DNA of 64,000 nucleotides from the NCBI GenBank assembly GCA_963840855.1, contig CAWJBB010000058.1, positions 1 to 64,000 of the forward strand. Reading direction: 5' to 3'. The notes beneath the pieces were generated by a model. The model was not told where the DNA came from. It saw nothing but the letters and a program-made list of their open reading frames with translations, and searched no databases. Made by a program: the position numbers and the translations under genes. Each line of letters begins with the position of its first letter. Position 1 is the stretch's first letter. This stretch comes from an uncultured delta proteobacterium. Its GTDB lineage: Bacteria; Desulfobacterota; Binatia; UBA9968. Below, piece after piece: positions 1 through 64,000 of this stretch.

Positions 1-310
1 ATCGGGCGCCAACGCCATCAATCGGTTGGCGTTCACTCTCAAAGATGAGCACGCCGCCCAACTGCAAGCGCTGCGCTTGGCTGCGCAGAAAGCCAAGGCC
101 AAGGCCGAAGAACTGGCCACTGCTCTTGGACTCAAAATTATAAAAATTCTCGCGGTCAACGAAGGCGAGCGCGGCGTGCGCCCGATCACCATGCCGCTGG
201 CCCGCGGCGCGCAGTTCGAAGCCGCGGCCACGGCGCCGACCCCCGTGGAAGCCGGCACCATCGAAGTCAAATCAACAGTAACGCTCACGGGAGAGTTGGG
301 TGCCAAGTAA
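1..310 (+). CDS. SIMPL/DUF541 (YggE-like) protein, 5' end outside window
   Basis: C-terminal pattern GANAINRLAFTL...ALRLAAQKAKAKAEELATALG...TPVEAGTIEVKSTVT is typical of SIMPL domains. Confidence 0.8.
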   Translation, partial: SGANAINRLAFTLKDEHAAQLQALRLAAQKAKAKAEELATALGLKIIKILAVNEGERGVRPITMPLARGAQFEAAATAPTPVEAGTIEVKSTVTLTGELGAK

Positions 311-335
311 ATCAGGCTCAACGATACTCGCTCTT

Positions 336-1225
336 CTACCCCGCAAACCTCCCCGGATCCTTATAATAATTCTTGTAATACCACTCCGCGATTTCCCCGC
401 CGGTGGTGCGCCACACGCCGTCATGGGCGCACATGTAGTCCAGCGCTTTTTCCAAATAATTTATCCGAAATGGCATGCCGATGACGAACGGATGCAGCGG
501 CAAGACAGAGCACCCGCCCGCCGGTTTCGCTGTCTTTATACAGCGTGTCGAAGTGGTCGCAGACCATCCGATAATATTGTTCCGGCGTGTGATTCTCGCG
601 GATAAAGACGCGAATATCGTTCACACCCAACTCATAGGGTACCACGATCATGCGCCCGCTCTTCACGCGCATCGGCGTCGGCTGCTCGTCATTGCCCCAA
701 TCGCAGACGTACTCGAACCCCTCGGCCGCCAAGTGATCCGGCGTGTTGGAAGTTTCGCCTAGACCGGGGCCAAGCCAACCCTTGGGTGCTCTGCCCGTAG
801 CCTTGGGTAATGATCTCTTTGACCCTGCGAATGATGCCAAGCTCTTCCTCCACGGGGTAATCGAGCATGGAAACGCTGTTGGTCATGCCGTGGCCGAGCC
901 ATTCCCATTTTCGTTTGTTGCCTTCCTCGATGATCGGCGGGTGTTGCTCGCACACTTCGGCATTCAACAGCACGCTGGCACGGATGTCGAACTTATCGAG
1001 CACGTCCATGATCCGGAAAACTCCCACACGCGACCCGTAATCACGCAAGGTATAACCCGGCACGTCGGGCGTGTGATTGCTGCCCGAGCCCCGGATCGGC
1101 ATGTCGTAATGAAAGTATTCGATGTTCGGCGCCACCCACAGCGCGATGCGGCCATGATTGGGCCATTCTATTTTTGGCCGGCGAATAATCGGTGAATAAT
1201 CGTAACGGCGGTTTTCCATGCTCAT
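336..1225 (-). CDS. Polysaccharide deacetylase family protein (PuuE/allantoinase-like), two frameshifts
   Basis: ORFs 689..1225 and 421..840 plus a third frame join into RDYGSRVG...EWLGHG...PKGWLGPG...LHPFVIG...WRTTGGEIAEWY; TAG at 336-338. Confidence 0.8.
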
Positions 1226-1514
1226 TTGAACTCCTAATCTAAGGCGGATGTTTGCGTCTTACCCTTACGCCAGGCGCCCAAGCCGCGTCAACAGGAAGCA
1301 AGAATTCCCTTGACACTTTGTCGTGCCCTTTGCTAAAGGGGTGCAACGACCCCCGCTTTCGGTCGGTAGTTCTCCACACTGTCCCGGGGGCAATGCGTTC
1401 CATTCCTCGGTCAGCGCTCGAAGATCAGTAACAGCATCCGAGCGTAAATCGAGAACAGAGCTTAAGACGACGGTTGGCTCAGCGAAGGTTGCAATTTGCA
1501 TCGAGGAGGTGCTC

Positions 1515-1784
1515 ATGGCCGATCTCACCGAAGAGCAAAAGAAGTCGTACTGGCATTACAACGTCACCTTGACGACGATCCTGCTGATTGTCTGGTTTGT
1601 CGTCACCTATCTGATTTCGGGCCTTTGGGCCGGCTGGTTAAATCAATTTTCTTTCTTAGGATTTCCTCTGGGCTACTACATGGCGGCACAGGGATCGCTG
1701 GCGATCTTCGTTATCGAGATCGCTATCTATGCATATCTGATGAACAAACATGATCTCAAGTACGGCATCCGAGAGGAGGGATAA
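1515..1784 (+). CDS. DUF4212 small membrane partner of a sodium:solute symporter
   Basis: GAGGAGG RBS; YW..N..L...L.VWF and FLGFPLGYYMAAQGS motifs; directly upstream of the symporter. Confidence 0.85.
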   Translation: MADLTEEQKKSYWHYNVTLTTILLIVWFVVTYLISGLWAGWLNQFSFLGFPLGYYMAAQGSLAIFVIEIAIYAYLMNKHDLKYGIREEG

Positions 1785-1787
1785 ACC

Positions 1788-3717
1788 ATGAGCCTGGCGA
1801 GTATATTCGGCCTCTATACGATCTGTTTCTTGGGAGTAACCATTCTCATCGGCTTCGCCGAACAGCTTTTCGGCTTGTCGCCGCAATGGATTGGTTGGAT
1901 ATTCATGGGACTTTCGCTTGGCATCTATGTTGTTATCGGAATCATTACGCGAACGTCGAACCCGGATCAATATTACGTCGCGGGACGCGGTGTGCCGGCG
2001 ATCTACAACGGCATGGCTACAGGTTCGGACTGGATGTCCGCGGCTTCATTTATATCGATGGCCGGCGCGCTTTCCGCTCAGGGTTTTGCCGGTCTCGCAT
2101 ATGTGATGGGATGGACGGGTGGCTACTTGTTGCTGGCGGTTTTCTTGGGTCCCTACCTTCGGCAATTCGGTGCTTACACAATTCCCGATTTTCTCGGCGC
2201 CCGCTACGGCGGCAACCTCCCGCGCGTCATCGGAGTAGTTGCCGCGATTGCCTGCTCGTTCACTTATCTCATTGCTCAAGTGACGGGCGTTGGTCTCATC
2301 GTCGCACGCTTCATCGGTATTGACTACAACATCGGGGTATTCGTAGGTTTGATCGGCGTGCTCTTTTGTTCGGTGTTGGGCGGGATGAAATCAGTCACAT
2401 GGACGCAGGTGGCCCAGTACATCATCCTGATTGTTTCGTATCTGGTGCCCGTGGTCTATCTTTCCTATCAGCTTTTCGCGATTCCTATCCCTGAACTAAC
2501 TTACGGCAGGCTGCTGCAGACCAACAACACCAAAGCCATCGAGATCACACGCGACGCCAAGGAAAAGGAAACCCGCGCCTTGTGGAAAAAGGACGCAGAT
2601 GAGGCGAACGCGAAGCTCAAGGCGGGTAGTCTCAACGATGATCAGGCCGACAAACTCAGGGCAGCGGTGAGGACCGCCACGCAACAAGCAACGGCGCCCG
2701 CGGCCAGCGACGACGCGAAAATCGGCCGATACCTGACAGTGCCTTCCGGAGTAGGCATGTGGAACTTCCTCGCGTTGACCTTCTGTTTAATGGTCGGCAC
2801 CGCGGGCTTGCCGCATATCCTGACGCGTTACTACACGACGCCTTCGGTGAGAGAGGCGCGAACGTCGGTCGCATGGTCGCTGTTCTTCATATTCCTGCTT
2901 TATTTTACCGCCCCGGCGTATGCGGCTTTCGCCCGTTCCGCCATCTACGGCAACCTGGTCGGGACCCAGATAGCTGATCTGCCGCGCTGGGTCACGCTGT
3001 GGCAGCCCGCTGGGTTGTTCGACGTGGTTGACAAGAACGGCGATGGCATCGTGCAGTGGGCGGATTTCGTTGTAAGGTCCACCGACTTCGTTGTGTTATC
3101 CATGCCGGAGGTCGCGGGACTGCCGTTTGTCATCACCGGTCTGGTCATGGCCGGTGGATTGGCCGCCGCGCTTTCCACCGCAGATGGTCTTTTGTTGACG
3201 ATTGCCAATGCATTTTCGCATGACCTTTACTACAACGTGATCGACCCCAAGGCTTCGCTAACCAAGCGGCTAACCATTACCAAAATCCTGCTGGTCGTTA
3301 CGGCCTTGATCGCTGCCTGGGTCGCCACGTTTCGCATTGCTATCATAGTTGAACTGGTCGCCTGGGCGTTCAGTTTGGCGGCGGCATCGTTTTTTCCGGC
3401 TCTCGTCATGGGCATCTGGTGGCGGCGGGCAAATCGCGCCGGCGCTTGCTGGGGTATGTTCTTCGGTCTCGCGATTACCGCGTATTACATGATAGGCAGC
3501 CGTTTTTACGGGATCTCCTGGTTTGGCACTCAGACAATCGCTTCGGCTGTTTTCGGTCTGCCTCATTGGATTCATAACTATCTGGCTCGTATCTCTAATG
3601 ACCGAAGCGCCGCCTAAACAAGTGCAGGATCTCGTCGCCAGCGTGCGCTATCCCAAGAGCGGCCAAGCCTACAAGGGCGATCCGCTCGGCCGTGACGTGG
3701 GAATAGGCGCTAAATGA
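1788..3717 (+). CDS. actP: Sodium:solute symporter, ActP-like cation/acetate symporter (frameshift near 3560)
   Basis: YYVAGR, NGMATGSDWMSAASF, GTAGLPHIL, AAALSTADGLLL motifs; C-terminus continues in ORF 3523..3717. Confidence 0.85.
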
Positions 3718-3731
3718 ATTTATGAGCTCGT

Positions 3732-3761
3732 GAGGACGGGAAGAAAAGGTTTCCCGTCCTC
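3732..3761 (+). terminator. Stem-loop after actP (terminator or processing hairpin)
   Basis: GAGGACGGGAA...TTCCCGTCCTC perfect 11-bp stem; no strong U-tract. Confidence 0.4.
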
Positions 3762-3770
3762 CAAGCCAGG

Positions 3771-4050
3771 GTGAAAATTCATCGAGCCCTTCTCGCAGAT
3801 TTTGTTTTTGGCCCGCTTCCTCTGCTTCATGGCGATGTTTTATTTAGCTCTCCACAAACTGGTGTTCCGTTTGAGCCAAAAACCGAACTCCAAACTCCTC
3901 TGGTTTTTTTCCGTGCTCACGACGCCGCTGACTCGGCCCGTGCGCGCCTGGATCATGCCCGGCGCATCGGAAGATCAGCTTCTCTCCCGGTCGTTGCTCT
4001 TTTATGGCTTCCTGTGGCTCTGCTTGGTCCTCATAGGCCGAATGTCCTGA
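3771..4050 (+). CDS. Small membrane protein (YggT-like), probable 1-nt frameshift just after the GTG start
   Basis: Hydrophobic 82-aa ORF with FF..LT.PL.RPVR motif; removing one A from GTGAAAATTC joins the start to the frame. Confidence 0.55.
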
Positions 4051-4099
4051 GGCCGCGCTAAGGAATTGTAGAAAAAGAAACTATCCACTTTACCGCCCT

Positions 4100-4167
4100 G
4101 TCATTTTGAACGCAGCGTAGCGGAGTGAAGAATCCCGGCCGAGATCCTTCGCGTTGCTCAGGATGAC
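4100..4167. repeat. REP-like palindrome, GTCAT...ATGAC family
   Basis: GTCATTTTGAACGCAGCG...GATCCTTCGCGTTGCTCAGGATGAC imperfect inverted repeat; relatives at ~10084-10163 and ~51440-51528. Confidence 0.7.
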
Positions 4168-4228
4168 TCAAGTGAGGACGCATTTGTAAACTTTGTTGTT
4201 TATCGTGCTCTAAGCGGCGCTACTGCCC

Positions 4229-5641
4229 ATGCTAGATCAGAAGTCCCAACCCGATTATCTTCTAACGCAACCGATTAAGAATCTTATCAAAGGCGCGCCA
4301 GTTTTTGTGCCGTCAAGTGCCACGGTCGCGCAAGCAGCGCGGCAGATGCAGGGCGCGGGCATCGGCTCGGTTTTGATCGCCACGGAGCCGCCTGGCATTG
4401 TTACTGACCGAGACCTGCGCGGCCGGGTTCTGGCCGCAAATCTGGCGCCTGAGACATCTGTGATCCAGGTGATGAGTAGGCCGCTCAAAACCATCGACTC
4501 TGACGCGCCGGCCTTTAGCGCGATTCGCTTGATGGTTGATGAAAACATCCATCACCTTGCAGTCGTCGAAGAAGGAAGAATCGTCGGCGTTATCAGCGCC
4601 ACCGATTTACTGCATCAGCAAACCAGTAACCCCATTTACTTGCGCGGCGTCATCGACCGACTCGACGGCCCAGCCGCGATGGGCGATTACGCCTCGGCCA
4701 TCGCCGCTCTGGCAGAGACCCTCTTTCAGGGCGGACTTGGCGCCTTGCAAATCAGCCACATCGTGTCCGGACTTAACGATGCTTTAGTCAAACGACTGGT
4801 GTATCTCGCCGAGCAGGCACTGGGCGGGCCGCCGGCTCCATACGCTTGGCTGGTTTTCGGCTCAGAAGGGCGGATGGAGCAAACATTGCTCACTGATCAG
4901 GACAACGCGCTGGCCTTCGATGAGCCAACGGAGGAATCTCTCGCCTACTTCGGCGCGCTGTCGAAGCGAGTCGTCGATGGACTGATTCACGCGGGCTTTC
5001 CGCCGTGTGCGGGTGGCTTTATGGCAACCAACTGGTGCAAACCATTGTCCGAATGGCAGGAACTTTTCGCTCAATGGATACGGCTACCGGAGCCTCAGGC
5101 GCTGCTCGATGCAGCGATCTTTTTTGATTTTCGCCTCGTGGCGGGGAGCCTTTCCCTGGAGCCTTTGGAAGAGATCCTTTCCACGGCGCAAAACGAGCGG
5201 CGGTTTCTCTCCCATATGCTTAATGACGCAGTCGCTTTCAGTCCGCCCCTTGGTTTCTTTAATCGGCTCCGTGGCATGAACGGTAAGATCGACCTCAAGA
5301 GGGCTGGCATCACGCCGATCGTCTTCCTGGCGCGCGTCGCCGCCTTGGCTGCGGGCTCGCGCGAGCGCTCGACGTTAGAACGGCTCGCCGTTACCCGTCG
5401 ATCAGAAAAGGTGCTGAGCCAGGAAAGCGCGCGCGACCTCGGCGAGGTCTTTCCGCAGTTTCTTCATTTGCGCTTGCGCGCGCAACTGGCGGCGCGCAAG
5501 AATGGTCGACCGCTCGATAATCGCGTCGATTTGTCGGAACTCTCGGCGTTGGAACGACGCCACTTGAGAGAAGCTTTGATCCTCATCAAACGGCTTCAAG
5601 AAGAAGCGCGTGCGGTTTGGCGGCTCGATCAGCTCGCTTAA
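4229..5641 (+). CDS. CBS-pair plus DUF294/DUF294_C nucleotidyltransferase-like protein
   Basis: GIVTDRDL CBS motif; GSEGRMEQ..TDQDN NTase motif; GFPPCAGGFMATNW, AAIFFDFR, IDLKR. Confidence 0.9.
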   Translation: MLDQKSQPDYLLTQPIKNLIKGAPVFVPSSATVAQAARQMQGAGIGSVLIATEPPGIVTDRDLRGRVLAANLAPETSVIQVMSRPLKTIDSDAPAFSAIRLMVDENIHHLAVVEEGRIVGVISATDLLHQQTSNPIYLRGVIDRLDGPAAMGDYASAIAALAETLFQGGLGALQISHIVSGLNDALVKRLVYLAEQALGGPPAPYAWLVFGSEGRMEQTLLTDQDNALAFDEPTEESLAYFGALSKRVVDGLIHAGFPPCAGGFMATNWCKPLSEWQELFAQWIRLPEPQALLDAAIFFDFRLVAGSLSLEPLEEILSTAQNERRFLSHMLNDAVAFSPPLGFFNRLRGMNGKIDLKRAGITPIVFLARVAALAAGSRERSTLERLAVTRRSEKVLSQESARDLGEVFPQFLHLRLRAQLAARKNGRPLDNRVDLSELSALERRHLREALILIKRLQEEARAVWRLDQLA

Positions 5642-5643
5642 TC

Positions 5644-6459
5644 CTAGATTCTCCAGTCGAAGCGCGCACGGACCGCGACGTGATCGGAGGGCTGCTCGGC
5701 GGAGGGCAGTACCGTTCGGTCGTCAACAGCATGAGTTTCATACGGATCGGACCGCAAGTTTGGCGAATGAAAGAGATAATCGATCTGTTTAGCCTCGCCG
5801 TTGGAACTACACGTGTTCGGCGGCGGATGGCCGTCATGGGCGCAGCGGAAGCCCGATGCCTCGATCAGCGACAGAATCTCGCTCCCCGGGATTACATTTA
5901 AGTCTCCCGCGATGATCCATGCATCAGCGAATGCGGCGCTCTTCTCATACTCGAGCAGTAGTTGCCGCGCTTGGCGCAGCCCCCTTTGGCATTCCCGGGC
6001 TGTGTCCGGCGCATCCCAGGTGAGATGGGTATTGATGATACCGAGCCGACGATCCCGGGCGTCGAAGATCGTGATCAGCGCGATGTTTCCCGTGTCGGAT
6101 TCCCCGGCTCCCGCGTCCGCGAAGCGGATCACGTTTTCACTGATCGGCTGGAAGCGATCCTGCCGGTAAAACGTCGCGCAGCCGTCCGGGTTGCTGCCGT
6201 ATTTGCGCGCATAAAGAACGCCGTGCCCGCGTGGGCTGAGACGGGATTTCACAGCGGCGAGGACATCCGTTTCGACCTCTTGGAGGCAAATGATATCGCA
6301 TGCGAGAGCCGAGATATGTTGCGCGAGTGCGGGAACGCGCCATGAGGGGTCCAGAACCAACGCAGGCGTGCGCGGATAGCGCGCGCGCTGGATGAATGCG
6401 CTCGCAAGAACATTATAGCTAGCGACGGAGATTGACCCAAGGTCAGACAAGATGGCCAC
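5644..6459 (-). CDS. Endonuclease/exonuclease/phosphatase (EEP), CCR4/nocturnin/PDE12-like
   Basis: SYNVLA, DIICLQEV, DGCATFY, NTHL.W, GDLN, IDYLF, PSDH motifs. Confidence 0.85.
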   Translation of the reverse strand: MAILSDLGSISVASYNVLASAFIQRARYPRTPALVLDPSWRVPALAQHISALACDIICLQEVETDVLAAVKSRLSPRGHGVLYARKYGSNPDGCATFYRQDRFQPISENVIRFADAGAGESDTGNIALITIFDARDRRLGIINTHLTWDAPDTARECQRGLRQARQLLLEYEKSAAFADAWIIAGDLNVIPGSEILSLIEASGFRCAHDGHPPPNTCSSNGEAKQIDYLFHSPNLRSDPYETHAVDDRTVLPSAEQPSDHVAVRARFDWRI

Positions 6460-6471
6460 GACTCCATAAAT

Positions 6472-6498
6472 AAAGGGACGGAATCTCTCCGTCCCTTT
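6472..6498. terminator. Hairpin, probable terminator downstream of tpx
   Basis: AAAGGGACGGA-ATCTC-TCCGTCCCTTT perfect 11-bp stem. Confidence 0.5.
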
Positions 6499-6599
6499 CT
6501 GCGCAGGCTTCTGAATCTTGCCTACATGAACTTTCCTACAAGGAATTGGCTGATCGCTGACAGCTGACTGCTGTTCGCCGTGCTTAAGGAGTGCGCGAT

Positions 6600-7103
6600 T
6601 TATTTCGCGGCTGCCAGCGCGGCATCATAATTCGGGTGCTCGCCGATGCTGGGAACGTACTCCACGTGTTTGAGCTTGTTATCGGGGCCGATGACGAATA
6701 CCGCGCGCGCGAGGACTCGATCCAACGGGCCGCCGGAAATCAGCAGGCCGTAGTTCTTGCCGAACGACGCTTCGCGGTGATCGCTGGCGGTAACGACTTT
6801 GTCGGCGTTTGAGGCGCCACACCAGCGCTTTTGCGCGAACGGCAAATCCATGCTGACAACGACAATTTCCACGTTGGGCAGCTTGCTCGCCTCGTCGTTG
6901 AAACGTTTCGCTTCAAGATCGCACACCGGCGTATCCAGCGACGGAACCGTGGCAATGATGCGCGTTTTCCCCGCGCCGCTCGCCAAGGTGTAATCGCTCA
7001 TGTCCGCGCTTTTTTGAACTTTGAAGTCCGGCGCCGCCTGGCCGACCGCCACCTCGTTGCCCAGCAAGGTCAACGTATTATCTTTAAACTTTACCGTAGC
7101 CAT
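6600..7103 (-). CDS. tpx: Thiol peroxidase (Tpx-type peroxiredoxin)
   Basis: VPSLDTPVC, SMDLPFAQKRWC, ARAVFV motifs; GGAGG RBS. Confidence 0.95.
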   Translation of the reverse strand: MATVKFKDNTLTLLGNEVAVGQAAPDFKVQKSADMSDYTLASGAGKTRIIATVPSLDTPVCDLEAKRFNDEASKLPNVEIVVVSMDLPFAQKRWCGASNADKVVTASDHREASFGKNYGLLISGGPLDRVLARAVFVIGPDNKLKHVEYVPSIGEHPNYDAALAAAK

Positions 7104-7305
7104 ATCGCTTCCTCCTGTTTTAGGTTAATGGGAACGGATCCCAGCCTCACACACTTACTAACATCGACCTATCAAGAGTTCTCACTGTTGGCAAACGTTA
7201 ATCCTGGACGAACCTTATTGAAATTTTCGCCCAAATTTTGGCTTGGTGAATCGGAAAAACGAGGAATCCAAGCTTTGAATTTTCGTTTCGAGAAGGCGCC
7301 TAGCG

Positions 7306-8356
7306 TTATTTCTTGCCGATCTCCCGCAAGAGCTTCTCCCATTTTTCGTTCTCTTTTTCGTATTGCGCCGCGGTCATGCGCCGCCTCGGCATAGAAGCGT
7401 TTGAAGTCAGGTTTGTTCACCGCGCTGTCGAGACCGAATTTGCCGAGAAATTTTTGCCCTTCGGGACTGAGGAGAAAATCGTTAAACAATAAGGCAGCGT
7501 GCGGGTGCGGCGCGTTGGCCGGCAACGCGACGCCGCCGGCGTTGGTGGGAACCAAGTCCATGGGGACCCATTTTATCGGCGCGCCTTTGGAAATCGACAC
7601 GCGCGAGTGGCTCAAGAATGTCGTCGGCGACACACCAACCTCGCCGGAAATTACCATGTCGAGAATCGCGCGTCCCGAAACCGGGTAGAGGCCGATCTGC
7701 TGCGTCTTGAGTTTTTGCACGAATTCCGAGCCTTTGCTCGCGAGCATTGCGGCGATCACCCTCGCTCCGGTGTCCGTCGTGTTGAAGCCGATTTTGCCTT
7801 TCAGTTCCGGTTTCAGCAGATCTTCGTAGTTTTTCGGAATCGCGTTTCCTTGAACGACGTTAGTGTTGTAGGCAAGTCCGATATAGGATTCGCGGTCCGT
7901 GGCCCAGTAGACCAGTCCCTTGCCTGCAAGTTCTTTGACATCTTCGGGATAAGCCTGGAGATGCGGCGAAAAGTAAGGCGCGAGCAGTTTGAATTCCTCC
8001 AACACTTTGAGGATTGGGAACGTGGTCTCGATGGCATCGACGATATATTTTTTCGCCTGTGCCTCCTGCGTGATCCGCGAGATCAGTGCGTCGCTGTCAC
8101 CGCGGAAAACTTCCAGCGCCACCCCAGGGTATTTCGCTCCGAACACTTTGGGTGCTTCCGTGTTCGGCCCGCCGGTGAGCGACGTGTACCACATCGCCTT
8201 GCCTTCCTTTTTGGCGCCTTCGTAGAGAACCTTCTCGCGGTCCGGTTTGTTGTAGGCGGCCAGTTCGGCGATGGAAATAGGTTTTCCAGTCTGTGCGCTG
8301 GCCGGAAGCGGTGCATGCAGCACAATGAGCACCGTGGCTATGAAAAATCTTTTCAT
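7306..8356 (-). CDS. ABC transporter extracellular solute-binding protein (Fe3+/thiamine-like cluster), frameshift near 3' end
   Basis: Signal peptide; AKKEG...WYTS, YNT, APHPHAALLFNDFLLSPEGQ; alternative frame ends ...WEKLLREIGKK with TAA at 7306-7308. Confidence 0.8.
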
Positions 8357-8419
8357 CTAGTTTCCTCCATCATCGATAAGTGAGTTAAAACAACTCACAT
8401 CACTGTGTCCCGCGTACCG

Positions 8420-8848
8420 CCTCACTTAACCCTCTTTGTAAAAGAGGGGCAAAGGGGAGTTTTGCGATTGTGAAAATCCCCCTTTGTCCACTTTTGCAAA
8501 AGGGGGACTCGCCCGACCTTGGCGCCTTTGCGCCTTTGCGCGAGTAAATTCTTTCCCGAATCGGAATTTATCTCCCGCCAAGCATGTCCTGAGCTACGTC
8601 GAAGGAACGCCAAGCTCGCAAAGGCCCCGCCCAATCCATCCTTACATTAACTTTCCGAACCTTGGCGCCCTTTGCGCTCTTTGCGCGAGATAACTCTTCT
8701 CCGAATTCTTTTTTCCTCGCGCCAAGCACGCTAAGCTCGCAAAGGCCCCGCCCCACCCATCTTTTTTTCATTTCCTAACTCGGTGCTCTTTGCGCGGAAA
8801 TCGTGCTCGTGCTCGAGAGAACACGAACCACGATCACGCTCCACGACG
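8420..8848. repeat. Cluster of REP/MITE-like palindromic repeats of several families
   Basis: CCCTCTTT..AAAGAGGG hairpins, triple 9-mers CTTGGCGCC/TTTGCGCC and their inverse CGCCAAG..CGCAAAG, a GTCCTGAGC..GTCGAAGG insert, CGTGCT/CACGA repeats. Confidence 0.8.
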
Positions 8849-8850
8849 GT

Positions 8851-9966
8851 CTAGCCTTTCAACCGCGCGATATTGTATGCCGCGACGGGGCGGTGAAAAC
8901 CTTTGAGGGTTAGCTCGCCCATGGAGTCGGTTTCGACGAGCTCTTCCACCCGGACTGCCACGCGCTGGGAAACGAGGATCTCTCCGGGTTTCGCCTCGCC
9001 GCACAGCCGCGCTGCGAGGTTGGGAACTGTGCCGATCGCGCCATATTCCCATCGTCCCTCAAAGCCGATGGCGCCAATGGTCGCATAGCCCTGGGCGATG
9101 CCGACCCCGAAGTCGAGATCGTGGCCCAGCTTTCGCCACTTCGCGCGGAGTTCTTGCACTCCCGCGCGCATCGCCAGCGCCATGCGCACCGCCCGCTCCG
9201 CGGCGTCCGTGACGGGCACGGGATCATTAAAGAAAATCATCATGCCGTCGCCCGCAAAGTGCTCTAGGGTTCCCTCATACTCGAGAATCAATTTTCCCAT
9301 TTCGGCGTGATACTCGCGCAAGATTTCCATGACTTCCTCGGGCTCGGCGCTTTCGGCAAATGCGGTGAAACCGCGCAGATCAAGATAAACCACGGTTAGC
9401 TCGCGCCGATGGGGTTTGAGCGGGTCGTCGGCGCCGCCGCTGACAATCAGATCGGCAAGCTGCGGCGAGAAGAAGCGCTTCAAACGTCCCAATCGTTCGA
9501 GCTGGTCGACCTGTTCCCGCACGCGCTGCTCTAAGGTTTGGTTCCATTCCGCGAGCTGGGTCGTTTGAGATTGTACGGTGTCATGGAGTTCTTTGATGCG
9601 CAGCAGTGACTTCACGCGCGCAAGCAGTTCGGCTTGATTGATAGGCTTGGTAAGAAAATCGTCGGCGCCGGCTTCGATTCCTTTGACGCGTTCCTCGCCG
9701 GGATCGAGCGCCGTCACCATAATAATAGGAAGAACCGGGGTCGCTGGATTCTCTCGTATCTTGCGGCACACTTCGTAACCGCTCATCTCCGGCATCACGA
9801 CATCTAGGAGCACCAAGTCCGGTTGATCCGCCTCCACTCGAGCTACGGCCTCCCGTCCCGACGTAGCGGTCACGACAAGGTAGCCCTTGACGGACAATAG
9901 ATCGGCCAGGAGCTTCACGTTCCTAGGAGTATCGTCGACAACAAGAATTTTCGCTGGCGAATTCAC
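8851..9966 (-). CDS. Receiver domain fused to class III adenylate/guanylate cyclase
   Basis: ILVVDD, DLVLLDVVMP, FLTKP receiver; DLRGFT, AGDG, YGAIGTVPNLAARL cyclase. Confidence 0.92.
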   Translation of the reverse strand: MNSPAKILVVDDTPRNVKLLADLLSVKGYLVVTATSGREAVARVEADQPDLVLLDVVMPEMSGYEVCRKIRENPATPVLPIIMVTALDPGEERVKGIEAGADDFLTKPINQAELLARVKSLLRIKELHDTVQSQTTQLAEWNQTLEQRVREQVDQLERLGRLKRFFSPQLADLIVSGGADDPLKPHRRELTVVYLDLRGFTAFAESAEPEEVMEILREYHAEMGKLILEYEGTLEHFAGDGMMIFFNDPVPVTDAAERAVRMALAMRAGVQELRAKWRKLGHDLDFGVGIAQGYATIGAIGFEGRWEYGAIGTVPNLAARLCGEAKPGEILVSQRVAVRVEELVETDSMGELTLKGFHRPVAAYNIARLKG

Positions 9967-10025
9967 GTATCAGTATTTTTCCTTGGGACTCTTTGCGGAA
10001 AACATAGAATTCGGATTTTTTATCC

Positions 10026-10208
10026 CGCCAAGCATGTCCTGAGCTACGTCGAAGGAACGCTAAGCTCGCAAAGGTCCCGCGGTGTCATTTCGACCCCTTC
10101 GGCAAGCTCAGGATAAACTCCGGGAGAAATCATTCTTAGATCCCTCGCATCCGCTCGGGATGACGGGCCTCGGCCCGTCACCTTGGCGTCTTTTGCGCCT
10201 TTGCGCGA
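10026..10208. repeat. Nested composite repeat (9-mer shell with two other families inside)
   Basis: CGCCAAG..CGCAAAG left arm and CTTGGCGTCTTTTGCGCCTTTGCG right arm enclose a GTCAT..ATGAC element that itself carries CCCTTCGGCAAGCTCAGG. Confidence 0.75.
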
Positions 10209-10219
10209 GGTATCTTCTT

Positions 10220-10600
10220 CTAACTTCTTCTGTTGGCGAGCACTCGTTCTACTTCCCCGAGAAAATCCTTCAAGCCGATCGGCTTAGTCTGGTAGCCGTC
10301 GAAACCTTCGGCCAGCATCGTTTGTCTGTTGTGCGTCATCGCCGAAGCCGTAATTGCAATGGTCGGGATGCTCTTCGTCACGGGGTCGGCCCGGAGTTGC
10401 TTGAGCGCCGTGATACCGTCCATACCGGGGAGCTGGATGTCCATGAGAATTAGGGCGGGAGATTCGCTGCGCGCGAGATCGAGCCCGCCCTCGGCCGTTT
10501 CACTTTCGATAGTCTTGTAGCCCTTGACTTGAAGCACGTCACGAGCCAGCTTGCGGTTCTTCTCGTTGTCTTCGATGATAAGAATCAGCTCTCCAGCCAC
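10220..10600 (-). CDS. Single-domain response regulator (DivK-like)
   Basis: ILIIEDN, LILMDIQLPGMDG, AITASAM, TKPI. Confidence 0.92.
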   Translation of the reverse strand: MAGELILIIEDNEKNRKLARDVLQVKGYKTIESETAEGGLDLARSESPALILMDIQLPGMDGITALKQLRADPVTKSIPTIAITASAMTHNRQTMLAEGFDGYQTKPIGLKDFLGEVERVLANRRS

Positions 10601-10665
10601 CTAGTTCTCCTTTTCCATCGTCACCTAGCGTGAAGCAGCTGTGCGCCGATGGTTTGATTTTCTTT

Positions 10666-11087
10666 ACCACGAAGGGCACGAAGGACACGAAGGTTTAAAG
10701 AACAAATCTCCTGACTCCCTGTCTTAACACCTCAACGTTAAAATTAATCAACAAGCCGATACTTACCCCTGTGAGTTCATGTACGTCAGACTTGTGCCTC
10801 ATGAATCTTAGCTGCTCGCGCTCTTCAATCCAATCAACCGTCATCTGCCAACAGGTCAATACGGTATCCGCAATCAGCATCTGTTTGTACTAACGGGCAG
10901 TCCAACTGAGCTTAAACGGATTTTGCCCGGTTCAGCTCATAAGCCAGCATTGCTCGTAAGTCGATTCGAGCAATCCGGCCCAAGCTCCCGTGCACCTCGA
11001 TTGCACAACCGAGGACCTTGTTTGATAATTCATCAAACTTCACTTCCGTCTTTGTCTTCCCTTCGTGCTCTTCGTGTCCTTCGTGGT
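10666..11087. mobile_element. GxxExxY element bounded by 27-bp inverted repeats made of three 9-mers
   Basis: Left ACCACGAAGGGCACGAAGGACACGAAG (10666-10692); right CTTCGTGCTCTTCGTGTCCTTCGTGGT (11061-11087). Confidence 0.65.
10695..11043 (-). pseudogene. Degenerate GxxExxY protein (PD-(D/E)xK-like)
   Basis: Across frames: FDELSNKVLGCAIEVH..LG(P)GLLESTYEQC(L)AYEL...GYRIDLL...GLLINFNVEVLRQGVRRFVL; several indels and internal deletions. Confidence 0.85.
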
Positions 11088-11118
11088 GATGATTTCTTCT
11101 CAATAGCGGCCGCCACGG

Positions 11119-14100
11119 TTATTGCAACGGTAGCGTGAACGTGAACTTGCTCCCTTTGCCGACTTCGCTTTCCACCCAGATCTTGCCGCCGTGCACTTCG
11201 ACAAACTTTCTGGTCAACGTTAAACCTAGCCCTGTGCCCTCGCGCTTGTGCGCGTAATTGCTGCCGACCTGGCGAAATTCTTCAAAAATCGCCTCCTGGT
11301 CTTCCGTTGCGATGCCGATGCCGGTGTCGGTGACGGAAACGAATACCGCGCTGTCACCTAATCTAGCCTCGACCCTTATCTGCCCGCCTTCCGGCGTGAA
11401 CTTCACGGCGTTAGACAGCAGGTTGACCAAAATCTGTTTCACTTTGCGCTCGTCCCCGGTAAAGTCGCCGAGCCGGTCGTCGATGACCTGATTCAGCCTA
11501 ATGCCGTGGCGGCTGGCGCGTTCGCGAATGAGGGTAAGCGCGTTCTCGATAGCGTCCGGCAGGTGGAATGTCGTCGCTTCCAACTCCATGCGGCCGGCCT
11601 CGATCTTGGAAAGATCGAGGATATCGTTGATGAGCGAGAGCAGATGGCGTCCGGAGGATAAGATATCCTCCGTGTACTCAGCCTGTTTTTCGTTTAGCTC
11701 TCCGAACATCTTCTCCCCCAAGACTTCGGAGAAGCCGATGATAGCATTTAGCGGCGTGCGCAGCTCGTGCGATACGTTGGCGAGAAACTCCGATTTGTGA
11801 CGATTAGCGGCCTCGATCTGTCGGCCTTTCTCCTCAATTTCGCGAAACAGCCGCGCGTTTTGAATCGCCAAGACCGACTGGGTGGCGAAGGTCCGAAGGA
11901 GATTCACAATCTCTGGCGCGAAGCTGCCGGTTTCACGCCGGTAAATCGTCAATGCACCCATGATTTTCTGCTCGAGAAGAAGCGGGACGGCGAGAAGTGA
12001 TTGATAGCCGAGCCGCGATAAAATCGGACGCATCCCTCTGGTAGCAAACTCGTGTTCTTGCCGCAGGTCGGCTATTTGGTACGGTAATCTCGTTTCCGCC
12101 GCTCGACCGGTGGCCCCTTGTCCGAGCCGGAGCGGAGTTGCATGATAGGCGTTGACTAGCTCCTCTTCCATCTGGTAGCTGGCCCGGAGATGAAACTCTT
12201 GCGTGGGCTCATCATATTCATAGATGATACCGCAATCGGTTCCGGAAAGCTGAACCGCATGGCGCACGATGGTGCTGAGGACGGTCTGGAGATCCAAGGT
12301 TGAACTGACCGCCTGACCGACGTCGCCGAGCGCTTTCAGTTCTTCCACCGACTTTCCGAGCTCTCGAGTTCGTTCTTGTAGTTCCTGGAACAAGCGGACG
12401 TTTTCAATGGCGATCACGGCTTGGTCGGCGAAGGTTTTGAGAAGCGCGATCTGCGCCGGGGTAAAGGGGCGCACCTCCATGCGTCGCGCTTCCAACTCGC
12501 CAATGAATTCCTCTTGCAAACGAAGGGGAGTGGACAAATAGCTGCGGAATCCGCTGGAGACACCCAATCCGGGAAACTCGTTCTGTGCGGCGCGGGCATC
12601 GGTAACGTGGAGCGTGCCATGCTCGCGTATCCAGCGAAACCATGGCCCGTTAATACTCATCTCGACCCGCCCAGGGGGTATGGGTATCGGACCAAAATGA
12701 GCCCGGGCAACCATACTTTCCCCCTCCTGTAGTCTCAGCATTACATCGTCAACTCCACAAACCCGAGCGGCACTCTCGACGATGGCGTCGAGAACCGGCT
12801 GCACGTCCGTCGGCGAGCGGCTGATGATGCCTAACACCTCAGCCGTCGCTGTTTGGTGCTCTAGGGCCTCGTGCAATTCCACGTTGCGCTCCTGGATTTC
12901 CTTGAACAACCGGACGTTTTCAATTGCGATTACGGCTTGGTCGGCGAAGGTTTTGAGCAGGGCGATCTGCTTGTCGGTGAAGGGACGGACCTCCCTGCGA
13001 CGCATATGAATCGAGCCAATAGGAACATCTTCACGCATCAGTGGTACAGCCAATACGGTCCGAATGCTTACTCGTAAATCACTGGGACGAGTCTCTGGAA
13101 ATTCTGTCTCAGGCAGAGAGAGTGCATCCTCTATATGGATTATTTGACGGTCTACCACCGCCCGCCCCCCGGGCGATCGCCGGTCGAGCGGTCTTACCGC
13201 CGCGACATCCGGTACGGATCCGTAGTGTGCCGCGGTTCGGAGAATGTTTCCCTCGACCAGTCTGATCACCGCGTCACTAGCACCACAAACATTTGCGGCA
13301 CTTTCCGCGATGGTGTCCATCACTGGTTGGATTTCGGTCGGCGAACTGGCGATAACACCCAAAATCTCACTGGTGGCAGTCTGCTGCTCCAGCGATTCCT
13401 TGAGCTCTTGGAATAACCGCACATTTTCAATGGCGATGACCGCCTGGTCCGCAAAGGTTTCGAGGAGTTTGATCTGCGCCGGGGTGAAGGGGCGCACCTC
13501 CATGCGACGCGCGTTCAGCGATCCAATGACCTCGTCTTGGTGGCGAAGGGGAGCTGCTAAAAAGGTAAGAAACCTGCTGTGAGAGCCCAAAGTTGGGAAA
13601 TCTTTTCTCTGCGCAGCTACATCGGGAATATGGAGCGTACCATGCGCAAATACCCAGTGATATTCCGGTTCATCGATACTGATGTGGGCGGGGGGCATCA
13701 CCATGGGCCCACAGTGAGCCCGCAAAACCATAACGTTCCCTTCACGGAGCCTCAGCACCACGTCATCGATCCCGCAAACCCGCGCCGCGCTCTCGACGAT
13801 GGCGTCGACGACCGGCTGCACGTCAGTCGGCGAGCGGCTGATGATGCCGAGCACCTCGGCGGTTGCAGTCTGATGCTCCAGGGCTTCGCGCAGTTCTGCG
13901 TTGCGCTCCTGGAGTTCCTTGAATAGCCGCACGTTCTCGATGGCGATCACGGCCTGATCGGCAAACGTCTTAAGAAGCGCAATTTGCTTCCCGGTAAAGG
14001 GTCGAACCTCGGTGCGACGAATATGAATCGCCCCGATGGCAATTCCCTCGCGCAGTAACGGCGTGGCAAGTACGGTTCGAGCACCTGAGACTAGTGTTCT

Positions 14101-15579
14101 CGTCTTGGCGTCTGGGAACTCGGTTTCGAGCTCTGCGGCAACATCATGGACGTGGATCGCTTTTCTGTTCGACCACGGATCGGCCGGTCGGCCAACCACG
14201 ATTCAGCGGCCGGTGGTGCTCCACCAGTGGCACTGGTCCATAATGGGCCACTGACTGCAAACTTTCGCCGTCAGTACGCCAAATAGCCGCGTCGGTCGCA
14301 TCACACAACCGCGCCGCGTTTTCAGCGACCACATCCAGCACCGCCTGGATGTCCGTTGGCGAGCTAGCGATCACGCGGAGGATCTCGCTCGTGGCCGTCT
14401 GCTGCTCCAAAGCTTCAGTCAGGGCGCGGTTGCGATCCTCCAATTCTTTGAATAATCGCACATTCTCGATCGCAATGACCGCCTGGTCGGCGAAGGTCTC
14501 CATGAGATCGATCTGGCGCTCACTGAACGGCTTGACTTCGTGCCTGTGGAGGGCGAACACGCCTAGGAGTTCGTCCCCCTTCAGCATCGGGATTCCGAGC
14601 ACGGTCCGGAATCCCTCGGCGACCTGACGGGCCGGCTGCTCGTAGTCAGGATCGGCGAACACGTCGTGGATGTGCACGGTCCGGCGCTCCAACGCAGTCC
14701 TACCAGTAGCCGACCCCCGCCCGAGGGAGGGCGGGTGTCGCGTGACAAACTCCACGAACTCGTCCGAATGGCCGTAGTTCGCCGCTAGCCTGAATACTTC
14801 GCTGTCCCAGCGGAAGATCACCCCACGATCCGCGCCGCCCAGTGTGACGGCGTTCTCGACCAGCGTGTCAAGCACCGGCTGGATGTCCGTGGGTGAACTA
14901 GCGATCACACGAAGAACTTCACTCGTGGCGGTCTGCTGCTCCAAGGCTTCTGTTAGCCCTTGGAACAGCCGGACATTTTCTATGGCGATCACGGCCTGGT
15001 CGGCGAAGGTCTTGAGAAGGGTGATCTGTTTGTCAGTAAAGGGACTTACTTCCATTCGGCGGATTGAGATAACTCCGAGTGGTGAATCTTCACGCATTAG
15101 CGGGTACGTGCAACACGGTTCGGAGACCCAATCGTTCATGATCAGCTTGAGCGTCCGGAAACTCCACACCTGACAACGCAAGCAAATCCTCGATGTGGAT
15201 TATTTGTCGGTCGACAACCGCCCGTCCACTGGCTGACTGACGGTCAATCGTTCGCTCGGGCACTGCTTCGGGGACTGGGCCATAGTGGGCCACCACTCGG
15301 AGAACATTTCCACTAATGAGTCGAACTCATCGCATCGTATGAACCGCATATCCGCGCAGCATTCTCTGCGACCACGTTTAGCACCGGCTGCACATCCGTC
15401 GGCGAGCCGGCGATCACGCGCAGAATTTCGCTCGTCGCGGCCTGTTGCTCCAAAGCGTCGGCGAGTTCACGCTTCAATGTCCGAATATTTTGCCCTTGCT
15501 TGGCCTGCGACTTTTTCGCGGCTGGGCGGCGCGGCTTTGCCGCTGCATTCTTGGAGCCTTTTTTGGTGGTCGCTGCCAT
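11119..15579 (-). CDS. Soluble histidine kinase with seven tandem GAF domains (frameshifted)
   Basis: Six [16 protein letters not shown] repeats plus one [15 protein letters not shown]; [30 protein letters not shown]; split over four ORFs. Confidence 0.9.
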
Positions 15580-15783
15580 AAACAAAGACCAAGATGGGGA
15601 GATCTGCCGCGGGGGCGAGTTAAAGACGTGGGCGATCGATTCGAACCATGTTAAATAGCGCGCCCGGTGGCTGAGCTGTCTTTTACGCTAGTTGGCTACT
15701 GAGCGTCAAGGAAAGGTTGGGGATAGGTGGCGAAATACAGTAAGCGTACCGCGTGAGGTGTTGGGCGATTGGAGGCAAGGGTC

Positions 15784-15866
15784 TCGCGCAAGGACGCAAA
15801 GATCGCCAGGGAAATCAAATACGAAACCAACCAACTCTTACCTTTGCGCCTTGGCGTCTTGGCGGG
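15784..15866. repeat. Empty triple 9-mer inverted element
   Basis: CGCAAGGACGCAAAGATCGCCAGG...CTTTGCGCCTTGGCGTCTTGGCG. Confidence 0.7.
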
Positions 15867-15937
15867 AGACAATTCGAATCCGGAAAAGAACATTCGCGTG
15901 CAAAGGCGCAGAGGCCGTTAAGGTAAACCCAAAAAAA

Positions 15938-15964
15938 TAGGGGCACGGCGTGCCGTGCCCCTAC
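15938..15964. repeat. GTAG-type REP palindrome
   Basis: TAGGGGCACGGCGTGCCGTGCCCCTAC. Confidence 0.75.
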
Positions 15965-15992
15965 CCTGTTGCAACCACGCAGCCACAATGAA

Positions 15993-17105
15993 TTAGTGAT
16001 GCGCGGCCTGACCCTCCAGCGCCAAATTGACGTAGTGGTGCGACTTGGAAACCGGCCCGATGCCTTTAATAATAGTCGTCCAGTGCTCGCCTTCGTCGTC
16101 GCTGTAAAACACATCGCCGTCCGTCGTACCGGCGAACATCGCGTAACCGCCGTTCCACGCGTCCATCGCCATGGCTTCGATGTTAGCGCGGATATGTTCC
16201 GGCAGGCCGCCGCTCAGGATATCCCAGGTCTTGCCGCCGTCGCGGCTGCGCGCCACGCGGGCATCCGCGGTGTGAAGATTTCTCCAGGTGCCCGGCCCGG
16301 TCTTGGCGCCGGCGACGAACAATAGATTTGGATCCTTCGGATGGACGAAGAACGGATCGACGTAACCGATTCTAAAATCCCTTGGCGTCATGCTCTTCCA
16401 GCTTGCGCCGCCGTCGCTGCTGACGCAGAACCCCGCAGCCGTTTCCGGGCCGCAATTGGTCGTCGGCGCGGTGCCGTAGAGTTTACTCGGATCGTTGGTG
16501 GGAATGAGCACGCGATGCGCGTCGGGATTGATGTTGTCCTGGGTCGTCCAAGTCTTGCCGCCATCCGTGCTGCGCAGAAAACCGCCGACTTCCACGGCCA
16601 CGTGGATGATGTCCGGATTGGACGGATGAAAAGTGATGCTCTTGACATGGGCCAGATGGGGTGGACCGGGGAAAGTCCACTTCTCGACGCCAGGCACCTG
16701 GCGCAGCCCCGGCAGCTCCGTCCAGCTCTTGCCGAGATCGTCGCTATAATAGAGATGCGCCGGCTGCGTTCCCGCATACACCCGCGGCTTGCCGTTTACG
16801 ATTTGGCTGGCCAGCGAATAGATCTCCTTTTCGCCGATGCCGCTGTCGCGCCTCTCCCAGGTTTTGCCTAAGTCCGTGCTGGCAAAAATCTCACAGCTGT
16901 AGGTGCCTCCGAAAAGCGTCTTGGTGGTAGGCTCGAAGATAATCGAGCTGAAATGCTTTCCGGGAATCATCGTGTCTTGCTGTTCCCAGGAGCTACCGCG
17001 CTTTTGAAACGAAAAAATTCCCTCGGCCGTGCCGACGAGCAGTTTCTCTTGCTGCGACTCACCATTGGTCAGTAACTGACCTCCAGGCGATAGACATACA
17101 AACAT
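15993..17105 (-). CDS. BNR/Asp-box beta-propeller protein (Ycf48/sialidase-like fold)
   Basis: Repeated S.D.GK.W Asp-boxes (STDLGKTW, SDDLGKSW, STDGGKTW, SRDGGKTW); WTFPGPPH; AGGAGG RBS. Confidence 0.85.
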   Translation of the reverse strand: MFVCLSPGGQLLTNGESQQEKLLVGTAEGIFSFQKRGSSWEQQDTMIPGKHFSSIIFEPTTKTLFGGTYSCEIFASTDLGKTWERRDSGIGEKEIYSLASQIVNGKPRVYAGTQPAHLYYSDDLGKSWTELPGLRQVPGVEKWTFPGPPHLAHVKSITFHPSNPDIIHVAVEVGGFLRSTDGGKTWTTQDNINPDAHRVLIPTNDPSKLYGTAPTTNCGPETAAGFCVSSDGGASWKSMTPRDFRIGYVDPFFVHPKDPNLLFVAGAKTGPGTWRNLHTADARVARSRDGGKTWDILSGGLPEHIRANIEAMAMDAWNGGYAMFAGTTDGDVFYSDDEGEHWTTIIKGIGPVSKSHHYVNLALEGQAAHH

Positions 17106-17299
17106 GATTTGCCTCCTTCCCTGTTTAAGAGCCGTTTGTGTTTGGTTCAAGCGCTTTGGCATCTAATCTACTCAAGGTCACACTCGGTCGTCAAGGCAAA
17201 GCGTATGGCTTTGCTTTTGCTGATTTTGATCGGTTCAAGCTTTCCTTGACGGCCTCATTCTTTTCACAGTAAGGTCACCGAAGCGAATGGAGAACGACT

Positions 17300-18295
17300 A
17301 TGACTCCGACGGATACGGCCGCCGAATTAAACTTCCACGCCTCGGGATTCATCGTCAAAGTGCAAGGCTCGTGGACCGACGGCGCGTTGCAGCAATTTCG
17401 CCACTTTCTAAACCTGCGCCGAATTTTTTCCTCTGACGATGAGGTGCTCGGAGCGTTGCAGAGGGCGAAGGCAAAATATCTTGCCGGTGCCGCGCATCTC
17501 TTTGTTTGTACCGCCGAGCCCTGTCGCGGCAAGATATCTTTCGACGCTTCGGACGCGGGTCTGGCGAGGGCATGCCAACAAACGGGAGTTGCGATATCGA
17601 CCACGGGCTGCCAGGGGCCCTGCAAACAAGCGCCCGTTGTGTCGCTTCGCATCGGCGAGCGGAGTGAGGTGTTGGCTGAAGTTGTCTCGCCAAACGATTG
17701 GCGCGCGATTCTCGACTTCGCAAAGCGCGCCGGGGCGGCCAACACGCTGCTCACCGACGCCGGCGCGGCCGAAAAGTTTCGCTTTGACCCGGTTCACGAT
17801 CACGGCAAACCGAGCGCTTGCCTGAAATCTCTGGAATTTCTCCTCGGTCATTTCCGCGGTAAAGGGCAGTACGCGATGGCCGACTATAATTTTCAGAAAG
17901 AGGTCATCGGCACCTTCGAAGCCGGCAGCCGCTTTATCGCTCTGCGCATGGATGCTTCGTATCCGCTCGCTGATGGAAGAAAAGATGTTCATAAGGCCTT
18001 GGTTGTCGTCGGATCTGAAACCTCCTCCGGTGAAATCACGGCGCACGCATACACCGATGGAGGAACCGTGCGGCGGTATGAGGTAAGCAGTGACCAGGGG
18101 GTGTTGTGTTTCGCCGAACAACCGCCGGGCCACGCCGGCCAGTGGAAGCGAGCGCGCAAGATACTAAATCCGACGAGAGACGGTTTTGAAGAGCGTTTGG
18201 AAGTCGACGGCGGCGACGGGAGCTTTGTTCCGTATTACGTTGTTTGCATGCGCCGCGTCGGAGCCCAACCTCAACGTCGCCGCGTCCGCGCTTAA
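17300..18295 (+). CDS. Thioredoxin-like [2Fe-2S] ferredoxin domain fused to a nitrobindin/DUF1579-like beta-barrel
   Basis: FVCTAEPC and TGCQGPCKQAPVV; C-terminal L..LEFLLGHFRGKG barrel signature. Confidence 0.65.
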   Translation: MTPTDTAAELNFHASGFIVKVQGSWTDGALQQFRHFLNLRRIFSSDDEVLGALQRAKAKYLAGAAHLFVCTAEPCRGKISFDASDAGLARACQQTGVAISTTGCQGPCKQAPVVSLRIGERSEVLAEVVSPNDWRAILDFAKRAGAANTLLTDAGAAEKFRFDPVHDHGKPSACLKSLEFLLGHFRGKGQYAMADYNFQKEVIGTFEAGSRFIALRMDASYPLADGRKDVHKALVVVGSETSSGEITAHAYTDGGTVRRYEVSSDQGVLCFAEQPPGHAGQWKRARKILNPTRDGFEERLEVDGGDGSFVPYYVVCMRRVGAQPQRRRVRA

Positions 18296-18371
18296 TTCGC
18301 GGAATCGGGTATTGACACCTTCAGGCAAGGAAACGTATTTTACCGCAACCAAAGCCAGGAGGAGAAATTTC

Positions 18372-19366
18372 ATGAAGCTCACGGCTCAATGTAAGGTTCT
18401 CGTGACAGTTCCGGCGATCTTCTTGGTCATCGCATTTTCACTCGAAACAGCGAGTGCCCAGGTGAAGAATCGTCTGTCCATCGCCACCGGCGGAACCGGC
18501 GGGCGTGTACTATCCGTTGGGCGGCGGACTTGCCGCGCTGATATCGAAGCACCTGCCCGGCGTTGAAGCGACCGCGGAAGTAACCACCGCTTCCGTGGAC
18601 AATATGAAACTTCTGCATGCCGACAGAATCGCTCTGGCGCTCACGCAACCCGATATAGCCTGGGACGCTTACCAGGGAAAAATGAAGGGTTTAAGCGACA
18701 AGGTCGCGGTTCGCGCCATTTCAGCGCTTTACTCGAACTACATGCACATCGTCGCCCTGGACGGGGCTGGCATAAAAACGATCAACGATCTCAAAGGCAA
18801 ACGGGTTTCCACCGGAGCGCCGGGTTCCGGCACCGAGGTGAAAGGTCTGCGCGTCCTCGAAGCCTATGGCATCAGCCCGAAGGACCTCAAAAGCCAGGAT
18901 CGGTTGGGCGCCTCCGAGTCCGCCGCCGCTATGAAGGATCGGAGGATCGACGCTTTTATCTGGGACGGCGGCTTGCCCACGGCGGCGATTCTCGATTTAG
19001 GAGCCACGCCGGGAATCAAAATCCAGCTCGTTCCGCACGGCGATGCCGTCGCGAAGATGGTGAGCCAAATATGGTCCGGTTTATTTCGTCGGCACAATTC
19101 CCAAAGGCACCTACGGGGGAATGGAGACAGATGTGCAGGTCGCAGCGTTGACGAATCTCCTGGCGGTGCATGAGCGCATGGACGAATCGCTGGCCTATCA
19201 GATCACCAAGCTCCTTCTTGAGCGCACGGCGGACCTGGTAGCGGTTCACCAAGCGGCGAAGGAAATCACACTAAAGAGCGCAGTGGTGGGATCACCGGTT
19301 CCTTTTCATCCGGGCGCGCTCCGTTATTACAAGGAAAAGGGCACCAAAGTTCCTGGTGCCAAGTGA
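18372..19366 (+). CDS. TAXI-family TRAP solute-binding subunit (two frameshifts)
   Basis: IATGGTGG(V)YYPLG, SVDN, GAPGSGTE, PFHPGALRYY; split over three ORFs. Confidence 0.9.
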
Positions 19367-19815
19367 TGTCTCATCGCGCCCCACAAGCAGCGGCAGCTTT
19401 GGGGCTGCTGCTGGCACTCGCTCTGGGCAGTCCGGCTGCAGCTCAGAGGGTCTGTCTGACCTTGGACACGGAACGACAGAGGGTCACCTACCCGATCGTT
19501 GCTGGTGACGCTCTCCATTTAAGTTTCCGCCATTCCATTTACGGTTCTGAGGTCGAAGAACAATTTCAAGTTGCTCCAGGCGGCTTTCGGGCAAACAAAC
19601 TGCGCTACGCCGAGCTTCGGCTCGTAGAGTTTTATGGTCACGAGTCGGCGACAAATGAAGACGGTTGGTGGGTGGTCGACAATCCGGGCCGCGAGTTTCC
19701 GACTCTCGATCTCCGGGTAAGCCGCGAGGCATCGATCCGCATCACTTTTTCTGATGAAACTATTTCTCTGCAGAACGACACGCGCGCTCGACGGCCGCGC
19801 TGCGCCTGTCGGTGA
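19366..19815 (+). CDS. DUF1850 protein of TAXI-TRAP operons
   Basis: LSFRHSIYGSEVEEQF motif; lies between TAXI SBP and fused permease; 3' end probably frameshifted. Confidence 0.75.
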   Translation: MSHRAPQAAAALGLLLALALGSPAAAQRVCLTLDTERQRVTYPIVAGDALHLSFRHSIYGSEVEEQFQVAPGGFRANKLRYAELRLVEFYGHESATNEDGWWVVDNPGREFPTLDLRVSREASIRITFSDETISLQNDTRARRPRCACR

Positions 19816-19836
19816 ACGCCTGTCCAGGAGAGAACC

Positions 19837-21786
19837 ATGGCTGACGAGGCTATCGACTCTTCACGCATCGAAGCGGCGAAAGAGATCGCCCTACAAGAAG
19901 AGGGACCCCGCAGACGACTCGAAGGTATCACCGGTTGGCTCGCGGCCGGCCTCGCCGTGGCTATGTCACTGCTCTTTATTTACTGGGCGTGGGCCACCGT
20001 CACAGCGCAGATGTTGCGCCTGGTATTTCTCCTGTTCTCTCTCGTTTTGTCTTTTCTCCTCTATCCGGCAAGGCGCAAAGGTCGGCTCGCGGGCGTACCC
20101 TGGTTCGACTGGCTTTTGATCGGATTGAGTCTCATCGCCATCGGTTACCCGATGTGGGATTTCGAAGAGTTCATCTACCGCGCAGCGCTGCCAACTTTGA
20201 CGGACCAGATTCTCGGTGGGCTCACGATTTTGCTGGTGCTGGAGGCGACGCGCCGGACAACAGGATGGATCTTGCCTGTCGTTGCTCTGGTCTTCCTGGC
20301 TTACGCGTGGTTCGGCCCCTGGCTGCCGCCGCCCTGGACCCACCAAGGCTATCGCTTGGACCGGCTGGTCGGGCACATGTATATGACCCTCGAAGGAATC
20401 TTCGGCGTACCCCTCGATGTCGCGGCGACCTTTATCATTCTTTTCACCATCTACGGTGCCGTACTCGAACACTCGAAGGCAGGCGAGTTCTACGTCAACT
20501 TTTCGCTCGCGGCGATGGGCAGTAAGCCCGCGGGAGCCGGCAGAACCGTGACCCTGGCTTCGTTTCTCCTCGGCGGTCCATCGGGCTCGGGCGTAGCCAC
20601 AACGATAACCCTCGGTTCCGTCGCGTATCCACTCCTGGCCAAGGCGGGTTACGACAAAGACTCGGCCGGCGGCCTGCTTTCCGCGGGCGGCATCGGCGCC
20701 ATCATCTCACCGCCGGTACTCGGCGCGGCGGCGTTTTTAATCGCGGAATTTCTCAAGATCTCCTATCTCGAAGTCATCGCCATGGCCGCGATACCGACGC
20801 TTCTCTACTACTGGTCGATTTTCACCATGGTCGAGCTCGATGCCAACAAATTTGGCGCGCGGCCGATTGCAGTAGCAAGCGAAGGCGTTTGGAGCCTAAC
20901 TCGGAAGTACGGTTACCACTTTGTGTCGCTCGTCGCCATCGTCGTGTTTATGCTATGGGGCTACACCGCCATCCTGTCCGTAGTTTACGCGATTCTCCTC
21001 GCCATTGCGTTGAGCTTTATCCGCCGCGAGACGGCTCTCACGCCGGCCCGTCTCTGGAGAGCCCTTCAAGATGGGAGCTGCGGCGTGCTCTCAGTGGCCT
21101 CCACCTGCGCCACCGCTGGAATCATCGTCGGCGTTGTAACGCTTACGGGCCTCGGCCTCAAGTTTTCGATGATCATCCTCGATCTTGCCGGCGGAGGCCT
21201 GTTTCTGACCGTTGTCTATACGGCCATCGCCGTGTGGATCCTCGGTCTCGCCATGCCGGTCACGGCATCGTACATTATCGCTGCAGTGATCACGGCGCCG
21301 GCGATGATCAAGCTCGGCGTTCCAACTTATGCTGCGCACATGTTTATCTTCTACTACGCTGTTCTCTCCGAGGTGTCTCCGCCGACGGCGTTGTCTCCTT
21401 TCGCCGCCGCGGCGATCACCGGCGGCAATCCTTACCGCACGACGATGTCGGCGTGGAAATACACCTTGCCCGCTTTTCTGGTGCCGTTTATTTTTACCTT
21501 GCACCCCGACGGCATCGGACTTTTGCTCAAGGGCAGTTGGGAAAATATCTTGTGGACGACCCTGAGCGCCGCGATGGGGCTCACCGCGCTGGCTGCTGGA
21601 TTTACGGGCTGGTTCTTAATGAAGACTACGTGGCTGGAATGCGTGCTTCTCGTCGCCGCCGGGTTAGCGCTGCTCTATCCCGAACCAGTGTATGATTTAG
21701 TCGGCCTGGGGCTGTTTGGAACCGTCGCGGTTTTCGAATATGTTCGGCGCGGATCAACCATCCCCGGCGATCATCGGACTACCTGA
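19837..21786 (+). CDS. TRAP transporter fused 4TM/12TM permease
   Basis: LEATRR, EGIFGVPL, PPVLGAAAF, SPPTAL motifs. Confidence 0.92.
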   Translation: MADEAIDSSRIEAAKEIALQEEGPRRRLEGITGWLAAGLAVAMSLLFIYWAWATVTAQMLRLVFLLFSLVLSFLLYPARRKGRLAGVPWFDWLLIGLSLIAIGYPMWDFEEFIYRAALPTLTDQILGGLTILLVLEATRRTTGWILPVVALVFLAYAWFGPWLPPPWTHQGYRLDRLVGHMYMTLEGIFGVPLDVAATFIILFTIYGAVLEHSKAGEFYVNFSLAAMGSKPAGAGRTVTLASFLLGGPSGSGVATTITLGSVAYPLLAKAGYDKDSAGGLLSAGGIGAIISPPVLGAAAFLIAEFLKISYLEVIAMAAIPTLLYYWSIFTMVELDANKFGARPIAVASEGVWSLTRKYGYHFVSLVAIVVFMLWGYTAILSVVYAILLAIALSFIRRETALTPARLWRALQDGSCGVLSVASTCATAGIIVGVVTLTGLGLKFSMIILDLAGGGLFLTVVYTAIAVWILGLAMPVTASYIIAAVITAPAMIKLGVPTYAAHMFIFYYAVLSEVSPPTALSPFAAAAITGGNPYRTTMSAWKYTLPAFLVPFIFTLHPDGIGLLLKGSWENILWTTLSAAMGLTALAAGFTGWFLMKTTWLECVLLVAAGLALLYPEPVYDLVGLGLFGTVAVFEYVRRGSTIPGDHRTT

Positions 21787-21798
21787 CCCGCAGCGAAT

Positions 21799-22332
21799 CT
21801 ATTTCGGCCTCACGTGCTGGCGGCGTTCTTGTCGTCCGTCGGCAAGGCGCGCGGCCAACAAGTCCTTGACGAGCACGCGCAAACGTCCTCGCTCAGCATG
21901 TTGCAAGCGGAGAAACTCGATCTCGCTATGGCTCGAAGCGGCGTTGCGAACGACGGCGGCCTGCACGACGATGGGAAGGTCATCATCAGGAACGTGCAAT
22001 TCCAGACGCAAGATACTCCCTTCGCCGAATGCTACGCCGGTGGTTAGCCCACAGCCTCCCATGGACAAATCCCGCAGCGTTCCTTCATCATGCTCCCCGC
22101 TTTCCCGCCAAATCGACGCGTCCAATGAGACCGGCATGCGCTCAAACTCGCGGCGATCATAGTAGGTCTTGCGATACATTTCTCCCCACTGTAGGAGCTT
22201 GAACCGGTGGCCGCACAATTGGCACCGGAAAGGATAAATGTAGAAGCTGCTGAGCATCCGTTCCAAACCGCCGCTCCGGCTCACGCGCCTTAGAAACTCT
22301 CCCGAGCATTTTGGACACTTCGACTGTATCAT
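21799..22332 (-). CDS. Zinc-ribbon plus PilZ domain protein
   Basis: CPKC...CQLC; RREFER and DLSMGG c-di-GMP-binding motifs. Confidence 0.85.
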   Translation of the reverse strand: MIQSKCPKCSGEFLRRVSRSGGLERMLSSFYIYPFRCQLCGHRFKLLQWGEMYRKTYYDRREFERMPVSLDASIWRESGEHDEGTLRDLSMGGCGLTTGVAFGEGSILRLELHVPDDDLPIVVQAAVVRNAASSHSEIEFLRLQHAERGRLRVLVKDLLAARLADGRQERRQHVRPK

Positions 22333-22369
22333 TCTTGGATTCCCAACATTTTGATCGAAGCCGGACTCT

Positions 22370-23098
22370 TCATGCTTCGTTTACGAGCTTGCCCTCTTGG
22401 TAAGAAAATATTCCCCCGCTCTGGTCCAGCGGCAACTGAGCCGCGAGCACGAATCCTTGGCCCAATATCTCCGGGCCCGGCAGACGGCTGAAAGCTTCTT
22501 GGGGCGCGCTTTCAGTAACGATGGGGACCCGGGGCGAAAAAATCACCACGCAGACGTTGGAGTCGCGGACTTCCTCGGCAACATAGCGTGTAAAGGTGCG
22601 AATGGCATCTTTAGTCACCATATAGGCGCAAGCGCCCGCCGGTGTGAGCCCGCCGCCGCCGTAGAGATTGATGATATGGCCCGATCTTCTCATTTCCATA
22701 TACGCGAGCGCATGCTTGGTACCGAGAAAAGTACCGTAAAGGTTGGTCTGAATCACCCGGTCCCAAAACTCCATCGGCATCTCGGCGATGCGCGGCCAGC
22801 GTGGAATACCCCAGGCGAAGTGCGGCACGATGGCCGCGTTGTTGACCATCACGTCGATCCGGCCGAAGCGGGCAATCACCCGATCGATCATCCCTTTGAC
22901 GCTTTCCTCGTTACGGACATCGACCCGCACGGCGAAGGTTTCCGTGTGCTCGCCGAGCTCGCCGGCGGTTTTCTTCGCCAGTTCCTCGTTGGAGTCCGCG
23001 ACGACGACCTTGGCTTTTTGATCCGCAAAGGTTTTCGCGGCGTGTTTGCCGATGCCTTGCGCGCTGCCGGTGACGACGACGATCCTTCCTTCGAGCAT
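22370..23098 (-). CDS. Short-chain dehydrogenase/reductase
   Basis: VTGSAQGIG, VNNAA, YMVTK. Confidence 0.9.
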   Translation of the reverse strand: MLEGRIVVVTGSAQGIGKHAAKTFADQKAKVVVADSNEELAKKTAGELGEHTETFAVRVDVRNEESVKGMIDRVIARFGRIDVMVNNAAIVPHFAWGIPRWPRIAEMPMEFWDRVIQTNLYGTFLGTKHALAYMEMRRSGHIINLYGGGGLTPAGACAYMVTKDAIRTFTRYVAEEVRDSNVCVVIFSPRVPIVTESAPQEAFSRLPGPEILGQGFVLAAQLPLDQSGGIFSYQEGKLVNEA

Positions 23099-23216
23099 GA
23101 TCGATTCTCCTGGAAAGTTGTTTTGTGATATTGTATCCAGCGAATAGCGCAAAGCGGCGTACTAATCAATCGCGCCGGCAAGCGGGCAACCCTTGAACCG
23201 AGAGGTGGCCGATTCT

Positions 23217-23720
23217 ATGAAAGCCTCCGCAAAAAACCACAGCCGAGTTCGCCGAACACGGGCAAGGCGCAAAACCCTGCGCCGCTTCTCCGTGCGCCGC
23301 TCGCCGATCCACGGCCGCGGCGCGTTCGCGCTGACTCACATTCCAAAAGGAACGCGGCTTATCGAATACACCGGTGAGCGCATCTCCCACCATGAAGCCG
23401 ACCGCCGTTACGCCGCCGAACATGAGTATTCGCCGCACACGATGCTCTTCACCGTCAATGACGATATCGTCATTGACGCCACCCGCCGAGGCAGCTCGGC
23501 GCGGTGGTTCAATCACTCCTGCTCGCCCAATTGTGAAGTGGAGGACGAAGACGACCGCATCTTCGTTGAGACGCGCCGTGACATTCGGCCCGGCGAAGAA
23601 TTGACATACGACTATAATCTGCAACTCGGCGAGCCGCACACCGCGGCTGCCAAACGGGAGAATCCCTGTTTCTGTGGTACGCGCCGCTGCCGCGGCACGC
23701 TGCTGGGCAAGGAAGAATAG
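23217..23720 (+). CDS. SET-domain lysine methyltransferase with post-SET
   Basis: IHGRGAFA, RWFNHSCSPN, GEELTYDY, CFCGTRRCRG. Confidence 0.92.
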   Translation: MKASAKNHSRVRRTRARRKTLRRFSVRRSPIHGRGAFALTHIPKGTRLIEYTGERISHHEADRRYAAEHEYSPHTMLFTVNDDIVIDATRRGSSARWFNHSCSPNCEVEDEDDRIFVETRRDIRPGEELTYDYNLQLGEPHTAAAKRENPCFCGTRRCRGTLLGKEE

Positions 23721-23723
23721 CCG

Positions 23724-23839
23724 GGTAGTGGTTTAGTTTGATTCAACAGACGAATCCAATGTAGGGGCGACCCCCTGTGGTCGCCCTGATTCGGGCAGGC
23801 ACGGAGGCCTCTACAAATTTCTGAGACTGAACCACTACC
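23724..23839. mobile_element. MITE-like element with 14-bp terminal inverted repeats enclosing a GTAG REP pair
   Basis: GGTAGTGGTTTAGT ... ACTGAACCACTACC; internal GTAGGGGCGACCCCCTGTGGTCGCCC...CTAC; inverted relative at 45564-45640. Confidence 0.65.
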
Positions 23840-23942
23840 AATAGCGGGGGGGTGGCTTGACAAAATATTCTCATTCACTAATCTCCCCTGGACAGTTTGG
23901 ACGACCCTCATCGGTTTTATTGCAATGTTAAAGGAGTTCGAC

Positions 23943-25013
23943 ATGAGAAAAATTAACGGGCTTTGCAGGCTGACATTACTTTCCACGCTGGTCGTGCTTG
24001 GCCCTTGGTTGCCGCTGGTTAGCGCCGTTAGCCTAGCGCAAGCGCCCTTCTACCAGGGCAAGACGATCACCGTTATCCAGGGCCGCGGCCCCGGCGGCAG
24101 CGGCGATATGCGCGCGCGGGCGATCACGCAGTTTCTGCCAAAATATATTCCCGGCAACCCAACCATTGTCCACGAGTTTATGCCGGGCGGCGGCGGCTTG
24201 AAAGCCAACAACCATATCTACAGCGGCGCCAGAGCTGATGGTCTGACCATCGGCAGTAGCTCAGGCATGATGAGCAGCGCGATTCTCGGCGGCGCCGGTG
24301 TTATGTATCAAATCGAAAAATTCCATTACCTCGGCGCCGCCGACGCTGGAGGACATTATATTTTCTATACCAGAAAAGAGCTCGGTGTGACTAACTTTGA
24401 CAAGCTGCGCGCGACACCGGGGATTCGCATCGGCGCCCAGTCCGTAGGCCATAGTAACTACAACATCGCCCGCCTGCTCGCCTATTTGCTGCCCATGAAG
24501 GAGCCGCGGTTCGTGGCCGGCTACGCCAGCCCGGAAATCGATCTGGCCATCGAGCGGGGCGAGCTGGATTCCCGGTTTAACCAGAGCTACAGCGTCGTAC
24601 GGAATAATCCCGATTGGATAGAAAAGCGGATGATGGATTTTCATATTACGTTGGAAATAATCAAAGGCGACAAAAACCCAAAATTCGCCGATCTGCCGGA
24701 ACTTGAGAGTTTAGCCAAGACGGAGAGAGACCGCCAGCTCATCAACCTGCAAAGAAGTTTCCGGATCACCGGATCGCCATTTATCTTGCCGCTCGACACT
24801 CCCAAAGACCGGGTCGTCATACTGCAAAACGCGATGACGAAGGTTTTCAAGGACCCCGAATTCCCCAAGTATTTCAAAAAGACGGTGGGCGACGATCCGG
24901 AACTCGTCTTTCCGGAAGTGATGGACAAAGCCGTAAAGGAATTGAAGCGACCGCCCGAAGTCGTCGAGCTGCTGAAAAAAATCGCCGGAGCGGATCCGCT
25001 GCCGGTGCGCTAG
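23943..25013 (+). CDS. TctC/Bug-like tripartite tricarboxylate transporter binding protein (1)
   Basis: FYQGKTITVIQG..PGG, YIPGNPTIV...PGGGG, ADGLTIG, ERGELD, TPKDRV. Confidence 0.88.
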   Translation: MRKINGLCRLTLLSTLVVLGPWLPLVSAVSLAQAPFYQGKTITVIQGRGPGGSGDMRARAITQFLPKYIPGNPTIVHEFMPGGGGLKANNHIYSGARADGLTIGSSSGMMSSAILGGAGVMYQIEKFHYLGAADAGGHYIFYTRKELGVTNFDKLRATPGIRIGAQSVGHSNYNIARLLAYLLPMKEPRFVAGYASPEIDLAIERGELDSRFNQSYSVVRNNPDWIEKRMMDFHITLEIIKGDKNPKFADLPELESLAKTERDRQLINLQRSFRITGSPFILPLDTPKDRVVILQNAMTKVFKDPEFPKYFKKTVGDDPELVFPEVMDKAVKELKRPPEVVELLKKIAGADPLPVR

Positions 25014-25027
25014 CAGCGCCAAGCGCG

Positions 25028-25098
25028 GTTCAAAGTTCAATGTTTAAGGTTCAAGGTGCGGCACGGGGACGTTGAACTTTGAACCTTGAACTTTGAAC
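25028..25098. repeat. GTTCAA heptamer inverted-repeat element
   Basis: (GTTCAAN)x4, spacer, (TTGAACN)x4. Confidence 0.85.
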
Positions 25099-25110
25099 TG
25101 TATTTTTGAA

Positions 25111-25587
25111 TCAATAGCCGAAAAGAAGACCCGGCGGCCAGCGCATTTCCAACGTGTATTCAAAAAGTCCCCAAATCATCCCGTAGGTGCAGGCGGCCAT
25201 GATGACGGAGGGAATGAGTTTCTCCCGTCCCTCCACCAGCATGTATAGAAAGGCCAGGAGCGGCAGCGTGATCACGATGCCGAGAAGCCAGATGCCCGCG
25301 GCGCCGCCGATGAACCAGGCGAAATAAACCAGCGTGCGGCGCAACTCGGTCTTCTCATCCAACTCCACTTTGGTGGTATCATCCATTTCGATGCCTTCGG
25401 CTTTTTTGGCGCGGCGCGCTTCCGAGCCGGAGGCCTCCCCAATCAGTTGTGTTACACCGAGCACCAATCCTGGGATCGCCGCGATATATACCGGCATGAG
25501 CTTGGCGATATAGGGCCATTCCCACCCCCACCATACCGCGACGATAAAAATAGCAACAAGAAACAAAGTAAAACTAGCTGTCATCAC
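25111..25587 (-). CDS. tctB: TctB-like small membrane subunit
   Basis: Hydrophobic protein ending LFEYTLEMRWPPGLL, directly downstream of tctA. Confidence 0.75.
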   Translation of the reverse strand: MMTASFTLFLVAIFIVAVWWGWEWPYIAKLMPVYIAAIPGLVLGVTQLIGEASGSEARRAKKAEGIEMDDTTKVELDEKTELRRTLVYFAWFIGGAAGIWLLGIVITLPLLAFLYMLVEGREKLIPSVIMAACTYGMIWGLFEYTLEMRWPPGLLFGY

Positions 25588-25593
25588 TACTCC

Positions 25594-27102
25594 TCACTGG
25601 GCCGGCCGAGTCGCCATGCCGCTCTTCATCCGGCCTCGCACCGCGAAGAAGAAAGATGTCGCGGCTAGAACCAAAAGCACCATCACCGCGGGCCGCATAA
25701 GCCAGGTAAACCCGTAGCTCGCCATCGAGCGGTAAAGATATCTCTCCATTAAATTGCCTAATACCAAGCCCGAGAATCAGCGCGGGTCTGGGATAACCGA
25801 AGCGCCGCATGAAGTAGCCGAATATGCCGAAGCCCACCACTGCCAACAAATCCGCCGGGTCGCGGGTGACGCTGAAGGCGCCCATCAATACGAAAATAAA
25901 AATGATCGGCACCATCACCGAGTAGCGCACCTGGGCCAGTTTGGCGAGTTGATTGGACAGACCGAAGCCGATCAACGTTCCGGTGATTCCCGCGATGCCT
26001 TGAATCCACACCACGCTATAGATCATCTCCGGGTTTTTCTTGATCATCTCAGGCCCGGGCAGAAAACCCCACGCCAGCAGCGCAACGATAAACAGCGCCG
26101 TCGAAACTCCCTGTGGAAAACCCAAAAGTAATGTCGTCACCAGATCGCCGCCGTCCTTGGCATCGTTGGCGCTCTCCGGCGCAATCACCCCGCGCACGTC
26201 GCCACTGCCAAAGGTCGCGCCGCCCCCCTTGGCTGCTCTGCGCCGCGTGGCCATAGGCAAGCCAATCCACCACCTGCGAGCCGATCCCGGGAACGATCCC
26301 CACCCACACGCCGATGAAGCTGCAACGCACCACCAGCCACCATTCCCGAATCGTGTCCTTCACCCCGTCGAACAACTTGCCGGTGAGGGGCGCCGGTTGC
26401 TGCTCTACGCCGAGCTTCATCAACGCCAAATCCAGCGCAGCCGGGATGCCGAAAAGCGCCAGCGCGATGATGCTGACGGAAATCCCATCCAATAAATAAG
26501 GCTGGTCGAACACAAAGCGCATGATGCCGCTCTGCTCCTGCTGGCCAATGGTGGCCAACAGCAATCCGAATGCGGCGGCAATCAGCCCCTTGAGCGGGCG
26601 GCGCCCCGCCAAAACCGCCACCATGCTAAGACCCCAGAGCACCACCACGAACAGTTCCGGCGACCCCATCAGGTAAATCAAAGGTCTCGCCGCCGGTATG
26701 GCCGCCGCCAAAGTGAATGTCCCGATCAGCGCGCCCATGCCGCCGGCCATGAAAGACGCCCCCAGGGCGCGCCTGGCCTCGCCCCGCTTGCCCATCGGAT
26801 AGCCGTCCAGCACCGTTGCCTGGGAGCCCGAACCGCCGGGAATGCCGAACAGCACGGGCAAGGTACGCCGCGCAGATGGCGCTCACCGAGCTGGCGCCGA
26901 TGAGCAGCGCCATGCCGGTCACCGGCTCCCATTTGATCACCACCGGCAGCATGATGGCGTAAACCAGTGGAATGCCCAGGCCCTGCGGCGCTACAGCGGT
27001 GAACGTGCCGATGCTCACTCCCACCATCATGGCGAAGAAAACTTTGAACTGCAGTATGTTCATGAACCCTTTTATCGCGGCGTCGATAAGTGAAATTTCC
27101 AC
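25594..27102 (-). CDS. tctA: TctA large membrane subunit (three frameshifts)
   Basis: VLFGIPG, TVLDGYPM, GIVPGIG, GVIAPESANDA, YPRPALILG motifs over several ORFs. Confidence 0.88.
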
Positions 27103-27286
27103 TTCAATGCTCCTTGGTGATTAAGGTTGTTAGACGACGTGCGATCGGTAACCTTTGTATTGCCGCTTCGGTACCCTCGGCGCCCCCACACTTGAATCGA
27201 CTTTACCGCCGTTATAATTTGCGAACTACCGATGCCACATTACGGAATGGCAATCAAGAGGCAACACGTGTGATCGCGGAAAACGC

Positions 27287-27376
27287 GGGCGGGTTTGAAA
27301 CCCGCCCCTACGCAACATGAACCGGTGTATATCTCAAACGTCTTGAACGCTTTGAACGGCTTGAACGTTTTGAACG
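27287..27376. repeat. GTAG REP plus TTGAAC repeats with 9-nt period
   Basis: GGGCGGGTTTGAAACCCGCCCCTAC; TTGAACGCT TTGAACGGC TTGAACGTT TTGAACG. Confidence 0.75.
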
Positions 27377-27382
27377 TCGAGA

Positions 27383-28449
27383 TCAACGCGGCGGCAGCGG
27401 CCCCGCCCCGGAGAACTTTTTTGACCAGCTCTAAAACCTCGGGATCCCGCGGCATCTCCCTGATCAGCTTTGCCAATTCTGCTGCGTCCCAGCGGCGAAG
27501 GATCGTCGTCTACCAGTTTCTTGAAGTATTTTGGGAACTCTGGATCTTTAAAGGCCCTGCGCATCGCCTCTTCGAGAATCTCAACCTTGTCTTTGGGTGT
27601 TCCCGGCGGCAAGATGAAAGGCGAGCCGACGCCTCGGAAAGCACGCCAGACGGTAAGAACCTTTTTTTCCCTTTCGGTCTTGGCGAAGCTTTCTACCTCC
27701 GGAAGGTGACCGAGGCGAGGATGCTTAATCCCTTTCGGAATCTCCATAATGGCGTGAAAGTTCATCACTCTTTTTTCTAACCACTCCGGATTACGGCGCA
27801 AAACCGATACGGCCGAATTGGCTCTAGCATCGAGCTCGCCATTCAGCAGGGCTACGTCCACCTCAGGGGAAGTGTAACCCACGATGAACTTCGGTTCCTT
27901 CAGGTCCAAGAAATACGCAAAAAACCGCCCCGCAACGTAGGAAGTATGACCGACGGTCTGTCCCCCGATCCTGATACCAGGTTTGGCCTTAAGCTTCTCC
28001 AAGTTATCCAGCCCAAGTTCCGCTCTCGTGTAGATGACAGCGTGGTTTTCACTCTCTGGAGTACCGAGATAAATGAACTTGTCGACATCATAGGAGACGC
28101 CTTGTTCACGCATGATGCCCAAGGCCACGATTGCCCCGCTGCCCCCGCCTATGGTGAGCCCATCGGGGCGCGCCGAATGAAAGAGGTGATTTGCCCCTTT
28201 CCGACCACCTCCGCCGTCCATGTACTCAATCACGATGGTGGGATTTCCGGGAATATGTTTTTTTATAAAAGGAACCGCGGCTTTTACCCGAAGGTCGCCG
28301 CTTCCGCCCGGTGCGGTGAACGCGACGAGCGTTATCGTCTTACCCGCGTAAAAGTTATCTTGAGAATGCGCAAGCCCCGCTATCAAAGCCGTCAACACGC
28401 CGAGCAAAAGAGCGGCTTTCGTTCGCAATTTCAATTCGCGTTTTTTCAT
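27383..28449 (-). CDS. TctC/Bug-like binding protein (2), frameshifts near 3' end
   Basis: Second half of ORF 27334..29580 with its own AGGAGG RBS and MKKRELK start; ends GAGPLPPR-TGA at 27383. Confidence 0.85.
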
Positions 28450-28475
28450 AATTGCCTCCTTTAACCGAGATCGCA

Positions 28476-28512
28476 TTGAATACTTTGAACCCTTGAACGT
28501 TGAACATTGAAC
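28476..28512. repeat. TTGAAC heptamer half-element
   Basis: TTGAAT..TTGAACCCTTGAACGTTGAACATTGAAC. Confidence 0.75.
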
Positions 28513-28523
28513 TGCCGCAAGGC

Positions 28524-29580
28524 TTAGCGCGCCCGGCAGCGGGCCGGCGCCGGCGAATTTTTTATAAAGTTCTACCGCCTCCCGATCCCTCGGCAAGTCA
28601 CGAATCGCCTTCTCATTTGCTTCCGGCATAAGTGGAGTCGGATCTTCGCCGCCGACCTTGCGGTATTCCTTGAAAAACTCGGGATCTTTGAAACTCTTGC
28701 GCAGGGCTTCTTTGATGATTTCTATCCGATCCTTGGGCATGGCTGGAGGGAGAATGTATGGAGCGCCCGTCAATCTGAAATTGCGGAACATGGTCAGCAG
28801 CTTGCGCTCCCGCTCGGTTTTGACAAAGCCGTCGAGCTCCGGCAAATGGGAAAGACGCGGATGTTTTTCCTCTCTGGGAACGGCAACGATGACATGAAGA
28901 TCGATTAGACCTTTCTCAAGCCATTCGGCATCGCGAGCCAAAATATCATCGGAGCTCGCCAAGCCATCGATCTCGCCGCGTATCAACGCGGCCCTTCGCT
29001 CCGGATTCGAAAAGCCGATGACCTCTTTAATCTCTTTGAGCCCGAGGAGCCAAGCCATGATCCGACCGACGGTATAGTTGGTGTGACCGACGGCTTGAAA
29101 GCCGAAGCGCACGCCCGAGGCTTGCTGGAGTTTATCGAGGGTTCGAAAGCCGGCCTCGCGGCGCGTCATAAGGACATAGTGCGTACGGCTGTAGGGTGAC
29201 CCGACGAAATGAAGTTTGTCGAGGTCGTACTGAACGCCTATTTCGCCGAGTACGGCACTTTCGACCACAGCGCCACCGACGCTGCCAATGGTTAGGCCGT
29301 CGGGACGAGCGCTATTGAAAATGTGATTGGCCGCCTTGCGCCCGCCGGCACCGTCCATGTACTCGTGCACGATGTTGGGATTTCCCGGGATGTACTTGTT
29401 TAGAAACGGCGTCACCGCGCGCGCGCGGAAATCACCCGATCCCCCCGCGGACCGGCCATGAATGATGGTGATAGTTTTGCCTCGATAAAAATCGGACTGT
29501 GCATAAAGAAAGTCAGGCAGCAAGACGAGCTGAGTTAAAAGCGCCCAGGATAAAATCCGCGTCATAACTTTCATCGTCAT
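28524..29580 (-). CDS. TctC/Bug-like binding protein (3)
   Basis: First half of ORF 27334..29580; one extra G before GCGCGCTAA hides the stop at 28524-28526. Confidence 0.85.
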
Positions 29581-29636
29581 CGCGAGTCTCCTTTCTCTTC
29601 GCGCGTTGGCGGCTGCACCTGCCCCGCCTCTTCAGG

Positions 29637-29705
29637 GTTCAAGGTTTAACGTTCAAAGTTCAACGTCTCCGTCCCACCTTGAACCTTAAACATTGAACTT
29701 TGAAC
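29637..29705. repeat. GTTCAA heptamer inverted-repeat element
   Basis: Near-identical to 30834-30902 and to the reverse complement of 25028-25098. Confidence 0.85.
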
Positions 29706-29716
29706 GCCCATAAGGC

Positions 29717-30796
29717 TTACCGCGGCGGAAGAGGGTCTGCGCCCACAAGCTTTTTGAAGAGCTCGATCGCTTCGGGATCACGCGGAATTTCTCTGATTGT
29801 CCTTTCATGATTTTCGGGTAGAAGCGGCGTAGGATCGTCGGCGGTGAGCTTCTTGTACTCGCGGAAAAACTCCGGGTCCCTATAGGTCTTGCGAAAGGCC
29901 TCTTGGAGAATTTCTACCCGATCCTTGGGCGTCCCGGGAGGAAGTACGAAGGGCGTGCCGCTGACTCTAAAAGCACGCTGTAACACGACGACTTTGCGTT
30001 CTCTGTCCGATTTGGCAAAGCTCTCGATCTCGGGCAGCTGGCCGAACTGAGGATGGGGGTGCTTATCACCCTTGGGAGTTTCCATGATCGCGTGAATGTC
30101 CACCAAACCTTTTTCCAGCCAGTCACGCTCGCGCAGAAGAGTATCGGGGCCGGTGGAGCGCGCGTCGATCTCACCACGCAACAGAGCCGGGTCGAGCTCC
30201 GCTCCTCCGTAGGCGGCGATGAACTTCGGCGCGTTAAGACCAAGAAGGTATGCGAACAGGCGCCCTTCATTGTAAGTGGAGAAACCCACGGACTGGGCGC
30301 CAACTTTGAGTCCAGAGGCGGCTTGAAGTTTTTGTATGCTGCTTAACCCGGCCTGCTTCCTAGTCACGAACACCGCGTGATAGGTGCTGTACGGCGATCC
30401 TAGATAATGGAATTTATCGATATCGTATAGGACTCCCGACTCTCCTAGTATCGCCATGGAGACCATGGCGGAGCTAAAGTTGCCAATGGTCAAGCCGTCG
30501 GGACGCGCTGATCTGAAGATATGATTCGCCGCCTTCCGGCTTCCGCCGCCGGGCATATACTCGCTCACGATAGTCGGGTTTCCCGGAATATATTTCTGCA
30601 AGAAAGGGAACAGGGCTTTCACCCGCAAATCTCCGGTGCCGCCCGGGTCGCGTCCCTGAATGATGGCAATGGATTTACCCTTGAAGAACGACTCCTGCGC
30701 ATTCACAGCCGGTGCAATCGGCCAGAGAAAAATCAGTGCGAATGAAGCCAGCGCTGCGGCCGCCAGACTTTGCGACGAGCTTTGCGGAAATTTCAT
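29717..30796 (-). CDS. TctC/Bug-like binding protein (4)
   Basis: Same motif set; ends GADPLPPR. Confidence 0.88.
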   Translation of the reverse strand: MKFPQSSSQSLAAAALASFALIFLWPIAPAVNAQESFFKGKSIAIIQGRDPGGTGDLRVKALFPFLQKYIPGNPTIVSEYMPGGGSRKAANHIFRSARPDGLTIGNFSSAMVSMAILGESGVLYDIDKFHYLGSPYSTYHAVFVTRKQAGLSSIQKLQAASGLKVGAQSVGFSTYNEGRLFAYLLGLNAPKFIAAYGGAELDPALLRGEIDARSTGPDTLLRERDWLEKGLVDIHAIMETPKGDKHPHPQFGQLPEIESFAKSDRERKVVVLQRAFRVSGTPFVLPPGTPKDRVEILQEAFRKTYRDPEFFREYKKLTADDPTPLLPENHERTIREIPRDPEAIELFKKLVGADPLPPR

Positions 30797-30833
30797 ATCT
30801 CCCCCTTGCGATTGGGCTGACGGGAAAATTTCA

Positions 30834-30902
30834 GTTCAAGGTTCAATGTTCAAAGTTCAACGTCTCCGCCCCACCTTGAACCTTAAACATTGAACCTTGA
30901 AC
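30834..30902. repeat. GTTCAA heptamer inverted-repeat element
   Basis: GTTCAAGGTTCAATGTTCAAAGTTCAAC...TTGAACCTTAAACATTGAACCTTGAAC. Confidence 0.85.
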
Positions 30903-30913
30903 CGCGCCCGGCG

Positions 30914-31963
30914 CTATCGCGCCGGCATCGGGCCGGCCGCATTTAACTTTTTAAAGATCTCGACGATTTCTGCATCGCGCGGCATTTCCTTCACCAATTT
31001 TTCCATCTCGTGGGGCATGAGCGGCGACGCTTCGTCGCCGGTAAACTTTTTGTAATCTTTGTGAAAAGCCGGATCGTTAAAGGCCTTGATCATCGCGTCT
31101 TGAAGAATCTTGACCGGTTCCTTCGGCGTGCCCGGCGGCAGGAAGAACGGGGAACCGAACTGGCGAAAGGCGCTTACCATGTCGAGGAGTTTGCGCTCCT
31201 TGTCAGACTTTGCGAAGGTCGTGATTTCCGGCAGCTTGGAAAACTTCTCATGCTTGAGCCCATGGGGCACTTCCATGATCGCATGGACGTCGATAGCGCC
31301 CTTGGCGAGCATATCCTCATTGCGCGTGAGCAGCGTGTCCGCATTGTTGATGCGGCCATCGATCTCGCCCTTGGTCAACGCGATATCCAGCTCGGAGCCG
31401 CCGTAGCCGACGATCATTTTTGGCTCCTTGATCCCGATTAAATACGCGAACAGCCGGCCGACAAAATAATTTGAATGACCGACGGCCTGAGCGCCAATGC
31501 GAAATCCCGTGGCGGATTGAAGCGATTCGATGGTCTTGAGACCGGCTTCTCGCCGCGTGATGAAAACCCAGTGATAGGTCTTGTGCGGTGAGCCCAGATA
31601 GATGATCTTGTTGATGTCGTACAAGACGCCCTTCTCGCCGAGCACCGCATTGGCCACCAGCGCGCCGCCGGCGCGGCCCATGGTGAGGCCGTCGGGCCGG
31701 GCGTTTTTGTAAACATGGTTCACCGCCTTGAGTCCGCCCGCGCCGGGCATGTATTCGGACACGACGGTGGGCTCGCCGGGAATATATTTTTTCAGGTAAG
31801 GAAGGACGGCCCGGGTCAACATATCCGAGCTACCCCCTGCTTCAGTCCCCTGAATCACCGTGATCGTTTTACCCTTAAAGAATGGCTCCTGCGCGGCAGT
31901 CGGCGCGGAGCAAAGGAGAATTGCAAGCAGTCCGATACGCGAGACGGAACGGTTAGTCGGCAT
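30914..31963 (-). CDS. TctC/Bug-like binding protein (5)
   Basis: Same motif set; GAGGAGG RBS; ends AAGPMPAR. Confidence 0.88.
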   Translation of the reverse strand: MPTNRSVSRIGLLAILLCSAPTAAQEPFFKGKTITVIQGTEAGGSSDMLTRAVLPYLKKYIPGEPTVVSEYMPGAGGLKAVNHVYKNARPDGLTMGRAGGALVANAVLGEKGVLYDINKIIYLGSPHKTYHWVFITRREAGLKTIESLQSATGFRIGAQAVGHSNYFVGRLFAYLIGIKEPKMIVGYGGSELDIALTKGEIDGRINNADTLLTRNEDMLAKGAIDVHAIMEVPHGLKHEKFSKLPEITTFAKSDKERKLLDMVSAFRQFGSPFFLPPGTPKEPVKILQDAMIKAFNDPAFHKDYKKFTGDEASPLMPHEMEKLVKEMPRDAEIVEIFKKLNAAGPMPAR

Positions 31964-32098
31964 GGCTACCTCCTCACAGGCTGGCGCGCCGAATCTATAT
32001 CGTTAAGGGCTTGCGCTGTCAATGGCCGATCGCTGGCGCGGCCTTGCGATGCACTGGGGATAAATTACAGTATTATAGATTCTTTGGGCATACTTATT

Positions 32099-32992
32099 AT
32101 GGAACTTAGGATCGCCACCAAACTAACACTGAACGATGGTCACCTAATTCCTCAGCTCGGGTTGGGAGTGTGGCAGATTCGCGCGGGGACGACCTGTGAA
32201 GCGGCCGTGCTTGCCGCGCTGGAAGCAGGATACCGGCATATCGATACTGCGGCCATGTATGGTAACGAGGAGAGCGTGGGTGCCGCCGTCAGGAAAAGCG
32301 GCATTCCCCGAGAGAACATTTTCGTCACCACGAAATTGTGGAACAGTGATCATGGAAACCCCGAGCGAGCGCTGGACACGAGTCTGCGCAAGCTCAAGCT
32401 CGACTATGTCGATCTGTACCTGATCCACTACCCTGTGCGGGAACGCCGGCAGAGCTGGCGCGCCCTGGAAGCGTTGCGGGCGCAGGGCAAGGCGCGCTCG
32501 ATCGGCGTTAGCAATTTTACGATCAGACATTTGACTGAGCTACTCGCCGAGACGGCAACGGTCCCCGCAGTCAATCAAGTGGAGTTTCACCCCTATTTAT
32601 ATCAGCGGGATTTATTGGATTTCTGCGCCGCCAAGGGCATAGTCACAGAAGCCTACAGTCCCTTGACTAAAGGGGCGCGACTGCATGATCCGAAACTTGT
32701 CGCGCTTGCCAAAAAATACTCAAAAGCCGGGCCGCAGCGGGGAAACACCGGGTCGCAATGGCCTCTCATGGACAAGTTTTCCCGCCCCCCTGGAGGCAAA
32801 TCAACGGCGCAAATTCTCATCCGCTGGGCATTGCAACATGGCTTGGTGGTTATTCCCAAATCGGCCAATCGTAGACGCATCTTCGAAGATGCCGATGTTT
32901 TTGACTTTGAAATTACCGCAGAGGACATGCAGCTCCTGGACCGCTTTAATGAAAACCTCCGTACGTGCTGGGATCCGACCAATGCACCGTGA
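32099..32992 (+). CDS. Aldo/keto reductase (DkgA/YvgN-like)
   Basis: GYRHIDTAAMYGNE, FVTTKLWN, DLYLIHYP, SIGVSNF, NQVEFHP, IPKS. Confidence 0.93.
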   Translation: MELRIATKLTLNDGHLIPQLGLGVWQIRAGTTCEAAVLAALEAGYRHIDTAAMYGNEESVGAAVRKSGIPRENIFVTTKLWNSDHGNPERALDTSLRKLKLDYVDLYLIHYPVRERRQSWRALEALRAQGKARSIGVSNFTIRHLTELLAETATVPAVNQVEFHPYLYQRDLLDFCAAKGIVTEAYSPLTKGARLHDPKLVALAKKYSKAGPQRGNTGSQWPLMDKFSRPPGGKSTAQILIRWALQHGLVVIPKSANRRRIFEDADVFDFEITAEDMQLLDRFNENLRTCWDPTNAP

Positions 32993-33100
32993 GCCGATTC
33001 GATTCAATACCTTTCCTTGACCGCAGAAGAGCTAGGCACTACATTGGCAAACCAACCCAGAAAGCTGGCAAAGTCGGTGAAATGAAGGATACCTACGCAC

Positions 33101-34063
33101 ATGGATAGCCGGAAGCGGGCTGTTGCAAGTTTGTTTTTTGCCGCAGTCCTGTTCTTTGCTGGAACGAAGTCGGGCAATGGGGAAGTGATCACCTTAGCAG
33201 TCCCGGTTAGAAGCTTGAGTATACTCACTTTCCTCCTGGGAGCGGACCAGGGATTATACCAGCGCGAGGGGTTGGAGCTGCGCGCGGTGGTCCTGAAGCC
33301 GGACTTGGCTGTGAAGAGCATCGTCGCCGGCGAGGCAGACTTTACCTCTGCCTTCGGCACTGTGGTGCGGGGGGCCATCGCCGGGTTGCCGGTCCATGGC
33401 CTTCTGATGCTCAACGACGAGCAACCCTACTTCCTTCTCGCGGCCAAGGGAATCACATCCATCGGACAACTCAAAGGGAAAGTCATAGGCATAGCCGGCA
33501 TAGGAGGAACGCTCGACTATCTCACGCGTGCCGCCCTTCGAAAGGGCGGGCTGGATCCCGATAAGGACGTGCAGCTCATCGATATTAACACCCCGGCCAT
33601 CGGGCTCACTGCCCTCCAGTCTGGAAACGTGGCCGCCACCATGCTTTCCCTTCCGTTCAACATGGCGGCCAAGGATCTGGGGTACACCGAACTGCTTTAT
33701 GCGGGTGAGCTTGTTAAAGCAGCGGGAACCGGAGTCGGGGCCACCCTGAGCAAGATCGACCAGCGGCGCGACCAGGTAAAGAGAATGCTGCGAGCGACTC
33801 TTAGATCCATGGATTTTATTAAGGCCGAGGCGGGGGTAACGCAGGCCTTTATCTCGAAGGAGTGGAAGCTTTCTGCCCCGAAGGCGGCGGAAGCTTATCA
33901 GGTCATCCGGCGGGGACTTACTGCCGATGGGCATGTCTCTGAGACAGTCCTGCGGTCTGAGATCGATCAGGTAAGGGTACGCCTCAAGATCAAAGAGGAG
34001 GTCCCCCTCGCCCGCCTCGTCAACAACTCGATCCTCGATGAGATTCTGGCCGAGCGGCGGTAG
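33101..34063 (+). CDS. ABC substrate-binding protein, NitT/TauT/SsuA family
   Basis: Signal peptide; GLY.REGL, LKGKVIGI, GLDPDKDV. Confidence 0.85.
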   Translation: MDSRKRAVASLFFAAVLFFAGTKSGNGEVITLAVPVRSLSILTFLLGADQGLYQREGLELRAVVLKPDLAVKSIVAGEADFTSAFGTVVRGAIAGLPVHGLLMLNDEQPYFLLAAKGITSIGQLKGKVIGIAGIGGTLDYLTRAALRKGGLDPDKDVQLIDINTPAIGLTALQSGNVAATMLSLPFNMAAKDLGYTELLYAGELVKAAGTGVGATLSKIDQRRDQVKRMLRATLRSMDFIKAEAGVTQAFISKEWKLSAPKAAEAYQVIRRGLTADGHVSETVLRSEIDQVRVRLKIKEEVPLARLVNNSILDEILAERR

Positions 34064-34097
34064 CGGTTAAAGACAAAATTCCAAGGAGGAAAAACAA

Positions 34098-34460
34098 ATG
34101 GCAACGGCTCAGGAACAGTCGGGCCTGGAGGCAAAATGGGACCGCGAGAGTTCAGCGCTTCTTATCGTTGATATGCAGAACGACTTCTGCCATCCCGAGG
34201 GCGCCCAAGGAAAGCGCGGGCGCGACCTGTCTATGGTCTATGGCATGATCCCCAGGTTTGCTGAGGTCCTGAAGGGAGCGCGGCAAATCGGCCTGCCCGT
34301 AATTTTTGTCCGGACTCTCCACTACCTGTGGACCGACTCTAAAACCTGGCGCAAACGCTTGGAGGGATATAAGCAGGGCATAGAGATCTGTCTTCCCGGG
34401 AGCTGGGGCGCGGAGATCATTGACGCTCTGGCCCCGCTGGAGAGCGAGCCGGGGTCATAG
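34098..34460 (+). pseudogene. Truncated isochorismatase-family cysteine hydrolase (N-terminal half)
   Basis: ALLIVDMQNDF, GSWGAEII; stops before the K..YSAF and catalytic Cys region, with no continuation found in other frames. Confidence 0.75.
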
Positions 34461-34591
34461 AGTGCACTTATCGCCCATGCACTGGAGTCAGAAGGGAAAT
34501 GGACAATCACCGCCAAAGTTAATAGAAATTAAATCCAGCCTCAGGACGACTAAGCCCGGCGTGATCAGTGATGTAAACAGGGAGGAGCGCC

Positions 34592-35248
34592 ATGGCAAAA
34601 AAGGGAGAGGGTTTGTTTTTAGTCTACACTGACCTCATCGAACCAAAGCACGAGGAAGAATTTAATGCCTGGTACAACACCGAGCATCTACCGGAACTGC
34701 TGGCCTTGCCGGGGTTTCTCGACGCGGCGCGCTATGTGGCCACCCGAGGCGGCCCGAAATATCTAGCTGTCTACGAACTCGCGAGTATTGAGGCCGTCCG
34801 AAGCCCGGAGTTCAGCACACGAAAGCGTACGCCCTGGGAAAACCGTATGTCCCCGCGGGTGACCGGCAAAAACCTGACGCGCATCGTCGGCCGGCAGATC
34901 TTTCCAGGCATGCTGGAAAATCCCGATCGCGGCATGGCGCCTGCCCTCCAGATCGGCCGCATGTCCGTGCCGGAAAGCGCGGAGGCTGAATGGAATGAGT
35001 GGTATAACACCGAGTATATTCCCGGATATCTTACGGTCCCGGGCGTCATCTATGCGCGGCGCTACCAGGCAGCGGAGGGTGAGCGCAGCTTCGCAACCGT
35101 GTATGAATTGGCGAATGATAAGGTGTCCGAAAGCACCGAGTGGTCACATCAAAGGGAACATTCCTCGCCACGCTCCGGACGCATGCGCGGACTTATGACC
35201 ATGGCCGCCGGCTCCCCGGGTGTGTATCACCGTATATTTCCGCAGTGA
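34592..35248 (+). CDS. Tandem DUF4286/EthD-like dimeric alpha-beta barrel protein
   Basis: Two repeats of E.E(F/W)N.WYNTE...L..PG...ARRY...YEL. Confidence 0.8.
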   Translation: MAKKGEGLFLVYTDLIEPKHEEEFNAWYNTEHLPELLALPGFLDAARYVATRGGPKYLAVYELASIEAVRSPEFSTRKRTPWENRMSPRVTGKNLTRIVGRQIFPGMLENPDRGMAPALQIGRMSVPESAEAEWNEWYNTEYIPGYLTVPGVIYARRYQAAEGERSFATVYELANDKVSESTEWSHQREHSSPRSGRMRGLMTMAAGSPGVYHRIFPQ

Positions 35249-35362
35249 AGCCGCTTGGAATCGCGGCACATATTCCACCCCGGTTCAAATCGTTCAATTG
35301 GCCCCGCGCCTCGGATCCGAGAGCGTCGCGATGATTTCGGCCGGGAAACGATCTATGCTCGG

Positions 35363-36283
35363 TTAGCGTTGATTGGATTTAGTCACGAATTCGCGTAGCT
35401 CACTGTTGAATCGCGCTGCAGCTTCCCAAAACGGCATGTGTCCGACGCCTTCGTAAATAGAAGACTGCGCATGTAAAACAACACTGGCGGTGTAGCCGGC
35501 CATGGCGATCAATGCCACTCGGTCTTCCTTTCCGTGGCTAACCAGCACCGGCACGGTAATCTTTTTGAGAGCGTCCTCATAGGGTGCCGGCCGCCCCATC
35601 AGATGGCTGCGTATCTGCGCCGGCACGATCATGTTATAGGCAAGCATCACTTGAAGCTCGTCCGGCGGCAGCGCCTTGGCCGCGGATAACTTCAGAAACG
35701 AAAGCGTGTTCTCAATATTTTCTGTCAGGTTTTCCGACGACATCTTGAATACGGCGGGTATTGCAGGGCCGAAGAGTTCCGGAACGACTTTGGTGAACGC
35801 TGCGACGAAGTTGATGCCCGCGATATTGCTATCGCCGTATTCCATCAGATATTCCGCGATAATCCGGCCTCCATAAGACCAGCCGACTAGCACCGGCTTC
35901 TTGAGCTTAGCCCCTTCCATCACGGTTTTGAGTTCGCCAGCCCAACGCTTGTGATCCCGGTAGTAGGCCGGGTCCAGAGGTTTATCAGAGCCGCCATGAC
36001 CGCGAATGTCGTAGGTAATAATACGAAATGAATTTGCCAACTCACTTGCGAATTGGCGTGACCAAGAGAGATGGCTTTGTGAAAAGCCGTGGATGAATAG
36101 AATCTCGGGTCCGTCCGGATTGCCCCATTCTTGAGCGGAGATCAGCACGCCGTCAGGTGTTTGAACTTTGAAAGGTTTGAATGGCCGTGCGGCTGCCTGC
36201 GGTTGGGCCATTGCCGGGTCCGATCCAAACGCCAACCAGCTAACCATTGCCAAAGCGCAACATATTGGGGTAAGGCTTTTCAT
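35363..36283 (-). CDS. Secreted alpha/beta hydrolase (non-heme haloperoxidase-like)
   Basis: IHGF, DIRGHGGS, GWSYG, HGKED, GVGH. Confidence 0.88.
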   Translation of the reverse strand: MKSLTPICCALAMVSWLAFGSDPAMAQPQAAARPFKPFKVQTPDGVLISAQEWGNPDGPEILFIHGFSQSHLSWSRQFASELANSFRIITYDIRGHGGSDKPLDPAYYRDHKRWAGELKTVMEGAKLKKPVLVGWSYGGRIIAEYLMEYGDSNIAGINFVAAFTKVVPELFGPAIPAVFKMSSENLTENIENTLSFLKLSAAKALPPDELQVMLAYNMIVPAQIRSHLMGRPAPYEDALKKITVPVLVSHGKEDRVALIAMAGYTASVVLHAQSSIYEGVGHMPFWEAAARFNSELREFVTKSNQR

Positions 36284-36320
36284 TCCTGCGTAACTGTCCG
36301 GTCGAGCAATGCACGGAATT

Positions 36321-38555
36321 TTATCCCTGTCTTTCCTTAATCGCCCGATAAATCTTCTCCGGCGCCAGCGGCAATTCGAACAAGCGCACGCCCACCGCGT
36401 CGGCGATGGCGTTGGCGATGGCCGCCGGCGGCGCGTTGTTGGCGAACTCGCCGATGGGTTTCGAGTCCAGCGGGCCGACTCCGCCGGTGGACTTTACCAG
36501 CACGGTGGTAAGCTTTGGAATGTCGGCGACGGTGGGGAGTTTATAGTCGCCTAAATTATTATTGGTGATGCGGCCATTGTCCATGACCAGCTCTTCCATC
36601 ACACCCTGTCCCATGCCCATGATAGCGGCGCCGTCGATCTGCCCCTGGTGCGCTATGGGATTGATGATGGTGCCCACGTCATGAGCGGTGACGATGCGCT
36701 TGACGCGCACCGCGCCGGTGGCCGGGTCGACTTCGACTTCGGCGACCTGCGCGCAGATATAAGAGATATTTTCCGGGTAAGGGTAATCTTCGTAAACCAT
36801 GACCTGGAGGGGCTCCGCGGCTTGTGCCACCACGCGCCGCAACGCCAATTGCTGCCCCGGATCCTGTCGCAGTGAGAATCGGCCGTCCGCGAATTCGATT
36901 TCTTCAGCCCGGCACTCCAACATCCGCGCCGCTTGCTCCAGCAATCGTTCGCGCAACTTTTCACAGGCCTCGACCATCGCGTTGCCGGCAACGTAGGTCA
37001 TGCGGCTGGCCCTCATACCGCCGTCCCGCGGCGCCGTGTCAGTGTCCCCCACCACAACTTTCACATGCTCGACCGGCACCTTCATCTGATCCGCGACCAG
37101 CTGGCGGAGAATCGTGTGCGTGCCGGAGCCCTGATCGATACTCGGGCTGACTATGGTAAAGCTGCCGTCCGATTCGGCGGTCAGAATAACGCCCGTGTCG
37201 CCGCCGCTGATATGGCGCCCGGAGAGCGCAATGCCACGGCCGCTGTTGCGCGGCTTGGCTTTGTTCCAGCCCGCCGCGGATAATGCGCTCTGCAATACTT
37301 CACGGAAGCGTACGTTTTTCAGCGGGTGCCCCACTCCGTCTTCTTCGCCTTCGGAAAGAAAATTCCGCATGCGAAACTCCGCCGGGTCCATCTTCAACTC
37401 TTGGGCGATAAGGTCGGTATGCGAATCGACGGCGAACGCCACCGCCACCGCGCCGGGACTGCGATAATAGCCGCCCGGCACCGTATTGGTGTAGATCTGC
37501 AAAAACTCGAAGGACGCATTTTCCATGCGATACTGGCCGCCCGCGTAGTGCCACGTAGCCAGCGATGTGTTGGATTTGAGCGCGCCATACCCGCCGCTGG
37601 CGTGCAGCGCGCGGGTGGAACGCGCCACGATGCGCCCGTCGCGCGTGACGCCGCTCCGAATAGTGATCACCGTGGGGTGCGCCGGGTTGCTCGCGCTCAA
37701 CTCTTCGGCGTAGGTGTTGACAATCTTGACCGGCTTTCCCGCTTTCTGCGCGAGAAAGTAGGCCACCGTAAGATCGACGCCGTCGCCCTTGCCGCCGAAT
37801 TCGCCGCCGACATTGACGACGTTCATGCGGATGCGCTCTTCGGGCAAACCCAACGCTTTAGAAAGCTGGCTGCGCACGCCGAAAGGATTTTTCACCGACG
37901 CCCACACCTGCACGCGGCCGTCGCCGTCGATGGCCACCGTGCCCGCGTGGGGCTCGAGATAACCCTGGTGTCGCGCCGGAATGCGGAAGGTATGTTCGAG
38001 CACCAGATCGGCTTGGCGAAATCCTCGTTCGACATCTCCCTTGCTATACGCAAGGCGCGTAAGACCATTATGGAGATCGTTGGCAAGAATTTTTGTCGGC
38101 GCGCCGTCGTAAGCCGCGACGTTTTCGTGGAGCAGCGGCGCGCTGGGCTGCATCGCCTCCTCCGGATCGAACACCGCCGGCAATTGCTCATAATCGACGT
38201 CGATTAGTTGGATGGCCTCCTCCGCGGCGTCTAAAGTATCCGCGGCCACGGCGGCGACTCGGTCGCCGATGAAACGCACCACGTCCCAACAAAGCACGGG
38301 CATGTCGCGAATTTGTTTGCCCACCAGACAGCCGCGCACATCTGCGCCGGTGATGACGGCGCGGACGCCGGGCACCCGGCGCGCGTTGGCCACATCGACG
38401 CGGCGAATGCGCGCATGGGGATGCGGGCTGCGCAGTATTTTCCCCCAAAGCAGGCCGGAGAGCTTGACGTCCGCGGCGTACACCGTGCGCCCGCTGACTT
38501 TGTCCGTTCCCTCCGCCCGTGGAACCGAAGTGCCAACTGTTTTAAATTCAGCCAT
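36321..38555 (-). CDS. Xanthine dehydrogenase-family molybdopterin-binding subunit
   Basis: LRSPHPHARI, GGEFGGK, YYRSPG, DQGSGT, GQIDG, KPIGE. Confidence 0.92.
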   Translation of the reverse strand: MAEFKTVGTSVPRAEGTDKVSGRTVYAADVKLSGLLWGKILRSPHPHARIRRVDVANARRVPGVRAVITGADVRGCLVGKQIRDMPVLCWDVVRFIGDRVAAVAADTLDAAEEAIQLIDVDYEQLPAVFDPEEAMQPSAPLLHENVAAYDGAPTKILANDLHNGLTRLAYSKGDVERGFRQADLVLEHTFRIPARHQGYLEPHAGTVAIDGDGRVQVWASVKNPFGVRSQLSKALGLPEERIRMNVVNVGGEFGGKGDGVDLTVAYFLAQKAGKPVKIVNTYAEELSASNPAHPTVITIRSGVTRDGRIVARSTRALHASGGYGALKSNTSLATWHYAGGQYRMENASFEFLQIYTNTVPGGYYRSPGAVAVAFAVDSHTDLIAQELKMDPAEFRMRNFLSEGEEDGVGHPLKNVRFREVLQSALSAAGWNKAKPRNSGRGIALSGRHISGGDTGVILTAESDGSFTIVSPSIDQGSGTHTILRQLVADQMKVPVEHVKVVVGDTDTAPRDGGMRASRMTYVAGNAMVEACEKLRERLLEQAARMLECRAEEIEFADGRFSLRQDPGQQLALRRVVAQAAEPLQVMVYEDYPYPENISYICAQVAEVEVDPATGAVRVKRIVTAHDVGTIINPIAHQGQIDGAAIMGMGQGVMEELVMDNGRITNNNLGDYKLPTVADIPKLTTVLVKSTGGVGPLDSKPIGEFANNAPPAAIANAIADAVGVRLFELPLAPEKIYRAIKERQG

Positions 38556-38664
38556 GGTGCACTTGTAAATAGTCGAGGAGCGCAGGGTACGTCAAGCGCG
38601 ACGAAAAAATACTTGATCGCCGATGGGCCATTGAGGTATGAAGACCTCGAGCGGTAAGGAAAAC

Positions 38665-39180
38665 ATGGGCGCGCTGCAAAAGGTTTCTCTCAGAATCAAT
38701 GGCGTTGAGCATAGCCGAGAAGTAGAGCCGCGGCTGCTGCTGGTTCACTTTCTTCGTGACGTTCTCGGCCTGACCGGCACGCATATCGGCTGCGATACCA
38801 GCAGTTGCGGCGCCTGCACGGTCATGCTTGACAACATGGCCGTCAAGTCATGCACGGTGCTCGCAGTGCAAGCTGACGGCGCCGAGCTTTTGACCATCGA
38901 AGGTTTGGCTCAAGGGGACAGGCTCCATCCGCTCCAGGAAGCGTTTTGGGAATGTCACGGGCTGCAATGCGGCTTTTGCACGCCGGGAATGATTCTTTCC
39001 GCATATCAACTTTTGATGCGTAACCCGAAGCCCAGCGAGCCGGAGATTCGCCACGCGATCGATGGCAACCTCTGCCGCTGCACCGGCTATGAGCATATCG
39101 TCGACTCCGTTCAGTACGCCGCCAAAAAGATGAAGAGAAAGGCTATAAGAAGGCGTGAGGCGCGAGGCAACAGGCAATAG
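38665..39180 (+). CDS. coxS: CoxS-like 2x[2Fe-2S] small subunit
   Basis: [27 protein letters not shown]. Confidence 0.9.
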
Positions 39181-39230
39181 CAATGGATTTCGGCCTCAAT
39201 CCAAAATCCAAAACCGAAAATCAAAAATTC
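39140..39230 (+). repeat. Heptamer tandem repeats at the coxS-coxL junction
   Basis: AGGCGTG AGGCGCG AGGCAAC AGGCAAT and AATCCAA AATCCAA AACCGAA AATCAAA. Confidence 0.6.
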
Positions 39231-39241
39231 GAGACGAAGCC

Positions 39242-41572
39242 ATGCCAGTGAGCAAATCGGTGGGCGCCAGGGTTAAGCGCCGCGAAGATCCCAAACTGAT
39301 CTGCGGGCTCGGCCAGTATGTGGACGACATCAATCTCCCCAGGACGCTCCACGTGGCGATCCTAAGAAGCCCCTACGCCCACGCGCAGATCAAAAAACTT
39401 GACGCCGACGCGGCGCGCCGGCTTTCCGGCGTAGTCGCGGTTTGCACCGGCCCGGAGCTCGAAGACAAAATCGGCGCTCTGCCGACCACCGCGGACAACC
39501 CAACGCTCAAGATCCCCGCGCATCACGTCCTCGCCGCCGGCAAAGTCTGTTTCGCCGGCGAGGGAGTCGCCGCCGTAGTCGCGGAGGATCGGTATACCGC
39601 GCGGGATGCGCTCGATCTCATTCAAGTGGAATATGAGGCGCTCCCGGTAGTCTCGGACCCGGAAAAGGCTTTGACCCCGGGGTCGCCGGTTATCCATTCT
39701 GAATTTACCGACAACCTCGCCTTTAGCTGGAAGCATGAGCAGGGCGATGTAGCCAAGGCTTTCAAACAAGCGGATAAAATCGTAAAGCAGCGCCTCGTCC
39801 ATCAGCGCCTCGCGCCCATCGCCATCGAAACCCGGGCCGTTCTGGCCCGCTATTTACCGGAGGCAAAGGAACTCACGGTCTGGTCATCGACGCAGATCCC
39901 GCACATTCTTAAAACCCATCTCGCGCAGCTGCTCAAGCTCCCAGAAAACGAGGTGCGCGTCATCGCGCCGGACGTGGGCGGCGGATTCGGCTGCAAGCTC
40001 AACGTTTACGCCGAGGAGGCGCTGTTGGGATATTTAGCGCTCACCCTCGGCCGCCCGGTGAAATGGATCGAGGAGCGCCGGGAAAACATCCAGGCGACGA
40101 TTCATGGCCGAGGGCAGGTGGGCGAAGTCGAAGCGGCGGTAAAGAAAGATGGGACCATCTTGGGCCTCAGATACAAAGTCATCGCCGACATCGGCGCCTA
40201 TCACCAGCTTTTCACCCCCGCCATTCCGCCCTTTACGGGTCTCATGCTTTCCGGTTGTTACAAGATTCCCGCGATGAGCATCGAACTCTCGGCAGCCTTC
40301 ACTAACAAAATGTCCACCGACGCTTACCGCGGCGCGGGACGGCCCGAAGCGGCTTACGTGATCGAGCGAATCATCGACCGGGTGGCGCAGGAGCTGAAGC
40401 TCGATGCGGTCGCGGTGCGGAGAAGGAATTTTCCCAAGGCCTCCGAGTTTCCGTTCAAGACCGCCACCGGTCTCGCCTACGACAGCGGCAATTATCAGCT
40501 AGCGCTCGGCAAAGCGCTCAAGCTTGCCGGCTATGAAAAACTGCGCCGCGAGCAAAAACGGCTCAGAAGCCAGGGGAGATATTTGGGAATCGGGCTTTCG
40601 ACCTATGTCGAGATTTGCGCCATGGGACCGGGCTTCTGGGAATATGGCAAAGTGCACTTAGAGCCCAACGGAAAAGTCACGGTCTTCTCCGGGGCGTCGC
40701 CGCACGGCCAAGGGCAGCAGACATCTTTCGCGCAGATCGTGTCCGACGAATTGGGCGTCGCACTGGACGATATCACCGTGGTCCACGGCGACACCGCTCA
40801 GGTAGCCAGGGGCATGGGTACCTTCGGCAGCCGGGCGACGGCGGTGGGCGGCATTGCCGTCTATCATGCGGCGGAGCAGGTTAGAGAAAAAGCCCGGGAG
40901 ATCGCATCGCATCTTTTAGAAGTCGATGCGGATGATCTGGTATTTTCCGACGGCCGATTCAGCGTCAAAGGTGTGCCGAAAAAAGCGCTGACGATCCAAC
41001 AAATCGCCAGGCAGGCACAGGAAACTGGAGATTCGTCGGGCAAGACGGCGCCGGGCCTGGCCGCCGAACATCAGTTTGAACCGTCCAACTTCACGTTTCC
41101 CTTCGGCACGCATATCTGCGTCGTCGAAATCGATCCGCAAACCGGCAACATCACAATCAAGAAATACTTCGCCGTGGATGACTGCGGCAAGGTTATCAAT
41201 CCGCTACTCGTCGACGGGCAGCTTCATGGAGGCATCGTGCAAGGCTTGGGGCAGGCGCTGTACGAGGGAGTGGTTTACGATGAGAATGGCCAGCTGCGCA
41301 ACGGCAGCTTGTTGGATTATGGGGTGCCCAAGGCCACAAACCTGCCGCGCTTGCGTCTCTCGCGAACGGAAACACCGAGTCCGGTCAATCCTCTGGGCAT
41401 CAAAGGCATCGGCGAAGCTGGAACCGTCGGCTCCACGCCGGCAATAGTGAACGCGGTGATCGATGCGCTGGCGCCCTTCGGCGTCACGCATATCGATATG
41501 CCGCTTACGCCGCAAAAAATCTGGCGCCTGTGCCAGGGCGCAAAAGCCGCGGCGGCCGGAGGACGAAAATGA
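39242..41572 (+). CDS. coxL: Form II CoxL-like molybdenum hydroxylase large subunit
   Basis: AYRGAGRPEA active-site loop (form II, not AYXCSFR); S-L-M gene order. Confidence 0.88.
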   Translation: MPVSKSVGARVKRREDPKLICGLGQYVDDINLPRTLHVAILRSPYAHAQIKKLDADAARRLSGVVAVCTGPELEDKIGALPTTADNPTLKIPAHHVLAAGKVCFAGEGVAAVVAEDRYTARDALDLIQVEYEALPVVSDPEKALTPGSPVIHSEFTDNLAFSWKHEQGDVAKAFKQADKIVKQRLVHQRLAPIAIETRAVLARYLPEAKELTVWSSTQIPHILKTHLAQLLKLPENEVRVIAPDVGGGFGCKLNVYAEEALLGYLALTLGRPVKWIEERRENIQATIHGRGQVGEVEAAVKKDGTILGLRYKVIADIGAYHQLFTPAIPPFTGLMLSGCYKIPAMSIELSAAFTNKMSTDAYRGAGRPEAAYVIERIIDRVAQELKLDAVAVRRRNFPKASEFPFKTATGLAYDSGNYQLALGKALKLAGYEKLRREQKRLRSQGRYLGIGLSTYVEICAMGPGFWEYGKVHLEPNGKVTVFSGASPHGQGQQTSFAQIVSDELGVALDDITVVHGDTAQVARGMGTFGSRATAVGGIAVYHAAEQVREKAREIASHLLEVDADDLVFSDGRFSVKGVPKKALTIQQIARQAQETGDSSGKTAPGLAAEHQFEPSNFTFPFGTHICVVEIDPQTGNITIKKYFAVDDCGKVINPLLVDGQLHGGIVQGLGQALYEGVVYDENGQLRNGSLLDYGVPKATNLPRLRLSRTETPSPVNPLGIKGIGEAGTVGSTPAIVNAVIDALAPFGVTHIDMPLTPQKIWRLCQGAKAAAAGGRK

Positions 41573-42438
41573 TCCCGGCGGCCTTTGACTACGTCGCGCC
41601 GAAGACTTTGGATGAAGCCTTGCGCGAGCTGGCTGCGCACGGCGAAGACGCAAAAATACTGGCCGGGGGCCACGGCCTGTTGCCGCTAATGAAGCTCAGG
41701 CTCGTCAATCCCAAAGTGCTGGTGGATCTCAGAAAAATCCCCGGCCTCGCCGGCGTCAAGCAAGAGGGGAATAAGCTCGTCATCGGCGCGCTCACGACCC
41801 ATTACCAGATCGAAAGCTCTGCGCTCGCTTGGAAAAAATGTCCGCTCCTCAACGAAACGGCGCGGGTGATCGGCGACGTTCAAGTGCGCAATCGCGGCAC
41901 CATCGGCGGCAGCCTGACCCACGCCGATCCTGCCGCCGACTGGCCGGCGGCCATCCTCGCGCTGGCCGCAGAGCTGAAGCTCGCCGGACCAAAAGGCGAG
42001 CGGAGGATTGGCGCAGAGGATTTTTTCCTCGGACCCATGACCACCGTGACTGAAGCGACGGAAATTCTAACCGAGGTCCGCGTCCCGGTGTTCACCACGC
42101 GCTGTGGCAGCGCGTATCTTAAAATGGCCCAGCAGGCCTCCGGCTTCGCAATTGTCGGCGCGGCGGTCTGGCTTAGACTCAGCTCAAAGGGCGGCTGTGA
42201 AGAAATCGGCATCGGCATCACCGGTTTGAGCGAAAAACCCTATCGCGCCGACGCGGTCGAGCAGCGCTTGCGCGGCAACAAGCTGACTTCCGGGTTGATT
42301 GACGAAGCGTCCTCTCTCGTCGCCGAAGGCAGCGACCCGCTGGAAGACCTGCACGCCTCCGCGGATTACCGCGCTCATCTCGCGCGCGTCTATACGCGCC
42401 GGGCGATTCAGGAAGCAGGGAAGAGAGCGCTCAGGTGA
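41569..42438 (+). CDS. coxM: CoxM-like FAD-binding medium subunit
   Basis: MIPAAFDY, KILAGGH.LLP.MKLR, QVRNRGTIGG, HADPAAD; ATGA overlap with coxL. Confidence 0.9.
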   Translation: MIPAAFDYVAPKTLDEALRELAAHGEDAKILAGGHGLLPLMKLRLVNPKVLVDLRKIPGLAGVKQEGNKLVIGALTTHYQIESSALAWKKCPLLNETARVIGDVQVRNRGTIGGSLTHADPAADWPAAILALAAELKLAGPKGERRIGAEDFFLGPMTTVTEATEILTEVRVPVFTTRCGSAYLKMAQQASGFAIVGAAVWLRLSSKGGCEEIGIGITGLSEKPYRADAVEQRLRGNKLTSGLIDEASSLVAEGSDPLEDLHASADYRAHLARVYTRRAIQEAGKRALR

Positions 42439-42531
42439 GAACGGTAATTGTTTCCGACTGACGCGAGTTTTTGTTTCAAGTGCCTAGTTCCCGGTTTCTG
42501 GTTATGGAAACAAAGGATTTCGGACTTCAAA

Positions 42532-42670
42532 CTAGTAAATTGTAACAGCTAAACAGCGTTTGCCGTTCATGGTTCGAGAGCCACGAACGGCTTGTGCCTT
42601 GACCGTTCACCCTGAGCTTGTCGAAGGGTTCTTCGAACTTAGACGTCAATCAACTGTTACAGGACACTAG
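42532..42670. mobile_element. MITE-like element with CTAG-terminated inverted ends carrying REP palindromes
   Basis: CTAGTAAATTGTAACAG...CTGTTACAGGACACTAG; inside CCGTTCATGGTTCG..CACGAACGG and CCCTGAGCTTGTCGAAGGG. Confidence 0.6.
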
Positions 42671-42749
42671 AAACATATTACCTTTAGGCTCCCGAGTTTG
42701 GAGTCGAACTCGAGACCCTGGACTCGAGACTCTAAACCGCGGGAGCCGG

Positions 42750-43994
42750 CTACGCCGGCTCTTCAACCATCATGGGTTCTTCGCGTTTGCCTTCGTGAAT
42801 GGTTAGCACGATCAAGTTGGCGACAAACACAGTGCCGGCGAGAAAATAGAAGGCTGCGAGGATTCCCCAGCGGTCGGCTATGAAGCCGCAGATGACGGGC
42901 GATAGCGAGCTCAGCAGCGACTGCGAACCGGAAAAGAAGCTCACTGCGCTCCCGCCCAATTCCTTGGGGCTGAGATCGAGCACCCAGGCCCAAATCACCG
43001 GCCTGACGGCGTAGAGAAAAAATCCAAGGAACGCCAGACCAGTAACGAACAACCAGGTAAATTGAAAATAAGCGAGGATCACCAGGACGACGCTGGTCGA
43101 AAACAAACCCGCCGTTAACACCCGTTTTCTGCCGTTTTGGTCAGATATACTCCCGGCGATGGGTGTGCCGATCATGCCGGCGGTTTGAGTAACGGAAAGA
43201 TAAAGCCCGGCGACGGCGCTTGAAAGTCCCAGGTCATTGGTTAAGTAAATCGGCAAAAAGGTATGTAAACCCTGCTGCGTCATCGAACGCATGCCAGCCA
43301 CCAACACCAACGCCAGAATGCTTGGGTTCTGCGCCATTTTTTTCATCCCGGCCAGATACTCCTTGGCCGAGAGCCCTTTTTTTGATTGTGTCCGCGAGTT
43401 CAGCTTGCCGAACAGGAACTTCCATAAAATGAAAGCGATCACGATGCCGGGTATGAGATTGAGAAAAAGCACGTTGCGCCACGACAGATAAAGCAACAAC
43501 ACGCCGACCAACAGCGGCGCCACGCTCTCACCGATGTTCGGTCCGATGGCATGAATCGCGATGGCGAAGCCGCGCTTGTCAGGGTATTTTTCCGAGAGCG
43601 TCGATATCGCCGCGGGGTGCCACAGATAATTGCCCACGCCGACAAACGCCATGAACAGCGCCACCCAAAAAAAGTTGTGACTGACGCCGACTAGAAAGTA
43701 CGGCACGCCGGTTGCGATCAGGGCAAGCGCCATAAGCAAGCCCTTTTTGCCGATGATATCAACAAGCATGCCGGCAGGAATGTTAACTAACAGATTGGCC
43801 GCGACCCTAACGGTCACGAGGAAACCCGCCTGGCTGTAGCTCAGCCCCATTTCCTTCACCAAAAAAGGCAGGAGCAGATAAAACGTCGCCGGGCACCAAT
43901 GGGTAAACGTGTGACCTAAGGCGACGAGCCACAATAACGAGTCGGTTTGCCGCATTTGGCGAACTTGTTCGGTGAGCGCGGTGCGTATGGACAT
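42750..43994 (-). CDS. MFS transporter (Fsr-like)
   Basis: About 12 hydrophobic segments; WHP...S.LS...RG.A..IH motif. Confidence 0.9.
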   Translation of the reverse strand: MSIRTALTEQVRQMRQTDSLLWLVALGHTFTHWCPATFYLLLPFLVKEMGLSYSQAGFLVTVRVAANLLVNIPAGMLVDIIGKKGLLMALALIATGVPYFLVGVSHNFFWVALFMAFVGVGNYLWHPAAISTLSEKYPDKRGFAIAIHAIGPNIGESVAPLLVGVLLLYLSWRNVLFLNLIPGIVIAFILWKFLFGKLNSRTQSKKGLSAKEYLAGMKKMAQNPSILALVLVAGMRSMTQQGLHTFLPIYLTNDLGLSSAVAGLYLSVTQTAGMIGTPIAGSISDQNGRKRVLTAGLFSTSVVLVILAYFQFTWLFVTGLAFLGFFLYAVRPVIWAWVLDLSPKELGGSAVSFFSGSQSLLSSLSPVICGFIADRWGILAAFYFLAGTVFVANLIVLTIHEGKREEPMMVEEPA

Positions 43995-44143
43995 GAAATG
44001 TTTTCCTGAAGCTTTGTTAATTTTCTATTTCTTAGACCGCTCCCGCCAAGTTTACAAGCAGCGAGGCGATTAGCGGCTGCTGGTAAACGCTCTTCGCAGG
44101 CTAATCAAAAAGATCTCAGAGGCGAGGCGCGCAGTTTTCGCTA

Positions 44144-44244
44144 TTCGTGTTCGTGGTTCGTGTTCAAAAACCGAGCACGATCACGAGTCACGAGCACGAT
44201 TCGCCCGCGAGGCGATTGAGCGCACCCTTCGACAAGCTCAGGGC
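44144..44244. repeat. CGTG/CACGA repeats plus CCCTTCGACAAGCTCAGGG element
   Basis: TTCGTGTTCGTGGTTCGTG..CGAGCACGATCACGAGTCACGAGCACG; similar to 8801-8848. Confidence 0.65.
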
Positions 44245-44256
44245 AATCGGCGAAAG

Positions 44257-45435
44257 CTATGAGGCTTTTTCAGCAGCCTGCGCCGCGAAGGAAAACGCGT
44301 CATAACCTTCGTGAATGAGACGAATGACTTCGTCTTTTTTCGGATCGCGGTTGACGCCCACCGGGTCTCTACCTTCTTGCACCGCAAGAATCTGCTCGCG
44401 CAGGAGTTTGCGGTACATGATGACACCGCGGTCCCCTTCACCCAGGTGTTCGTTGGCGCGGTCGGCTATGGGGCCCTGGGTCTCCCACGCCATGTGGTCC
44501 TGGCTGGCAAAGCTTTCCATATGGAACTCGCCGTCTTCGTTCTTGGTGCGGACATACTCGATCGGCGCGTCCTCGGGCTGCGCCACGACACTGCCATCCT
44601 TGCTCGGCGCGAAGCGGAACTGAATGACTTGCGTGTTTTGGTCATCGATGGGCGTGCGAAAATGCATGGCGTAACCCATGCGCACGGGAACGAAGAGAAG
44701 GTTGGGAAAAACCAACGGGTGCGGTGATTCCACCGGGCCATCTTCGCCCGCGAAGGTCCTTTGTTTTTGAATCCCCGCCCAGCTGGGATTGACCACCAGT
44801 TCAAAATCGATCTTGCTCAGCCGCTGATAATGAAAGGGTACGAAGTCTCTGGTCCCTTTGGTTTTTAGCGTGTGCGAGTGAAGATAATACGTATGCGTCG
44901 GATCGACGGAGTTCTCCATCGCCTGGAGCCAATTGCAGCCAAGCACCTCGCAAATGTCGATTTTCTTCAAGCCGTCCTCGCGCACGAGTAGATCCCACTT
45001 GGGTAAAGTCGGCTTTTTCTCCGGCGGTCCCATGTAGGCGAACAAAAGCCCCGCGAGTTTTACCACCGGGTAGGCTGGATGCTGAATTTTCTCCTTGAAA
45101 CCGGCCTCCGGACTCTCGAAGGGCTGGTCGATGCATTTGCCGCACGCGTCGTATTTCCAGCCATGATAGGCACAGCGGATGCCGTCTTCCTCGACGAATC
45201 CGTAATAGAGCGATACGCCGCGGTGCGAACACTTTTCGGCGACGAGACCGTAATTTCCTGTACGGTCTCGATAGAGGACCAGATTTTCGCCTAAAATTTT
45301 TACTTTCTTTTTTGGTTTTTCGTCGCTGAGCTCCGCGGCGGCCGCCACCACATGCCAATAACGCCTCAGCAGTTGTCCCGCGGGCGTCCCAGGACCTACG
45401 CGCGCAAGCAAATCGTTTTCTTCGTGACTGAGCAT
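44257..45435 (-). CDS. Rieske non-heme iron oxygenase (phthalate 4,5-dioxygenase/LigX-like)
   Basis: CSH...CAYH Rieske motif; NWLQAMENSVDPTH...LH; QDHMAWETQG. Confidence 0.92.
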   Translation of the reverse strand: MLSHEENDLLARVGPGTPAGQLLRRYWHVVAAAAELSDEKPKKKVKILGENLVLYRDRTGNYGLVAEKCSHRGVSLYYGFVEEDGIRCAYHGWKYDACGKCIDQPFESPEAGFKEKIQHPAYPVVKLAGLLFAYMGPPEKKPTLPKWDLLVREDGLKKIDICEVLGCNWLQAMENSVDPTHTYYLHSHTLKTKGTRDFVPFHYQRLSKIDFELVVNPSWAGIQKQRTFAGEDGPVESPHPLVFPNLLFVPVRMGYAMHFRTPIDDQNTQVIQFRFAPSKDGSVVAQPEDAPIEYVRTKNEDGEFHMESFASQDHMAWETQGPIADRANEHLGEGDRGVIMYRKLLREQILAVQEGRDPVGVNRDPKKDEVIRLIHEGYDAFSFAAQAAEKAS

Positions 45436-45563
45436 GGCATAAACTCCTTTATCGTACTCAACGCGGCTTTGATCCGATGCGACGATGCTATGCGATGGCT
45501 TCGTGGGTGTCAATGTAAAGGAGGCGAAGGTGTGGGCGGGTGATCCTCGCAAGGGAGAGCGAT

Positions 45564-45640
45564 GTAGGCCCCCGTGCATGCCCGAATCCGGGCGACCACA
45601 GGGGGTCGCCCCTACAAATATTCACGAACTAAACCACTAC
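45564..45640. repeat. GTAG REP pair with one MITE-like end (inverted relative of 23724-23814)
   Basis: GGGCGACCACAGGGGGTCGCCCCTAC followed by AACTAAACCACTAC. Confidence 0.75.
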
Positions 45641-45698
45641 TCTAAAAAACACGACCGTACTCCTCGTATCTCACTCGCTCCGCTGCTACACTATTTAT

Positions 45699-46148
45699 GT
45701 GAACTGGCAAGAAAACCTGGTCGACGATTCAGATCAAATCGCCGCCTTGATCCGGCAGACCAAACGCATCGCCGTTCTCGGCATCAAGACCGAAGCGCAA
45801 GCCGACCAGCCTTCCGTTTACGTGCCGCTGTATATGCAACGGGCCGGATACGAGATCGTTCCGGTGCCAGTATATTACCCGGATGCGACTGAAATCTTGG
45901 GTGAAAAGGTCTATCGGCGACTCACCGACATCCCCGGCGATATAGACATGGTCGATGTCTTTCGCCGTCCCCATGACATCAACAGCCATATCGAAGATAT
46001 TCTCGCTAAGAAACCGCCTTTAGTTTGGTTTCAGAGCGGCATACGCAACGATGCCGCGGCGGAAATCTTCGCCAAGGCCGGGATAAAGGTGGTCCAAGAC
46101 CGCTGACTTATGGTCGACCACCGGCGGTTCGCCGGTGCAGTCCGCTGA
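45699..46148 (+). CDS. CoA-binding protein (YccU-like); in-frame TGA at 46104-46106, candidate selenocysteine
   Basis: IAVLG, IDMVDVFR, WFQSGI, then KVVQDR-TGA-LMVDHRRF, matching the family ending V.DRC..V.HR. Confidence 0.85.
46116..46142 (+). promoter_or_regulatory. Candidate bacterial SECIS hairpin
   Basis: GAC-CACCGGCG-GTT-CGCCGGTG-CA-GTC; apical loop starts with G, 20 nt after the UGA. Confidence 0.65.
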
Positions 46149-46174
46149 AAGGAAGTACTTTTTTCGGCACCCTG

Positions 46175-47299
46175 CTAGGTCAAAAGATGGCGCGTCAAGT
46201 CGAGATTGGCGGTGAATGCCTCCGGCCGCGGTAGTTTCACGGAAGAATTGTAGATGATGAGAGGAATGTTCGACTCATGGAGGGAGCCGTGTGAACGGTA
46301 ACCGCGTTCGAGCTTTTCCATCGGTCCGGTAAGTTCGCCAAAAACAGTCTGGGCATCGCCGAAAACTGCCAAATCACCTATCCGTTCGGCCATAAGATCG
46401 TACTTTTCCGCGGCTTCTCGACGCGGTAGGACGGCCTCCACGCCCGTGAGACTCTTGAGTGTCTGCGTCACTATTTGTTCGTCTTCCGGCGAGTTAAGCC
46501 AGACCCACGCGGCGCCACCGAACGTTCGGTGGTGCTTGACGTAACGGTCTTTTTCCGCCGACAGCGCAAAACGCACCTCGACGCCCAATTCGTGGCAAGC
46601 CTTGGCGAGGTCCCAACAGCGAGTTTTGTAGTTCATACCATGATCGGCCGTAAGCAAGAACGCGGCATCCGGCGCCGCTTCCAGCGCTTTGGCTAAGAGC
46701 CCATCTAGCCTTTCCAAGTGTTCTTTCGACTGCCGTTCTTCCGGAGCCCAAGTGTGCATTGGAAAGTCGGTGGTATGAACATACAGTAAGCCGATGTCCT
46801 TACGGTGTTTGAGCAGGTCGACGGCCACTTCCCACAGCCAGTAATTGATCTCGCAGCTGTAGATATTGGCCGGCTTGCCGTAGAGACCAACCCACTCAGC
46901 GGGCGGCGCTTCCGCGGCGATCGCGATTTCCGCGCCTTTGCCGAGCAGGTGAATGGTTTTGACTTTGGCGGTGAGCAGCGCCGATTTCACACCGCGGGCC
47001 GCGGCCCGCTGAATGATGGTCGGAACCCGAATGAACTCCGCGCTTTCCATATAATCGGCCACGCCGGTTTGTTCGTTGAAGTAGGAGTTGCCTGTAATGC
47101 CGTGATCCTTCGGCCATGCGCCGCAGCAAATGGATACGTTGTTGGCGTTGGTGACCGTCGGGAAAACCGCGTCAACCCGCTTAAAAAAGCCGCGCTGGCA
47201 CATGAAGCGAAACGTCGGTAGAGAGTTCGCTTCGAGATAGTCCATGCCCAGACCATCGTACATGCCGATAACGATTCTTTGTGCGCCGATCAGCGTCAT
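46175..47299 (-). CDS. phnA: Phosphonoacetate hydrolase-like alkaline phosphatase superfamily enzyme
   Basis: MYDG, FPTVTNANNVSI..G...HGITGN, YVHTTDF..H, TADHGM, D.YVKHH, RSHG match PhnA motifs. Confidence 0.75.
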   Translation of the reverse strand: MTLIGAQRIVIGMYDGLGMDYLEANSLPTFRFMCQRGFFKRVDAVFPTVTNANNVSICCGAWPKDHGITGNSYFNEQTGVADYMESAEFIRVPTIIQRAAARGVKSALLTAKVKTIHLLGKGAEIAIAAEAPPAEWVGLYGKPANIYSCEINYWLWEVAVDLLKHRKDIGLLYVHTTDFPMHTWAPEERQSKEHLERLDGLLAKALEAAPDAAFLLTADHGMNYKTRCWDLAKACHELGVEVRFALSAEKDRYVKHHRTFGGAAWVWLNSPEDEQIVTQTLKSLTGVEAVLPRREAAEKYDLMAERIGDLAVFGDAQTVFGELTGPMEKLERGYRSHGSLHESNIPLIIYNSSVKLPRPEAFTANLDLTRHLLT

Positions 47300-47380
47300 A
47301 GATAATACCTCCGAAAGCTAGCCCGGTTTATTCATAGTGTCTGACTCAGACGAAAGACAATACAAGTCAGTGGAACCGAG

Positions 47381-48235
<855 letters not shown>

Positions 48236-48242
48236 CGAAGGC

Positions 48243-49106
48243 TCACCACTCTCGCCAACTTTTCATCACGGCTACACCTGAGTTTCCGATCATGAGCAGG
48301 GCAACCAGGATCAACGCCGTTGCGTAGGCTTGATCGGAAGAACTGGCCTCGCTAACGAGGTAATACAAATGAGTCGGCAGAGTCATGACTGGAGATGAAA
48401 GTCCGATATCGCCTTTGGACAACACCACACTGGCGGTAAGCAACACCGGCGCCGCGGAGCCAAACGCATGACCGGCGGCAAGCACCACCGTCGCGAGAAT
48501 CCCGCCGAAAGCTTTGGGCAAAATATTTTTGCGGAACGCATAGGAACGACTCACGCCAAGAGCAAGCGCCGTTTCCCGGTATTTTGACTCGACGCCGCGA
48601 ATTGCCTCGTAGGCGCCGAGCAGCACAATCGGCAGCATGACCAACCCCAAAGTGATTCCCCCGGCAAGCAGAGAAACTTTCATGCGCAGCCCGACGACCA
48701 GCATCGCATAGCCAAACAATCCGTAGACAATTGCTGGAACTCCGGCGAAACAGGCGCTGCAAAGAGCCACCATGCGCTGCATGGTTTCCGGCGGGTTGTA
48801 TTCGCTGAGATAGATCGCCGCGCCCACTCCGAATGGCAGCGAAACCATGAGGCCCAGTGAGATGAGGGCGAGAGAGCCCTGGATCGCCGGCCGCATTCCG
48901 CCGCCGCTGCCCAAAGGAAAACCCTTGGGTGCCTGCCAAAGTAAATCCCAACTGATCGCTTGGCCACCTCGGTAAAACAAGAAAACTATAATACAAAGCG
49001 GCAGCAGCGCGCCAAGTAGCCCGAAAATCCAAACACACAGGAAAAAAATCCGGTCCTGCCAAATGCGCAACTGCCGGTCCTGGGAAGCCAATTTAGGCGG
49101 CGTCAT
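48243..49106 (-). CDS. pstA: PstA-like permease
   Basis: GG..PAI.GS, GAAIYLSEY, GVPAIVYGLFG, TLPTHLY. Confidence 0.88.
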   Translation of the reverse strand: MTPPKLASQDRQLRIWQDRIFFLCVWIFGLLGALLPLCIIVFLFYRGGQAISWDLLWQAPKGFPLGSGGGMRPAIQGSLALISLGLMVSLPFGVGAAIYLSEYNPPETMQRMVALCSACFAGVPAIVYGLFGYAMLVVGLRMKVSLLAGGITLGLVMLPIVLLGAYEAIRGVESKYRETALALGVSRSYAFRKNILPKAFGGILATVVLAAGHAFGSAAPVLLTASVVLSKGDIGLSSPVMTLPTHLYYLVSEASSSDQAYATALILVALLMIGNSGVAVMKSWREW

Positions 49107-50058
49107 AGATGATCCTTTTTTTCAGGACGCCGATAAGCATGTTGATCGCAATGGTGACGACCATGAGGATCAATGCGGCCGAAAACAGGGCGTGATACTT
49201 GGGCGATCCCGCGGCGGCTTCGCCCAGTTCAGTGACGATGAGCGCGGTAAGGGGCTGGCCACGGTCGAAAGGAGACGTTGGCAGCGCCACGGAGTTTCCC
49301 GCCAACATAAGCACGGCAAGAGTTTCGCCCAGAGCGCGGGCCAGCCCCAGAGCCATAGCGGCAAACATTCCCGCGCCGGCATAGCGCATGACGATTTGGC
49401 GCACCAGCGACCATCGATTAACGCCGAGCGCCAGCGCCGCTTCCTTAAGATCGGCTGGCACGGCGCGAAAGGCCTCGGCGGAAGTCGTTGCCACGAAAGG
49501 CAGGATCATGACCGCCAGGATCAAACCGGCGGCAAGTAACGATTCGCCCGTGCTCATGTCGAGATTTTGTTCGAACCAAGGCACCAAGGTGACGTACCCG
49601 AAAAACCCATAAACGACGGAGGGGATGCCGGCGAGTAACTCTAGACAAGGCTGGAGTATTTTACGCACGGGCGCTGGGGCGACTTCCGCAAGAAAGATGC
49701 CGATGCCAAAACCCACCGGCGCCGCCGCCAGCAGCGCGACAGCCGTCACCGCCACTGTCCCGAGCAAAGCGTGACGCAAGCCAAATTTCGCCGGGCTCGC
49801 CAGCGGCTCCCAACTATCGGCAAGCAGCAATCCCCAAAGTCCACTTCCCTCGAAAAATGCCGGATAGCCTTCCCGCGCGATCATCAACGGCACCAGCAAA
49901 AGTGTTCCCACAGCAGCCGACAGAATTAAGATTCCAGCCAGGCCCATAATGAAATCCTTGCTAGCGGTCGGCGCAATCCGAGGACGTTGGCGACGATCCA
50001 ATCGGTGCCCGAAAATAGCCAGGCTTGCTGCGAACTTGTGGATGAATGAAGCGATCAA
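49093..50058 (-). CDS. pstC: PstC-like permease
   Basis: ELLAGIPSVVYG, EAALALG, ARALGET.AVLM.AGN; probable TTG start overlapping the pstS stop. Confidence 0.88.
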   Translation of the reverse strand: MIASFIHKFAASLAIFGHRLDRRQRPRIAPTASKDFIMGLAGILILSAAVGTLLLVPLMIAREGYPAFFEGSGLWGLLLADSWEPLASPAKFGLRHALLGTVAVTAVALLAAAPVGFGIGIFLAEVAPAPVRKILQPCLELLAGIPSVVYGFFGYVTLVPWFEQNLDMSTGESLLAAGLILAVMILPFVATTSAEAFRAVPADLKEAALALGVNRWSLVRQIVMRYAGAGMFAAMALGLARALGETLAVLMLAGNSVALPTSPFDRGQPLTALIVTELGEAAAGSPKYHALFSAALILMVVTIAINMLIGVLKKRIIYDAA

Positions 50059-50933
50059 TTCGCGCTCCGCACGGGAATATAACCATGCGCAGCGACGAGT
50101 TTTTGGCAACTGCTAAGCGCGTAATCGACAAAATGGCGCACGGCGGGCGAAGGCGGAGCTTTGACCACCATCAGCAACGGCCGCGCCAACAGATAGGCGC
50201 CGCTGGTCACGTTGGCGTCAGTCGGTTCGACGGTTTCCAGGGCAAATGCTTTGAGGGTCTTGCTATGAGTGGCAAGCCCGGCAGAGATATAGGCTATCGC
50301 GTTATTGTTGCTGTGGAGTTTTTCCAGCAGCGCGCCCTGAGAAGGCAACTGCAGGGCTTTCGGCGACAGTTTCCTCTCGCCCATGATTTTTTCCTGGAAT
50401 ATTTCGGTTGAGCCCGCCCCGGCGTCGCGGGTTAATAGAACAATCGGCTTTGCCGGCAAAGATCGGTCGATATCTTGGTAGGTCTTAACCTCGCCGGAAA
50501 AAATCCCAGCCAACTCAGCGGGCGTAAAATTTTTCTTGCGGCCGGCCAAAGGGTTCCGGCTATTGACCGCGATCGCCACCGCGTCTTTGCCGACGAGATG
50601 CGTCTGGTGATCACCGATCGTTTTCTTTTCTTGATCCTTCAGATCGCGCGATACCATGCCGATGTCGATGACGCCGCTGGCCAGCGATTTGACGCCAAAC
50701 CCCGAGCCGCCGCCGGTGACAAAAACCGTGGTGCTCTTCTTCGGCAGGGAGGCATCCACGCGATCCCAGGTTTGAAATTTTTCCATGAATTCACTGCTGC
50801 AATTGGCCATGACGGGTAGGAGCGTGGTGGACCCGCCGGTGCGAACCGTCGGATCCGGCTCGTCGGCGGCGTGCGCCGCCGCGGCCAAGAACATCACTCC
50901 GGCAAGCAAAAGCAATCTTTGAATTCTTTTCAT
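50055..50933 (-). CDS. pstS: PstS-like phosphate-binding protein
   Basis: GGSTT, GGGSGFG, DIGMVSR, DAVAIAVN, RDAGAGS, Y.LARPL. Confidence 0.85.
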   Translation of the reverse strand: MKRIQRLLLLAGVMFLAAAAHAADEPDPTVRTGGSTTLLPVMANCSSEFMEKFQTWDRVDASLPKKSTTVFVTGGGSGFGVKSLASGVIDIGMVSRDLKDQEKKTIGDHQTHLVGKDAVAIAVNSRNPLAGRKKNFTPAELAGIFSGEVKTYQDIDRSLPAKPIVLLTRDAGAGSTEIFQEKIMGERKLSPKALQLPSQGALLEKLHSNNNAIAYISAGLATHSKTLKAFALETVEPTDANVTSGAYLLARPLLMVVKAPPSPAVRHFVDYALSSCQKLVAAHGYIPVRSAN

Positions 50934-51018
50934 GGCAGGTCTCCGTTCGATTTGGATTCTCGTGTCGGCGATCGAGCACGGTTCCGCGTTCCCGACTCGC
51001 CCACTTTTGGCTGCGAGC

Positions 51019-51047
51019 GTTACGAAAAGATTACAGCAGTATGAATT
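51019..51047 (-). promoter_or_regulatory. Pho-box-like triple direct repeat upstream of pstS
   Basis: Minus strand TTCAT-N6-GTAAT-N6-GTAAC, exact 11-nt period, about 85 bp upstream of the start. Confidence 0.6.
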
Positions 51048-51099
51048 GCGCGTGATGAAGTATGGCTCTGCGTCGGCTCAGTCGATCGATTCTGAAGCG

Positions 51100-51408
51100 A
51101 CCGGCCGGGCGTCGCCGCTCGCCTACAAGGAGTTTCGGAGCTTCAGGAAAGGCGACGTCGTCTACATGAAAATGGCCAGCGGCGGCGGTTACGGCGATCC
51201 TCTGGAACGCGATCCGCAGTTAGTCTTGGAAGATGTCATCGACGGCCTAGTCTCCGAGCAAGCGGCGCGGGAGGTTTATGGCGTGGTTTTAGACGAACAG
51301 AAAGAAGCCGCAGATTTCGTGCAGACAAAGAGCCTGCGCGCCAATCTACAAAAAAGAGACTTGCGACCTCGAGCTGATGCGCCTTCCCGGTTAGTGTGGT
51401 GGAACTAA
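51100..51408 (+). pseudogene. Orphan C-terminal fragment of hydantoinase B/oxoprolinase
   Basis: GDVV...SGGGYGDPLERDP..VLEDV..GLVS...AREVYGVV; the N-terminal bulk of the protein is absent. Confidence 0.75.
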
Positions 51409-51566
51409 GTGCGCAAATTTAATGAGCGCACTCCCCAACGTCATAGCCGCGAAAGCGGGCTTGTAGGGGCGGGTTTCAAACCCGCCCTTATCCTGGATTC
51501 CGGGTCGCGCCAGCTTGCCCGGAATGACGGCCGATATCTGCAACCGGACTTTGATTCCAGGACACC
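51392..51566. mobile_element. Composite MITE-like element (TIR shell, GTCAT element, GTAG REP)
   Basis: TAGTGTGGTGGAACTAAGT...ACTTTGATTCCAGGACACC; about 100 bp shared with 54126-54257. Confidence 0.65.
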
Positions 51567-51597
51567 GGCAGCGCTTATAATTATAACAAGTTGCCGC

Positions 51598-52467
51598 TCA
51601 CGCCGCCTGGCGCAGTTTGTTTAACTGCCGGGCGATGAACGCCTTGATCTTTTCATATGCAAGGTCGGTGTTGGGACCGGGTTTGGCGACCCAACGGTGC
51701 TCGCTCCCTTTGAAGATCTCGAACTCGATCTGGCCGCCCGCCGCCCGATAAGTGTTGACGAATTTTTCCTGCACCGCGGGCCGGACGTTGTCATCGAGTT
51801 CCCCCTGCAAGACATACATCGGCGGCAACGCAACTTTCTCGCCGCGCTCGAGAATCTCTTGCGGATTGCCTTCGTGGATCGACTCCCACGGGTCAAAATA
51901 AGTTTTGCTGTTCTGGATCATTTGCTGCCACTCCCGCCTCTCAGCGTTCTGGTAGCGGGCGTATGGATCGCTCACCGGCGAGCGCGCCACGACGTATTTC
52001 ACCGTCGCGTCGACGTTAGGCGCTTCGGGCAACGGATGCGCGTTGTAGCGCGGATCCTGCGGGCGCATGGCGCAGAGTTCTATTTCGTGCCCGCCGCTGG
52101 AGCTACCCAACGCCGCGACGGTGGCGGGATCGCCGTTCCATTCTCGCGCCTTCGCCTTGAGCCAGCGAACACCATAATTAGCGTCCTGCACTGAGGCGGG
52201 ATAGGGCGCCTCCGGCGCGCGGGTTAAATCGATGGCCACGACTAGAATCCCGCTCCGCGCCAAACTTTCGTCCATCGGCGCGTTGGCGGTGCGGTCCTGG
52301 TTGTTCCACGCGCCGCCGTGCAGATCCAAGAGCGTTGGGAAGGGCCCTTCGCCTTGCGGTTGATAAACGCGCGCCATCAGCGTGCGCGCCGGTGCGCGGC
52401 GAAATTCGACGTCCGACACTTTGATTTCAAATTTGCCTCCAGGATTGTATGCGGCGGTCATAATCAT
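51598..52467 (-). CDS. Alpha/beta hydrolase, HSL/Aes esterase-like
   Basis: LHGGAW, APEAPYPA, GSSSGGH. Confidence 0.88.
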   Translation of the reverse strand: MIMTAAYNPGGKFEIKVSDVEFRRAPARTLMARVYQPQGEGPFPTLLDLHGGAWNNQDRTANAPMDESLARSGILVVAIDLTRAPEAPYPASVQDANYGVRWLKAKAREWNGDPATVAALGSSSGGHEIELCAMRPQDPRYNAHPLPEAPNVDATVKYVVARSPVSDPYARYQNAERREWQQMIQNSKTYFDPWESIHEGNPQEILERGEKVALPPMYVLQGELDDNVRPAVQEKFVNTYRAAGGQIEFEIFKGSEHRWVAKPGPNTDLAYEKIKAFIARQLNKLRQAA

Positions 52468-52586
52468 TCCTCCCTTTGCGATGTTTGAAACAGGGCATCT
52501 ATCAGACATCGCATGGCATACCGCCATGGAGTTCTCCTGTCAAGGCGATTTTTGCGCACCCGATTTTTTCGGGGCCGTAAAAATCG

Positions 52587-52685
52587 GTTCAACGTTCCAG
52601 GTTCAATGTTCAAAGTGAAAAGAGTTGGATCAAAAGAGTTCGGCGTGGAGACGAAACGTTGAACTTTGAACATTGAACTTTGAAC
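52587..52685. repeat. GTTCAA heptamer inverted-repeat element
   Basis: (GTTCAAN)x4...(TTGAACN)x4 between divergent genes. Confidence 0.8.
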
Positions 52686-52744
52686 GGGTCATCTGCATAA
52701 GTAGACGCCGCCGCGGCTCGCGTGATAAACGTGTTTGAATATCC

Positions 52745-54091
52745 TTGGGATTTGCGCACACTCCGGAGACCACTCTGATTTCACCGATAAGCGGCAAAGA
52801 AGAACCGCGGACGCAGGCGCGCGACGCAGCTGACGCGACGCCGTCAAACAGAAGTCCCTTCAGCGCGCTACTGCGCCTGCCAGCGTTACAGGCAATGAAC
52901 CACCGTGACTTCCGTCTGCTGTGGTTCGGCCATGTGTTTTCGTCGATGGCGTTCTGGATGGATCAAGTCACCCGCGGTTGGCTGATTTACGAATTGACCG
53001 ATTCCACCGTCCAGTTGGGTCTCGTGCGCGGCGTGCAGGCTCTCCCTATCCTCTTGTTATCGCCCATCGCGGGCAGCACCGCCGACCGCTATTCACGCAA
53101 GATGCAAATACTGGTTGCGCAGATTATCGACGGCGCGATGCTCGCCGCCCTCGCGCTGCTGATCCTTGCTGGATTGATTCAACCTTGGCATGTCTACGCC
53201 ACCGCGTTCGGCATGGCGGTGGTGCAGACGTTTCAGCAACCGGCGCGCGCGGCAATCATCGCCGACGTCGTCCCATCCAACAATCTCACCAACGCCATCG
53301 GTCTCAACTCCATCATCTTCAACGTCGCGCGTAGCACCGGTCCCGCGCTGGCGGGCGTGCTCATCGCCACCTGGGGCACAGGCGGCACTTACGGTATCCA
53401 GGCGATATTTTTTTTATTGGCGACATACTGGACTCTGCGTTTGCACCAAACCGAGCGACACGCTGCTTCCTCTCACCGCCACGCGGGTGTTTCCTTCGGC
53501 CGAAGTATCATCGAAGGTTGGAAGTTCAGTTGGCGCAATGAAACCGTTCGCGCCGCTTTGCTAATCACCATGCTTGCGTCCCTGTTCATCGTCCCGTTCA
53601 CGACGTTGTTGCCGGTGTTCGCGCGCGACATTCTCGCGGTGGGCGCCAGCGGCCAGGGACTGTTGCTTACGGCGATGGGTGTGGGCGCCCTCGGCAGCGC
53701 CGTCATCATCGCCTCCTTCGGCGACCGGATGCCGAGGGGAATTTTCATGCTCGGCGGCGTGACATTGTACGGTATCGGCGTCGTGGTTTTCGCGGCCTCT
53801 CCCTGGTTTAACCTTTCGATGGCGTTGATGGTGATCGTCGGTTTCGCCAACGTCTGCTCTCATGCGCTGGTGCAAACGGTTTTACAGACTTATGCGCCGC
53901 CGGAATTTCGTGGCCGCACCATCGCGCTGTTTCACATGGGACAGGTGGTAATGACGGTGGGAAGCATGCTCATTGGGGCTCTGGCTGCCCTGTGGGGAAC
54001 CCAATGGGCCGTTGCGTCCATGGGAGCCGCCGGCGCCCTGGCCATGCTGGGTATTCAGATCATATTACCGAGGACGCGGCATATCCGGTAA
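52745..54091 (+). CDS. MFS transporter (MFS_3/EntS-like)
   Basis: HRDFRLLW, GWLIYELT.S, QPAR, NAIGLNS..FN.AR..GPAL; start uncertain. Confidence 0.9.
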   Translation: MGFAHTPETTLISPISGKEEPRTQARDAADATPSNRSPFSALLRLPALQAMNHRDFRLLWFGHVFSSMAFWMDQVTRGWLIYELTDSTVQLGLVRGVQALPILLLSPIAGSTADRYSRKMQILVAQIIDGAMLAALALLILAGLIQPWHVYATAFGMAVVQTFQQPARAAIIADVVPSNNLTNAIGLNSIIFNVARSTGPALAGVLIATWGTGGTYGIQAIFFLLATYWTLRLHQTERHAASSHRHAGVSFGRSIIEGWKFSWRNETVRAALLITMLASLFIVPFTTLLPVFARDILAVGASGQGLLLTAMGVGALGSAVIIASFGDRMPRGIFMLGGVTLYGIGVVVFAASPWFNLSMALMVIVGFANVCSHALVQTVLQTYAPPEFRGRTIALFHMGQVVMTVGSMLIGALAALWGTQWAVASMGAAGALAMLGIQIILPRTRHIR

Positions 54092-54125
54092 AGAACCATG
54101 GCTAGAAAAACCTTGATAATCAATG

Positions 54126-54257
54126 CTAGTGTCCTGGACTAAGATGCGCAAATTGAGTGAGCCCCCCTCCCCAACGTCATATCCGCGAAAGCGGGCTTGT
54201 AAGGGCGGGTTTCAAACCCGCCCTTACCCTGGATTCCTAACGAGCTTCACAGACACC
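54126..54257. mobile_element. Second copy of the composite MITE-like element
   Basis: CTAGTGTCCTGGACTAAG..CAACGTCAT..CCGCGAAAGCGGGCTTGTA.GGGCGGGTTTCAAACCCGCCCTTA..CTGGATTCC. Confidence 0.65.
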
Positions 54258-54297
54258 GCACCGGGAGAACACTTATGAATTCTAATCAGGAGTGAAA

Positions 54298-55773
54298 ATG
54301 GCCAAAAATCCCGAAATTGACGTCCTCGTGATCGGTGGCGGAACGGCTGCATTTGAGGCGGCCGTAGCGGCGCGCCAAGCCGGAGCCGAACGGGTTCTAT
54401 TGTTGGAAAAAGCGCCTGAGGGCGAGTTTGGCGGCAATGCGCGTTTTTCCCACACCGGCTTTCGCTTCGTTCATGGCGGCGCGCGCGAGATGCGCGAATT
54501 CTTGCCGCAACTCGACGAGCCGACTTTCCGAGCTTTGAATCCCCATCCTTACACGACTGAAGATTTCATGGCCGATCTCGCGCGTGTCACCCAGGGACGT
54601 ATCAATAAAGAATTAGCCCTTACCCTGGCCAGCAATTCGAACCAGGCCTTGCACTGGATGTTAAACTTAGGAATAAAGTTCGAGCTGGACGCGCAGAGCT
54701 ATGCGGTGATCGACGGCCGCTATTTCTTCGAGCCGGGCCGTGGTCTGCAAACCACCGGCGGCGGACTCGGCCAACTCATGCAGTGGCGCGACCTGGCGCA
54801 ACGAATGGGAATTGAAATTCGCTACGATGCCAAAGTTTCCGCCTTGCACGGCAGCCAACAGCGCATCGAGAGCGTTAGCGTTACCGGTCCGCAGGTGGAA
54901 TACGAGGTGCCGGCGAAGGCCGTCATTCTCTGCGCGGGCGGTTTCCAGGCAAGCACGGAGATGCGGGCTCGCTATCTTGGACCGAATGCGGATCTCATGA
55001 AGGTGCGCGGTAGCAAGCATGATACCGGCGAAGTTTTGCAAATGGCGTTGGCGCTCGGCGCAAAATCCGCCGGGCACTGGCAAGGAGCCCATGCGACCCC
55101 CGTCGACACAACTTTCCCCGACGTCGAGGTGAGCAACAACGCCAACCGTTATAGTTATATGTTTGGCATCACGGTAAACACCCTCGGCACACGCTTCTTC
55201 GACGAAGGGGAAGCGGAGCACTCTTACACTTACGCGAAAACGGGTTGGGCGGTATTAGGACAACCGGGGGGAGTCGCCTACCAGATCTTCGATCAGAAAG
55301 GTCTGCCGCTCCTGATCGCGAACCGTTACGTGCATGCGACGCCCACGGAAGCTCCGACCATCGCCGAGCTGGCGCGCAAGCTCGGGCTGGAACCGGCCGT
55401 CCTGCAACATACCGTCGAAGAGTTTAATAACGCGGTTCCAGATAGTCCGCCGCTCGATCCCACTAAACGGGACGGCAGGGCGACCGTCGGAGTGCAGCCA
55501 AAGAAATCCAACTGGGCGATGAAAATCGATCAACCGCCCTTTTGCGCCTACCCCGTAACCTGTGGCATTACGTTTACTTTCGGCGGGGTCGAGATAAACA
55601 CTCACGGGCAGGTGGTCAACACCGGCGGGCAACCGATTCGCGGGCTGTTTGCTTCAGGCGATATCATGGGTCTCTTTTATCACAACTATCCTTCGTGCAG
55701 CGGGCAAACCCGCAATTTAGTTTTCGGCATGATCGCGGGGAAAAGTGCCGCGAATTCACTGCATGGTTGGTAA
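54298..55773 (+). CDS. FAD-dependent oxidoreductase, TcuA (tricarballylate dehydrogenase)-like
   Basis: VIGGG, GGNARFS, GGFQAS, VRGS..DTG, RFFDEG, YTYAK.G, GITFTFGG, GLFYHNYP..SG. Confidence 0.8.
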   Translation: MAKNPEIDVLVIGGGTAAFEAAVAARQAGAERVLLLEKAPEGEFGGNARFSHTGFRFVHGGAREMREFLPQLDEPTFRALNPHPYTTEDFMADLARVTQGRINKELALTLASNSNQALHWMLNLGIKFELDAQSYAVIDGRYFFEPGRGLQTTGGGLGQLMQWRDLAQRMGIEIRYDAKVSALHGSQQRIESVSVTGPQVEYEVPAKAVILCAGGFQASTEMRARYLGPNADLMKVRGSKHDTGEVLQMALALGAKSAGHWQGAHATPVDTTFPDVEVSNNANRYSYMFGITVNTLGTRFFDEGEAEHSYTYAKTGWAVLGQPGGVAYQIFDQKGLPLLIANRYVHATPTEAPTIAELARKLGLEPAVLQHTVEEFNNAVPDSPPLDPTKRDGRATVGVQPKKSNWAMKIDQPPFCAYPVTCGITFTFGGVEINTHGQVVNTGGQPIRGLFASGDIMGLFYHNYPSCSGQTRNLVFGMIAGKSAANSLHGW

Positions 55774-55890
55774 CCGCCTTTGGCGTGACGAGGAGGAAGT
55801 AACCATGCCTTACGATGCCGAGCCGGGATGTCGAACAACGTGAGACCGGGCAATCACCTCCCTGCCATAAATACAGCGCGGGAGACGACG

Positions 55891-56961
55891 ATGCATTCAA
55901 ATCGACACTTGCGAAGATGCTTCAAGATTGTTGCGCTCGCCGTTGCGCTAGACTTCGCGCCGTTTACCGGCCTGCTCCATGCCCAGACGCCTTTTTATCA
56001 AGGCAAGACGCTGACCGTCATCAACGGCAACGAACCGGGCGGCACCGCGGATCAACGCATGCGCGCCGTGCTGCCGTTTTTTAAGAAACACATTCCCGGC
56101 TCACCGACGGTGGTCGCCGAGTACATGCCCGGCGGGGGCGGTCGCAAGGTCGCCAATCACATCTACGGCGCGGCTCGCCCGGATGGTCTTACCATGGCTT
56201 TCCCTCCGGGTAGCTTCATAACTTACGCGGTGTTCAAAGAGACCGGCGTCAACTACGACATTAATAAACTGATTTTCGTCGGCTCTCCCGAAAGCGCCAC
56301 TCAATATGTGTTCTTAACGCGCAAAGAAGCAGGTTTAAACAGCCTCGATAAGCTCAAAGCCGCAACGGGTATAAGAATTGGCGCGCAGTCAGTGGGGCAT
56401 ACGATATACATCGTCGGCCGGCTGTTTGCCCATGTGCTCCGTCTCAAAGAACCGAAGTTCATTACGGGCTACTCCGGTCCGGAACTCGATATCGTCCTGA
56501 CCCGAGGCGAGATCGACGCGCGGCCGAATATTCCCGACACTATTCTGCAACGCAGCCCGGAGTTCATAAAAAAAGGCACCGTGGATTTTCACGCAATGCT
56601 GGAAATACCCAGGGGCGATAAACATCCGCAGTTCAAGCACCTGCCTGAGATATCCGATCTCGCAAGCACCGATCTGGACCGCAAGGCCATCACTCTCTTC
56701 CGCTCGCTGCGTTTGGTCGGTTCACCGTTTATTTTGCCTCCCGCAACACCGAAAGACCGCGCGGAAATCTTGCGCGAGGCATTTCGCAAGATCGCAGCCG
56801 ACTCCGAATTCCAAAAGGAATTCAAGAAACTTGTGGGGGACGATCCGACCCCGCTGTCAGCGGAGGGCATGGAAAACGCGCTCCGCGAGCTGCCGCTGGA
56901 GGACTCGGTGATCGACTTCTTCAAACAAATCTCCGGTTCAGGCCCTCTTCCGCGGAGTTAG
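55891..56961 (+). CDS. TctC/Bug-like binding protein (6)
   Basis: FYQGKTLTVING, HIPGSPTVV, RPDGLT, RGEIDAR; ends SGPLPRS. Confidence 0.88.
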   Translation: MHSNRHLRRCFKIVALAVALDFAPFTGLLHAQTPFYQGKTLTVINGNEPGGTADQRMRAVLPFFKKHIPGSPTVVAEYMPGGGGRKVANHIYGAARPDGLTMAFPPGSFITYAVFKETGVNYDINKLIFVGSPESATQYVFLTRKEAGLNSLDKLKAATGIRIGAQSVGHTIYIVGRLFAHVLRLKEPKFITGYSGPELDIVLTRGEIDARPNIPDTILQRSPEFIKKGTVDFHAMLEIPRGDKHPQFKHLPEISDLASTDLDRKAITLFRSLRLVGSPFILPPATPKDRAEILREAFRKIAADSEFQKEFKKLVGDDPTPLSAEGMENALRELPLEDSVIDFFKQISGSGPLPRS

Positions 56962-57020
56962 CCGCAGCAAGGACTTTGGGACGTCGCGACGCTCACCCTA
57001 ACGCTGGGTACAGCCTTGCA

Positions 57021-57056
57021 TTGACTCAGATTCTGGTATGAAGTATTGTCATACCA
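57021..57056 (+). promoter_or_regulatory. TA promoter with operator palindrome
   Basis: TTGACT at 57021; TGGTATGA-N7-TCATACCA overlapping the -10 region; GAGGT RBS follows. Confidence 0.65.
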
Positions 57057-57067
57057 TGAGGTGAGGT

Positions 57068-57310
57068 ATGGCGCGATCCAAAGTTGCAATTTCCTTAGAT
57101 GAATCCACCCTGAACCGGCTCGATCAGCTGGTTAAGAAGCACGTCTTTCCCAACCGTAGCCAGGCCATCGAGGAAGCCGTTGCGGAGAAACTCGCGCGGC
57201 TCGAGAAAAGTCGGCTAGCTCAAGAGTGCGCCAAACTTGATCCCACCTTCGAAAAAGCGCTTGCGGAAGAAGGGCTATCCGAGGACCTGGCGGAATGGCC
57301 CAAATACTGA
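57068..57310 (+). CDS. Ribbon-helix-helix (CopG/MazE-like) antitoxin
   Basis: KVAISLD..L..LD..V...NRSQAI; C-terminal WPKY; overlaps the toxin. Confidence 0.88.
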
Positions 57311-57633
57311 GGGGTGAGATCCGCTGGGCCGACTTGAATCCGGTACGAGGGCGAGAACAAGCAGGACAGCGGCCAGTTTTGATTCTGAGCCAGGACGTTT
57401 TCAACGAACGCTCCGGAACGGTGATTGCCGTTGCTCTCACGAGTCAACCTCAACGCGCCGGCTTTCCTTTAACACTTGAACTTCATGCAAGAGGACTCCC
57501 GAAGAAATCCTGGGTGAAAATCAGCCAGGTCCGAACCCTTGCGGTCGAAAGGATTGGGAAGGTGATTGCCAGAGCGTCGCCAGAGGAGTTGGCTCAGGTC
57601 GTTGAAGGATTGAACGAGATCATCGGAAACTAA
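57295..57633 (+). CDS. mazF: PemK/MazF-family endoribonuclease toxin
   Basis: RGEI.WADL.P..G.EQ...RPVLILS...FN, ALTS, SQVRTL. Confidence 0.92.
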
Positions 57634-57705
57634 CCATTCCCGCTGACGTTTTTTTTCGAGCAGAAGAAGAGATCAAAAAGAGCCTTTCCCCCTCTCACGG
57701 AGAAT

Positions 57706-57762
57706 TCGGTGATCGACTTTTTCAAGCAAATCTCCGGCTCCGGCCCTCTTCCGCGAAGCTAG
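57706..57762 (+). repeat. Direct repeat of the last 57 nt of the tctC at 56905-56961
   Basis: 51/57 identical; both encode SVIDFFKQISGSGPLPRS-stop. Confidence 0.9.
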
Positions 57763-57888
57763 CGCTAGCCAAGCCTTCGCGGCAGACCGCTGCAAGCGCC
57801 ACAATAATCTATCCCTAGAATCGGGGCAGGAAAGGGCGGCGCATTCCGTTGTTGCGCCAACCTTAATCTGTGCAGGATATATTGATGC

Positions 57889-58029
57889 TATACTGACCAA
57901 GGATATTGGTTATACCTGCGAGAAAGAATAATTGACAACTTATTGATTGAAGCAGTAAATTTCATTGCGGTGATTTCGGTGAATCCAATATCGCTGGTCA
58001 GTATACTCAATGGTTATCAATGGTTATAT
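57889..58029 (+). promoter_or_regulatory. Array leader: sigma70-like promoter inside an inverted repeat, then an attI-like crossover GTTATAT
   Basis: TTGACA 57932, TAAATT 57956; IR 57889-57909/57985-58005 (19/21); TCAATGGTTA tandem; GTTATAT at 58023 complements the first attC R'' ATATAAC. Confidence 0.55.
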
Positions 58030-58067
58030 ACTGCGTGATAGCCGCTTTCTTCGGTAATTGGTGACGG

Positions 58068-58769
58068 GTGGACTACAAGGAACTGATCATAGACATTGAA
58101 AAGACTCCGGTCGACGGGGAGGGTATCGCTAAGAATATCAGTAGGCTCTTGAAACATGAGAAGTATTTGGAGGAGAGAAAAGACATCAACGATCCATTCG
58201 CGAAAGGTTTGCTCGACACAGCTCCGTCCTTCATTCGGAAGCAGATCGAGAGACTAAAACTGCACCTCGGCGATGATGTGGACATTATTTCCTGGATATC
58301 TCGCAACTTGATGGAACTTTTCTTCACTCTCCGATACATGTACAGCTCTCAGGAACGATATGATGAGGTTATTGGTGAACAACTCAAAGACCTAAAGGAG
58401 ATAGAAAATCTTCTCTACCCCGGTAGTTCACCCGAACACGACGCGCCAGGAGGGGTGAAAGCCTTCCATTCAGACATGCAAAAGCTCTGGGAGGGAATAG
58501 AGAAGTACGGAGTAAAGCGAAATGATTTGAAAAGACCAAACACCGTTAGACACTATGCCGAAGGGGCAAAACTTATGCACGACTATGCCCTGTTTTGGCG
58601 CATTCACTCGAAGTACGTGCACCCAACCTCTTACTTGTTGTTTGGTCGAAGGAACGTTGTCTGTGGTGACGATCCCCGACGCTTCTTTTTATCAACGTCC
58701 CAATACTATGCAGCTCGAAATCTACGGGATCTTCACAAAATGATTGAGGCTGCGCCTAATGGCGAGTGA
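58068..58769 (+). CDS. Cassette 1: DUF5677/HEPN-like protein
   Basis: Helical protein with RNLME and Y...RIHSKYVHP motifs; low GC. Confidence 0.55.
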   Translation: MDYKELIIDIEKTPVDGEGIAKNISRLLKHEKYLEERKDINDPFAKGLLDTAPSFIRKQIERLKLHLGDDVDIISWISRNLMELFFTLRYMYSSQERYDEVIGEQLKDLKEIENLLYPGSSPEHDAPGGVKAFHSDMQKLWEGIEKYGVKRNDLKRPNTVRHYAEGAKLMHDYALFWRIHSKYVHPTSYLLFGRRNVVCGDDPRRFFLSTSQYYAARNLRDLHKMIEAAPNGE

Positions 58770-58772
58770 GAC

Positions 58773-58852
58773 ATATAACCATCGGCTTGAAACGGATCTC
58801 GGACCCGCTCGCTTAGCTCGCTGGCCTCGTCCGTTCAGCCTTCGCGTTGGGC
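58773..58852 (+). other. attC site 1
   Basis: ATATAAC...GGCTTGAAACGGA...TCCGTTCAGCC...GTTGGGC. Confidence 0.85.
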
Positions 58853-58904
58853 GTTACATGAACGTTCCGCAATGTGACGGTCAGGAGACAGTAAAGAGGG
58901 ATGA

Positions 58905-60595
58905 GTGCCATCACTAGAGGAAATCCGCATCGACCTCGAAGGGATTGCGCATGTTCTTGCCGATAACCGGCTGAAAGTTCCGGTCTTTCAGCGATCCTAC
59001 GCGTGGGAAAAGTCTCACGTGACCGATCTCCTCCAAGACATCACTAGCGCTCTGCGGGCTGGGGCACAGGAGTACTTTCTTGGATCGATCGTTGTCTCCA
59101 CTGAGCACTCCGGAGTGCTGGAGGTCGTCGACGGACAGCAGCGTCTTGCCACCGTCACTATCATCCTTGCGCAGATACGAGACTATTTCCTAAGCCAAGG
59201 TGAGGAGGAGCGTGCCGCAACTCTCGAGCGTGACTATCTCCTCAAGCGCGATCTGACACAAGAGCCGGCGCCGAAGTTGACCTTGAATGAGATCGATAAC
59301 GGATTCTTCCAAAAGTCCATCCTCTCTCGTCCCGGCACAACGGACCGCGGAGTGCTCCCTACACGCACTTCACACAAACTGCTTAGTGACGCTTCCACAA
59401 CGGCGGCCAAGCATATCGCGTCGGTCGTCGCCACAACCAAGACACCGATCGACCTATTGCTCGACTATGTGGAGTACCTGGGAGAGAAGGCGAAAGTTAT
59501 CCTTGTTCGAGTCCCCGATCACGCAAACGCATTCACCATCTTCGAGACCCTGAATGATCGTGGTCTCGAGCTAGCCATATCTGATCTTCTCAAAAATTAT
59601 CTGTTCTATCGGGCAGAGAACCGGTTGCCCGAAGCTCAGGCTTCCTGGACGGCCATGTTGGGAGGCCTCTCCGCGGTTGTCGGAAATGACGCATCGGTGG
59701 TCGACTATGTCCGTCACTACTGGTCTTCTCACAATGGCGCGACGCGCGAGAGGGATCTCTACGCAGCGATCAGAAAGCGCGTATCGAGCAAGCAGGCCGC
59801 CGTTGATCTAGTAGCCCACGGCCTTGAAAATGGCGGCAGGCTATACGCCGCTATCCTGAGCCCCTCGCACGAGCTCTGGAGTGAGTACGGCGCAAGTGCC
59901 CGACAGCACATAGAGACAATCAACCTTCTCCGGATGGTGCAAGTGAGACCTCTTCTACTTGCGATCCTTGAGAAGTTCAGTCTGGCGGAGGCACGGAAGG
60001 CTCTTCGCGCCACGGTCGCATGGGGCGTAAGGTTCCTAGTGCACGGTGGCCTCGGGGGCGGGGTGCTTGAAGACAACTATTGTGAGCGTGCCAAGAGCAT
60101 CCATTCAGGAAAGATTACCACAGCCGCGCAACTCCTTAAGGCAATGGCTGCCGTCGTGCCCGCAGATAGAGCATTCGAAGAGGCCTTCGCCTCGGCCTCG
60201 GTAGCCCAAGCCTATCTAGCGCGATACTTCTAAGGGCATTGGAAAAACAGTCGCGAGGAGAGCAAGAACCAGAGCTAGTTCCGAACCCGAACGAAGAAGA
60301 GGTCAACCTTGAACACGTGTTGCCTCTCAAGCCGGAAAAGGCCTGGCCGGAGTTTGACGACGAAACGGCGCGGGCGTATCAGCGACGGCTTGGCAATATG
60401 GTTCTCCTGCAACAGAAGCTCAACGCGTCACTCAAGAGTGCTCCCTTCTCAAGGAAGCGTCCGATGCTCACCTCATCGCAGTTCTCACTTACCGCGGGCG
60501 TTGGCAAAGCGGCGAAATGGGATCCTGCTGCCATCGAAGAACGGCAACGAAAGCTCGCGCAACTTGCCGTCAAGACGTGGAAGATCAAAGGTTGA
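58905..60595 (+). CDS. Cassette 2: GmrSD-family DUF262-DUF1524 modification-dependent restriction endonuclease (frameshift near 60230)
   Basis: FQRSYAW, DGQQRL, FETLNDRG; EHVLP...LGNMVLL...N HNH-like; one added C at TTC/TAA restores the frame. Confidence 0.9.
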
Positions 60596-60605
60596 TGACA
60601 GTGCC

Positions 60606-60686
60606 GCCCAACAAAGCAATGAACCTGACCGGCCAACAGCGGCGCTTCGCTTGCCGTTGGCCGCCAGGTTATCGCCAGCGTTATGT
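60606..60686 (+). other. attC site 2
   Basis: GCCCAAC...AACCTGACCGGCCAAC...GTTGGCCGCCAGGTT...GTTATGT. Confidence 0.9.
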
Positions 60687-60875
60687 GACGAAGGACTATG
60701 CAGAGGATCAATCGGCGTAATCTTCTCCATGCTGGTATTGCCTTTATTGCAATGCCGTGGACAGCCATCCTACACATTGGTTGTTCGCCAAATCACGATA
60801 GTCTGGGCGGAAAGCCCGAATGAATTGTCTGGCGACCAATTGGTTGAGGACACGAACACTGAGAAAGGGAATACA

Positions 60876-61220
60876 ATGCAAATTCATTACCTCGAAATAG
60901 TGACACCGGATGTTGACGCGTCTGTTGCGCTATACTCCAAGATTCATGGCATTTCTTTCGGCGCCGCCGATGAGAGTCTAGGGGGCGCACGCACTGCCAA
61001 ACTGGCGAACGGCGGAACGCTGGGGATTCGAGCTCCGCTGCGACATACCGAGACCCAGGTGGTGCGTCCTTACTTCCTTGTCCATGATATTGAGGCAGCC
61101 GTCGCCGCTGCAGGCCAATCCGGCGCAAAAATCGCAATGCAGCCAACTGAGATCCCAGGACGCGGTAAATTCGCCATTTTGATTCAAGGAGGCATTGAAT
61201 CTGGATTGTGGCAGGTCTAA
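60876..61220 (+). CDS. Cassette 3: VOC/glyoxalase family protein
   Basis: MQIHYLEIVTPDV, RPYFLVHDI, EIPGRGKFAI...GLWQ. Confidence 0.85.
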   Translation: MQIHYLEIVTPDVDASVALYSKIHGISFGAADESLGGARTAKLANGGTLGIRAPLRHTETQVVRPYFLVHDIEAAVAAAGQSGAKIAMQPTEIPGRGKFAILIQGGIESGLWQV

Positions 61221-61236
61221 TTGTGGCCGTTTCGTC

Positions 61237-61363
61237 ACATAACAAGAGCGCTGCAGCGAACCGCCACCCCGCTTTGCAGTCGGACGGTTCGGATAATTTG
61301 TCAGCGACTGTTGCAGCCGACCAGGCGTTTCCGGCGGCGGTCGCTGAGCTTGGTCGGTTATGT
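61237..61363 (+). other. attC site 3
   Basis: ACATAAC..GCTGCAGCGAACCGCC...GGCGGTCGCTGAGC..GTTATGT. Confidence 0.9.
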
Positions 61364-61384
61364 GGCCTTTGATCTGGATAAGCA

Positions 61385-61654
61385 ATGCCAGAGATTTCTA
61401 GGTTCTTCGGAATTATCATTCGTATGTTCGTCGAGGCCGGAGGACAGCATCATATGCCGCACTTTCACGCGTACTATCAGGACGATGTGGGAATCTACGA
61501 TATCGGCAAGATCGAGCGTTTGGCTGGTTCTCTTCCGCGCCGCCAGGAGCGCCTTGTTCTTGCCTGGACAGAGCTTCATCAAGAAGAATTATTGTCTAAT
61601 TGGCAGACGTTGCAACAGGGCCGTCCGCCCATTAAGATTGAACCGTTAAAGTGA
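61385..61654 (+). CDS. Cassette 4a: DUF4160 toxin
   Basis: MPEISRFFGIII.M...H..PHFH...W..LH..EL..NW...KIEPL. Confidence 0.9.
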   Translation: MPEISRFFGIIIRMFVEAGGQHHMPHFHAYYQDDVGIYDIGKIERLAGSLPRRQERLVLAWTELHQEELLSNWQTLQQGRPPIKIEPLK

Positions 61655-61666
61655 GAGGAGCCACCT

Positions 61667-61984
61667 ATGGCACATGAGATTTATCGGGTTTCGTCATTTC
61701 AGAAAGTAGCACCGTTCACGCTGCGCGTACAATTTGACGATGGAACGTCTCAAATCATCGATTTCCGTCCTGTTCTAAAGGGGGAACTGTACGGCCCTCT
61801 GCAAGAGCCCACACTTTTTGATCAGGTCCGCATCGATCCTGAGGTTCACACGCTCGTTTGGCCAAACGGCGCAGATTTTGACCCAGCAATTCTTCATAAC
61901 TGGTCCGAGTCAGGACCTGCACTCAAAGCTCTAGCGGAGCAATGGGTCTCTGCAAAGGGCAGCCTGACCGGGTCCGCCACATAA
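61667..61984 (+). CDS. Cassette 4b: DUF2442 antitoxin
   Basis: L.VQFDDG...DF...F..V...TLVWPNGADFDP; stop codon lies within the attC R''. Confidence 0.9.
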   Translation: MAHEIYRVSSFQKVAPFTLRVQFDDGTSQIIDFRPVLKGELYGPLQEPTLFDQVRIDPEVHTLVWPNGADFDPAILHNWSESGPALKALAEQWVSAKGSLTGSAT

Positions 61985-62031
61985 CCTCGCCGCTTAAGCT
62001 GCCGGTACAGCTCAGCGGCATCTCGTTAGGC
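61979..62031 (+). other. attC site 4 (short, 53 bp)
   Basis: ACATAAC..GCCGCTTAAGCTG..CAGCTCAGCGGC..GTTAGGC. Confidence 0.8.
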
Positions 62032-62058
62032 ATGACTAAGGTCAACGCATAGGAGAGA

Positions 62059-62981
62059 ATGTTATATACACCAACCAGTTCCTGTTCGCTCTTGTTCGGT
62101 GGCTCGTACCACGCATTGGGGAAGCGACAACCTTATCGGTCGATTGCGACGGTGGAGAAAAGATCCAGCAAAAGATCGCGTTGGCGAAGCCGGGGGATAC
62201 GGTGTTAGTGAGCGGAACCTGTAGCGAAAACGTCGCAATTCCGTCCGAGGTCGTTAGAATTACTCTCGACGGTCAAGGGAAGGCGGTGATCCAAGCTCCT
62301 GGCACCACAGCTGACGCGATCTTTATCCGCGGCAAGGACATCACGGTTAAGGGGTTCACGCTCACTGGCGGGCGGGACGGCATTCATCTGTCCGGTGCCG
62401 CCGCGGGTGCTTCGGCCATCATTGACGGAAACACCATTCAGCGTACGGGAAGATACGGAATCCATTTGGATGGCGGGAGCATCGCTCGCATCGTCAACAA
62501 CAGGATCGAGAACATCCCGAACGTCGGAATAGACATTACGGAAAACTCTCATGCCCGGATCGGCTTTCTTTTACCCTCGCGACCCGAACCTGGTCCGAAT
62601 GCAATTCGGAACAATGGTAGTCATGGAATTGCAGTGTCGCGCGCTTCGAGTGCGTGGATCGCAAACAACACGATTGCCAACAACAAAGGCAGCGGCGTCT
62701 TTGTAAACCGGAACTCGCAAGCCGATGTCGTCGGGAACATCATCAATGGGAACGGTGAAGACGGAATCACCGTAAGTCACAACTCTGGGGTAAACCTCAG
62801 GAGCGAGGGAACATTGCTTCGTCAAGGCCCAAACCAGACCGATCCTGCAGCAAAGAATGCCGGTTTCGGAGTCAAGTGTTCAATTGGGGGTTATGTTGAA
62901 GGACCTCTAGGAACCCTTACCGGAACGCAGGGTGCGACGGAGTGTGACAATTCCTGTGTTAATCGCCTGAGCCTGTCTTGA
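62059..62981 (+). CDS. Cassette 5: secreted right-handed parallel beta-helix (NosD/CASH-like) protein; frameshift in signal region
   Basis: AGGAG RBS; PGDTVLVSGTC; repeated I.NN.I..N...GI motifs. Confidence 0.8.
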
Positions 62982-63094
62982 TTTCTGCAATCTATTATAG
63001 CAGTGGTAACGGTCGCCCTAGCATTCGGTCGTACGTCCCACGCTCTGCCGCCACGCTTGTTAGCGCGTGGAATCTGTGGCGTTTGTGCGGTTTG

Positions 63095-63154
63095 GCCTAA
63101 CTATTGGGTTGAGAAGGCCCCGGCGGACCACGCCTCTCACCCAAAGCGTTAGCA
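63095..63154 (+). other. attC site 5
   Basis: GCCTAAC..TTGGGTTGAGAAGGC...GCCTCTCACCCAA..GTTAGCA. Confidence 0.88.
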
Positions 63155-63177
63155 CCATCAGGGGGGGTGCGCGTATT

Positions 63178-63402
63178 ATGGCGAACGGTAACCTAGCTGA
63201 GGGAGCTATCCCGTCGTCGAGAGCTGAAGATGCACTGATTTCATTGGCAACCGTACACGGGATGGATTTCCTTTTGACGTGGAATTTCCGGCATATTAAC
63301 AACGCCGAGATGAAAGCACGTATCAGCACTATTATCGAGGCGTCAGGGTATGAGAGCCCCATTATTTGTTCACCCGAAGAGCTAGGAGGTGGTGAGCCAT
63401 GA
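63178..63402 (+). pseudogene. Cassette 6a: C-terminal half of a PIN-domain toxin
   Basis: DAL...A.VHGMDFLLTWNFRHI.N...PIICSPEEL; N-terminal catalytic strand missing. Confidence 0.7.
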
Positions 63403-63572
63403 AACCAGATCCCATAGTGGATGAAGTTCGCAAGGTGAGAGAAGCCCACGCGGCGAAGTTCAACTACGATCTCCCAGCTATTTGTGCTGACCTGAAGAAG
63501 AAAGAAAAAGATTCCGGTCATCCGGTGGTGTCTCGTCGACCCAAGCTGCGGCTGAAGCCTACCGGAAGCTAA
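63399..63572 (+). CDS. Cassette 6b: small putative antitoxin (57 aa)
   Basis: MKPDPIVDEVRKVREAHAAKFNYDL..I..DL; ATGA overlap with the PIN fragment; AGGAGG RBS; stop within the attC R''. Confidence 0.7.
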   Translation: MKPDPIVDEVRKVREAHAAKFNYDLPAICADLKKKEKDSGHPVVSRRPKLRLKPTGS

Positions 63573-63626
63573 CCATTGCGTTGACAAGGACGGTGAGGAA
63601 CGTGCCTCTCACCCAAAACGTTAGGC
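63567..63626 (+). other. attC site 6
   Basis: AGCTAAC..TTGCGTTGACAAGG...GCCTCTCACCCAA..GTTAGGC; same family as site 5. Confidence 0.85.
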
Positions 63627-63821
63627 CCATTTGGTTGCTCAGTTTATGAATATCTTGATATCAGATATTTGAATAAATCAACCAATTGATTACTCAACCA
63701 AATGAAACGGAAAACACTGTTGACTAACCGGACAGGGCCACAAGTTCAAAGCCTTCAAAACGGAGTAATTCCAGTTAGTCAACAACGTTCCCCAATTCTA
63801 CTCCATGACAGGAGACGTATT

Positions 63822-64000
63822 ATGCACCGACTGACCGCGGCGATGTGCTGGTTGCTCCTCGGGACCGGGCTCGTGCTCGCCTTCGCGCAGCCGGCCGAGG
63901 ACGCCCAGAAGCAACTGCAAGGGACCTGGACGGCAACACAGGCGGCACGCGACGGTACAGCAGCCGATGACGTGGTCGGCCATCGGCTCTCCTTTGCCGG
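63822..64000 (+). CDS. Cassette 7: secreted TIGR03067-like protein, runs off window
   Basis: AGGAG RBS; signal peptide then D.KQLQGTW......RDG. Confidence 0.65.
   Translation, partial: MHRLTAAMCWLLLGTGLVLAFAQPAEDAQKQLQGTWTATQAARDGTAADDVVGHRLSFA

Follow-up and report, generated by a model that had tools for sequence, protein, structure and literature searches.

A Binatia gene for a YccU/YneT-type CoA-binding protein with a probable selenocysteine in place of the invariant cysteine

Single-domain CoA-binding proteins of Pfam family PF13380 (CoA_binding_2) have solved structures from T. thermophilus (TT1466, PDB: 1IUK and 1IUL), P. horikoshii (PH1109, PDB: 2D59 and 2D5A) and Klebsiella (PDB: 2DUW). 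E. coli YccU and B. subtilis YneT are placed with the same family by name. The Binatia protein described here shares with the solved members its family, fold and length class and its occurrence as a stand-alone gene. The solved and named members carry a cysteine where the Binatia form has an in-frame UGA followed by a SECIS-type hairpin. A literature search on TT1466 and PH1109 yielded nothing useful. The ACD and succinyl-CoA synthetase alpha ligases are multi-domain enzymes with a phosphohistidine mechanism, unlike the single-domain Binatia protein, and none of them is known to be a selenoprotein.

YneT from the Firmicute B. subtilis provides a chemical observation on the family. In spores it is disulfide-bonded to CoA at Cys126, as detected by LC-MS/MS in the peptide TVIMDLC126IK, and the available text of that study assigns the protein no function (PMC8127865). 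YneT thus has a cysteine, whereas the Binatia protein is predicted to have selenocysteine (Sec).

The 119 prokaryotic selenoprotein families and subfamilies in Table 1 of an inventory published in 2026 include no PF13380, CoA-binding or YccU entry (PMC13188914), and a term search found no mention in the available text of the deep-Sep paper and of a 2022 review. Full-text literature searches that combined selenoprotein or selenocysteine with CoA-binding protein, YccU, PF13380 or Binatia returned nothing relevant; the supplementary tables of the surveys could list the family. The initial annotation had left open whether this Sec/Cys pair was already on record. The inventory table and the searches, which cover main texts, are consistent with an unreported pair. 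As far as searched, this appears to be a selenoprotein family without prior description, formed by the Sec member of a known protein family.

The gene, its protein family and the invariant cysteine

The window is a 64,000-nt stretch of contig CAWJBB010000058.1 from an uncultured member of the Binatia (assembly GCA_963840855.1). The gene occupies its forward strand with the following features.

45699..46148, + strand: coding sequence of the predicted Sec-form YccU/YneT-type CoA-binding protein, 149 residues, with a GTG start and the true stop
46104..46106, + strand: UGA, predicted selenocysteine codon for residue 136, on the invariant Cys of the V-V-Q-D-R-C motif
46116..46142, + strand: SECIS-type hairpin inside codons 140-149, from minimum-energy fold and conservation
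46146..46148, + strand: true stop, a TGA with no hairpin after it, from the read-through translation

The GTG at 45699 opens an ORF that translation table 11 halts at the TGA at 46104-46106, after ...KVVQDR. The initial annotation held that the frame runs on, and it does: translation through this codon gives U-LMVDHRRFAGAVR, with 13 codons between the first TGA and the second at 46146-46148. The Sec would lie 13 residues from the C-terminus, and the SECIS-type element fills nearly all of the remaining ORF.

Contigs from two independent DNA sequencing studies span both the codon and the hairpin (45728-46154 in one and 45721-46244 in the other). They show zero differences at 46104-46106, confirming that the base triplet is TGA and not TGC or TGT. 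Contigs from RNA libraries touch the gene partially. One covers 45715-45923, and another matches in several pieces that include 46077-46127 from a relative. None from the two metatranscriptome runs spans the gene, and contigs of this kind cannot show transcription.

The read-through protein matches PF13380 with an E-value of 1.2e-33 and a score of 116.5 bits against a cut-off of 22.8. The match covers residues 22-141, and so extends past the TGA, and takes in profile positions 1-115 of 116. A specific NCBIfam model for the protein was not found, the best match in that collection being acetate-CoA ligase (E 0.003). A phmmer comparison with T. thermophilus TT1466 (1IUK, E 1.1e-28) aligns D-R-C-L-M-V-E-H across the codon.

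The TGA column is a cysteine in the solved homologues 1IUK, 2DUW and 2D59, where it sits in a D/N-R-C motif. An alignment of 46 sequences (36-63% identity to the query) likewise has cysteine in this column for each of the other 45, and C136 is one of its only four invariant columns. A wider set of 68 sequences that reach the column, the query and 67 representatives of clusters at 50% identity, shows Cys there in 62 cases, and the six that do not have garbled C-termini. Alignment and structures agree with the earlier proposal that the UGA falls exactly on the conserved cysteine of the family.

An AlphaFold2 model built with 46 diverse relatives reached a pLDDT of 97.1. Its last helix comprises residues 137-147, and residue 136 lies at the helix N-terminus. 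Foldseek returned 1IUK as the best fold match (E 3.4e-15, TM 0.84/0.92, RMSD 1.4), along with 2D59; ADP-forming acyl-CoA synthetases, PatZ and the succinyl-CoA synthetase alpha subunit ranked lower. The gene product is a PF13380 single-domain CoA-binding protein with a Rossmann-like fold, and its family membership suggests that it would bind CoA.

Recurrence and history of the UGA among relatives

We searched 123 species-level genomes of the order ("Candidatus Binatia" MAGs) and found orthologues in 70 at a cut-off of E <= 1e-40. A TGA was flagged on 29 rows, and the sequences of 28 were read, leaving out the flagged G483. In 26 of the 28 the TGA sits exactly on the Cys codon. The other two, G516 and G504, were rejected as Sec forms; they are Cys forms in which the flagged TGA is the true stop. 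The order holds 27 Sec-flagged orthologues among the 70 (26 read) and about 42 Cys orthologues, with TGC or TGT in those read. One row (G486) matches residues 1-91 only and ends short of the Cys codon. Four genomes flagged as unpublished (G015, G009, G483 and G462) enter the counts as single rows, with one Cys row in the tree described below, and the conclusions do not rest on them.

Sec forms occur in all four genomes of the window's genus that have an orthologue. The sister genus g17 accounts for 18 flagged forms (17 read), and genus g23, in another family, for 5 of its 19. An evenly drawn phylum sample of 401 genomes contained nine close orthologues, with TGA solely in that of the window's own genome. 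Two collection scans recovered TGA forms at 14 of 80 loci and 4 of 77 loci.

The motif L-M-V-[DE]-H-R follows the codon in frame in every form, Sec or Cys, and both the Pfam profile and the AlphaFold2 model require these residues. In the relatives the true stop lies 10-14 codons beyond the UGA and may be TAA, TAG or TGA. This stop sits at varying positions 0-4 codons past ...FAG, and sequence conservation is lost at that point. The codon inside the Sec forms is invariably TGA, whereas the terminal stop varies. The initial annotation had proposed checking related genomes for a recurrent TGA/Cys pair with a hairpin, and such a pair is indeed present, with TGA read in 26 genomes and the downstream codons conserved.

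A sequencing or assembly error that turned TGC or TGT into TGA would make the gene an ordinary Cys form. The apparent frameshifts in selB and fdhA of the same genome lend this idea some substance, but those errors are indels and not substitutions. The same TGA moreover occurs in 26 independently assembled genomes and in the contigs of the two DNA studies; the latter effectively exclude an assembly error, and we regard this explanation as effectively refuted.

The TGA could also be a real stop, with the cell making a truncated protein of 135 residues and the downstream frame and hairpin being a relic. This would fit the database record: 89 of the 120 closest clusters in a collection of 5.8 billion proteins stop precisely at ...DR (84 have a length of 135 aa), and they carry the names "CoA-binding protein" or "hypothetical protein". 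Some truncated product is to be expected in any case, since Sec decoding is never fully efficient. A relic should decay. The 10 codons that follow the TGA have instead stayed conserved across 26 genomes of 75-93% protein identity, and the loss of conservation falls exactly at the second stop. A truncated protein would also lack both the one invariant Cys and the final helix of the pLDDT-97 fold, and the TGA appears to have been acquired at the same codon by two separate clades, each with a hairpin. We consider a real stop very unlikely. The clusters ending at ...DR instead suggest that the Sec form is common in metagenomes and is routinely shortened by annotation. Annotation pipelines would thus miss a selenoprotein that seems common in soil and sponge-associated Binatia.

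The history of the codon was traced in a maximum-likelihood tree of residues 1-135 only, built from 160 unique orthologues that include 20 Sec forms. The tree requires three state changes. It is unrooted, so labelling these changes as gains or losses is a matter of interpretation. Two Sec clades are each nested among Cys forms (SH-aLRT 95 and 84), and we infer that the TGA arose at the same codon in two separate clades, each with its hairpin. One Cys form, from genome G492 (locus L057), is nested within Sec clade 1. It keeps the stem and has the loop CTT (CUU) in place of GTT, the pattern to be expected if a Sec form had reverted to Cys and its SECIS were now decaying.

The downstream hairpin and the selenocysteine machinery

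The hairpin has a core stem of 8 bp, formed by CACCGGCG (46119-46126) and CGCCGGTG (46130-46137), around the apical loop GTT (GUU in RNA; 46127-46129). An optional extension of 3 bp pairs GAC (46116-46118) with GTC (46140-46142) across a 2-nt bulge. This is the structure that was first described from the sequence, a perfect stem with a GAC/GTC extension and a G-first loop, and the spacing from UGA to loop is 20 nt as reported then. Minimum-energy folding of the region yields this hairpin, which by itself (26 nt) reaches −14.4 kcal/mol, and the 81-nt stretch scores z = −2.66 against 200 shuffles.

The bSECIS model, as given in the available text of its source, specifies a loop of 3-9 nt, a stem of 4-16 bp, a G in the first two loop positions, a UGA-to-loop distance of 16-37 nt and an MFE <= −7.5 kcal/mol (PMC13188914). 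The hairpin lies within all of these bounds (loop 3 nt, stem 8 bp, 20 nt, −14.4 kcal/mol), in keeping with its first description as SECIS-like. The hairpin of clade 2, with its GGC loop, 7-bp stem and 23-nt spacing, falls within them as well.

In clade 1 the hairpin reads CCGGCG/GUU/CGCCGG at +17..+31. The 15 unique sequences of the conservation set, which span 75-93% protein identity, all share the same bases at positions +12 to +32 (CACCGGCGGTTCGCCGG). Third codon positions are invariant at 7 of 10 codons after the TGA; the last 30 codons preceding it contain 1 such position, and the CDS as a whole has 7 among 135. Five further genomes lie outside this set; the element is identical in three and varied in two. 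G469 has GTC for GCC, which costs an Ala-to-Val change and keeps the stem pair as a G.U wobble, and G491 has the loop GUC. The clade 2 hairpin, GGUCGCC/GGC/GGCGACC at +19..+35, is identical in five of five genomes, and the nearest Cys relatives of clade 2 are without it.

Across 80 loci, the folding energy of positions +9..+45 is −12.9 kcal/mol for 14 Sec forms versus −7.8 for 66 Cys forms (Mann-Whitney p = 9e-6, a value that overstates the difference because the sequences are kin). Stable hairpins (<= −12 kcal/mol) occur in 8 of the 66 Cys forms, so the hairpin by itself does not discriminate between the two.

A transcription terminator, or another regulatory element unrelated to decoding, might account for a hairpin at the 3' end of a gene, here near a convergent gene that ends at 46175. 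The element has no T-tail, however, a terminator scan made no call, and an Rfam search of the hairpin found no match. Its distance from the UGA is constant, it is embedded in conserved codons, and it is found in Sec forms while being mostly absent from Cys forms. The second TGA clade also brought a hairpin of different sequence to the same place. We judge a terminator or similar element to be even less probable than a real stop at the TGA. Judged by sequence comparison, the hairpin has the behavior of an RNA element coupled to the UGA.

The window's genome (G000) is a 7.1-Mb MAG of 93 contigs, 94% complete with 8% contamination. It encodes selA, selB and selD together on one contig (C1). selA is intact (616 bits), and selD (383 bits) has its own in-frame TGA in ...KAAG-U-AAK.... 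selB is split into two pieces in different frames (208 and 193 bits) that join at a TTATTTT run. The fdhA gene runs over three frames and has a TGA in a U-H motif. Since selB and fdhA are both frameshifted, their frame breaks are likely assembly indels, which agrees with the earlier remark that the other apparent errors in this window are indels and not substitutions.

The search for Sec machinery that the initial annotation called for was successful for selA, selD and the frameshifted selB. It did not extend to tRNA-Sec, which was not found in the assembly with ARAGORN, with Rfam RF01852 or by blastn with the selC of the same-genus genome G002. ARAGORN detects 39 tRNAs in this assembly, and no contig is shorter than 9.7 kb. 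Among 41 relatives, selA is present in 39 and tRNA-Sec in 30; the tRNA-Sec carriers include G002 and the clade-2 genomes G038 and G039.

The genome encodes further putative selenoproteins, FdhA, a peroxiredoxin (Prx) and a CMD/AhpD-like protein, in addition to SelD. Their genes have the following hairpins after the UGA.

selD: GUGCAA / GUU / UUGCAC, 33 nt from the UGA
fdhA: GUCCCC / GGUCU / GGGGAC, 18 nt from the UGA
peroxiredoxin (T-P-G-U): GUU triloop, 17 nt from the UGA
CMD/AhpD-like (C-F-Y-U): GUU triloop, 17 nt from the UGA

Like the CoA-binding gene, these four have an in-frame UGA on a conserved Cys and a hairpin with a small G-first loop and a GC stem 17-33 nt downstream. The RtcB gene of this genome has a GUU-triloop hairpin after a UGA as well. 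The Prx and CMD hairpins come from a genome-wide scan for TGA, a 6-bp stem and a GTT triloop, while those of selD and fdhA are independent of that choice. The scan gave 70 candidates, mostly noise; eight were checked by Pfam, of which three were convincing and five were not. Because the scan was conditioned on GTT, the share of the genome's SECIS elements with a GTT loop is not derivable from it. In the clade-2 genomes, the selD hairpin (GGUGCAG / GUC / CUGCACC, 7-bp stem) matches the architecture of the hairpin in their CoA-binding gene.

Read-through could in principle proceed by other means, either by near-cognate insertion of Trp or Cys or by stop reassignment, with the hairpin merely slowing termination. 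The tRNA-Sec missing from the assembly and the frameshifted selB are compatible with this. TGA is also the true stop of this gene and of orthologues, however, so the codon is not reassigned. The position is that of an invariant Cys, the hallmark of Sec/Cys pairs, the hairpin matches the ones that this genome's selD, Prx, CMD and fdhA have downstream of their UGA, and selA is present in 39 of the 41 relatives. Read-through of this kind seems to us as improbable as a real stop.

Sec insertion at the UGA, the central claim of the initial annotation, is supported by the recurrent Sec/Cys pair, the conserved hairpin and the Sec machinery, with tRNA-Sec as the weak point. Comparison between genomes shows the pair, conserved coding past the UGA, conservation of the hairpin at the RNA level, and the machinery in this genome and its relatives; from these sequence data we infer selenium insertion itself. 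The UGA at 46104-46106 would be decoded by SelB and Sec-tRNA(Sec), both recruited by the in-CDS stem-loop located 9-12 nt downstream (8-bp GC stem, GUU triloop). Translation would then add the last helix and terminate at the true stop, 46146. We are strongly confident that the locus is a real selenoprotein gene. Only a shade less firmly, we favor as the best overall explanation a 149-residue YccU/YneT/TT1466 protein in which Sec replaces the invariant Cys, together with this mode of decoding.

Proposed CoA thiol chemistry at residue 136

Remote homology links the Sec position to cysteines of CoA ligases. In hhalign, the VVQDRC of the family falls on an LLGPNC motif that the genome's ACD-like synthetase has in its N-terminal domain (Prob 96.6%, E 6.9e-10), and BLASTP in turn pairs the GPNC of that protein with the one in the genome's SucD (E 3e-7). 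The family profile gave no hhalign alignment with the single SucD sequence (Prob 0.3), so the link to SucD runs through the ACD-like protein. The SucD GPNC cysteine corresponds to Cys123-alpha of E. coli succinyl-CoA synthetase, which presumably adjoins the CoA thiol. A paper on this residue is titled "Participation of Cys123alpha ... in catalysis". A residue that caps the N-terminus of a helix, as residue 136 does in the model, often has a lowered thiol pKa.

The Sec136 column matches that of YneT Cys126, an equivalence drawn from the motif V-[VI]-x-D-x-C-[LI]-x alone and from the reported YneT peptide (PMC8127865); a family member carrying this motif is DVIMDKCIKVEH. As the available text of that study shows for YneT in B. 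subtilis, the motif cysteine of the family would, by analogy, react with the CoA thiol in vivo.

The GPNC alignment, the CoAlation of YneT and the helix-cap position of residue 136 together lead to the following proposal. The Rossmann-like domain would hold the nucleotide end of CoA and place the CoA thiol beside residue 136. Reaction of the selenol there with sulfur species of CoA could yield a CoA-S-Se-protein bond. The protein would then be a CoA-specific catalyst or carrier of thiol/disulfide exchange and not a passive CoA binder. Candidate roles include the handling of CoA disulfide or persulfide and the addition or removal of CoA on protein thiols. We speculate that the selenol forms such a CoA-S-Se bond and catalyzes or carries CoA thiol exchange, and we rate this, by analogy, as a real possibility that falls a little short of an even chance.

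Genomic context lends this function no support, since the neighbors are not conserved beyond the genus. Its neighbors in the window encode a Rieske oxygenase, a type I phosphodiesterase-family protein and an ABC ATPase, and genomes of the same genus are the only ones in which they recur. Stop-to-stop ORF clustering of the flanks of 160 loci revealed no convincing same-strand partner amid the shadow-ORF noise of GC-rich DNA.

Sec nearly always replaces a catalytic Cys, usually a redox-active one, so a natural Sec/Cys pair points to an active residue. Passages in the available text of the inventory agree with this rule (PMC13188914). Here the pointer falls on a single invariant residue of a family that spans bacteria and archaea and has structures but no function. 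Combined with the disulfide between YneT Cys126 and CoA, the pair turns a "putative CoA-binding protein" into a testable hypothesis of CoA thiol chemistry. The broader idea, that the YccU/YneT family is a CoA-dedicated thiol-exchange enzyme whose invariant Cys or Sec forms a covalent CoA-S-S(e) intermediate, is by analogy conceivable and slightly more tentative than the proposal for the Binatia protein itself.

The Binatia protein has neither a UxxC/CxxU motif nor a thioredoxin fold. If the proposed chemistry is true, it would add a family of that kind to the selenoproteins, and it would be the first selenoprotein whose selenium acts on the CoA thiol, for example as a de-CoAlase, as a handler of CoA persulfide or CoA disulfide, or as a covalent CoA carrier.

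Neighbourhood and database entries of the CoA-binding gene

The CoA-binding gene lies in the window among the following genes, which are kept beside it within the genus only.

Neighbouring genes (window positions)
44257-45579, (-), Rieske-type oxygenase (PF00355 and LigXa_C)
46175-47299, (-), type I phosphodiesterase/nucleotide pyrophosphatase family protein (PF01663)
47381-48235, (-), ABC-transporter ATPase

Among the 120 closest 90%-identity clusters in the protein database, ...DR is the C-terminus of 89, which go under the names CoA-binding or hypothetical protein; 84 of these 89 are exactly 135 amino acids long. The Sec form of the CoA-binding protein is systematically truncated by gene callers.

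Cys form and hairpin variants

One relative (G492, contig C65; L057/L218) encodes a Cys form (TGC) that is positioned inside Sec clade 1. This gene keeps the stem CCGGCG/CGCCGG with a CTT rather than a GTT loop, as though Sec had recently reverted to Cys and the SECIS were now decaying. Another variant appears in short contigs from a DNA sequencing run (X1) and a metatranscriptome run (X16), which match window positions 46077-46127 and come from a relative that is roughly 86% alike. These contigs have no listed difference at the TGA and depart from the window past it, reading ...CACCG-CTACGGCGGTAAG / CTTCGGCGGTAGCC. In this stretch ACCGC could pair with GCGGT under a UNCG-type tetraloop, and the element may represent a third hairpin type from an unsampled lineage.

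Selenocysteine machinery in the assembly

Two genes of the genome (G000) are broken into several frames, both outside the window.

Interrupted genes
C1:38613-40500, selB, in two frames, broken at a TTATTTT run
C40:300397-303685, fdhA, in three frames, with frame breaks

These breaks look like assembly indel errors and agree with the initial annotation, which had remarked that the other apparent errors in the window are indels. The selB gene may also be genuinely defective. A tRNA-Sec gene was not found in the whole G000 assembly, which holds 39 tRNA genes in all; the same-genus relative G002 has one, with anticodon tca. Short contigs seem to have been taken out of the G000 assembly, since its smallest contig is 9.7 kb.

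Further genes with in-frame TGA codons

Three other G000 genes outside the window carry a UGA followed by a GUU-triloop hairpin.

Known and possible selenoprotein-type genes
C2:83873-84481, CMD/AhpD-like gene with C-F-Y-U, hairpin 17 nt after the UGA
C61:121149-121679, peroxiredoxin with T-P-G-U, hairpin 17 nt after the UGA
C10:52821-54380, full-length RtcB RNA ligase (PF01139), hairpin 22 nt past the TGA, stem 8-9 bp

The first two are selenoprotein types that are already known. RtcB is absent from the 2026 table of selenoprotein families (Table 1 of PMC13188914). Its match to the Pfam profile PF01139 spans positions 1-426 of 426 (E 4.5e-170), and the in-frame TGA falls at the U of the motif G-Y-D-I-N-U-G-V-R. 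Of the 25 relatives having an RtcB orthologue, 8 (two of the eight being unpublished genomes) carry a flag for a single in-frame TGA, at this or another codon. RtcB may thereby add another Sec/Cys pair, the second here that has yet to be described.
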